From Marinoscillum sp. (GTDB lineage: Bacteria > Bacteroidota > Bacteroidia > Cytophagales > MED-G16): 36,822 nucleotides of DNA. The translations under genes and the position numbers were made by a program. The notes under the pieces were generated by a model, which worked only from the letters and a program-made list of their open reading frames with translations, was not told the DNA's origin and made no database searches. Location: positions 45,544 through 82,365 of the forward strand of contig JBELBJ010000003.1 of assembly GCA_042095375.1 (NCBI GenBank). The letters run 5' to 3'. This document shows positions 1 through 36,822 of the stretch, piece after piece. Each line of letters starts with the position of its first letter. The first letter of the stretch is position 1.

Positions 1-81
1 CTTATCATCTTTATAAATATATAAACCTACATCTATAAATTCTTTTTCCAATTTCTTATTATTGACTTCAATTACTTTCAT
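1..81 (-). CDS. 5' fragment of a gene running off the window; probable YghO-like/GNAT-fold conserved Bacteroidota protein
   Basis: Not in the ORF track. ATG at 81-79 opens a frame with no stop to base 1: MKVIEVNNKKLEKEFIDVGLYIYKDDK. This resembles the N-terminus of YghO-like proteins as I recall it (IEV...EF....IYKDD.NW). Divergent from the oad operon. Confidence 0.6.
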   Translation of the reverse strand, partial: MKVIEVNNKKLEKEFIDVGLYIYKDDK

Positions 82-131
82 AAAAAATTATAAAGTTTTT
101 CAATATTAACCGCTTAAATAGTTTTCTTTTT

Positions 132-139
132 TAAATTTG
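132..139 (+). promoter_or_regulatory. Bacteroidota housekeeping-sigma -7 box (TAAATTTG) for the oad-thrBC operon
   Basis: Exact TAnnTTTG match 48 nt upstream of the ATG at 188; no clear -33 TTTG. Confidence 0.55.
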
Positions 140-187
140 TAAATCAAAAAACAACATTAATTAAATTCTACTCAAAATTAAAATTTT

Positions 188-400
188 ATGATTTATTCTA
201 TTTCTTTATCAGGATTATTTGTGGTATTTACAGTATTATTTTTTGTATTTTTTGTTGGAAAACAGCTCATTTTAATCACAAATAAATTTTCAGTCAATGT
301 AAAAAATGAAAAAAAAATTAATGAAATTATTGATTCAAAAATAAGTGATCTTTCAGAAGGTAAAGGAAAAATAATTAAAATAACTAAAATTGATTCTTAG
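188..400 (+). CDS. oadG: Na+-translocating decarboxylase gamma subunit (OadG-like)
   Basis: 70 aa with a single N-terminal hydrophobic helix and a C-terminal GKGKIIKITKI like Bacteroidales OadG; 2 nt before the alpha subunit. Confidence 0.75.
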   Translation: MIYSISLSGLFVVFTVLFFVFFVGKQLILITNKFSVNVKNEKKINEIIDSKISDLSEGKGKIIKITKIDS

Positions 401-402
401 CT

Positions 403-2229
403 ATGTCTAGAGAAATTAAGCTTTGTTTAGTTTATAGGGACATGTGGCAATCTTCAGGAAAGTTTATGCCTAATGGAAAACAGCTTGAAAAAATAGCTGA
501 ACCTATTATTAATATGGGTTGTTGGGATAGAATTGAAACTAATGGAGGTGGGTTTGAGCAAATTCAGTTACTAGCTGGTGAAAATCCCAATAAAGTACTA
601 AGAAAATGGACGAAATCTTTTAACGAAGCAAAAATAAAAACTCAAATGTTAGAAAGAGGACTAAACGCACTTAGCATGTCTCCTGTTTCTAAAGATATTA
701 GAAAGCTGATGTTTAATGTTAAAAAAAGTCAAGGAACAAATATTTCTAGGTCTTTTGATGGATTAAATGACATAAGAAATTTGAAATATTCAATTGAATA
801 TTCAATTGATGCAAATATGATATCTCAGTCTTGTTTATGTATAACTCATTCAAATATACACACAGTAGAATATTATATTAATTTGGCAAAGGAGTTAATA
901 AATATGGGGACAAATGAAATAGCCATTAAAGATATGGCTGGAATAGGAAGGCCAACTTCTTTGGGTAAAATAGTAAGGGGAATAAAGAATTTTAGTCCTA
1001 AAACTCTTGTACAATATCATGGACATTCAGGTCCCGGATTTTCTGTGGCATCATCCTTAGAGGTTGCTAGAGCTGGTGCAGATATCATTGATGTGGCAAT
1101 GGAACCATTATCATGGGGTACAACTCATGCTGATTTATTAACCATACATGAAGTTTTAAAGGACGATGGTTTTATTGTAAAAGATATAAACATGAATGGG
1201 TATAGAGATGTTAAAAACCTAACTCAAGAATTTATAGATGAAAAATTAGGATATTTTATTAACCCAAAAAACCGTTTCATGAATTCTTTGTTAATTGAAT
1301 CTGGTTTACCTGGTGGTATGATGGGTAGTTTAATGTCTGATTTAGAAAAATCGTTATCAAGTTTGAATACTTGGCTATGTAAAAAAAATAAAGAAACTTT
1401 AAATATTAATGTGTTATTTTCAATGTTATTGGATGAAGTTAAGACTATTTGGCCTATAATGGGTTATCCTCCTTTGGTTACTCCCTATAGTCAGTATGTT
1501 AAAAATGTTGCGTTGGGCAATGTTATATTTGGAATAAAGGGAAAAGAAAAATGGGGTCTGGTGGATGATAATACTTGGGATATGTTGTTAGGAAAGTCTG
1601 GCAAACTACCAGGTTCTCTTGGTGAAGAAATAAATAATCTAGCTTTAAAATCAAATAAAACCTTTTATAATGATGAACCTCAAAATTTATATCCAGATAA
1701 ACTTGATGGTTTAAAAAAAGAAATGAAAGAAAAGGGTTGGGCATTAGGAAAAGATAATGAAGAACTTTTAGAATTTGCTTTGCACAAAAATCAATACATA
1801 GATTACAAATCTGGAAAAGCAAAGGAAAGTTTTAATCAGATGATCGAGAAGAGCAAAAAAATATTAGTTAAAGATGATAATATTGATTCTAAAAATCAGA
1901 AAGTAAATTCTACCATAATAGAATTAGATGATTCTAAATATAAAGTAGATTATATTATTGAAGATAAAGAAAATAAATATAAAAAAGAGGCTCTCTCTGG
2001 AATAGAAGTTTTATCTCCGCTTGAAGGAAAGTTTTATTTAACTAAAAATTCAAATCAAAATCAAGTGAAAATTGGAGATCAAATAAAAAAAGGAGATACA
2101 ATTTGCTATATTGAGTCAATGAAAGTTATTAACGCAATTAAATCTGAACATTCTGGTAAAATTGTTCAAATTTGTTTTGAGAATGGTCAAGAGGTTCTTG
2201 ATGATGATGTTTTATTTATTTTAAATTAA
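403..2229 (+). CDS. oadA: Oxaloacetate decarboxylase alpha subunit (carboxyltransferase + biotin carrier domain)
   Basis: RDMWQS (RD.xQS motif), IKDMAG (carbamylated Lys), YHGHSG (metal HxH), PGGM, YPPLVTPYSQ, and C-terminal biotinyl domain IESMKVIN. Confidence 0.9.
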   Translation: MSREIKLCLVYRDMWQSSGKFMPNGKQLEKIAEPIINMGCWDRIETNGGGFEQIQLLAGENPNKVLRKWTKSFNEAKIKTQMLERGLNALSMSPVSKDIRKLMFNVKKSQGTNISRSFDGLNDIRNLKYSIEYSIDANMISQSCLCITHSNIHTVEYYINLAKELINMGTNEIAIKDMAGIGRPTSLGKIVRGIKNFSPKTLVQYHGHSGPGFSVASSLEVARAGADIIDVAMEPLSWGTTHADLLTIHEVLKDDGFIVKDINMNGYRDVKNLTQEFIDEKLGYFINPKNRFMNSLLIESGLPGGMMGSLMSDLEKSLSSLNTWLCKKNKETLNINVLFSMLLDEVKTIWPIMGYPPLVTPYSQYVKNVALGNVIFGIKGKEKWGLVDDNTWDMLLGKSGKLPGSLGEEINNLALKSNKTFYNDEPQNLYPDKLDGLKKEMKEKGWALGKDNEELLEFALHKNQYIDYKSGKAKESFNQMIEKSKKILVKDDNIDSKNQKVNSTIIELDDSKYKVDYIIEDKENKYKKEALSGIEVLSPLEGKFYLTKNSNQNQVKIGDQIKKGDTICYIESMKVINAIKSEHSGKIVQICFENGQEVLDDDVLFILN

Positions 2230-2231
2230 AA

Positions 2232-3422
2232 ATGAATTTTATAGAAAAGGTATATAATATGACGGGAATTGAAGAGTTGTTAGTCTCTCCATCTATAATT
2301 ATTATGCTAATGATTTCTCTATTTTTACTTTATTTGGGTATAAAAAAGAAATATGAACCTTTATTATTAGTGCCAATTGGTTTTGGTATGTTATTGGCAA
2401 ATTTGCCAGGAGCAAACCTAGGTATTTCTAATATGCTAGAGAATAAAAGCTTAATTGAAATAGCTCAAAATAATGGGATAATTAATTTTTTATATTATGC
2501 TTTGATTAAGTCTGGATTTTTGCCCCCAATAATTTTTATGGGCGTTGGCGCATTAACGGATTTTGGTCCTATGTTAAAAAATTTAAGATTGGTTTTTTTT
2601 GGTGCAGCAGCTCAAATTGGAATTTTTGTTGTTCTCATATCAGCTACTTTGTTCGGGTTACCAGCTAATGAAGCAGCCTCAATTGCTATAATTGGAGGAG
2701 CTGATGGACCAACAGCTATTTATACTTCTATTATTTTAGCTCCGGATTTACTTGGACCAATAGCAATTGCAGCTTATTCATATATGGCATTGGTGCCTGT
2801 TATTATTCCTTTTGTTGTTAAGTATACAGTTTCAAAAAATGAATTAAGAATAAATATGAAAAAACAAGATGAAAAATTTCCTTCTTCAACTGAAATTAAA
2901 AATATTGATACTTTAAAAATTATATTTCCAATTATCATAACGATATTAATTTCTATTATAGTACCTTCTGCTGCCCCTCTAATTGGATTATTAATGTTTG
3001 GAAACTTGATAAAAGAAATTGGATCATCAACAGCTAGATTATCAAAGGCAGCATCAGATACAATATTAAATTCTTCAACAATTTTTTTAGGTTTAACTAT
3101 TGGAGCCACCATGACACATGAAAGCTTTTTAAATTTTAAAACTTTATCGATTATAGTTGGAGGTTTAATTGCTTTTATTTTGTCTGTTTTGGGTGGTATT
3201 TTAGCTGTTAAAATTTTTAATCTATTTACTCAAAAAAAAATAAACCCATTAATTGGTGCAACTGGATTGAGTGCTGTTCCAATGGCATCAAGAGTATCTA
3301 ATGAAATTGCATTAAAACATGATTCATCAAATCATATAATGCATTATGCTATGGCAAGCAATATTTCTGGGGTAATTGGATCTGCAGTTGCAGCCGGAGT
3401 TTTAATTAGTTTTATTTCATAA
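2232..3422 (+). CDS. oadB: Na+-translocating decarboxylase beta subunit
   Basis: Polytopic membrane protein with YEPLLLVPIGFG, GALTDFGP, GAAAQIGIF, IIGGADGPTAI, SAVPMASRV and NISGVIGSAVAAG. Confidence 0.93.
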   Translation: MNFIEKVYNMTGIEELLVSPSIIIMLMISLFLLYLGIKKKYEPLLLVPIGFGMLLANLPGANLGISNMLENKSLIEIAQNNGIINFLYYALIKSGFLPPIIFMGVGALTDFGPMLKNLRLVFFGAAAQIGIFVVLISATLFGLPANEAASIAIIGGADGPTAIYTSIILAPDLLGPIAIAAYSYMALVPVIIPFVVKYTVSKNELRINMKKQDEKFPSSTEIKNIDTLKIIFPIIITILISIIVPSAAPLIGLLMFGNLIKEIGSSTARLSKAASDTILNSSTIFLGLTIGATMTHESFLNFKTLSIIVGGLIAFILSVLGGILAVKIFNLFTQKKINPLIGATGLSAVPMASRVSNEIALKHDSSNHIMHYAMASNISGVIGSAVAAGVLISFIS

Positions 3423-3426
3423 ATTG

Positions 3427-4371
3427 ATGCTAGATTTTGTTAAAATATTTGCTCCAGCTACAGTTGCAAATGTATCATGTGGGTTCGATTCAATAGGATT
3501 TGCTGTAGATACTATTGGTGATAAAATGACCTTTTCAAAAACCTCAAATAAAGGCGTTACTATTAAAAATATTACAGGAGCTGAAGGTCTAACTTTAGAC
3601 CCTACTAAAAATGCTGCTGGTGTAGTTGCCTTAGCTATGCTTAAAGAGTATCCAGTAGATTTTGGTATTGAAATAACTATGCATAAGGGATTTTCTCCCG
3701 GAAGTGGTTTAGGTAGTAGTGCTGCAAGTTCAGGTGGCGCTGCTTTTGGAGTGAATCAATTACTTAATAAACCTTTCAGTATTTTGGAGTTAACTAAATT
3801 TGCCATGCTTGGAGAAGAAATAGCTTGCGGAGCTCCGATTGCAGACAATGTTGCTGCAGTCATTTTTGGAGGTTTTATTCTTATCAGAAGTTATGAACCT
3901 TTAGATGTTATAGAACTTCCTGTTCCTAAAGATTTAAGGGTGGTTGCCATTTATCCTCAAATTGAAATTAAAACAAAAGATGCTAGAGAAGTTTTACCTA
4001 ATCAAATTCCTTTAAAGAAAGCGGTTAAACAATGGGGTAATGTTGGTGGTCTAATTAGCGGTTTATATACTGAAGATTATCGATTGATATCGAATTCCCT
4101 TATTGATGTAATAGTTGAACCAAAAAGAAAACATTTAATTCCTTACTTTGATCTTGTAAAAAAAGAAGCTATGAATGCTGGAGCTCTTGGAGCTGGTATT
4201 TCTGGGTCTGGTCCAACTATTTTTTCTCTTTGTGAAGGTGACTCTGTTGTTGAAAATGTTTATACAGCGATAAGAGATATTTATAAAAATAAAAATATAA
4301 ATTTTAAACTGTTTTCATCAAAAATAAATACAGAAGGTGTTAAAATAATGGAAACTAAAACTGCTTCTTAA
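3427..4371 (+). CDS. thrB: Homoserine kinase
   Basis: APATVANVSCGFD, GHMP motif PGSGLGSSAAS, ADNVA, GISGSGPT. Start is ATG 3427 (or TTG 3424). Confidence 0.95.
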   Translation: MLDFVKIFAPATVANVSCGFDSIGFAVDTIGDKMTFSKTSNKGVTIKNITGAEGLTLDPTKNAAGVVALAMLKEYPVDFGIEITMHKGFSPGSGLGSSAASSGGAAFGVNQLLNKPFSILELTKFAMLGEEIACGAPIADNVAAVIFGGFILIRSYEPLDVIELPVPKDLRVVAIYPQIEIKTKDAREVLPNQIPLKKAVKQWGNVGGLISGLYTEDYRLISNSLIDVIVEPKRKHLIPYFDLVKKEAMNAGALGAGISGSGPTIFSLCEGDSVVENVYTAIRDIYKNKNINFKLFSSKINTEGVKIMETKTAS

Positions 4372-4399
4372 ATAGAACTTAAAAATAAAATAGTTTAAA

Positions 4400-5698
4400 G
4401 TGAGATATTATAGTTTAAAAAGGAAATCTCCAGATGTTAGCTTTCAAGAGGCGGTTTTAAATGGTTTAGCTCCAGATAGAAGTTTATACTTCCCAGAAAG
4501 CATAAGTATTTTACCAAAAAAGTTTTTTGAAAATATTGATCAATATTCTAATGAAGAAATTGCTTATAAAGCTATTAAGCAATTTATAGGTGATGAAATT
4601 CCCAAAGAAGTCTTAAAATATATTATTAAAGATACTTTACACTTTGACTTTCCTATTATTCCTATTAATGATTCTATTGTTACTTTAGAATTGTTTCACG
4701 GTCCCACTATGTCTTTTAAAGATATTGGAGCCAGTTTTATGGCTAGATGCTTAGGCTATTTTAATAGAAAAAATAACAACAAACTTACAGTATTAGTTGC
4801 GACCTCTGGTGATACTGGAGGCGCTGTAGCACACGGATTTTTAGGAATAAAGGGAATAGAAGTTGTTATTGTTTACCCTACAGGAAAAGTTAGCGATATT
4901 CAGGAAAGACAATTAACAACTTTTGGCCAAAATATAACTGCTATTGAATTATATGGTTATTTTGATGATTGTCAGGAAATGGTTAAAAAGGCTTTTTTAG
5001 ATAATGAAATTAAAAGAAAACTCACCTCTGCTAACTCTATAAATATTGCACGTTGGCTTCCTCAAATGTTTTATTATTTTATTGCTTATAAAAAAGTATA
5101 CAAACAAAAAAAGGAAGTTATATTTTCGGTACCTAGCGGAAATTTTGGTAATATTTGTGCAGCTATTATGGCCAAAAGACTAGGCTTGCCAATTAAACAT
5201 TTTATAGCATCAACAAATATTAATGATACAGTACCTAATTACTTAGCTAACGGAGTTTACAATCCTAAACCTTCAAAAAATACTATTTCAAATGCAATGG
5301 ATGTTGGAAACCCAAGTAACTTTATACGTATTCAACAATTGTTTGATAATGATTTAAATCTTATGAAGAACTCATTTTCCGCTTATTCTTTTACAGATAA
5401 AGAAACAAAAAATGCTATGAAACAAATTTATAATAATAGTAAATATTTAGCAGATCCTCATGGGGCTGTAGGTTATTTGGGAGCTAAATTATTTCAAAAA
5501 AAACATTCAAAAAGTTTATGTATTTTTTTGGAAACAGCACATCCGGTAAAGTTTATGGATATCATAAAAGAAACGCTTTCAGTGAGAATAGCAATTCCTG
5601 AACAAATTAAATCTGTTTTAGAAAAAGAGAAAAAATCAATTAAAATAAAAACATACGAAGAATTAAAACGTTTTTTAAATTCTGAAAAGTTATTGTAA
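4400..5698 (+). CDS. thrC: Threonine synthase
   Basis: ELFHGPTMSFKD (PLP Lys), ATSGDTG, SANSINIAR, VPSGNFGN, ETAHPVKF; GTG start. Confidence 0.95.
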   Translation: MRYYSLKRKSPDVSFQEAVLNGLAPDRSLYFPESISILPKKFFENIDQYSNEEIAYKAIKQFIGDEIPKEVLKYIIKDTLHFDFPIIPINDSIVTLELFHGPTMSFKDIGASFMARCLGYFNRKNNNKLTVLVATSGDTGGAVAHGFLGIKGIEVVIVYPTGKVSDIQERQLTTFGQNITAIELYGYFDDCQEMVKKAFLDNEIKRKLTSANSINIARWLPQMFYYFIAYKKVYKQKKEVIFSVPSGNFGNICAAIMAKRLGLPIKHFIASTNINDTVPNYLANGVYNPKPSKNTISNAMDVGNPSNFIRIQQLFDNDLNLMKNSFSAYSFTDKETKNAMKQIYNNSKYLADPHGAVGYLGAKLFQKKHSKSLCIFLETAHPVKFMDIIKETLSVRIAIPEQIKSVLEKEKKSIKIKTYEELKRFLNSEKLL

Positions 5699-5720
5699 AA
5701 TAGGTTATTGAATAATAATT

Positions 5721-6272
5721 CTATTTATCAATCATTTGATTAATTAAATTTTTTGAAGAATTAGAAACTATTATTTCATCTATAAAATTTTTATCGACAA
5801 AATTATTTTTTTTCATTAAATGTATGTGCTCAATGATTTTTTCATAGTAATTTGAAAAATTTAAAATACCTATAGGTGCTTTTTTAAGTTTTAATTGTTT
5901 CCATGTAATTATTTCAAACAGTTCCTCAAGAGTTCCAATACCGCCAGGAAGAGCTACAAAAAAATCTGAAATATCATACATTTTTTGTTTTCTTTCATGC
6001 ATGGAATCTACCAAATGTAATTGAGGTAAATTCTTATTTATTATTTCTTTTTTATCTAAAAATTTTGGAATAATACCAATTACTTTTCCTCCTTGTTTTT
6101 GAACTTCTTTAGCCATTAATCCCATTAAACCAATTTTAGCACCTCCATATACAAGCTCTAGATCATTTTCTGATATTATTTTAGCTAATTTTATTACTTC
6201 TTTTTGAATTAACTTGTTATTTCCCAAACTAGAACCACAAAAAACACAAATTCTTTTTTTATCCTTTAACAT
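5721..6272 (-). CDS. LOG-family (TIGR00730-type) nucleotide phosphoribohydrolase
   Basis: ICVFCGSS, LVYGG..GLMG, MHERK and the PGGIGTLEE signature. Confidence 0.92.
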   Translation of the reverse strand: MLKDKKRICVFCGSSLGNNKLIQKEVIKLAKIISENDLELVYGGAKIGLMGLMAKEVQKQGGKVIGIIPKFLDKKEIINKNLPQLHLVDSMHERKQKMYDISDFFVALPGGIGTLEELFEIITWKQLKLKKAPIGILNFSNYYEKIIEHIHLMKKNNFVDKNFIDEIIVSNSSKNLINQMIDK

Positions 6273-6317
6273 ATGTATATAAACTAAGTTAAGCCTTTAT
6301 TTAATTAATCAATATTT

Positions 6318-6325
6318 TATATTTG
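6318..6325 (+). promoter_or_regulatory. -7 box (TATATTTG) for the glyQS operon
   Basis: Exact TAnnTTTG ending 4 nt before ATG 6330, in a 57-nt divergent intergenic gap. Confidence 0.6.
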
Positions 6326-6329
6326 CCTA

Positions 6330-7877
6330 ATGTTTGATACCCAAGATAATAATTTAAAAAAAATAATTTCTCACTCAAAAGAGTATGGTTTTGTATTTCC
6401 TTCTAGTGAAATTTATGATGGATTAAGTGCAATATATGATTATGGTCCATATGGTGTAGAATTAAAAAATAATTTGAAAGAATATTGGTGGAAATCTATG
6501 GTTCAATTGAATGATAATATATTAGGGATTGATTCGTCAATTTTTATGCATTCAAACACATGGAAAGCTTCAGGTCATGTTGATGCATTTAATGATCCAT
6601 TAATTGATAATAAGGATTCAAAAAAAAGATACAGGGCGGATGTATTAATTGAAGATCATATAGGAAGAATAAAAAAGAAAAAGGAAAAAGAAATATTAAA
6701 AGCAAAAAAAAGATTTAAACAGGCTTTTGATGAAAAAAAGTTTTGTACAACTTCCCCTAGAGTTTTAAAATATATTAACGAAATAGAAAAAATTACAATT
6801 AAACTAAATGATAATCTAAAATCAAATAATCTAAAAGGCTTAAAGGATTTAATTATTAGTTTGGGAATAAGTGATCCAATTTCTGGAACTAAAAATTGGA
6901 CGGATGTTCGCCAATTTAATTTGATGTTTTCTACAGATATGGGTTCTGTTGATTCTAATAAAAATTTAATTTATTTGAGGCCTGAAACTGCTCAAGGAAT
7001 TTTTCTTAATTTTTTAAATGTAATTAATTCCAGTAGAATGAGAATACCATTTGGAATTGCTCAAATAGGGAAAGCATTTAGAAATGAAATTATAGCTAGA
7101 CAATTTATATTTAGAATGAGAGAGTTTGAACAAATGGAAATGCAGTTTTTTGTTAGTCCAGGTTCTGAAATGGAGTGGTATAAAAAATGGAAAAATATAA
7201 GAATTAAATGGCATCATGTACTAAACTTAGGTAATGATAAATATAGATTTCATGATCATAAAAATTTAGCTCATTATGCAAATGCAGCGTGTGATATTGA
7301 GTTTAATTTCCCTATGGGATTTAAAGAATTAGAGGGAGTTCATTCCAGAACTGATTTTGACCTTAAAGCTCATCAAAAATTATCCGGTAAAAAACTTACC
7401 TATTTTGATCAAAAAGATAATAAGGCATTTTTACCATATGTAATAGAAACTTCAATCGGTCTTGATAGGCTATTTTTAGCAATCCTTTCTGGTTCATATA
7501 TTGAGGAGTCATTAGATGATGGATCAAATAGAGTTTACCTTAAAATACCTTTTCCATTGGCACCTATTAAAGTTGCTGTTTTACCTCTTAATGCTAAAGA
7601 TAACTTGCCTGATAAGGCTAAAGAAATATATAATCAATTAAAGATTCAGTTTTCAAGTCAATATGACGAAAAAGATTCAATAGGAAAAAGATATAGAAGA
7701 CAAGATGCAATTGGAACACCATTTTGTATAACAGTTGATTACGAATCTTTAGAAACTAATAAAGTAACGATTAGAAATAGAGATTCAATGAAGCAAGAAA
7801 GAGTCTCAGTAGATAAAATAAATAAATACTTAGAAGACAATACTTCCCTTAATATTTTATTAAATCAGTTAGATTAA
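6330..7877 (+). CDS. glyQS: Glycine--tRNA ligase (homodimeric alpha2 type)
   Basis: SEIYDG, ASGHVDAF, YLRPETAQGIF, GKAFRNEI, FRMREFEQME, anticodon-binding domain GKRYRRQDAIGTP. Confidence 0.96.
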   Translation: MFDTQDNNLKKIISHSKEYGFVFPSSEIYDGLSAIYDYGPYGVELKNNLKEYWWKSMVQLNDNILGIDSSIFMHSNTWKASGHVDAFNDPLIDNKDSKKRYRADVLIEDHIGRIKKKKEKEILKAKKRFKQAFDEKKFCTTSPRVLKYINEIEKITIKLNDNLKSNNLKGLKDLIISLGISDPISGTKNWTDVRQFNLMFSTDMGSVDSNKNLIYLRPETAQGIFLNFLNVINSSRMRIPFGIAQIGKAFRNEIIARQFIFRMREFEQMEMQFFVSPGSEMEWYKKWKNIRIKWHHVLNLGNDKYRFHDHKNLAHYANAACDIEFNFPMGFKELEGVHSRTDFDLKAHQKLSGKKLTYFDQKDNKAFLPYVIETSIGLDRLFLAILSGSYIEESLDDGSNRVYLKIPFPLAPIKVAVLPLNAKDNLPDKAKEIYNQLKIQFSSQYDEKDSIGKRYRRQDAIGTPFCITVDYESLETNKVTIRNRDSMKQERVSVDKINKYLEDNTSLNILLNQLD

Positions 7878-10190
7878 ATGATTGATTCCCTATCAAATTT
7901 TATTGTAAAATATAGACTAATTTTTATCATATCAATTTTATTGACAACTGTATTCATGGGTTATAATATGAGATCTGTTGAATACAATTATTCGTTTGCT
8001 AAAACAGTTCCAGATACGGATGAAGATATGATTTTCTATCAAAATTTCAGAGAAATTTTTGGTGAAGATGGTAATATTTTTGCAGTAGGAGTGAAAGATA
8101 GTTCAATTTTTGAATTTAAAAATTTTGTTGATTATAAAAACCTGATAAGTAGTATAGAAAATATAGAAGGTATAAACGGTGTTTTAGGTTTACCTAACCT
8201 AAAATCATTAAAAAAAAATGTTTCAGAAAAACGATTTGAATTAGTAGATATTTTCCCTAACATTTTAAGTGATAAAAAAGAACTTGATAGTCTTTTATCA
8301 TACTCTAAAAACATTAAGTTTTATTCAGGACAAATTTTAAATTCCTCCGGTGCAATCAACTTTTTAATAACGATTGATAAAAAGATATTAAACTCTCCTG
8401 AAAGAGATGGTTTAATGTTAGACATTTTATCAGAATGTGAAAATTTTGTAAATAGCACGGGTATTGAATTAAGATATGCAGGGTTGCCTTACTCAAGATA
8501 TGTTATGGCAGAAAGCGTTAAAAAAGAATTAAATTTATTTTTAGCACTTTCAATATTTATTACTGCTCTCATTTTATTTTTTTTCTTTAGATCTTTTAAT
8601 GCTGTCCTTGTCCCATTAATAATAATAGGTATTGTTGTCATTTGGGTATTTGGATGTTTAGCTATTTTTGATTTTAAAATCACATTACTTACTGGTTTAT
8701 TGCCCCCTTTGATTGTTGTAATTGGAATTCCTAATTGTGTATATATGTTAAATAAATATCATAATGCTTTCAGTTTGCATAAATCTAAAAAACAAGCATT
8801 GATACATGTTATTAAAACTATTGGTTTGATAACCTTTATTACAAATTTTACAACAGCGGTTGGTTTTTTTGTTCTAACAGTTACTGATATTAAAATTTTA
8901 GGTGAATTTGGTTTAGTTGCTGGAATTAATGTATTAGGAACTTTTTTAGTAAGTATAATTTTTCTTCCTTCAATTTATCTTTTACTACCAGAACCAAAAA
9001 CATCAGACACCAATTATTTAAATAATAATAAACTAAATTATTTAATTAATTTATTTACTTATGTTTCAATTAACTATCAAAAAAGAGTTTTTGCCATTAC
9101 TTTTTTAATTATCCTAGGATCTGTTTTTTACATGTCCAAAATTGAATCGGTTTCTTATTTATTAGACGATGTACCGGAAGATAGTAAATTAAAGAAAGAT
9201 TTGATTTTTTTTGAATCTAATTTTTCTGGAATAATGCCTTTGGAAATCATTATAGATACAAAAGTTAAAAAAGGAATTCAAAATTTAAAAAATTTAAGAA
9301 AAATAAATCAACTTGAAAATAAATTAAATTCTATCTCTGTAATATCTCAACCTTTATCGATGATTGGTTTTATTAAAGCTGCAAGACAATCTTATTATAA
9401 TAATAAAATTAATTATTATGATTTGCCGAATTCTAGAGACCAATCTTTTATTCTTAGATACCTTTCAAGCGGTTATTTATCTGAGAATTTTCAAGGTAAT
9501 AATATCTCTAGCTCATTTGTTGATTCTCTTGGTCAAAAGATTAGGATTTCTTTAAAAGTTGCCGATTTAGGATCAAAAAAATTAGATTCCTTAATAAATA
9601 ATGTTATAAAACCTGAGGTTGATGAAATTTTTAACAATACAAAAATGGAAGCAAAAATAACGGGATCAACATTATTAGCAGTTAAAGGTAACAGGTTTTT
9701 GATCACGAATTTATTTCAATCTATGTTTCTTGCTTTTATTATAATAAGTTTAATTATGGGATTATTATTTAGAAATTTAACTATGATAATAATTTCTTTA
9801 ATACCCAATATAATTCCACTAATAATAGCAGCGGGTTTAATGGGCTTTTTTGAAGTACCACTTAAACCAAGTTCAGCATTAGTATTTAGTATTGTTTTTG
9901 GGATTTCTGTTGATTATTCAATTCATTTTTTAGCAAAATATAGAAATGAATTACTGTTAACAAATAACATTAAGGAGTCTATTTTAAAAACTATTTCAGA
10001 AACCGGGAAAAGTATGGTATTTACCTCATTTATTCTTTTCTTTGGTTTTATTATTTTTACATTTTCCTCATTTGGGGGTACAATAGTTTTAGGAAGCTTA
10101 ACTTCTATAATTTTATTTATTGCAATGATTACCAATTTAACATTATTACCTTCGATAATATTATATATTAATAAGAAAAAAATTTCCTAA
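7878..10190 (+). CDS. MMPL/RND-superfamily exporter
   Basis: 770 aa with two repeats of TM + large periplasmic loop + 5 TMs; FGISVDYSIHFL and TNFTTAVGF motifs. Confidence 0.85.
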   Translation: MIDSLSNFIVKYRLIFIISILLTTVFMGYNMRSVEYNYSFAKTVPDTDEDMIFYQNFREIFGEDGNIFAVGVKDSSIFEFKNFVDYKNLISSIENIEGINGVLGLPNLKSLKKNVSEKRFELVDIFPNILSDKKELDSLLSYSKNIKFYSGQILNSSGAINFLITIDKKILNSPERDGLMLDILSECENFVNSTGIELRYAGLPYSRYVMAESVKKELNLFLALSIFITALILFFFFRSFNAVLVPLIIIGIVVIWVFGCLAIFDFKITLLTGLLPPLIVVIGIPNCVYMLNKYHNAFSLHKSKKQALIHVIKTIGLITFITNFTTAVGFFVLTVTDIKILGEFGLVAGINVLGTFLVSIIFLPSIYLLLPEPKTSDTNYLNNNKLNYLINLFTYVSINYQKRVFAITFLIILGSVFYMSKIESVSYLLDDVPEDSKLKKDLIFFESNFSGIMPLEIIIDTKVKKGIQNLKNLRKINQLENKLNSISVISQPLSMIGFIKAARQSYYNNKINYYDLPNSRDQSFILRYLSSGYLSENFQGNNISSSFVDSLGQKIRISLKVADLGSKKLDSLINNVIKPEVDEIFNNTKMEAKITGSTLLAVKGNRFLITNLFQSMFLAFIIISLIMGLLFRNLTMIIISLIPNIIPLIIAAGLMGFFEVPLKPSSALVFSIVFGISVDYSIHFLAKYRNELLLTNNIKESILKTISETGKSMVFTSFILFFGFIIFTFSSFGGTIVLGSLTSIILFIAMITNLTLLPSIILYINKKKIS

Positions 10191-10191
10191 T

Positions 10192-13100
10192 ATGCCTTAT
10201 AAAGAATATAAAAGCATAAACTTTTATGATATTTCCAATCAAATTCAAAAGTATTGGGATGATAATAATATTTTTCAAAAAACAATAAGTTCAAGAAATA
10301 AGGATAGTAAAAATTTTATTTTTTATGAAGGCCCACCTTCTGCTAACGGCGAACCAGGAATTCATCACGTGATGTCTAGAACTGTTAAAGATGTTTTTTG
10401 CAGATACAAAACATTGAAAGGATTTAAAGTACTAAGAAAAGGAGGATGGGATACGCATGGCTTACCGGTCGAATTACAAGTTGAAAAAAAATTGAATATC
10501 AATAAAGATGATATTGGAAATAAAATTTCTGTAGAAGAATATAATAAAGAGTGTAGAAAGACTGTAATGGAATTCAAAAATAAATGGGAGGAATTAACAA
10601 TAAAAATGGGTTATTGGTTGGATTTAGAAGATTCTTATATAACATATAAAAATGAATATATTGAATCTATTTGGTGGTCTTTAAAAACCTTATATAAAAA
10701 GGGACTTTTATATAAGGGATATACTATTCAGCCATTTTCTCCTGCTGCAGGCACAGGATTAAGTTCACATGAATTAAATATGCCTGGAGCTTATAAGGAT
10801 ATAAAAGATACATCTATTGTAGCTCAGTTTAAACTTTTAAAAAACAAATCGAGCATTCATTTTTATAAAAATATTAATACTGAAATATTTCTTTTAGCAT
10901 GGACAACTACTCCTTGGACTTTACCAGCAAATAATTCTTTAGCTGTAAATGAAAATATGGAATATTCTATTGTTAAAACTATTAATCCATATACCAATAT
11001 TTCTGTCACAGTTATATTAGCAAGCAGTTGTATTAATAGTTATTTCGAGAATAAAAATCTAAAATATGAATTATTAAAAACAATTAAAGGTAAAAACTTA
11101 TTAGGATTTGATTACGAGCAGTTATTAGATTATGTGCCTGCAAAAAAGCCTGCTTTTACTATAGTTCATGCTGATTTTGTTTCTGCTGAAGAAGGTACGG
11201 GTATTGTTCATATTTCTAGAACTTTTGGGTCTGATGATTTTTTTATATCTGAAAAATATAATATTCCTGGTATTTTTGTTAAAGACGAGAAAGGAAATAA
11301 TGTACCGATCGTAAATAAGTCAGGGAAATTTGTTGAGGAGATAACAGATTTTTCTGGTATGAGTGTAAAAAATTTTGGAGAAGATGAAGAATTGTCAACT
11401 GACATTCAGATTGCAATAAAATTAAAAAAAGAAAACAAAGCTTTCTTGGTTGAAAAATATGAACATTCATACCCTCATTGTTGGAGAACAGATAAACCAA
11501 TCTTATATTATCCATTAGAATCTTGGTTTATTGCTACTACAAAATTCAAGAATGAATTAATTCAAATGAATAAAGAGATTAATTGGCAACCAAAATCAAC
11601 TGGATCAGGTAGATTTGGAAACTGGTTAGAAAATATAGTTGATTGGAATTTAAGTAGATCAAGATATTGGGGGACTCCATTACCTATTTGGAGAACTGAA
11701 AATGGAGATGAAGAAATTTGTATAGGAAGTATTCAGGAATTAAAAGATGAGGTCAAAAATTCTATTAAAGCTGGATTTATGAAAAAGAAATTAACTGACG
11801 AATTCGATCTTCATAGACCATACATAGATGATATTATATTAGTTTCTAAAACTGGGAAAAAAATGAAAAGGCAAAAAGATATTATTGATGTTTGGTTTGA
11901 CTCTGGCGCTATGCCTTTTGCTCAACATCATTATCCTTTTACTAATAAGAAAAGTTTTGATAATCTTTTTCCTGCTGATTTTATAGCTGAAGGAGTTGAT
12001 CAAACAAGAGGCTGGTTTTTTACTTTACATGTTTTAGGAGTTTTATTATTTAATAAGATTTCTTATAAAAATGTTATTTCTAATGGGTTAGTTCTTGATA
12101 GCATTGGTAATAAAATGTCTAAAAGACTAGGCAATGCAATTGATCCTTTTAAAACTATTTATTCTTATGGTCCTGATCCAACTAGGTGGTATATGATGTT
12201 CAACTCTAATCCTTGGGAAAATTTAAAGTTTGCTACGGAAGGAATTGAGGAGGTTAAAAGAAAATTTTTTGGAACATTATTTAATACTTATAACTTTTTT
12301 GCCTTATACGCAAACATTGATAAATTTTCTCATGAAGACCATAAAATAGAAGAAAAAGAAAAGACAGAAAGTGATATGTGGATTTTAAGTAAGCTTAATT
12401 CTACAATATTAAATGTTGAAAAAAATTTGGATAATTATGACCCAACTAAAGCAATTAGGTTAATTCAAAATTTTGTAATAAATGATTTAAGCAATTGGTA
12501 TGTAAGGTTAAACAGGAAACGTTTTTGGAAAGGAGAGTTTAATGAAGATAAAGTTGTTGCCTATCAAACATTATATGAATGTTTAAAAAAGATTTCAATT
12601 ATTTCATCTCCTTTTGCACCATTTTATTGTGAAAAAATTTATTTGGACCTTCAACTGAATTATAATAAGCAAGAAGATGTTTCTGTACATTTGTCTGATT
12701 TTCCTAAACCGAATACTAAATTAATAGATGAAAATTTAGAAGAAAAAATGTTGTATGCTCAGCAAATCTCTTCTCTAGTTCATTCTTTAAGAAAAAAAGA
12801 AAAAATTAAAGTTAGGCAACCTCTTTATGAGATGATAATTCAATCAAAATCAAAAAGTATGGAAAAAAGCATCAAATCTGTTCAAAACTTAATTTTATCT
12901 GAGGTAAATATTAAAAATCTGAAATTTATTAATGATTCTTCCAAGATTCTTTCAAAAGAAATTAAACCCAATTATAAAGAAATAGGTATTGCTTATGGTA
13001 AAAACACTCAACTTGTAGCCGATTCAATTTTAAAATTCACCAAAAAAGACATTGATTTATTAGAAAAGAATAAAAAAATCAGTTTATCTATTAGTCAAAT

Positions 13101-13482
13101 TGGTGAAATAAAGATAACAATAGATCAGGTTAATATTACATATACAGATATTCCTGGTTTGAAAGTTGTTTCCAATGATAATTTCACAATTGCAATTGAT
13201 ATTAATATTTCAGAAGATTTAAAAATGGAGGGTTTTGCTAGGGACTTTGTTAATAAGGTTCAAAACGTAAGAAAAGAAATGGAATTTGAAGTTACCGATA
13301 AAGTAGAGTTAAATATTTTTTGTGATAATAAGTTTTTAATAGAATCAATTAAAAATAATTTAGATTATGTGTGTAATGAAATTCAAGCAAAAAAAATAGG
13401 ATTCATTAAAAAAGAAAATGACCTGAAAGAATTACAAATCAATGATAGTATAATATATTTTAATATATCAAAATCTTCTTAA
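10192..13482 (+). CDS. ileS: Isoleucine--tRNA ligase, type 2
   Basis: FYEGPPSANG.PGIHH, GWDTHGLPVE, WTTTPWT, DWNLSRSRYWGTPLP, EGVDQTRGWF, KMSKR; long type-2 C-terminus without a Zn finger. Confidence 0.96.
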   Translation: MPYKEYKSINFYDISNQIQKYWDDNNIFQKTISSRNKDSKNFIFYEGPPSANGEPGIHHVMSRTVKDVFCRYKTLKGFKVLRKGGWDTHGLPVELQVEKKLNINKDDIGNKISVEEYNKECRKTVMEFKNKWEELTIKMGYWLDLEDSYITYKNEYIESIWWSLKTLYKKGLLYKGYTIQPFSPAAGTGLSSHELNMPGAYKDIKDTSIVAQFKLLKNKSSIHFYKNINTEIFLLAWTTTPWTLPANNSLAVNENMEYSIVKTINPYTNISVTVILASSCINSYFENKNLKYELLKTIKGKNLLGFDYEQLLDYVPAKKPAFTIVHADFVSAEEGTGIVHISRTFGSDDFFISEKYNIPGIFVKDEKGNNVPIVNKSGKFVEEITDFSGMSVKNFGEDEELSTDIQIAIKLKKENKAFLVEKYEHSYPHCWRTDKPILYYPLESWFIATTKFKNELIQMNKEINWQPKSTGSGRFGNWLENIVDWNLSRSRYWGTPLPIWRTENGDEEICIGSIQELKDEVKNSIKAGFMKKKLTDEFDLHRPYIDDIILVSKTGKKMKRQKDIIDVWFDSGAMPFAQHHYPFTNKKSFDNLFPADFIAEGVDQTRGWFFTLHVLGVLLFNKISYKNVISNGLVLDSIGNKMSKRLGNAIDPFKTIYSYGPDPTRWYMMFNSNPWENLKFATEGIEEVKRKFFGTLFNTYNFFALYANIDKFSHEDHKIEEKEKTESDMWILSKLNSTILNVEKNLDNYDPTKAIRLIQNFVINDLSNWYVRLNRKRFWKGEFNEDKVVAYQTLYECLKKISIISSPFAPFYCEKIYLDLQLNYNKQEDVSVHLSDFPKPNTKLIDENLEEKMLYAQQISSLVHSLRKKEKIKVRQPLYEMIIQSKSKSMEKSIKSVQNLILSEVNIKNLKFINDSSKILSKEIKPNYKEIGIAYGKNTQLVADSILKFTKKDIDLLEKNKKISLSISQIGEIKITIDQVNITYTDIPGLKVVSNDNFTIAIDINISEDLKMEGFARDFVNKVQNVRKEMEFEVTDKVELNIFCDNKFLIESIKNNLDYVCNEIQAKKIGFIKKENDLKELQINDSIIYFNISKSS

Positions 13483-13492
13483 TTTAAGAATA

Positions 13493-14065
13493 ATGGATAA
13501 AAAGAATTTTTATTTCGTAACCCTAGTAATAGTTATAATTGATCAACTGGTTAAACTTGTTGTTCATTTCAATATGCCTCTTGGCTCAGAAATAAATGTA
13601 ATCGGAGACTTTTTCAAATTGCATCATATTGAGAATCCTGGTTTAGCTTTTGGTATTGATATAAATTTTAAATACGGTAAATTATTACTTACCTCATTTA
13701 GACTTGCAGCATCTTTTTTTATTGGTTATTATTTGTATACTCTCGTATCTAAAAAAGCTAACAACCTATTAATTTTAGCTATATCTATGATTCTTGCTGG
13801 TGCTATTGGAAATGTTATTGATAGTTTACTTTACGGAGTTTTACTTAATAATGCTCCTTTAAACTCACCTTTTTCTTTATTTTATGGCCAAGTTATAGAT
13901 ATGTTTTATGTTGATATCTGGGAGGGCTTTGTGCCTTCATATGTTCCCCTAATAGGCGGTTCATATCTTTCATTATGGCCAGTTTTTAACATAGCTGATT
14001 CATCAATATTTATTGGAGTCTTGATAATTATTTTATTTCAAAAAAAATTTGTTGACTATTTATAA
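13493..14065 (+). CDS. lspA: Lipoprotein signal peptidase II
   Basis: IIDQLVK, ENPGLAFG, GAIGNVID, VIDM...VFNIADS catalytic aspartates. Confidence 0.95.
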   Translation: MDKKNFYFVTLVIVIIDQLVKLVVHFNMPLGSEINVIGDFFKLHHIENPGLAFGIDINFKYGKLLLTSFRLAASFFIGYYLYTLVSKKANNLLILAISMILAGAIGNVIDSLLYGVLLNNAPLNSPFSLFYGQVIDMFYVDIWEGFVPSYVPLIGGSYLSLWPVFNIADSSIFIGVLIIILFQKKFVDYL

Positions 14066-14068
14066 ACA

Positions 14069-14371
14069 TTATATGAATACAACATTTTGAATTTCTTCAT
14101 AATGTTTCTGAAATTTTTTTAGAGTAATTTTTTTTGAGTTTTCCAATTCACTCTTTAGAGGTGATGAATTTATTTTAATATAAATAATCATATTTTTACA
14201 ATATACTCCAGTTGTTCTATCTTGAATAAATTTATCCGAAATGGTATTCCATATATTTTCAATTTTTTTATCAAAAAGCTTTAATTCTATTTTATTTTGA
14301 TTCAAAAAATTAGAAGTTAATTTTTGAATGGATTCTATTTTTCGATGTCTTTTATTATTATTTTTCATCAT
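14069..14371 (-). CDS. DUF721/DciA-family protein
   Basis: About 100 aa, W...I..RT...IYIKINSSPLKSEL pattern, overlapping the recF stop (usual pairing). Confidence 0.75.
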   Translation of the reverse strand: MMKNNNKRHRKIESIQKLTSNFLNQNKIELKLFDKKIENIWNTISDKFIQDRTTGVYCKNMIIYIKINSSPLKSELENSKKITLKKFQKHYEEIQNVVFI

Positions 14372-15464
14372 AATTTATCTTCCCATTTTTTATTTTTATT
14401 AAATTAATATTGTAATCTTTTGAATTAAAAATTTCTAATCTATCATTTAATGCATCAGTTATAAAGATTTGTCCTCTTATTTTTTTTCTAATAAATTTCA
14501 TAAGATCTTTGATCCTTTTATTATCTAATTTATCAAAAATATCATCAAGCATCATAAGAGGATTAACTGATAATTTCTTAGAAATAATATGATATTCACT
14601 CATTTTAAGGGTAATTATAAAAGATTTTTGCTGACCTTGAGACGCAAAATTTTTTATTGGTTTATTATTAATATAAAATAAATAATCATCCTTATGTATA
14701 CCGAAGTTGGTCTTTTCAGTTAATATATCATATTCAAGGTATTTTTTATAAATATCATTTTCAATAGATTTTTCAACCTTACTTTTATAGAATATCTCTA
14801 TTTCATGTTTTTCTTTTGTTATAGAACTATATATTTCAAAAAATTTTTTTTTAAATTCAATCAAATATTCTGACCTTTTATTTCTTATATAGACATTTAA
14901 TTTAATTAGTAAATTATCATAATGTTCAATTTCATTTTTATCAACATATTTTTTTTTCTTAAATTTTTGTAAAACTAGATTTCTTGATTTTATAATTTTA
15001 TTATATTTTATAATGCCCTGCAAGTAGTCTTGCTCAATTTGAGAAATAATCAAATCAAAAAACCTTCTTCTATAATAACTGGAATTTCTAATTAGATCAC
15101 TGTCGTTTGGAGCTATAATTATGGCAGGTATTTTCCCTAAATGAAGACTAATTTTTTCATAAGGTGAATCATTAAATAAAATGATTTTTTTTTCATTTTT
15201 TTTATATTTGCAATCTACTGATATTGATTTTTTATCAATTTTATAATTACCACTTATTGAAAAAAAATTATCATCATTTTTAATATTATTTTCGTCAATT
15301 TTATTAAAAGCACTTTTAGTGAATGATAGATAATAAATTGCATCTAATAAATTGGTTTTACCAGAGCCATTTTCACCAGTAATAAAATTAATTTTATCTG
15401 AAAAATTAATATTTTCTGATTTATAATTTTTAAAATTTTTTAACTCAATTTTTTCCAGGTACAT
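14358..15464 (-). CDS. recF: DNA replication/repair protein RecF
   Basis: LKNFKNY, Walker A GENGSGKTN, RRRFFD, GIHKDD, SQGQQKS, LMMLDDIFDKLD. Confidence 0.95.
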   Translation of the reverse strand: MYLEKIELKNFKNYKSENINFSDKINFITGENGSGKTNLLDAIYYLSFTKSAFNKIDENNIKNDDNFFSISGNYKIDKKSISVDCKYKKNEKKIILFNDSPYEKISLHLGKIPAIIIAPNDSDLIRNSSYYRRRFFDLIISQIEQDYLQGIIKYNKIIKSRNLVLQKFKKKKYVDKNEIEHYDNLLIKLNVYIRNKRSEYLIEFKKKFFEIYSSITKEKHEIEIFYKSKVEKSIENDIYKKYLEYDILTEKTNFGIHKDDYLFYINNKPIKNFASQGQQKSFIITLKMSEYHIISKKLSVNPLMMLDDIFDKLDNKRIKDLMKFIRKKIRGQIFITDALNDRLEIFNSKDYNINLIKIKNGKINYDEK

Positions 15465-15469
15465 AATAA

Positions 15470-15500
15470 TTTGCTCACTCTTATATTTTAATTATTTTTG
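15470..15500 (+). promoter_or_regulatory. Canonical Bacteroidota promoter for pdhA: TTTG-N19-TATTTTTG
   Basis: -33 TTTG at 15470-15473 and -7 TATTTTTG at 15493-15500, with a 19-nt spacer. Confidence 0.7.
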
Positions 15501-15501
15501 T

Positions 15502-15509
15502 CAAAATTA
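15502..15509 (-). promoter_or_regulatory. -7 box (TAATTTTG on minus strand) for recF
   Basis: CAAAATTA on the plus strand, 37 nt upstream of the recF ATG. Confidence 0.5.
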
Positions 15510-15544
15510 TAATTCATCTTTAAAATAGATTATAATATTAATTT

Positions 15545-16576
15545 ATGCCAAGAAAAAAAGAAAAACAATCGGAAGTAATAAATTTAGCAAATGATTTTTC
15601 TAAGGAAACTTTTCTTTATTGGTACAAATCCATGTTATTAATGAGAAAATTTGAAGAGATGGCTGGAAAACTATATGGACAACAAAAAATTAGAGGATTT
15701 TGCCATCTTTATATAGGCCAAGAAGCTTGTATTTCTGGATGCGTTACCGCACTAAAAGAAGGTGATAAGTATATTACTTCATATCGGGATCATGCTCACC
15801 CATTAGCTTTGGGCACAAATCCAAAATTCATTATGGCTGAATTATTTGGTAAAGAAACGGGAATCTCAAAAGGCAGAGGAGGTTCAATGCATATGTTTGA
15901 TAAGTCAAGACATTTTTTTGGGGGTCATGGAATAGTTGGAAATCAAGTTCCTATAGGGGCTGGTCTTGGATTTGCAGAACAATATAAAGGAACAGATAAT
16001 GTATGTATAACTTTTCTTGGCGATGGAGCTGTTAGGATTGGAGCGTTTCATGAAGCTTTAAATATGTCAATGTTTTTTAAAATTCCAGTGATTTTTATTA
16101 TAGAAAATAATGGTTATGCAATGGGTACCTCTGTGGAAAGATCATCAAATGTAACTGAGTTATATAAAATTGGAAAAGCTTATGAAATGCCTTCATATCC
16201 GGTTGATGCTATGAATGTTATAAAAGTTCATCATGCGGTTTCTAAGGCTGCTAAAAGAGCTAGAGAAGGATTAGGACCTACCTTACTTGAATTTAGAACT
16301 TATAGATATAAAGGTCATTCAATGTCAGACCCTGCGAGCTATAGGTCAAAAGAAGAATTGACCTTATACAAGGAAAAAGATCCAATTGAACAAATAAAAA
16401 AAATAATTTTAATTAAGAAAATCCTTAAGGAAAAAGATTTTGATTCAATTGAAAGTGAAATCAAAACTCAGGTAGTTGATTCAGTGAAATTTGCTGAAGA
16501 GTCTCCTTATCCATCAAAAGATGATATATATAAACATATTTATGAGCAAAGTGACTATCCTTTTTTAATTGAATAG
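15545..16576 (+). CDS. pdhA: Pyruvate dehydrogenase E1 alpha subunit
   Basis: IRGFCHLYIGQEA, YRDH, KGRGGSMH, TPP motif GDGA...ENN, TYRYKGHSMSDP. Confidence 0.96.
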   Translation: MPRKKEKQSEVINLANDFSKETFLYWYKSMLLMRKFEEMAGKLYGQQKIRGFCHLYIGQEACISGCVTALKEGDKYITSYRDHAHPLALGTNPKFIMAELFGKETGISKGRGGSMHMFDKSRHFFGGHGIVGNQVPIGAGLGFAEQYKGTDNVCITFLGDGAVRIGAFHEALNMSMFFKIPVIFIIENNGYAMGTSVERSSNVTELYKIGKAYEMPSYPVDAMNVIKVHHAVSKAAKRAREGLGPTLLEFRTYRYKGHSMSDPASYRSKEELTLYKEKDPIEQIKKIILIKKILKEKDFDSIESEIKTQVVDSVKFAEESPYPSKDDIYKHIYEQSDYPFLIE

Positions 16577-16597
16577 TGATCAACTGTAGATTTTAAT

Positions 16598-16605
16598 TAA
16601 ATTTG
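16598..16605 (+). promoter_or_regulatory. -7 box (TAAATTTG) for TPR-ribH
   Basis: Exact match in the 46-nt gap, 17 nt before ATG 16623. Confidence 0.55.
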
Positions 16606-16622
16606 TCAACTATTTTATAATT

Positions 16623-17324
16623 ATGGTAAAAATAAAAAAACAAAAATCCAAAAAAGAAGATACTTTATTTGAGTCAAATGATGCTTTAGCGGGTAAGTTG
16701 TCTTCTTATGAAGAATTATTTGAAAAAAATAAAAATACATTTTCAATAATTTTTATTTCAATAATTTTAATAGTTACATTTTTTGGTATTGGAAACTATT
16801 ATATTTCTTCTCAAAATAGACTTGCTCAAGAAGATATGTTTCAAGCCGTATATTATTTTGAATCTGATAGTCTTGTTAAAGCTTTAAATGGTGATGGGAA
16901 TAATTATGGTTTTCTTGAAATTATAGATGAATATAATTATACAAAAGCCGCTAATATGTCTAATTATTATGCTGGCGTTTCTTATTTAAAATTGAAAGAT
17001 TATGATAATGCAATAAATTATTTAAAATCATTTTCAAGTAATGACGAATTGATTCAAGCACGATCTTATTCTTTAATTGGAGATGCTTATACTGAGTTAG
17101 AAGATTATCAAAATGCAATAACATTTTTTAAAAAAGCAGTTAACTATAATCCTAATGAATTTTTTACACCTAATTATCTTTTGAAATTAGCTCTAGTCTA
17201 TGAAGAATTAGGAAATTTAAATGAAGCATACAATTGTTATTCTAAAATTGTTGATTCATATAAGGATTCTTCAGAATATCAAATTTCTATTAAAAACAAA
17301 TCAAGGTTAGAAGGTTTAATTTAA
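16623..17324 (+). CDS. Single-TM tetratricopeptide-repeat protein (YfgM-like)
   Basis: One TM (about aa 41-61), ALNGDG..YGFL.I...Y..TKAAN...YYAG, several TPRs; conserved upstream of ribH in Bacteroidota. Confidence 0.8.
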   Translation: MVKIKKQKSKKEDTLFESNDALAGKLSSYEELFEKNKNTFSIIFISIILIVTFFGIGNYYISSQNRLAQEDMFQAVYYFESDSLVKALNGDGNNYGFLEIIDEYNYTKAANMSNYYAGVSYLKLKDYDNAINYLKSFSSNDELIQARSYSLIGDAYTELEDYQNAITFFKKAVNYNPNEFFTPNYLLKLALVYEELGNLNEAYNCYSKIVDSYKDSSEYQISIKNKSRLEGLI

Positions 17325-17332
17325 ATTAAAAA

Positions 17333-17824
17333 ATGTTTATTGAAAATAAAGGACTTGATTTAAAGCACAATAAATTATTTGCTTCTTCAAAAATTTCTAT
17401 TATAGTTTCTGATTGGAATAGTGAAATAACGGATTTATTATATGATGGAGCTCTATGTAAATTATTAGAACATGGAGTAAAAGAAAAAAATATAAAAAAA
17501 TATAATGTTTCGGGTAGTATGGAACTTGTTTTTTTATCACAATATTTATTAAATAAACATAAAAATTTAAGCGGTATAATTTCTTTGGGGTGCATAATTA
17601 AAGGAGAAACTGATCATGATAAATATATTGCAAATTCTGTTTCTAAAGGATTATTAGATGTTTCACTCAAGTTTAATAAACCAGTCATTTTTGGTGTCTT
17701 GACAACAAATAATAAAAAGCAAGCATTTGAACGAAGTGGTGGCAAGTTTGGTAATAAAGGTGAGGATTCTTCATTAGCTTTATTGAAAACTCTTAAAATA
17801 GTTAAGGAAACTAATTCAAAATAG
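17333..17824 (+). CDS. ribH: 6,7-dimethyl-8-ribityllumazine synthase
   Basis: IIVSDWNSEIT, V.GS.EL, LGCIIKGETDH, PVIFGVLTT, QAFERSGGKFGNKG. Confidence 0.93.
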   Translation: MFIENKGLDLKHNKLFASSKISIIVSDWNSEITDLLYDGALCKLLEHGVKEKNIKKYNVSGSMELVFLSQYLLNKHKNLSGIISLGCIIKGETDHDKYIANSVSKGLLDVSLKFNKPVIFGVLTTNNKKQAFERSGGKFGNKGEDSSLALLKTLKIVKETNSK

Positions 17825-19238
17825 AGTATTGTATAATGTAGGTAATTATTCCAGCTATGTAGCCAATAATTGCTAAAATTGTAAACTTTCTGACATACCA
17901 GAAGAATGGTATATTTTCTAACCCCATTATGGCAACTCCAGCTGCGGAACCGATTATTAAAGCACTGCCTCCAGTACCTGCGCAATATGCAAGAAATTCC
18001 CAAAAAAGGCCATCTTGTTCAAAAAACTCCATTCCACCTAATGGATACATTCCCATTGCAGCAGCTACTAATGGAACATTATCTACTAATGCTGAAAGTA
18101 ATCCAATGATAGAGCCAATAAGGTATACGCCATTTTCCGTTGATGTGCCAATCTTATCATCAAGAAATCCAGCCATTTGATTTAATTGACCGGCGCTTTG
18201 AAGACTTCCAACAGCAAGAAGAATACCTAAAAAAAATAGAATGGTTGGAACATCCATTTTTTCTAGAGCATGAAATACAGAAAAATGCCTTTTTGTTTTA
18301 ATATCATCTTTTTTATGCATGATATCAGTTATAAGCCACAGAACACCTAAACTGAGCATCATTCCCATAAAAGGAGGTAAATGAGTTATAGATTTAAATA
18401 TTGGCACAAAAAGTAGACCGCTTACCCCTAGTCCAAAAACCAAATTTCTTTGTTGTCTAGTTGTATGATGGGCTGTTTTATTTTCTTCATCACTGGGTCG
18501 TTCTACATTTCCTTTCGTATAAAAGGACATTATTGTCAATGGAACTAAAAGGCAAACTAAACTGGGAAGAAAGACATTCAAAATTATTTGTTGAGTTGTA
18601 ATTTGTTTTCCAATCCATAGCATTGTAGTTGTTACATCTCCTATTGGAGACCAAGCACCCCCAGCATTAGCTGAAATAATTACCATACCAAGAAACATCC
18701 ATCTTTCCTTTTGATCTTTTATAAATTTTCTAGTTAGAGATACCATAATTATGGACGTAGTTAAGTTATCTAGGGCAGCAGAGAAGAAAAATGATATAAT
18801 TCCAATAATCCACAATAATTTCAATTTATTTCTTGTTTTAATACGATCTGTAACAACTCTAAAACCACCGTGAAGATCAATAATTTCAACAATAGTCATT
18901 GCTCCCATTAAAAAGAATAAAATGCTAGATATTTCTGATAGAATTTCAAATAGTTGAACCTCAGTTACAAATTCTGCTATTGTTTCGTATGTAATCTCAT
19001 CATTTACTGATTCATCACTCGTTTCAGTAATTTCTCCTGGGTAGGTAGAACTAAACTCATGAATAGCATGGTCTTTAACTTTATCTAAATCAACAATTTG
19101 TTCTTTACCAACAACATAAATTGTCCAACAAAGTATTCCTGTAACTAACGCTACTGCGGCTTTATCAACTTTTAGCTGATGTTCCAGGGTAATACAAAGA
19201 TACCCAATCACAAAAACCACAACCATTAGTTCGTACAT
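17811..19238 (-). CDS. nhaD: NhaD-type Na+/H+ antiporter
   Basis: ILFFLMGAMTIVE, SAALDNLTT, ANAGGAWSPIGDVTTTMLW, SALVDNVPL, AGTGGSALIIGSAAG. Confidence 0.92.
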   Translation of the reverse strand: MYELMVVVFVIGYLCITLEHQLKVDKAAVALVTGILCWTIYVVGKEQIVDLDKVKDHAIHEFSSTYPGEITETSDESVNDEITYETIAEFVTEVQLFEILSEISSILFFLMGAMTIVEIIDLHGGFRVVTDRIKTRNKLKLLWIIGIISFFFSAALDNLTTSIIMVSLTRKFIKDQKERWMFLGMVIISANAGGAWSPIGDVTTTMLWIGKQITTQQIILNVFLPSLVCLLVPLTIMSFYTKGNVERPSDEENKTAHHTTRQQRNLVFGLGVSGLLFVPIFKSITHLPPFMGMMLSLGVLWLITDIMHKKDDIKTKRHFSVFHALEKMDVPTILFFLGILLAVGSLQSAGQLNQMAGFLDDKIGTSTENGVYLIGSIIGLLSALVDNVPLVAAAMGMYPLGGMEFFEQDGLFWEFLAYCAGTGGSALIIGSAAGVAIMGLENIPFFWYVRKFTILAIIGYIAGIITYIIQYSILN

Positions 19239-19266
19239 GATTAAAAAATTTTATCTAAAATATAAA

Positions 19267-20334
19267 TTAAAAGCTGGTTTCAAAAAGATTTCCTCCTGAA
19301 ATTTTAAATTTACAACCTGTTACGTCATTTAAAATATTTTGTTTATTCATTCTTTTTAATAAACCCATAAAAGCAAAAATTAAAGCTTCTTTGTAATTAA
19401 CTAAATTATCATTTGGTATTATCCATTCATTTTTATTATTATCATAAAGCTTTATTTTTTCTATTAAATATTCATTGTATGCTCCTCCACCAGTGACTAA
19501 TATTTTATTTTTCTCCCCATTAATATTTTTAATTAATTGGTATGCAATATGATTAGAAAATGTATTCATAACATCTTTTAAATTATAATTTAATTTATAA
19601 ATAGTTGGATAAATATTTTTGTTTATCCATTCAATCCCAATAGTTTTTGGATAGTTTTTTTTATAATATTCTATAGAATTTAATTTATCAAAAAGTTTTG
19701 GTATAAGCTTTCCATTTCTTGCTATTTCTCCTTTATGATCATATTCTAAATTTAATTTATTAGAAATGTTGTTTAAAACTAAGTTGGAAGCAACTACATC
19801 ATAGGCATACATATTACGTGGATCAATTTTTGTTAAATTCAGAATACCTCCTAGGTTTATGAAATAATTATAGCCTTTAAATAATAATTTTTCTCCTATT
19901 GGAACTAGAGGCGCTCCTTGACCACCTAAAATGATATCCAATTCTCTAAAATTATTAATCACAGGTAATTTTACAATTGATAAAATTTTGTTTGCATTGC
20001 CTATTTGAAGACCAATTTTTTCTTTTGGATTATGAAAAACAGTATGGCCGTGAGATGAAATAAGTTCAGGGTTTAGGTTGTTATATTTTATAAATTTATT
20101 TATTTCTAAACCAATAAATTCTCCAAGACTATGATCCAATTTAATTAAATCATATCCACTTAATTCAATTGATGATTTTAATTTATTTTTTAATTTTTTA
20201 GGATATTGAACTGTTATTGCTTTATCAATTTTGTATGTCCAATCTCTTGTTTCTTTAAACGTACAGTGAGCGATGTCTATTCCGTCTAAAGATGTTCCAG
20301 ACATTATACCTATTATTTTAAAAATATTACTCAT
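19267..20334 (-). CDS. anmK: Anhydro-N-acetylmuramic acid kinase
   Basis: IGIMSGTSLDGID, SHGHTVFH, D...GGQGAPLVP, NLGGI.N, TGGGAYN, KEALIFA. Confidence 0.93.
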   Translation of the reverse strand: MSNIFKIIGIMSGTSLDGIDIAHCTFKETRDWTYKIDKAITVQYPKKLKNKLKSSIELSGYDLIKLDHSLGEFIGLEINKFIKYNNLNPELISSHGHTVFHNPKEKIGLQIGNANKILSIVKLPVINNFRELDIILGGQGAPLVPIGEKLLFKGYNYFINLGGILNLTKIDPRNMYAYDVVASNLVLNNISNKLNLEYDHKGEIARNGKLIPKLFDKLNSIEYYKKNYPKTIGIEWINKNIYPTIYKLNYNLKDVMNTFSNHIAYQLIKNINGEKNKILVTGGGAYNEYLIEKIKLYDNNKNEWIIPNDNLVNYKEALIFAFMGLLKRMNKQNILNDVTGCKFKISGGNLFETSF

Positions 20335-20353
20335 TTTTTTAAATTCTTAAATT

Positions 20354-20361
20354 CAAACTTA
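20354..20361 (-). promoter_or_regulatory. -7 box (TAAGTTTG on minus strand) for anmK-nhaD
   Basis: CAAACTTA on the plus strand, 19 nt upstream of the anmK ATG. Confidence 0.5.
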
Positions 20362-20401
20362 TAATATATTTTCTTTTTTTATATAAACCTTACATCTTTG
20401 C

Positions 20402-20433
20402 TATCTTTGTAAATTTACAAAAATATACTTTTG
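20402..20433 (+). promoter_or_regulatory. Two candidate -7 boxes (TATCTTTG 20402-20409; TACTTTTG 20426-20433) for the envelope operon
   Basis: Exact TAnnTTTG matches upstream of ATG 20448; I cannot tell which is used. Confidence 0.5.
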
Positions 20434-20447
20434 AATTTTTGAATATA

Positions 20448-21710
20448 ATGAAGCTAAAGTTTTTACTATTTATATCTTTATTTTTTACTTTAAAATTATT
20501 TTCTCAAACTACTTCACCCTTTACTTCTGTAACAGGCATTGGAGAGTTAAATGATTTGGGCTACTCCAATAATGTAGCTATGGGTGGTGTTGGGATTAGT
20601 AATGGATCTGTTTGGCATTTAAACAATCAAAATCCAGCAGCTTTAACTTCAAATATTTTTACCACTTTTGAAATGGGACTTTCCTCAGATCTAAGACAAG
20701 TATCGAATAATAAAATAACTGATTTAAATGGAAGTGCTAATTTAAACTATATTGGTTTTGGTGTACCAATTATAAAAAATGGAAAATGGGTTTCATCTTT
20801 TGGCTTTAATCCATTTAGTTCTGTCAATTATGTTTTATATAACGAAGAGGTTTTAGAGAATACTTCTGCTGTTGCAAGATATAGATATGAGGGTGAAGGT
20901 GGTCTGACTCAAGCATATTGGTCTAATGGGTTTAAAATTTCTAAAGATTTATCTCTTGGGCTTAAAGGGTCATATATTTTTGGAAATGTTAAAAATGAAA
21001 CAAGTGTTATTTTAACTAATGAAGAAAAATTTTATACCACCCATTATGAAAGCTCTTCATACAATGATTATAATTTGACATCAGGATTATTCTATAAAAA
21101 AGAATTAGTAGAAGATAAGTTTTTAAAAATAGGTTTCATTTATGATTTAAAATCTTCATTAAATGCAGATCGTTTTTCTAGATTGGAAAGAAGGTTAGTT
21201 AACACAACTAATATTGTGCCAATAGACACTCTAATTAATCATGAAATTCAAAAGTTTTCTATACCAAAAAGTTATGGTATTGGTTTCTCTTATGAAAAAC
21301 TAGACAAATTTTCTGTTGGTATTGAAGTAAAGCTACAGTCTTGGAATAATAGAAGTGGTTTTCAAGATAATTATGATAATGTAGTTTATAAAAACTTTTT
21401 GAAAATTTCTTCAGGAATTGAATTTATTCCAGATGCGCAAAATGTAGATAAATATTTAAAAAGATCTACTTATAGATTTGGTATTTTTTTTAAAAAGTCT
21501 CCATATTTGATAAATAACAATCAAATTAATAATTTAGGATTGAATCTAGGGTTATCTCTTCCAGTTGGTTCTTTGTCAAGAATTAATGTTGCTATGGAAA
21601 TGGGTATTAGGGGGAGTGTAGATAAAACTTTTGTTAAAGAACGCTATTTTAAGTTTGTTTTAGGAAGTTCAATTAACAATATTTGGTTCATTAAAAGAAA
21701 ATTTGATTAA
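20448..21710 (+). CDS. FadL-like outer-membrane beta-barrel (probable BamG-family protein)
   Basis: Signal peptide, N-terminal T.SP....GIGEL...AMGG.G......N..NPA (FadL-like plug), amphipathic beta-strands and C-terminal WFIKRKFD; lies upstream of TPR-lptC. The BamG assignment rests on recalled synteny and is unverified. ATG 20448 preferred over TTG 20439. Confidence 0.7.
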   Translation: MKLKFLLFISLFFTLKLFSQTTSPFTSVTGIGELNDLGYSNNVAMGGVGISNGSVWHLNNQNPAALTSNIFTTFEMGLSSDLRQVSNNKITDLNGSANLNYIGFGVPIIKNGKWVSSFGFNPFSSVNYVLYNEEVLENTSAVARYRYEGEGGLTQAYWSNGFKISKDLSLGLKGSYIFGNVKNETSVILTNEEKFYTTHYESSSYNDYNLTSGLFYKKELVEDKFLKIGFIYDLKSSLNADRFSRLERRLVNTTNIVPIDTLINHEIQKFSIPKSYGIGFSYEKLDKFSVGIEVKLQSWNNRSGFQDNYDNVVYKNFLKISSGIEFIPDAQNVDKYLKRSTYRFGIFFKKSPYLINNNQINNLGLNLGLSLPVGSLSRINVAMEMGIRGSVDKTFVKERYFKFVLGSSINNIWFIKRKFD

Positions 21711-21736
21711 TTTTACTTAAATAACATTAGCTTATT

Positions 21737-23146
21737 ATGAGATTAATTACCTTCTTATTTGTGAATTTCTTTTTTGTATCATTAGTTTCTGCTCAACCTG
21801 GGTGGAATTGGCCTGATAATAAAAGTTCAGCAGAAGAAAAAAATGTTTTATATACTGATTATTTAAAAGAGGGGAATTGTGAAGCAGCTCTCGAACCACA
21901 TAATTGGCTTCTTGATAGTGTGCCAAATCTTCACGTTTCACTTTATCAAAACGGCATTAAAATCTATCAATGCCTTATTAAAAATGAAAAAGATAAAGAT
22001 AAACGAAATCAGTTAATTGAAAAAGCACTTGAGATGTTTGATTTAAGGATAAAATACTTCAAAAGAGAAGCTTATGTTATTAATAGAAAAGCATTTTATG
22101 CTTATCAATATTATAAATCAAACAAGGATAAATTTTCTTACTTATATGAGCTATTTAATAGAGCTTATGAACTTAATGATGATAAAATTTCTAATAATAA
22201 TATAGTTTCATTCATGGACTTAATGAGAAGGTATAAAGCATCTTTTCCAGATAATATTAGTGATGATGAAATTTTAGAAAAATACACCCTGATAACAGAT
22301 GTTCTTGGTAAAAAAATTGCTACTGAAAACATGAATATTAGTATTCATAATGATGATGAGAAGCCTAAATATGAAAAAAACCTTGAACGTCTAAAAAAAT
22401 ATCAGAGTTTAGTAGACGAGTTGTTAACAAATACCGTAACTGTTGATTGTGATTTTATTTTTAATAAATTAGGTCCAAAATTAACAAACTTAACATCAAA
22501 TTTTGATGGTGAAATCATGCAAACAAATTATGATGATGTTGCTCCTGTTTCAGATAATCCAGCAATTTTAAATCTTGCAAAAGAAATTTTTATGTTATCT
22601 AGAAAAAATAAATGTGGTTTCACAGGCATTGTATTAACTGCTTCAAAAATTATTTTTGAAAATACTCCAGACGTTGGAATTGCTAAGATTATAGCTTCTA
22701 ATGTTCAAGATAATCTTTCAGAAGCCTTAGATTATTACGATAGGGCAATTGAAGTATCTAGTGACAAAAATCAAAAGGCAGAATTGCATTTACTGAAGGC
22801 TACATTATATAGAAAAAATAATCAAAAAGTTAATGCAAAGCAAAGTGCTTTGGAAGCTTTGATAGAAAATAATTCTTATAGGGAAGCATATAAATTTATA
22901 GGTGATTTGTATATGGCAAGTTATGAGGATTGTAAAAAAGGTCAAAGTAGAGTAAAAGATAGATTGGTTTTTATAGCTGCTCATAAAATGTATATGAGGG
23001 GTGGACATTCTTCACAAGCACAATCAGCTAAAGGGCAATTTCCTTCTGCTGAAGAAATTTTCACTGAAAACTATGAAGTCAAGCAACAACTAAAAGTAGA
23101 TTGCTGGATTAATGAAACTGTAACTTTAGAAAAAAGAACAAATTAA
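21737..23146 (+). CDS. Exported TPR-like helical protein
   Basis: Sec signal peptide (VSA-Q), all-helical TPR-like repeats, six Cys, C-terminal FPS.EEIF...CWINETV motif. Confidence 0.8.
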   Translation: MRLITFLFVNFFFVSLVSAQPGWNWPDNKSSAEEKNVLYTDYLKEGNCEAALEPHNWLLDSVPNLHVSLYQNGIKIYQCLIKNEKDKDKRNQLIEKALEMFDLRIKYFKREAYVINRKAFYAYQYYKSNKDKFSYLYELFNRAYELNDDKISNNNIVSFMDLMRRYKASFPDNISDDEILEKYTLITDVLGKKIATENMNISIHNDDEKPKYEKNLERLKKYQSLVDELLTNTVTVDCDFIFNKLGPKLTNLTSNFDGEIMQTNYDDVAPVSDNPAILNLAKEIFMLSRKNKCGFTGIVLTASKIIFENTPDVGIAKIIASNVQDNLSEALDYYDRAIEVSSDKNQKAELHLLKATLYRKNNQKVNAKQSALEALIENNSYREAYKFIGDLYMASYEDCKKGQSRVKDRLVFIAAHKMYMRGGHSSQAQSAKGQFPSAEEIFTENYEVKQQLKVDCWINETVTLEKRTN

Positions 23147-23151
23147 ATTTT

Positions 23152-25065
23152 ATGAAATTAAATGCCAAAACAATACAAGACTTAATTGATAGTATTCCAA
23201 TTGTAAAATTACTATCTAAAAATGTTGGTGCTGCAGGCGCTATAGGTTTTATTATCCAAGACTTTGTTCTCCCTTTGTACGGAGATTTCATTGTTCCAAT
23301 TGTTTTGTCTTTGGCTGGTGCAGGATTGATAGCATTTGCTTTATGGTATTTTATATTTAAAATTGATACTTCTGATAATTTTAATCATGTATCTTTTCAA
23401 GCTTCAATTGTATGTGTATTATTATCAATGGTTATTTTTGGTTTTAGTTTTTTATCAAAAGCTCTATCAGGGGAAGATGGTAGAGGACTTTTAGGATCTC
23501 AGGTAGGTTTCGTAGCAGATTTACAAGATAATGCTAATGTATATAAAGAAGATGCAGCGGCCTTAGCTAAAATTGCTGAAAACTATTCTGATATGCAAAT
23601 GCAATTAGCTACTCTTAATAATCAAATAGCGAACCAAATGTCACAAAATGGACAGTTAGATGATGATTTAAAGTCTCAAATAAGTGAAATTATGTCTACA
23701 TCGGTTCCAGGAAATAATGATTCTTCACGAGTTACACAATTGGAGAAAGAACTTGATATTGCTTATGAGTTATTAAGACAGATGAGTATGAATAATCAAG
23801 TCCTTCAATCAGATGAAAAAGATAATTTTAAAGATAGAGTTCAAAATGCAAAAAATGATAGTATTTTTTCTATAATCGGATCTTTAAATACTCAAATAGA
23901 GAGTTTAGAAGAGGTGTCTTCAAGTATGTTAACTGATATTAAATCCTTAGATAAATCAGCTGAGCTTGCGGAATTAAAAAAATTAACACTTGAAATAATT
24001 GAAAAAGAAGATCAATTAACTAAAACAATTCAAGAATCGGAGAAGAGAGCTAATAAAACAATGAGAAAAGAACTTGATGAAATTTCATCCTCTATCAAAA
24101 AAAGGAATAATAAAGGAGACAAGGAAAGTGGAAAATATTTAGATGAAATTGTAAATTCATATGAAAAGGTCTTATCCAAAGTTGAAAATAGAAAATCAAG
24201 AAAAGATGAAAGAAATACAGAAAAACAATTAGCTGATACTCAGAAAGAGATAGATGAACTTAAGGGTAAATTAGTTGATTATGAGTCATCACAAAGTGAA
24301 GATGAATCTAATGAAGAGTTGAGTTCGTTAAAAACTTTAATTTCTCAATTGGAATCATATAATGATGTTCAAACTTCAAATGTTCAAACCCTTCAACAAG
24401 ATACACAATCACAGATAGGTGAACTTACTAGCTCCATGTCTCAAATTTTAAATGATATCACTGATTTGAAGGCAATAATAGTTAACAGTGGAAATAATAT
24501 TCAAAGTGCGCCACCAAATGATGAAGTAGAAATTACTAGTACATTCGTTGGAAATAATACTTTAATGTCAGAAGAATCACAAAGACTATTAGCTGGTATG
24601 TCAAATAATGAAACCGATAATCAATTAACAAATGATAATGTTGTTGCTAAGGCATTTAATGATGAGATTAAGGTTTTAGATAATCAACAATCAGATTTAT
24701 ATTATAAAAAAGCACAGATGTTAATTATTAGTAATAATTTTGAAGAATCACTAGATAATGCATTTAAAGTGATTGAACTATCTCCGGAAAGATTAGAGGC
24801 CTACACTTTAATTGGAAATATATATATGACGGCAATCAATAGATGTTCAGATATAGGCGAAGATCAGTTTTCAAAAAAATTAGTTGCTATTGCTGCATAT
24901 AAGATGTATGAAAAAAGTCAAAACAATCAAAAAATGAATGAAGCAATGATGTTTTTTCCTACAACTGATGAAATTAAAAGTAGCGGATATTCAAAGACTA
25001 AATCAGTTGATTTAAATGTCTGTTGGGTTAATGAAGAAATCACTTTATTATCAAAAGGAGATTAA
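23152..25065 (+). CDS. Hypothetical membrane-anchored coiled-coil protein with a C-terminal domain paralogous to the upstream TPR protein
   Basis: 637-aa open frame in AT-rich DNA, 5 nt after the previous stop. About 3 hydrophobic helices in aa 25-101, heptad-rich aa ~125-445, and a C-terminal ~125 aa that aligns with the end of 21737-23146. Confidence 0.85.
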   Translation: MKLNAKTIQDLIDSIPIVKLLSKNVGAAGAIGFIIQDFVLPLYGDFIVPIVLSLAGAGLIAFALWYFIFKIDTSDNFNHVSFQASIVCVLLSMVIFGFSFLSKALSGEDGRGLLGSQVGFVADLQDNANVYKEDAAALAKIAENYSDMQMQLATLNNQIANQMSQNGQLDDDLKSQISEIMSTSVPGNNDSSRVTQLEKELDIAYELLRQMSMNNQVLQSDEKDNFKDRVQNAKNDSIFSIIGSLNTQIESLEEVSSSMLTDIKSLDKSAELAELKKLTLEIIEKEDQLTKTIQESEKRANKTMRKELDEISSSIKKRNNKGDKESGKYLDEIVNSYEKVLSKVENRKSRKDERNTEKQLADTQKEIDELKGKLVDYESSQSEDESNEELSSLKTLISQLESYNDVQTSNVQTLQQDTQSQIGELTSSMSQILNDITDLKAIIVNSGNNIQSAPPNDEVEITSTFVGNNTLMSEESQRLLAGMSNNETDNQLTNDNVVAKAFNDEIKVLDNQQSDLYYKKAQMLIISNNFEESLDNAFKVIELSPERLEAYTLIGNIYMTAINRCSDIGEDQFSKKLVAIAAYKMYEKSQNNQKMNEAMMFFPTTDEIKSSGYSKTKSVDLNVCWVNEEITLLSKGD

Positions 25066-25081
25066 TGTTCTTTAATCATAG

Positions 25082-25612
25082 ATGAGAAGACTTTTATATT
25101 TTTCAATATCATATTTATTTTTATTAAGCTGCTCTTTAGATACAAAAACTCAATCTATTCCTGAAGATTATTCTGGGCCGGTTATTGAAATGTATAATAG
25201 TACGACATCATATAGTGATAATTCAAGATTACGATTAAAATTAAACTCGAAAGAATATTTTGTATATAAAAATGAAAATGAAGAATATCCACAAGGTCTA
25301 TTTATGGAAATTTATTCAACTGAGGAAAAAAAAATCATTGCGACATTTGTTGCCAATCATGTTATAAAATTTTACAAAGACAATTATTACAAGGCTACTG
25401 GAAATGTTATCCTAATTAATCTTGAAACTAAAGATGTATTAAATACTGAAGAATTATTATGGTATCCTGAAAAAGAAAAATTTGTTACTGATAAATTTTT
25501 GACTATTAAAACAGATGATGAATTGCACAAAGGTGAAGGAATGGAATCTAATCAAGATTTTTCATCATATAGAATTATTAAACCAATGGGAAGTATACAA
25601 TTTGAAGAGTAG
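25082..25612 (+). CDS. lptC: LPS export periplasmic protein LptC
   Basis: Bacteroidota LptC pattern YSD......L......EYPQGL...A....GNV......L.TEEL.W......TDK...I.......G.G.ESNQDF; lipobox-like LLSC. Confidence 0.85.
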   Translation: MRRLLYFSISYLFLLSCSLDTKTQSIPEDYSGPVIEMYNSTTSYSDNSRLRLKLNSKEYFVYKNENEEYPQGLFMEIYSTEEKKIIATFVANHVIKFYKDNYYKATGNVILINLETKDVLNTEELLWYPEKEKFVTDKFLTIKTDDELHKGEGMESNQDFSSYRIIKPMGSIQFEE

Positions 25613-25660
25613 TTACTAAATAAATATGTTTTAATTTTTCTATTTTAAAAATCAATTATT

Positions 25661-26923
25661 TTGTTAGATATATACTATAAAATACTTATTTCATTACTTT
25701 TTTCTGGTTTTTTTTCTGGAATAGAGATCGCTTTTGTTTCAAGGAATAAGTTAAATTTTGAACTTAAAGCAAAAAAGGGTGGTGTTATTGGAAGTATCTT
25801 TTCAATATTTAAGGAAAACACCTCTCATTTTATTGCCACAATGCTATTGGGTAATAATTTAGCTTTAGTTTTATATGGCATTTTTATGGCTGAATTGCTA
25901 GAGCCTGTTATTTTTGATCTTCTACCTGAAATAATTAAAAATGACTTTTTTGTTCTTTTATTTTTAACAATAAGTTCTACTTTCATTGTATTGATAACTG
26001 CAGAGTTCATTCCAAAAAGTTTATTTCTTGTTAGTCCAAATTTAATGTTATCATACTTTTCTATTCCTCTTTTTATAATATATCTTTTTTTGTACCCTTT
26101 TGTATGGGTTATACTTTCAATTTCTAAATTTTTTATTTTAAATGTCATGAATTTAGAATATTCTGAAGAAAAACCTGTATTTAGTTTAACCGATCTAAAT
26201 GACTATGTTAAAAGAACAGTTTCAAAAGGTTCTAATAATTCAAAAAAAGAAGTAAATACTGATTATTTTAATAACGCTTTGGAGTTTAAGGCTGTTAAAG
26301 TAAGAGATTGTATGATTCCAAGAACGGAGTTAGTTTGTCTGGATGTTTCAGAACCTATAGATAAGTTAAATAAACTTTTTGTAGATACAGGTTTATCTAA
26401 AATTATTATTTATGATAAATCAATAAACAATGCAATTGGTTATTGTCACGGATTATCCTTATATAGTAATCCTAAAAAAATTAATGATATAATTAAACCG
26501 ATAATTCATGTTACTGAAGCTACACTTGCAAGTGAATTACTAATTCAATTTATTTCAAATCATATGTCAATTGCAATAATTGTTGATGAATATGGTGAAA
26601 CTTCTGGAATTATAACTCTTGAAGATATTATTGAAGAAATATTTGGAGAAATAATTGATGAATATGATGATTATAATTTGTTGGAGCAAATAAAAAGTAA
26701 TGGAGTATATAATTTAAGTGCTCGACATGAGGTTGACTATTTAAATGAAAAATATAGTCTTTCAATACCTGATGGTGATTATGATACTCTTGGAGGTTAT
26801 ATACTATATCTTAATAAAAATTTACCTAAAAAATTTGAAGAAATTAATTCTAAAACCCATCAAATAAAAATTTTAACAATGTATGGTAATAAAATAGGAA
26901 ATGTTAGAATTTTAAAAAAGTGA
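25661..26923 (+). CDS. HlyC/CorC-family (CNNM + CBS pair + CorC domain) membrane protein
   Basis: FFSGIEIAFVS, TMLLGNN, AEFIPK, VRDCMIPR, IVDEYG...GIITLEDIIEEIFGEI.DEYD, YDTLGG; TTG start. Confidence 0.92.
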   Translation: MLDIYYKILISLLFSGFFSGIEIAFVSRNKLNFELKAKKGGVIGSIFSIFKENTSHFIATMLLGNNLALVLYGIFMAELLEPVIFDLLPEIIKNDFFVLLFLTISSTFIVLITAEFIPKSLFLVSPNLMLSYFSIPLFIIYLFLYPFVWVILSISKFFILNVMNLEYSEEKPVFSLTDLNDYVKRTVSKGSNNSKKEVNTDYFNNALEFKAVKVRDCMIPRTELVCLDVSEPIDKLNKLFVDTGLSKIIIYDKSINNAIGYCHGLSLYSNPKKINDIIKPIIHVTEATLASELLIQFISNHMSIAIIVDEYGETSGIITLEDIIEEIFGEIIDEYDDYNLLEQIKSNGVYNLSARHEVDYLNEKYSLSIPDGDYDTLGGYILYLNKNLPKKFEEINSKTHQIKILTMYGNKIGNVRILKK

Positions 26924-26965
26924 TATTTAATTAACTATTTTATAACTTTTTACATTTAAAAAAAT

Positions 26966-26973
26966 TAATTTTG
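26966..26973 (+). promoter_or_regulatory. -7 box (TAATTTTG) for the PpiD-like gene
   Basis: Exact match 18 nt before ATG 26992. Confidence 0.55.
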
Positions 26974-26991
26974 GCTTCCTAAATTTTAATT

Positions 26992-29088
26992 ATGTCAATA
27001 ATAGGTACATTAAGAAATAAGATGGGAAAATTTCTAGTCTTTGTTATTGGATTCTCAATAGCATCTTTTGTATTAGGTGATATCCTGGGCCCTAACTCAA
27101 CTTTATTTGGGGGGAACGATACAACTATTGGTACTATAAAGGGTGAAGATATAGATTTCACATCATTTCAATCTTTATATGAAGAGTTTTCATATAATTT
27201 TTCTTTGAATAGTGGAACTTCGCCTTCCCCTAATGATGTGCTTCTTTTAAGGGAACAAGTTTGGGAAAAATTTATTCAAGATATTGCATTTCAAAATGAA
27301 TATGATAAATTAGGTGTTACTGTTACGAGTTCTGAGCTTGTAGAAATGGTGCAGGGAAATAATATCCACCCAGTTGTTAGACAAGCTTTTACAAGTCCTG
27401 AGACAGGAATTTTTGATTCAGAGCAGGTTGTTTTTTTTCTAAAGAATTTATCTAACCAAAGCGTTGAACAACAACAATTTTGGTCAAATTTTGAAAGAAA
27501 CTTAATCCCTTTAAGACTAAGGGATAAATATGAAAACCTTATTTCTAAAACTAATTATGTTAATAAATTAGAATCAAAACGTGAATATATAAACTCTAAT
27601 CAATCTTCTTCAATATCTTATTTATATGTCCCTTTTTATTCTATTAGTGATTCTTTAGTTTCTGTTTCTGATAATGAATTAAAATCATTTCTTTTTAATA
27701 ATAAAGATGATTATAAACAAGAAGAATCTCGTTCTTTAAAATATATATCTTTTGATGTAAGTCCTTCTATTGAAGATACTCTTTATGTTAAGGAAGAAAT
27801 GAATAATTTAAAATCACTTATTAATCAATCTTCTAGTGATTCTATTTTTTCTTCAATTAATTCAGACGATTTGGATTATTATATATCATTAAGAGAGGAT
27901 GAAATAAAGAATTTGTTTGGTTCAAACCCTAATGTTGGAGATATTATAGATCCTCAAATTTTAAATAATCAGTATGTTTTATATAAATTATCTGAAATCA
28001 TTAAGGAAGAAAAATTTAGTGCAAGAGCAAAGCATATATTATTAAAGTGGGATGATCAAAGTTTAAATTCTAAATCAGAAGTTAGAAATGAAGCCAATAG
28101 AGTTTTAAATTTGATAAGAAGTGGAAGTGACTTTGATGAAATGGCTAGAATGTATAGTCAAGATGGCTCAGCTAGTAATGGTGGTGATCTTGGATGGTTT
28201 ACTGAAGGTCAAATGGTAGATCCTTTTGAAAGAGCAGTTTTTTCTAAAAGATCTTCAGGCTTAATTAATAGAGTTATTGAAACTGATTTTGGTTTTCACA
28301 TAATTAATGTAAGTTCTACAAAATCTGATAAGATTTTTAAAGTTTCTAAAATTGTTAAAGATATAATTCCTAGCGATGTAACTAGAAATAATTCATATAG
28401 ACAAGCAGAAATTTTTAGATCTGAAAATAATAGCATGAATGATTTCCTATCTGCTGCTGATAATCTTGGTTTAAAAATCTCTACTAACAGAATAAATAAG
28501 AATGATCAAACTGTTGGATCTTTACAAAACTCAAGATCTTTAATTATGTGGGCTTATGGAGTAGATGATTTAGGTGAAATATCTAATGTAATAGAATTGG
28601 ATAACACATATGTGATAGGTATTTTATCTGAAATTAAAGAAGAAGGAACTTCTGAATTAGAAGATGTAGAGTTTTCGATTAGAAGAAAAATTATTAATAA
28701 TAAAAAATTTGATTTTGTAAATGATAAATTATCTGGAATAGAAGGTTCCCTAGATGAAATTGCTGTTTCTTATGGTGCTAATGCTAATGTTTTTACTATG
28801 GACAATTTACTTCTTAGTACTAGTTCTTTAAATAATGTTGGGTATTCTCCAAATGCTATAGGAGTTGCTTTTTCTATGGATGAAGCTGAAAGAACTAAAC
28901 CTTTTGCTACTGATGATGGTGTTTTAATTTTACAATTAAACTCAAAAGATACTTTTTCTGAACAAGAAGATTATTTTGGTTTTTCTAGTTCATTGCTGGA
29001 GGCACTTAACCTAGCCTCCCCTTTAAAAATAGATAAAGCAATTAAAGGATTTTCTGACATAAGCGATTATAGATACAAATTCTTTTAA
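26992..29088 (+). CDS. ppiD: PpiD-like membrane-anchored periplasmic chaperone (SurA N-domain + parvulin)
   Basis: N-terminal TM anchor; parvulin AKHILL...FDEMA..YSQD.SA.NGGDLGWF..GQMV.PFE...ETDFGFHII. Confidence 0.85.
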   Translation: MSIIGTLRNKMGKFLVFVIGFSIASFVLGDILGPNSTLFGGNDTTIGTIKGEDIDFTSFQSLYEEFSYNFSLNSGTSPSPNDVLLLREQVWEKFIQDIAFQNEYDKLGVTVTSSELVEMVQGNNIHPVVRQAFTSPETGIFDSEQVVFFLKNLSNQSVEQQQFWSNFERNLIPLRLRDKYENLISKTNYVNKLESKREYINSNQSSSISYLYVPFYSISDSLVSVSDNELKSFLFNNKDDYKQEESRSLKYISFDVSPSIEDTLYVKEEMNNLKSLINQSSSDSIFSSINSDDLDYYISLREDEIKNLFGSNPNVGDIIDPQILNNQYVLYKLSEIIKEEKFSARAKHILLKWDDQSLNSKSEVRNEANRVLNLIRSGSDFDEMARMYSQDGSASNGGDLGWFTEGQMVDPFERAVFSKRSSGLINRVIETDFGFHIINVSSTKSDKIFKVSKIVKDIIPSDVTRNNSYRQAEIFRSENNSMNDFLSAADNLGLKISTNRINKNDQTVGSLQNSRSLIMWAYGVDDLGEISNVIELDNTYVIGILSEIKEEGTSELEDVEFSIRRKIINNKKFDFVNDKLSGIEGSLDEIAVSYGANANVFTMDNLLLSTSSLNNVGYSPNAIGVAFSMDEAERTKPFATDDGVLILQLNSKDTFSEQEDYFGFSSSLLEALNLASPLKIDKAIKGFSDISDYRYKFF

Positions 29089-29089
29089 T

Positions 29090-29350
29090 TTGAATTGGAA
29101 CAAAAGTAGTTTTTTAGAAAGGATCAATTCAGTCCATAAATTTCCTTGTAACTATATGTTTAAATTTATTGTTCCAATCTCGGAAAAGGATAAGCTTTTA
29201 ATGTTATTTAAAAATGATGATTATAAGCTTAAAGAATCCTCTAGCAAAAATTTTATTTCAATTACATTATCTAAAATGATGAAAAATGCTGATGAAATAA
29301 TTTATATTTATGAAAAAACATCCAAAATAAAAAACATTATCTTACTTTAA
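29090..29350 (+). CDS. DUF493/YbeD-family protein
   Basis: FPCNYMFKFIVP, ESSSKNFISIT, C-terminal I..II.L. Confidence 0.8.
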   Translation: MNWNKSSFLERINSVHKFPCNYMFKFIVPISEKDKLLMLFKNDDYKLKESSSKNFISITLSKMMKNADEIIYIYEKTSKIKNIILL

Positions 29351-29352
29351 TT

Positions 29353-29583
29353 ATGTGGAATAAAGTTGACAATAAGCTTACTAAAAAATTTGAATTTAAA
29401 AACTTTATTGAAGTATGTGCTTTCTTTTCTAAAGTAGCTATTATTTCTGAGAAATTAAATCATCATCCTAAAATTATAGTTGAGTATAATAGGGTTGAGA
29501 TAGAGTTGTTTACTCATGATAAGAACAATTCTGTAACTGAAAAAGATTATAATTTAGCAGATGCTATTGATAAATTATCATGA
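29353..29583 (+). CDS. phhB: Pterin-4-alpha-carbinolamine dehydratase
   Basis: F.FKNF, E..NHHP, YNRV.I.L.THD, VTEKD..LA..ID. Confidence 0.92.
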   Translation: MWNKVDNKLTKKFEFKNFIEVCAFFSKVAIISEKLNHHPKIIVEYNRVEIELFTHDKNNSVTEKDYNLADAIDKLS

Positions 29584-30263
29584 ATGAAGAAACAAAATTA
29601 TTTATTATTCCAACCCCAATAGGAAACCTAAAAGATATAACATTTAGATCAATAGAGATTATGAAGAATTCTGATTATATCTTATGCGAGGATACTAGAG
29701 TATCTAAAAAACTATTGAATCATTATAAAATAAATAAACCACTCAAAATATACCATGCTCATAATGAGCATAAGGTATTTTCAAAATATATTAATGATAT
29801 GAAATTGGGAAAACAAATTTGTTTAGTTTCTGATGCGGGTACCCCCTCAATATCTGATCCAGGTTATTTATTAGTAAATGAAGCTAATAAGTTAAAATTA
29901 AAAATTGAATGTTTGCCTGGCCCAACTGCTCTTATTCCTGCATTAGTAAAATCAGGGTTGCCTTCTGAAAAATTTGTTTTTGAAGGGTTCCTCCCAACTA
30001 AAAAAGGAAGATCAAAAAGACTAAAATTTTTATTAAATGAAACTAGAACGATGATTTTTTATGAGTCTCCTTTAAGGTTATTAAAAACAATAGAAGAATT
30101 TAAAAATTTTTTTGGAAACGAAAGAAAAGTATCAGTTTCAAGAGAAATTTCTAAAATTTATGAAGAAACAATTAACGGATCTCTTTCTGAGGTTCATGAA
30201 ATCCTTCTTAATAAAAAAATTAAAGGTGAAATTGTTATTGTTTTAACAGGTAGTAAAAAATAA
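29580..30263 (+). CDS. rsmI: 16S rRNA (cytidine1402-2'-O)-methyltransferase
   Basis: PTPIGNLKDIT, CEDTR, LVSDAGTPSISDPG, FEGFLP, FYESP.R, REISK.YEE, KGEIV. Confidence 0.96.
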   Translation: MNEETKLFIIPTPIGNLKDITFRSIEIMKNSDYILCEDTRVSKKLLNHYKINKPLKIYHAHNEHKVFSKYINDMKLGKQICLVSDAGTPSISDPGYLLVNEANKLKLKIECLPGPTALIPALVKSGLPSEKFVFEGFLPTKKGRSKRLKFLLNETRTMIFYESPLRLLKTIEEFKNFFGNERKVSVSREISKIYEETINGSLSEVHEILLNKKIKGEIVIVLTGSKK

Positions 30264-31432
30264 TGTACAGAATTATTCTTTTTATTTTCTTTTTTTCTTT
30301 TTCATTTAGTTTATTTTCATTTCAACTATCTAAAAATTCTCAAATTTCTGTAATTACTATTGGGCCATCTCAAAAAGAATTGTATAGTGCATTTGGTCAT
30401 AGTGGAATTAGAGTTAAAGATGATAGTTTAGGTATAGATTATTTTTATAATTATGGTGTTTTTGATTTTGATCAGCCTAATTTTTACATCAATTTTTTGA
30501 AGGGAAAGTTACTTTATATGGTAGTTAGGTATAATTATAAAACTATAGAAGATCATTATATTTTTAATAATAGAGTTATTAAAGAACAAGTACTTAATTT
30601 AAATTCAACCAAGAAATTAAAAACATTTAATTTCCTTGAAAAAAACATATTAAGTCAAAATAAATATTATTACTATAACTATATATATAATAATTGTGCA
30701 ACTAAGATAAGAGATTTATTTGATGAAATTTTTCCTAAATATGTTGAATATGATTCTATAAATAATGATAATTTATCTTACAGAGAATTAATGGATCTTT
30801 ATTTATATGAACAAAGATGGGGAGATTTAGGTATTGATATTTGTTTGGGTTCCGAAATAGATAAAATAGCAGATAATTATAATTCTATGTACTTACCAGA
30901 TTATTTATTTTCAAATTTAGATAATGCTAAGACTAGCGAAAATCAAAATTTTATATTGAAAGAAAATGAAATCTTTTCACCTAGCAAAACCAAGAATAGT
31001 TCAATTTTCTTAACTCCAAGTCTTGTTTTATTTACTCTTTTATTAATAACAGTTTTTCTTATTTTTAGAGAAAGAAAATATGATTTATGGTATAAAAAAT
31101 TTGATTTTATTCTATTCTTTATTTCTGGAGCTATAGGTTTTCTTTTAGTTTATCTATGGTTTTTTACTGACCATCTTTCGTCATATAATTTTAACCTTAT
31201 TTGGGCTTTTCCATTAAATATAGTTGTGGCTTTCTTTTTATTTAATGAAAAAATTTTAGATAAAATAAAAATTTATTTTTTAATTGTTTCTCTTCTTTTA
31301 CTTTCTTTAATTTTATTGTGGGCTTTGTTACCTCAAAAATTAAGTATCTCACTTTTGTTTTTGGTTTTAGCAATTTTATTACGTTCAATTTCAATTTATT
31401 TAAGGTTGCATAATAGATCAATTTCGAATTGA
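30263..31432 (+). CDS. DUF4105 membrane protein, probable Lnb-type lipoprotein N-acyltransferase
   Basis: FGHSGIRV, YNYG.FDF, Y.Y....NNCATKIRD (Cys/His papain-like pair) and about 5 C-terminal TMs. Confidence 0.75.
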   Translation: MYRIILFIFFFSFSFSLFSFQLSKNSQISVITIGPSQKELYSAFGHSGIRVKDDSLGIDYFYNYGVFDFDQPNFYINFLKGKLLYMVVRYNYKTIEDHYIFNNRVIKEQVLNLNSTKKLKTFNFLEKNILSQNKYYYYNYIYNNCATKIRDLFDEIFPKYVEYDSINNDNLSYRELMDLYLYEQRWGDLGIDICLGSEIDKIADNYNSMYLPDYLFSNLDNAKTSENQNFILKENEIFSPSKTKNSSIFLTPSLVLFTLLLITVFLIFRERKYDLWYKKFDFILFFISGAIGFLLVYLWFFTDHLSSYNFNLIWAFPLNIVVAFFLFNEKILDKIKIYFLIVSLLLLSLILLWALLPQKLSISLLFLVLAILLRSISIYLRLHNRSISN

Positions 31433-31434
31433 TA

Positions 31435-31896
31435 TCATATGTATTTATTTATACTATCGAAAATTAAGTTTTTTTCATATCCTTTTTGATATAGATAATT
31501 AAATAGCTTTTGTTTTTTAAGTCTAACTTCTTCTTCTTTAATACTTTTTTTTTTATTTATTAATAAGTTTTTTAAAGTCTCCAAATAAATTTCATTATCA
31601 ATTGATTCCAATCCTTGATTAATTTCATTTTCACCTATTCCTTTATTAATTAGATATGATTTTATTTTACTTTTACCCCATTTATTAATGTTAAACTTTC
31701 CTCTCGAAAATGATTTTGAAAACCTCAAATCATTAATTATATTATTTTTTTTTAGTTTATCAATTATTTTCTTAGAAGTATTAGAGTCATATCCTAATGA
31801 AAAGAGTTTGATTAATACCTCTTTGGAGGATCTTTCTCTGTAATTGCAGAAAATTATAATTTTTTCAAATGCCTCTTTTTCCGAAAGATTTTTCAA
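31435..31896 (-). CDS. recX: Regulatory protein RecX
   Basis: FCNYRERS..EV..KL, IND.RF...F.RGKF...KWG..KI...L..KGI, YL.QKGYE. Confidence 0.9.
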   Translation of the reverse strand: MKNLSEKEAFEKIIIFCNYRERSSKEVLIKLFSLGYDSNTSKKIIDKLKKNNIINDLRFSKSFSRGKFNINKWGKSKIKSYLINKGIGENEINQGLESIDNEIYLETLKNLLINKKKSIKEEEVRLKKQKLFNYLYQKGYEKNLIFDSINKYI

Positions 31897-31897
31897 A

Positions 31898-32371
31898 TTA
31901 TTTAATATATCCTTTTCTTCTTAACACACTTTCAACAAATCTTATTTCATTATCAGAGTTAAAAACTTTAAAAGGAAGAAAAATTATTTGAACTTTATTT
32001 ATCTTAAATAAAAAGCCATCTTTTTTTTTATAAGCTTTTTTTATGTTCTCCCATTTCATTGGCATTCCTTGATTTGAACTGACTTTTATAAGTATTTGTT
32101 GACTAGAAATCTCATAAGATAACCTTTCAAACATATATCTGCCTTGTTCAACTTGAGTCATTCCAGCAAATTGAATTAGCCAAAATAGAAAATATAAAAA
32201 TAATGCTATTGATGAGCCGATTATCCACCATATGTTTGGAATTAAGAAATAACCAGAACATAATGCTATATAAATTAAAAACACCCACCACTGATCATTC
32301 AATAAATTCAATAAACCCTTTTTTATATATATGCTTTGTTTAAGTTGATATTTTCTGGTTTTAACTATCAT
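31898..32371 (-). CDS. YcxB-like membrane protein
   Basis: Two N-terminal TMs followed by a PH-like soluble domain (W..I.KA......F.........LP..VF). Confidence 0.65.
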   Translation of the reverse strand: MIVKTRKYQLKQSIYIKKGLLNLLNDQWWVFLIYIALCSGYFLIPNIWWIIGSSIALFLYFLFWLIQFAGMTQVEQGRYMFERLSYEISSQQILIKVSSNQGMPMKWENIKKAYKKKDGFLFKINKVQIIFLPFKVFNSDNEIRFVESVLRRKGYIK

Positions 32372-32375
32372 GATA

Positions 32376-32771
32376 TCATTCTTTATTTATAATTAATCTG
32401 CTAATTTTTAAGTCATCAAGTTTCTTTTTAATGAATACTATAATAGAATAGCTACTTTTCTCAGTTTTATACTCTGCTAAGATATAATTAATTTCATTAC
32501 TAACTTCTCCCTCGTGAATGAAATTTAAAGATGTTAAAGGTTGAGTCTTAAAGAAATTTTTTAGAATTAATTCAGCTTTATTTTTGTTAGAATTAATTAT
32601 CTCATTATCGATATTTAATTCATGCTCATCGTGTAATAGATTAATAATTTCTCTAGGACTGGTAATTTCAATTGCTTTTTTAATATTTTCAATAGAGTTC
32701 TCTTGATTAATAAATGATGTGTTTATACTCATTATAATTAATAGAATTAGATTTATAAAATATCTTTTCAC
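32376..32771 (-). CDS. Exported NTF2-like protein (DUF4783-like)
   Basis: I..AI....KAELILKNFF...P...F.HEG...Y....Y.T pattern. GTG at 32771 gives a signal-peptide-like MKRYFINLILLII, whereas the ORF-track TTG at 32795 overlaps a -7 box. Confidence 0.65.
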   Translation of the reverse strand: MKRYFINLILLIIMSINTSFINQENSIENIKKAIEITSPREIINLLHDEHELNIDNEIINSNKNKAELILKNFFKTQPLTSLNFIHEGEVSNEINYILAEYKTEKSSYSIIVFIKKKLDDLKISRLIINKE

Positions 32772-32792
32772 AATAAATTGAATATTATTATA

Positions 32793-32800
32793 CAAACATA
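32793..32800 (-). promoter_or_regulatory. -7 box (TATGTTTG on minus strand) for DUF4783-YcxB-recX
   Basis: CAAACATA on the plus strand, 21 nt upstream of GTG 32771. Confidence 0.5.
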
Positions 32801-32825
32801 ATTCTCAATAAGTATTTTTACTAAA

Positions 32826-34343
32826 ATGAATAAGAAAGTTCTATTAATGATTCTTGATGGTTGGGGAAAAGGTAAAGAGTCTAGTATTTCTGCTATTGAT
32901 AAAGCCAATACACCTTTTATAGATTCACTCTACATGGATTATTCTAATTCTGAACTAAGTGCTTCTGGTAAAGACGTGGGTTTACCTGATGGACAGATGG
33001 GTAACTCAGAAGTTGGCCATATGAATTTGGGCGCTGGAAGGGTTATTTTTCAAGACTTAGTAAGGTTAAACAATGAGATCGAATGCAATAATTTTTCAGA
33101 TAATAAAGAGTTTATTAATTGCACTAATTATCTAAAGAAAACAAAAAAATCCCTTCATTTGTTAGGATTACTTTCAGATGGTGGTGTTCATTCTCATTAC
33201 GATCATTTATTTCATATTGTGAATATTCTAAAAAAAATGCAAATGGAAAATGTATTTATTCATTCCTTTTTAGATGGAAGGGATACTGCTCCTAATAAAG
33301 GGATTGAATCTATTGAAAAATTAAGTGCTTTAATTAGAGATTCAAAAATAAAATTGGCAACAATTATGGGAAGATATTATTCTATGGATAGGGATATGAG
33401 ATGGGATAGAATGAAGCTAGCTTATGATGCAATGGTTAGAGGTAAGGGTGTTAAATCTTATAATTTTCTTGACTCAATTAAAAAATCATATGACAAAAAT
33501 GTTTTTGACGAATTTATTTTACCAACGGTTGGCATGGAAAAGGATAAACCAATCTGTAAAATAAATGATGGTGATGTTGTTTTTACATATAATTTTAGAT
33601 CTGATAGAATGAGGCAGCTAACTTCAGTTTTAACTCAAAAAGATTATATAAAATACAAAATGAAAAAAAAGAAATTATATTTTTTGACAATGACAAATTA
33701 TGATGAAAAATTTAAAAATATTAATGTCTTATATAATAAACCTAATATTAAAAATACATTAGGAGAAATTCTAAGTAAAAATAACAAACTTCAACTTAGA
33801 ATAGCTGAAACTGAAAAGTACCCGCATGTAACATACTTTTTTTCTGGGGGGAGAGAAGAAAAGTTCCTTAATGAAGAAAGAATTTTATGTCCATCTCCAA
33901 AAGTTAGTACTTACAATTTAAAACCTGAAATGAGTGCTTTTGATGTAGAAAAAAAAATTTTACAAAAAATCGGATTGGATTACTATGATTTTATTTGTTT
34001 GAATTTAGCAAACCCTGATATGGTTGGGCATTCTGGTGATTTTGAAGCTACAGTAAGAGCTTGCGAAGTGGTTGATAAATGTTCCAAAAAAATCATTAAT
34101 GAAGCTCTTAGATTTAATTATAAGATTATTTTAATAGCAGATCATGGTAATGCTGATATAATGATAAATAAAGATGGAAGCCCACACACTTATCATACTA
34201 CTAATCCTGTCCCATTTATATTAATAGATAAAAATTTTAATTCAAAATTAAAAAATGGAATATTGGCAGATGTAGCTCCAACTATTTTAGATATTATGGA
34301 TATACAAATTCCTAAAGAAATGACAGGTAAAAGTTTAATATGA
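32826..34343 (+). CDS. gpmI: 2,3-bisphosphoglycerate-independent phosphoglycerate mutase
   Basis: ILDGWG, GQMGNSEVGH, SDGGVHSH, DGRDT, GRYYSMDRD, AETEKYPHVT, NPDMVGH, ADHGNA. Confidence 0.97.
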   Translation: MNKKVLLMILDGWGKGKESSISAIDKANTPFIDSLYMDYSNSELSASGKDVGLPDGQMGNSEVGHMNLGAGRVIFQDLVRLNNEIECNNFSDNKEFINCTNYLKKTKKSLHLLGLLSDGGVHSHYDHLFHIVNILKKMQMENVFIHSFLDGRDTAPNKGIESIEKLSALIRDSKIKLATIMGRYYSMDRDMRWDRMKLAYDAMVRGKGVKSYNFLDSIKKSYDKNVFDEFILPTVGMEKDKPICKINDGDVVFTYNFRSDRMRQLTSVLTQKDYIKYKMKKKKLYFLTMTNYDEKFKNINVLYNKPNIKNTLGEILSKNNKLQLRIAETEKYPHVTYFFSGGREEKFLNEERILCPSPKVSTYNLKPEMSAFDVEKKILQKIGLDYYDFICLNLANPDMVGHSGDFEATVRACEVVDKCSKKIINEALRFNYKIILIADHGNADIMINKDGSPHTYHTTNPVPFILIDKNFNSKLKNGILADVAPTILDIMDIQIPKEMTGKSLI

Positions 34344-34882
34344 GAGCAATTAATTTTTTTATAGTATTTTTTTTATCAGCTTGTTCTAATATTAATGAAG
34401 TAAAAAAAATTTCCAGTTATTATAATATTGATTCTTTATTAAATTCTCAAATTATAATTTTACCAAATTCAAATGATTTACAAAAAGAAGTAACATGGAA
34501 TTCTAAATCTGAAAAGTCAAATTTTTCTCCCTCCAATTTTGATTGGCAAAAGGAATTAAATGTTTTTAATCAAATCGATATAAACCAAGTTTCAAATAAA
34601 AGTTCGTATGAGGTTTTATCAAAAGATAATTTAATTGAATATAAAAAATTAGTTGATGAAGAAGGAATAATTAGTATTGATATAACTTTAGATAATAATG
34701 AAAAACCTAAAAGTATAATTGCATATGGTATTAAGAAAAACTTTCTTTTTAATTCATATAGAAACTATAACCTTTCTTTTGACTCCATTGGAAATTTAAC
34801 AAACTATATTTTTGAAGATAAGCAGATACGAATTTTTAATGATACCTTGTTATATAAGGTTTCTGGTAATATAATTTGGTAA
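34340..34882 (+). CDS. Hypothetical lipoprotein
   Basis: Lipobox LSA-C at aa 12-15, beta-rich mature part, ATGA overlap with gpmI. Confidence 0.7.
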   Translation: MRAINFFIVFFLSACSNINEVKKISSYYNIDSLLNSQIIILPNSNDLQKEVTWNSKSEKSNFSPSNFDWQKELNVFNQIDINQVSNKSSYEVLSKDNLIEYKKLVDEEGIISIDITLDNNEKPKSIIAYGIKKNFLFNSYRNYNLSFDSIGNLTNYIFEDKQIRIFNDTLLYKVSGNIIW

Positions 34883-34886
34883 CCAT

Positions 34887-36149
34887 CTAAGTAACTCTAT
34901 TTTTTTCTTTTTTTATTTTTTTGTAAGATTCAGTTTTTAATATTTCAATTAAAGCATTAATAGTATGATATAAATCCTGGAAAGATGTATATAAGGGTGA
35001 TATCCCAAATCTTATATATTTATCTGGTCTATAATCACAGATAATTTTTGGAAATTTTTTACTTCCTTTTGCTAATGCCCTACAAATTTTCCATGATTCT
35101 GCATGTGATATTGTTACATGTGACCCTCTATTTAAAGGATCCCTTGGACTCTCTATTTTTACGTTATATGAATCAAGTTCCTGGTTTATTAATGATATAA
35201 AATATTCACTTTGTGAGATGCTTTTTTTTCTGATAGATTTTGTTGTAGCTTTAATTATTATATCAAGACCAGCTTCCATTCCTACCATAGACAACACTCC
35301 GGGTGTGCCAATATCAAATTTATTTATGTTATTTGCCGCTTCATATTTATCAAAAAACTTGAAGGGTAGCTTATGTCCAAACCAACCTTTAATTGGATTT
35401 TCTAATTTACTTTGAATGGAATTGTCTACAAATAAAAACCCTGGTGCACCCGGCCCTCCATTTAAGAACTTGTAACTACAACCAACTGCCGCTAAAGTAT
35501 TTGTTTTTTTTAAATTAATATGTGTTGCTCCAACAGCGTGACTAAGATCCCATACAATGATGCTATTATTTTTTTTAGCATAATCATTTAGTTTTTTTAA
35601 AGGATACATCCAACCGCTTTTATAACTAACTAAACTTAAACATAAAATCCCAGGAGATTTTTTAATTGATTTTTCAATTAAATTAATTTCAGCTGAAATA
35701 TCTTGAGAATAATTTATTATAGTTGGGTTTTTAATATTAAAATTAGAAGAGATGCCTTCTATTATATAATTGTCAGATGGAAAATTAAAAGAATCAGATA
35801 TAAGGCTTTTCTTATAAAGATTTGATTTTAAAAGTGAAAAAACAATTTGATATAAATTTATAGATGTTGAATCTCCAATTTTTACTTCTCGCTTTTTCGC
35901 TCCCAGAATTTTAGCTAACTTTTTCTCTAAATTTCTGGATAAATCTAACCACTTTTCATCCCAACTTCTAACAAGCCTATCCCCCCATTCATAATCAATT
36001 GTTTTTCTAATCTTTTCAATTGATTTTATAGGTAACTTTCCAAGAGAATTACCATTAAGGTATATTTCTTTTTTTGAATTTAAAAAATGAGATTTATATT
36101 TTTTTAAACTGTCTTTCCTATCTAATTCAATTGCTTGTTTAAGTTTCAT
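34887..36149 (-). CDS. kynU: Kynureninase (PLP-dependent)
   Basis: IYLNGNSLG, DSTSINL, NFPSD.Y, WDLSHAVGA, GCSYKFLNGGPGAP, GWFGH, RGSHV, DYRPD.IRFG.SPLY. Confidence 0.93.
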   Translation of the reverse strand: MKLKQAIELDRKDSLKKYKSHFLNSKKEIYLNGNSLGKLPIKSIEKIRKTIDYEWGDRLVRSWDEKWLDLSRNLEKKLAKILGAKKREVKIGDSTSINLYQIVFSLLKSNLYKKSLISDSFNFPSDNYIIEGISSNFNIKNPTIINYSQDISAEINLIEKSIKKSPGILCLSLVSYKSGWMYPLKKLNDYAKKNNSIIVWDLSHAVGATHINLKKTNTLAAVGCSYKFLNGGPGAPGFLFVDNSIQSKLENPIKGWFGHKLPFKFFDKYEAANNINKFDIGTPGVLSMVGMEAGLDIIIKATTKSIRKKSISQSEYFISLINQELDSYNVKIESPRDPLNRGSHVTISHAESWKICRALAKGSKKFPKIICDYRPDKYIRFGISPLYTSFQDLYHTINALIEILKTESYKKIKKEKNRVT

Positions 36150-36822
36150 TTAATTCAGATTTTATTATATTTTTTTTCATGATTTCTTTTTCGAATTTTC
36201 TCATAACATAAAGATGTATTTTAGCTTGACTATTTTTGTAGATTATCCATGGAAGTTTTGGAATAAACTCATGAATAGCAATCATAATATAATTATTATT
36301 AAGTATTGATCTAAACTCAAGCCAGCCTAAGTTTTTTCTTTTTGTTAAAACACCTCCTGTAATATAAAAAAGCTTTCTGTCTCTACTACTTCTATTTCTA
36401 ATTAACTCTAGTTTAAGAAGATTTATTTTGCCCAGATAAAAAATTAAATTATTTCCATCAAATTTTGGGTTTATAATATTTACAAACTTTTTGCTTATCC
36501 ATACTGGAAAATAATCCGCTACTTTTTCTGCTGAATATTTATTTGGATTATATATTCTCTGTACACTTCTAACTGTATTTTTTTCGAATTTAATTTTATT
36601 GAAGCTGGGTAATTTTGGAGCTTCTAATTTAAGAGCTTTCACGATACTATCATCTAACTTTCTAAAGTTGATATTAAATAAATTTTGATTTTCTTTATCT
36701 GGAACCATTTTATGTTTCAGACTTTCAACTAATGGAGAAATAAGGTTTAAACTAGTATTAGTAAACAAACTAACCCAAAGCTTTGAGAGACCTAAAGAGA
36801 ACAAAGGAATTGAAAAGATTAT
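36139..36822 (-). CDS. 3' part of an atypical SDR/NAD(P)-binding (YbjT-like) protein with a C-terminal extra domain; 5' end is outside the window
   Basis: The frame stays open past 36804 to the window edge (IIFSIPLFSLGLSKLWVSLFT...PLVESLKH, like the YbjT core end), followed by VRSVQR...LFYITGG.L...LEFR...IHEF.P.LPW..Y..SQA..HL.VM..F. Confidence 0.65.
   Translation of the reverse strand: MIFSIPLFSLGLSKLWVSLFTNTSLNLISPLVESLKHKMVPDKENQNLFNINFRKLDDSIVKALKLEAPKLPSFNKIKFEKNTVRSVQRIYNPNKYSAEKVADYFPVWISKKFVNIINPKFDGNNLIFYLGKINLLKLELIRNRSSRDRKLFYITGGVLTKRKNLGWLEFRSILNNNYIMIAIHEFIPKLPWIIYKNSQAKIHLYVMRKFEKEIMKKNIIKSELNET

What the first reader, a model, noticed from the sequence alone, without database searches (positions are those of the whole stretch)
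23152..25065. Chimeric gene in the envelope operon: membrane anchor + long coiled coil + diverged copy of the neighbouring TPR protein's C-terminal domain
Seen: the last ~125 aa (24685-25065) align almost without gaps to the last ~124 aa of the upstream exported TPR protein (22772-23146). Examples are EAYKFIGDLYM..C vs EAYTLIGNIYM..C, LVFIAAHKMY vs LVAIAAYKMY, FPSAEEI vs FPTTDEI and CWINETVTL vs CWVNEEITL. My hand alignment gives about 35 identities over ~120 positions, with both Cys kept. The rest is unrelated: about 3 hydrophobic helices (aa 25-43, 46-68, 80-101), ~320 aa of E/K/Q/L/S heptad-rich sequence and a low-complexity linker. Knowledge: in Bacteroidota this locus normally runs barrel-TPR-lptC-hlyC-ppiD with nothing in this position. 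Inference: an old partial duplication plus fusion made an inner-membrane-tethered version of the domain. Three TMs and a conserved Cys pair would put it in the periplasm, on a stalk long enough to reach the outer membrane. It is a candidate undescribed trans-envelope tether or adaptor for OMP or LPS biogenesis.
Basis: partly seen in the sequence, partly recalled or inferred. Interest (0 to 1): 0.8.

Follow-up and report, generated by a model that had tools for sequence, protein, structure and literature searches.

The report
Membrane-anchored coiled coil with borrowed TPR cap
A real, well-conserved gene in the bamG–lptC outer-membrane-biogenesis operon of a small group of marine Cytophagales encodes a membrane anchor, a long coiled coil and, in one genus only, a much-diverged copy of the end domain of the neighbouring periplasmic TPR protein; its function is unknown but it probably tethers that domain to the inner membrane.

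Summary
Residues 511-632 of the 637-aa ORF (23152-25065) align to residues 345-464 of the upstream exported TPR protein: 36 of 122 identical, E 5e-14 by BLASTP and E 5.7e-23 by profile comparison. Both Cys are kept. The upstream "barrel" is BamG, an essential BAM subunit described in 2025.

The gene is not an assembly chimera. At least 120 protein clusters of 621-639 aa from many marine assemblies share the architecture.

The anchor-plus-coiled-coil gene is restricted to one family: 23 loci among 185,579 species genomes, always between the TPR gene and lptC. Only one genus (4 genomes) carries the linker and C-domain; sister genera have a 430-457-aa form that ends after the coiled coil. Gain or loss of the C-domain is unresolved.

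The fused domain is under strong purifying selection (dN/dS 0.02-0.09). It keeps 9 of 14 family-invariant residues.

Charge distribution in the short forms, and the exported origin of the domain, favour a periplasmic C-terminus. This is not proven.

Function is inferred only. The protein is most likely an inner-membrane-tethered presenter or adaptor of the TPR cap, possibly docking the soluble TPR protein (weak complex prediction, 0.41 against 0.00). It is a lineage-specific variant of moderate interest.

The parts
20439..21710 (+). bamG (14-stranded FadL-like outer-membrane subunit of the Bacteroidota BAM complex); first gene of the gene string
   Evidence: NCBIfam NF053685 BamG equivalog, 360.3 bits against a cut-off of 250, E 1.3e-107. 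The family is described in PMC12611786 and PMC12578637 (passages read).
21737..23146 (+). Exported TPR-like solenoid protein (469 aa), the parent of the copied domain; a phylum-wide family without a name
   Evidence: Signal-peptide-like N-terminus, then an invariant Q20 and W25; four invariant Cys (C238, C293, C399, C456) in 27 sequences. AF2 model pLDDT 88.4, all-helical with a terminal beta-hairpin. Only generic TPR matches in the PDB. Sources call it 'hypothetical' or 'TPR repeat'.
22769..23134 (+). C-terminal cap domain of the TPR protein (aa 345-466), the source of the copy
   Evidence: Aligned range. It holds 14 columns invariant in 24 family members.
23152..25065 (+). The finding: 637-aa gene for membrane anchor, coiled coil, linker and TPR-cap copy
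   Evidence: ORF. Orthologues at 82-96% identity in 3 further genomes of the genus. At least 120 clusters of 621-639 aa. dN/dS 0.065-0.109 over the whole gene.
23221..23454 (+). Membrane domain, aa 24-101: three hydrophobic segments (24-43, 47-69, 80-101) with invariant polar residues Q36, D37, P41, W65, H79, S81, Q83
   Evidence: Alignment A1 of 14 sequences; hydropathy and charge counts. It is the best conserved part between genera (41-46% identity to the non-g1 sequences over the first 140 aa, against about 33% over the whole protein).
23455..23556 (+). Conserved juxtamembrane segment, aa 102-135 (S102, K103, A104, R111, G112, V118, F120, A122, L124-Q125-D126, N129, Y131, E133 invariant)
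   Evidence: dN/dS 0.022-0.049.
23539..24495 (+). Segmented coiled-coil or helical region, aa 130-448; one conserved D-S-I/L motif at aa 236-238
   Evidence: Heptad periodicity z 5.7, 0 of 200 shuffles. Helices 133-448 in about 9 segments in a low-confidence AF2 model. The motif sits at the same column in 17 of 17 orthologues.
24496..24681 (+). Genus-specific linker, aa 449-510; no homologue in the TPR protein or in the short forms
   Evidence: Alignment; hhalign boundary; dN/dS 0.17-0.23 for 441-505; pLDDT 24-47.
24682..25053 (+). Diverged copy of the TPR cap domain, aa 511-634, with C565 and C624
   Evidence: dN/dS 0.020-0.093. pLDDT mostly 70-92. TPR fold by VIA-align: 1na3_B Z 11.0, rmsd 1.2, 78 aligned.
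25082..25612 (+). lptC
   Evidence: TIGR04409 38.5 bits (cut-off 38) and Pfam LptC 29.2 bits (cut-off 21).
25661..26923 (+). CNNM/CBS/CorC_HlyC membrane protein (GldE/CorC-like)
   Evidence: Pfam CNNM, CBS and CorC_HlyC above their cut-offs. GldE subfamily 145 bits, below its cut-off of 376.
26992..29088 (+). PpiD-like periplasmic chaperone or peptidyl-prolyl isomerase
   Evidence: Pfam SurA_N_2, Rotamase_3 and Rotamase above their cut-offs.

Best explanation
Shown: the gene is real and under selection. It is a lineage-restricted envelope-operon gene that sits between the bamG-adjacent periplasmic TPR gene and lptC. It encodes a conserved polytopic membrane domain, a segmented coiled coil of about 320 residues and, in one genus only, a variable linker and a highly diverged duplicate of the C-terminal Cys-pair TPR cap of the neighbouring protein.

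Inferred: the membrane domain has three helices with the N-terminus inside, so the coiled coil and the cap lie in the periplasm. The protein then works as an inner-membrane-tethered stalk that presents the TPR cap in the periplasm. The cap either binds the same partner as the soluble TPR protein or docks onto that protein and holds it near the inner membrane. This would couple an inner-membrane site to the BamG, LptC and PpiD envelope-biogenesis machinery encoded around it.

In the sister genera the same stalk ends in a nearly invariant C-terminal helix, which may do the same job without a covalent link.
For: Gene reality and architecture:
- Searches show the same architecture in 4 species-level genomes and in at least 120 protein clusters.
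- Contigs from RNA libraries of 3 studies cover the linker/C-domain junction: X3 24440-24695, X5 24563-24713, X1 24651-25075. This shows presence in RNA libraries, not transcription.

Homology of the cap: E 5e-14, E 5.7e-23, and 9 of 14 invariant columns kept, both Cys among them.

Selection: dN/dS is 0.020-0.093 in the cap. The parent's own cap gives 0.048-0.182 and LptC 0.10-0.26.

Origin: the fused caps and the family's own TPR caps lie on one side of a branch (support 79/85). A clade with the genus's own TPR is not rejected (p-AU 0.39).

Operon context:
- Gaps between the genes are 5 to 68 nt.
- In the 11 non-g1 loci whose TPR gene could be checked, the gene's start overlaps or abuts that gene's stop codon. 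In 11 of all 13 non-g1 loci, its end overlaps or abuts the start of lptC.

Periplasmic side:
- The loop between helices 2 and 3 carries +2 to +4 and 0 to -1 charges in 13 of 13 short forms. The N-terminus carries +3 to +4.
- The parent is an exported protein with invariant Cys pairs.
- BamG, the TPR protein, LptC and PpiD are extracytoplasmic by what is established for these families; this was not tested here.

Docking on the TPR protein: complex prediction of the fused cap against the mature TPR protein gave WEAK support. The score was 0.41 (runs 0.38, 0.41, 0.44) and the best of 3 controls 0.00. The runs agree in at least 91% of their contacts, and the partner's pLDDT is at least 83. The mark was reached by 58 of 80 solved complexes and 2 of 110 mismatched pairs. 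A pass at a score of 0.60 or less was seen in only 7 of those 80 solved complexes and in both mismatched pairs that passed, so such a pass is more often wrong than right.
Against: - No topology predictor was available.
- In this genus the loop between helices 2 and 3 is +1/-2. The first hydrophobic segment is only weakly hydrophobic and holds an invariant Q-D pair. A two-helix topology with a cytoplasmic C-terminus therefore fits the charges of the g1 proteins about as well.
- The full-length model is poor (pLDDT 51.8, pTM 0.31) and does not show a single long stalk.
- Five family-invariant cap residues are changed (S395A, V406F, G423Q/D, Q434F, F442K), so the copy may no longer bind what the parent binds.
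- The complex score is weak. It may also be inflated, because the partner is homologous to part of the other chain and both alignments contain rows from the same proteins.
- The parent TPR protein has no known function, and in the passages found by my term searches neither 2025 BAM paper mentions it. Those searches found no 'TPR', 'tetratricopeptide' or 'LptC' in either text.
- Gene neighbourhood alone does not show a role in OMP or LPS biogenesis.
Confidence: 0.5

Rival explanations
1. Cytoplasmic scaffold. Only two segments (47-69 and 80-101) span the membrane, and the first is an interfacial helix. The coiled coil and the TPR cap then face the cytoplasm, as in EzrA-like or LapB-like proteins (recalled), and the two Cys stay reduced.
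For: In the 4 g1 proteins the loop 70-79 is net negative (+1/-2). Segment 24-43 is less hydrophobic and holds an invariant Q36-D37. The coiled coil itself is rich in K and R. The O-glycosylation motif is not enriched in the soluble part (1 observed, 1.6-2.5 expected).
Against: In 13 of 13 short-form orthologues the same loop is +2 to +4, which would put a strongly positive loop in the periplasm. Homologues rarely differ in topology. The cap comes from an exported protein, and both Cys of an invariant pair survived a stem of 2.2-3.5 substitutions per site. By family knowledge, every flanking gene product except CorC works outside the cytoplasm.
Confidence: 0.17
2. Ancestral full-length form. 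The common ancestor of the family already had the cap, and the g2+g3 lineage lost it by a 3' deletion. The 637-aa protein would then be the original state, not a genus-specific innovation.
For: In the concatenated BamG+TPR+LptC+CorC tree, g1 is sister to (g3, g2) with 100/100 support. One loss is therefore as parsimonious as one gain. The very long stem of the fused cap (2.2-3.5 substitutions per site, against 0.47-0.81 for the g1 TPR cap) fits an old duplication. The fused clade attaches at the base of the family's TPR clade, not inside g1.
Against: A clade of the fused cap with the g1 TPR cap is not rejected (p-AU 0.39). The short forms end in a nearly invariant helix directly overlapping or abutting lptC in 11 of 13 non-g1 loci, with no remnant of a linker or cap. 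A long stem can also come from fast divergence after a recent duplication.
Confidence: 0.4
3. Energy-coupled transducer of the TolA/TonB kind. The invariant polar residues of the membrane domain (D37, H79, S81, Q83) would engage an ExbBD/TolQR-type motor, and the stalk would transmit force or conformational change to an outer-membrane partner bound by the cap.
For: Anchor, long helical spacer and C-terminal binding domain is the TolA plan (recalled). The membrane domain is the most conserved part and holds an invariant Asp inside a hydrophobic segment. The genome encodes ExbB-like (3 matches) and ExbD-like (3 matches) genes.
Against: No Pfam or NCBIfam match to TolA, TonB or related families at E up to 0.1. 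The protein has three segments, not one. The ExbB and ExbD genes lie on other contigs (C6, C21, C24) and the genome has an ordinary TonB_C protein. There is no homologue outside the family in 1.84 billion representatives.
Confidence: 0.08
4. Artefact or decaying passenger: an assembly chimera, or a recently fused domain drifting without function.
For: The linker is poorly conserved. Five invariant residues of the parent family are changed.
Against: The same architecture is found in 4 independent species-level genomes and in at least 120 clusters on contigs up to 306 kb. The cap has the lowest dN/dS of the gene in the two least saturated pairs (0.020, 0.043). The five changes are identical in 4 of 4 genomes.
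Confidence: 0.02

Closest known systems
The unnamed Bacteroidota TPR protein encoded next to bamG (here 21737-23146)
   Same: The last 124 residues are homologous (E 5.7e-23). Both have a TPR fold with a terminal beta-hairpin and the same Cys pair, and both sit in the same operon.
   Different: The target lacks the signal peptide and the N-terminal solenoid of about 320 residues with its first Cys pair. Identity is only 23-35% to any family member, and 5 of 14 invariant cap residues are changed. The domain sits on a membrane anchor and coiled coil. Of 82 places (my count from the table) where at least 100 of the 135 profile positions matched, in a 201-genome phylum sample, this is the only one in an open frame outside 416-551 aa, apart from one 592-aa frame with an internal stop.
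TolA (Tol-Pal system; features recalled, not fetched)
   Same: The plan is the same: inner-membrane anchor, long helical periplasmic spacer, small C-terminal binding domain.
   Different: There is no sequence match. The target has three hydrophobic segments instead of one, a TPR-like end domain instead of TolA domain III, and is not next to tolQR/exbBD.
YfgM, the inner-membrane-anchored TPR-like partner of PpiD at the Sec translocon (PDB 8zht)
   Same: Both are membrane-anchored periplasmic TPR-like modules. A PpiD-like gene lies in the same gene string. The fused cap superposes on 8zht_B with Z 9.3, rmsd 1.9 over 81 residues.
   Different: That Z is tied with dozens of unrelated TPR proteins. 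There is no Pfam match. YfgM is short, has one helix and has no coiled coil (recalled).
CpoB/YbgF and BamD (periplasmic TPR proteins of envelope biogenesis; features recalled)
   Same: TPR modules act in the periplasm in OM constriction or OMP assembly. BamD gives Z 9.1 (5efr_A). CpoB combines a coiled coil with a TPR domain.
   Different: Neither is membrane-spanning. There is no sequence homology, and the structural similarity is generic.

Membership tests
bamG-adjacent Bacteroidota TPR protein family (unnamed) | Significant sequence similarity to the conserved C-terminal cap | tested here: met
   BLASTP E 5e-14; hhalign probability 99.5%, E 5.7e-23.
bamG-adjacent Bacteroidota TPR protein family (unnamed) | Invariant Cys pair of the cap (C399, C456) | tested here: met
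   C565 and C624 are present in 4 of 4 fused proteins.
bamG-adjacent Bacteroidota TPR protein family (unnamed) | Full architecture: signal peptide with Q at +1, N-terminal solenoid with C238 and C293, length 416-551 aa | tested here: not met
   Only residues 511-634 are homologous. The N-terminal 510 residues are unrelated. It is therefore a domain copy, not a family member.
bamG-adjacent Bacteroidota TPR protein family (unnamed) | All cap residues that are invariant in 24 family members | tested here: not met
   9 of 14 are kept; S395A, V406F, G423Q/D, Q434F and F442K are changed.
Tetratricopeptide repeat (Pfam TPR clan) | Profile match above the gathering score | tested here: inconclusive
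   TPR_1 gives 13.5 bits against a cut-off of 27.8 (E 0.066). phmmer against designed consensus TPR proteins gives E 5.3e-5 over 505-559.
Tetratricopeptide repeat (Pfam TPR clan) | Helix-turn-helix repeat fold | tested here: met
   Idealised TPR 1na3_B: Z 11.0, rmsd 1.2, 78 aligned over 511-603. Many further TPR chains give Z 9-10.6. The model's pLDDT there is mostly 70-92.
TolA / TonB | TolA or TonB C-terminal domain (Pfam) | tested here: not met
   No such family at E up to 0.1 in the Pfam scan, or at E up to 0.01 in the NCBIfam scan, of the whole protein.
TolA / TonB | Gene next to tolQR/exbBD | tested here: not met
   ExbB and ExbD matches lie on contigs C6, C21 and C24; the window is on C3.
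YfgM | Sequence-profile match to the YfgM family | tested here: not met
   No match in the Pfam scan at E up to 0.1. The family accession is recalled and was not queried on its own.
YfgM | Fold similarity specific to YfgM | tested here: inconclusive
   8zht_B gives Z 9.3, tied with many unrelated TPR chains.
BamG (the neighbouring barrel, not the target) | NCBIfam equivalog above its cut-off | tested here: met
   NF053685 gives 360.3 bits against 250.

The most novel reading that the evidence does not exclude
The fusion is a 'Rosetta stone'. It would show that the phylum-wide, uncharacterised TPR protein encoded beside bamG works together with an inner-membrane partner. In these streamlined marine Cytophagales, a lineage-specific stalk with a functional, possibly proton-responsive membrane domain (invariant D37, H79, S81, Q83) would bridge the periplasm and dock, through the TPR cap, on the BAM/Lpt side of the envelope. 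That would be a new kind of trans-envelope connector for outer-membrane biogenesis.
Probability: 0.15. Interest if true: 0.75.

Novelty: new variant of a known kind. Interest (0 to 1): 0.42.

Why it matters
The Bacteroidota BAM complex and its essential BamG subunit were described only in 2025. The conserved TPR gene that follows bamG, and usually precedes lptC, across the phylum has no assigned role.

A natural fusion that hangs a selected copy of that protein's most conserved module on a membrane-anchored stalk is a free hint. It suggests the module acts in the periplasm and near an inner-membrane site, and that it may self-associate.

It also shows that genomes of 1.0-1.8 Mb keep a 430-640-aa orphan gene inside a core envelope operon.

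The practical value is limited. The lineage is uncultured, the family is confined to about two dozen species-level genomes, and nothing here measures function.

Tried and rejected
- **PDB by sequence.** No hit for the TPR protein at E up to 1. For the target only designed consensus TPR proteins and coiled-coil noise appeared.
- **Foldseek of the TPR model against the PDB.** Only generic TPR superhelices, TM 0.16-0.29.
- **VIA-align of the full-length model.** Residues 285-420 matched assorted helical bundles at Z 9-12, which is within the range of chance for helical models, and the model is of low confidence there.
- **ESM Atlas on residues 1-450.** The best score was 0.78, below the level of a lead.
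- **Profile of the membrane domain against 1.84 billion representatives.** 21 hits. The full-length ones are the same family and most of the rest are short fragments; I read only 4. Two of those (P0174, P0158) look like chimeric metagenome ORFs.
- **Pfam V-SNARE hit.** E 0.0023, below its cut-off; taken as coiled-coil noise.
- **Sigma-70 promoter scan.** 69 sites found against 76 expected, so uninformative. None of the 9 terminator-like sites lies between the genes.
- **tRNA scan.** None found.
- **Literature.** No paper holds Fjoh_1413/Fjoh_1411 or BT4366/BT4368. LptC + Bacteroidota + tetratricopeptide found only a 2026 review, seen as a listing and not read. These locus tags were my guesses for the neighbours of bamG.
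- **Earlier findings of this scan.** Nothing by place, sequence or words.
- **Alignment A3.** It misplaced the tails of the short forms on the cap and was replaced by A4. A4 still has about 14 misplaced residues in each short-form row.
- **Tree.** It contained a mis-framed junk row (PARA_G238). Disregard it; one search is the clean repeat, with 2 rows containing X dropped.
- **O-glycosylation motif count.** Not enriched: 1 observed against 1.6-2.5 expected.
- **RNA-library contigs.** They leave large parts of the gene uncovered. This says nothing either way.
- **dS.** For pairs with G002 it is about 1 or more (saturated; one value undefined). Those ratios are rough.
Full report
**1. The observation**

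The window is AT-rich (about 27% G+C). It lies in a 1.55-Mb, 91%-complete genome.

ORF 23152-25065 (+, 637 aa) starts 5 nt after the stop of ORF 21737-23146 (469 aa) and ends 16 nt before the next ORF.

- BLASTP aligns residues 511-632 with residues 345-464 of the upstream protein: 36 of 122 identical, 2 gaps, E 5e-14. Nothing else is significant.
- A profile comparison raises this to E 5.7e-23 for 511-634 against 345-466. The homology does not extend into the linker.
- Within the whole genome the fused domain finds only itself and this neighbour.

**2. The neighbourhood**

- The barrel at 20439-21710 is BamG (NCBIfam equivalog, 360 bits against a cut-off of 250). BamG is the FadL-like, essential outer-membrane subunit of the Bacteroidota BAM complex described in 2025 (PMC12611786 and PMC12578637; passages read).
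- The string continues with the TPR protein, the target, LptC, a CNNM/CBS/CorC protein and a PpiD-like chaperone. Gaps between the genes are 5 to 68 nt.
- Outside the target's family, the TPR gene is directly followed by lptC in 11 of 12 loci that I read. L022 is the exception.
- My term searches found no 'TPR', 'tetratricopeptide' or 'LptC' in either BAM paper. I found nothing in print on the TPR protein.

**3. The parent TPR protein**

- It has a signal-peptide-like N-terminus followed by an invariant Gln. This fits the Gln at +1 reported for signal-peptidase-I substrates of Bacteroidota (recalled).
- It has four invariant Cys: C238, C293, C399 and C456 (27 sequences).
- A confident all-helical model ends in a small beta-hairpin (pLDDT 88.4).
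- Structure and sequence searches return only generic TPR proteins.
- A profile of the cap domain found a match in 115 of 201 sampled genomes of the phylum. By my count of that table, 82 places match at least 100 of the 135 profile positions. All of these lie at the C-terminal end of open frames of 416-551 aa, except the window's fused gene and one 592-aa frame with an internal stop.
- Sources call the protein 'hypothetical' or 'TPR repeat'.

**4. The target and its relatives**

*Distribution*

- Among 41 related genomes, the full 635-637-aa architecture occurs in the 4 genomes of the window's genus, g1, at 82-96% identity.
- Of the 21 genomes of the sister genera g2 and g3 that were searched, 20 gave a match to the anchor and coiled coil beside the TPR gene, and G007 gave a match at a contig end. 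All 13 loci that I read encode a 430-457-aa protein matching only those parts.
- In those 13 loci the gene's start overlaps or abuts the TPR stop codon wherever that gene could be checked (11 loci). Its end overlaps or abuts the start of lptC in 11 of 13.
- A pattern scan of one genome for each of 185,579 species found 23 loci, all in this position. Three are of the long form and 20 of the short form; 2 of the short forms are truncated.
- Their record titles call them uncultured Marinoscillum, Flammeovirgaceae or Cytophagales MAGs.
- A protein search found 187 relatives. The best 120 listed are all 621-639 aa at 90-100% identity, on contigs up to 306 kb from several sources. An assembly chimera is excluded.
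- An exhaustive profile search with the membrane domain against 1.84 billion representatives found 21 hits. The full-length ones are the same family and most of the rest are short fragments; of the 4 I read, 2 look like chimeric ORFs. The anchor-plus-coiled-coil gene is therefore a lineage-restricted gene without detectable relatives.

*Anatomy*

- The membrane domain is the best conserved part between genera. Invariant residues include Q36, D37, P41, W65, H79, S81 and Q83, and an invariant juxtamembrane segment follows.
- Residues 130-448 have heptad periodicity far above shuffles, here and in g2 and g3 orthologues (z 4.1-5.7; 0 of 200 shuffles each). The cap does not.
- The full-length AF2 model is poor (pLDDT 51.8). 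It is helical from 118 to 448 in about nine segments, so I cannot say whether the region is one long stalk or folds back.
- The cap is modelled at pLDDT mostly 70-92 and superposes on TPR proteins (1na3_B: Z 11.0, rmsd 1.2, 78 residues). YfgM and BamD lie among many tied hits.

**5. Selection and history**

*dN/dS (Nei-Gojobori, 4 genomes)*

| Region | dN/dS |
|---|---|
| Fused cap | 0.020-0.093 |
| Membrane domain | 0.033-0.061 |
| Coiled coil | 0.075-0.125 |
| Linker | 0.17-0.23 |
| Parent's own cap | 0.048-0.182 |
| LptC | 0.10-0.26 |

Pairs with G002 are saturated in dS. The copy is not decaying.

*Divergence of the copy*

- It keeps 9 of the 14 columns that are invariant in 24 family members. 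It changes five in the same way in all four genomes.
- It is 23-35% identical to any TPR cap. It is slightly closer to g2 caps (30-35%) than to its own neighbour (26-28%).

*Trees*

- The four fused caps form a clade (100/100) on a stem of 2.2-3.5 substitutions per site.
- Together with the family's TPR caps they form one side of a branch (79/85).
- A clade with the g1 TPR cap is not rejected (p-AU 0.39).
- The copy thus most likely came from the family's own TPR gene and then diverged fast or long.
- In a concatenated tree of four locus proteins, g1 is sister to (g3, g2) with full support. Gain in g1 and loss in g2+g3 each need one event, so the direction is open.
- Tandem TPR paralogues exist in another family (G175). 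This makes a route by tandem duplication followed by an internal deletion plausible.

**6. Which side of the membrane**

- In all 13 short forms the loop between the second and third hydrophobic segments carries +2 to +4 charges and the N-terminus +3. By the positive-inside rule this gives three helices, N-terminus inside and C-terminus in the periplasm.
- In the four g1 proteins this loop is +1/-2, so their own charges do not decide.
- The exported origin of the cap, the survival of its Cys pair and the extracytoplasmic neighbours point the same way.
- One D-S-I/L motif sits at the same position in 17 of 17 orthologues. It matches the Bacteroidota O-glycosylation motif, which is used only in non-cytoplasmic proteins (PMC12871550, passages read). 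The motif is not enriched, so this is only a lead.
- I put the periplasmic reading at about 0.7.

**7. Mechanism**

*Shown:* the architecture, its restriction to one lineage, purifying selection and the operon position.

*Inferred:* a membrane-tethered periplasmic stalk that presents a TPR cap.

The single complex prediction I could run (fused cap against the mature TPR protein) gave weak support. The score was 0.41 against 0.00 for the best of three controls. Passes at this level are more often wrong than right, and the partner is homologous to part of the other chain. I take it only as a pointer that the cap may self-associate, which would let the stalk hold the soluble TPR protein.

The nearly invariant C-terminal helix of the short forms may be the equivalent, non-covalent contact.

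Contigs from RNA libraries of three studies cover the linker/cap junction. This is compatible with expression but does not prove it.

**8. Comparison with known systems, and verdict**

The plan resembles TolA (anchor, helical spacer, end domain) and YfgM (anchored TPR partner of PpiD). No defining sequence feature of either is met, and the fold similarity is generic.

The protein is not a member of the parent TPR family either; it holds only that family's last domain.

I class it as a new variant of a known kind, a lineage-specific domain fusion, of moderate interest. Its main value is as a hint to the function of the widespread, unstudied TPR protein next to bamG.

Noticed in passing
window 21737-23146 and loci L017-L035: The exported TPR protein encoded right after bamG, and usually right before lptC, is conserved across the phylum sample. 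It has four invariant Cys and an invariant Gln after the signal peptide. It has no name in any source and, in the passages my term searches found, no mention in the two 2025 BAM papers. It may be the more important unknown at this locus.
   Followed up: partly
window 25661-26923; L006, L007, L036, L037, L044, L045, L047, L050, L051, L057: The CNNM/CorC (GldE-like) gene between lptC and ppiD is present in the window and in G002. It is missing from this position in two other genomes of the same genus and in several sister-genus genomes, where lptC is followed directly by ppiD.
   Followed up: no
L029 5873-8601 (G175): Two tandem paralogues of the TPR protein (452 and 430 aa) lie away from the bamG locus in a large-genome relative. 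A further paralogue in G238 (L031) looks split: a 387-aa ORF plus a separate 138-aa open frame that matched the cap profile.
   Followed up: partly
P0174, P0158 (metagenome proteins): Two database proteins join a piece of the target family to unrelated sequence: a phage-like N-terminus in one, a methyltransferase-like C-terminus in the other. They look like chimeric contigs or gene calls, not new architectures.
   Followed up: no
window 23221-23454: The membrane domain holds an invariant Gln-Asp pair inside its first hydrophobic segment and an invariant His-x-Ser-x-Gln at the start of the third. That is more than a passive anchor would need.
   Followed up: partly
window 14001-15000 and 31001-32000: G+C dips to 0.187 and 0.213, with negative GC and AT skew, against about 0.26-0.30 elsewhere.
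   Followed up: no
window 25082-25612: By my own reading of the translation, the LptC homologue begins with a signal peptide ending in a lipobox-like L-S-C. It may therefore be lipid-anchored rather than anchored by a helix. No tool was run on this.
   Followed up: no
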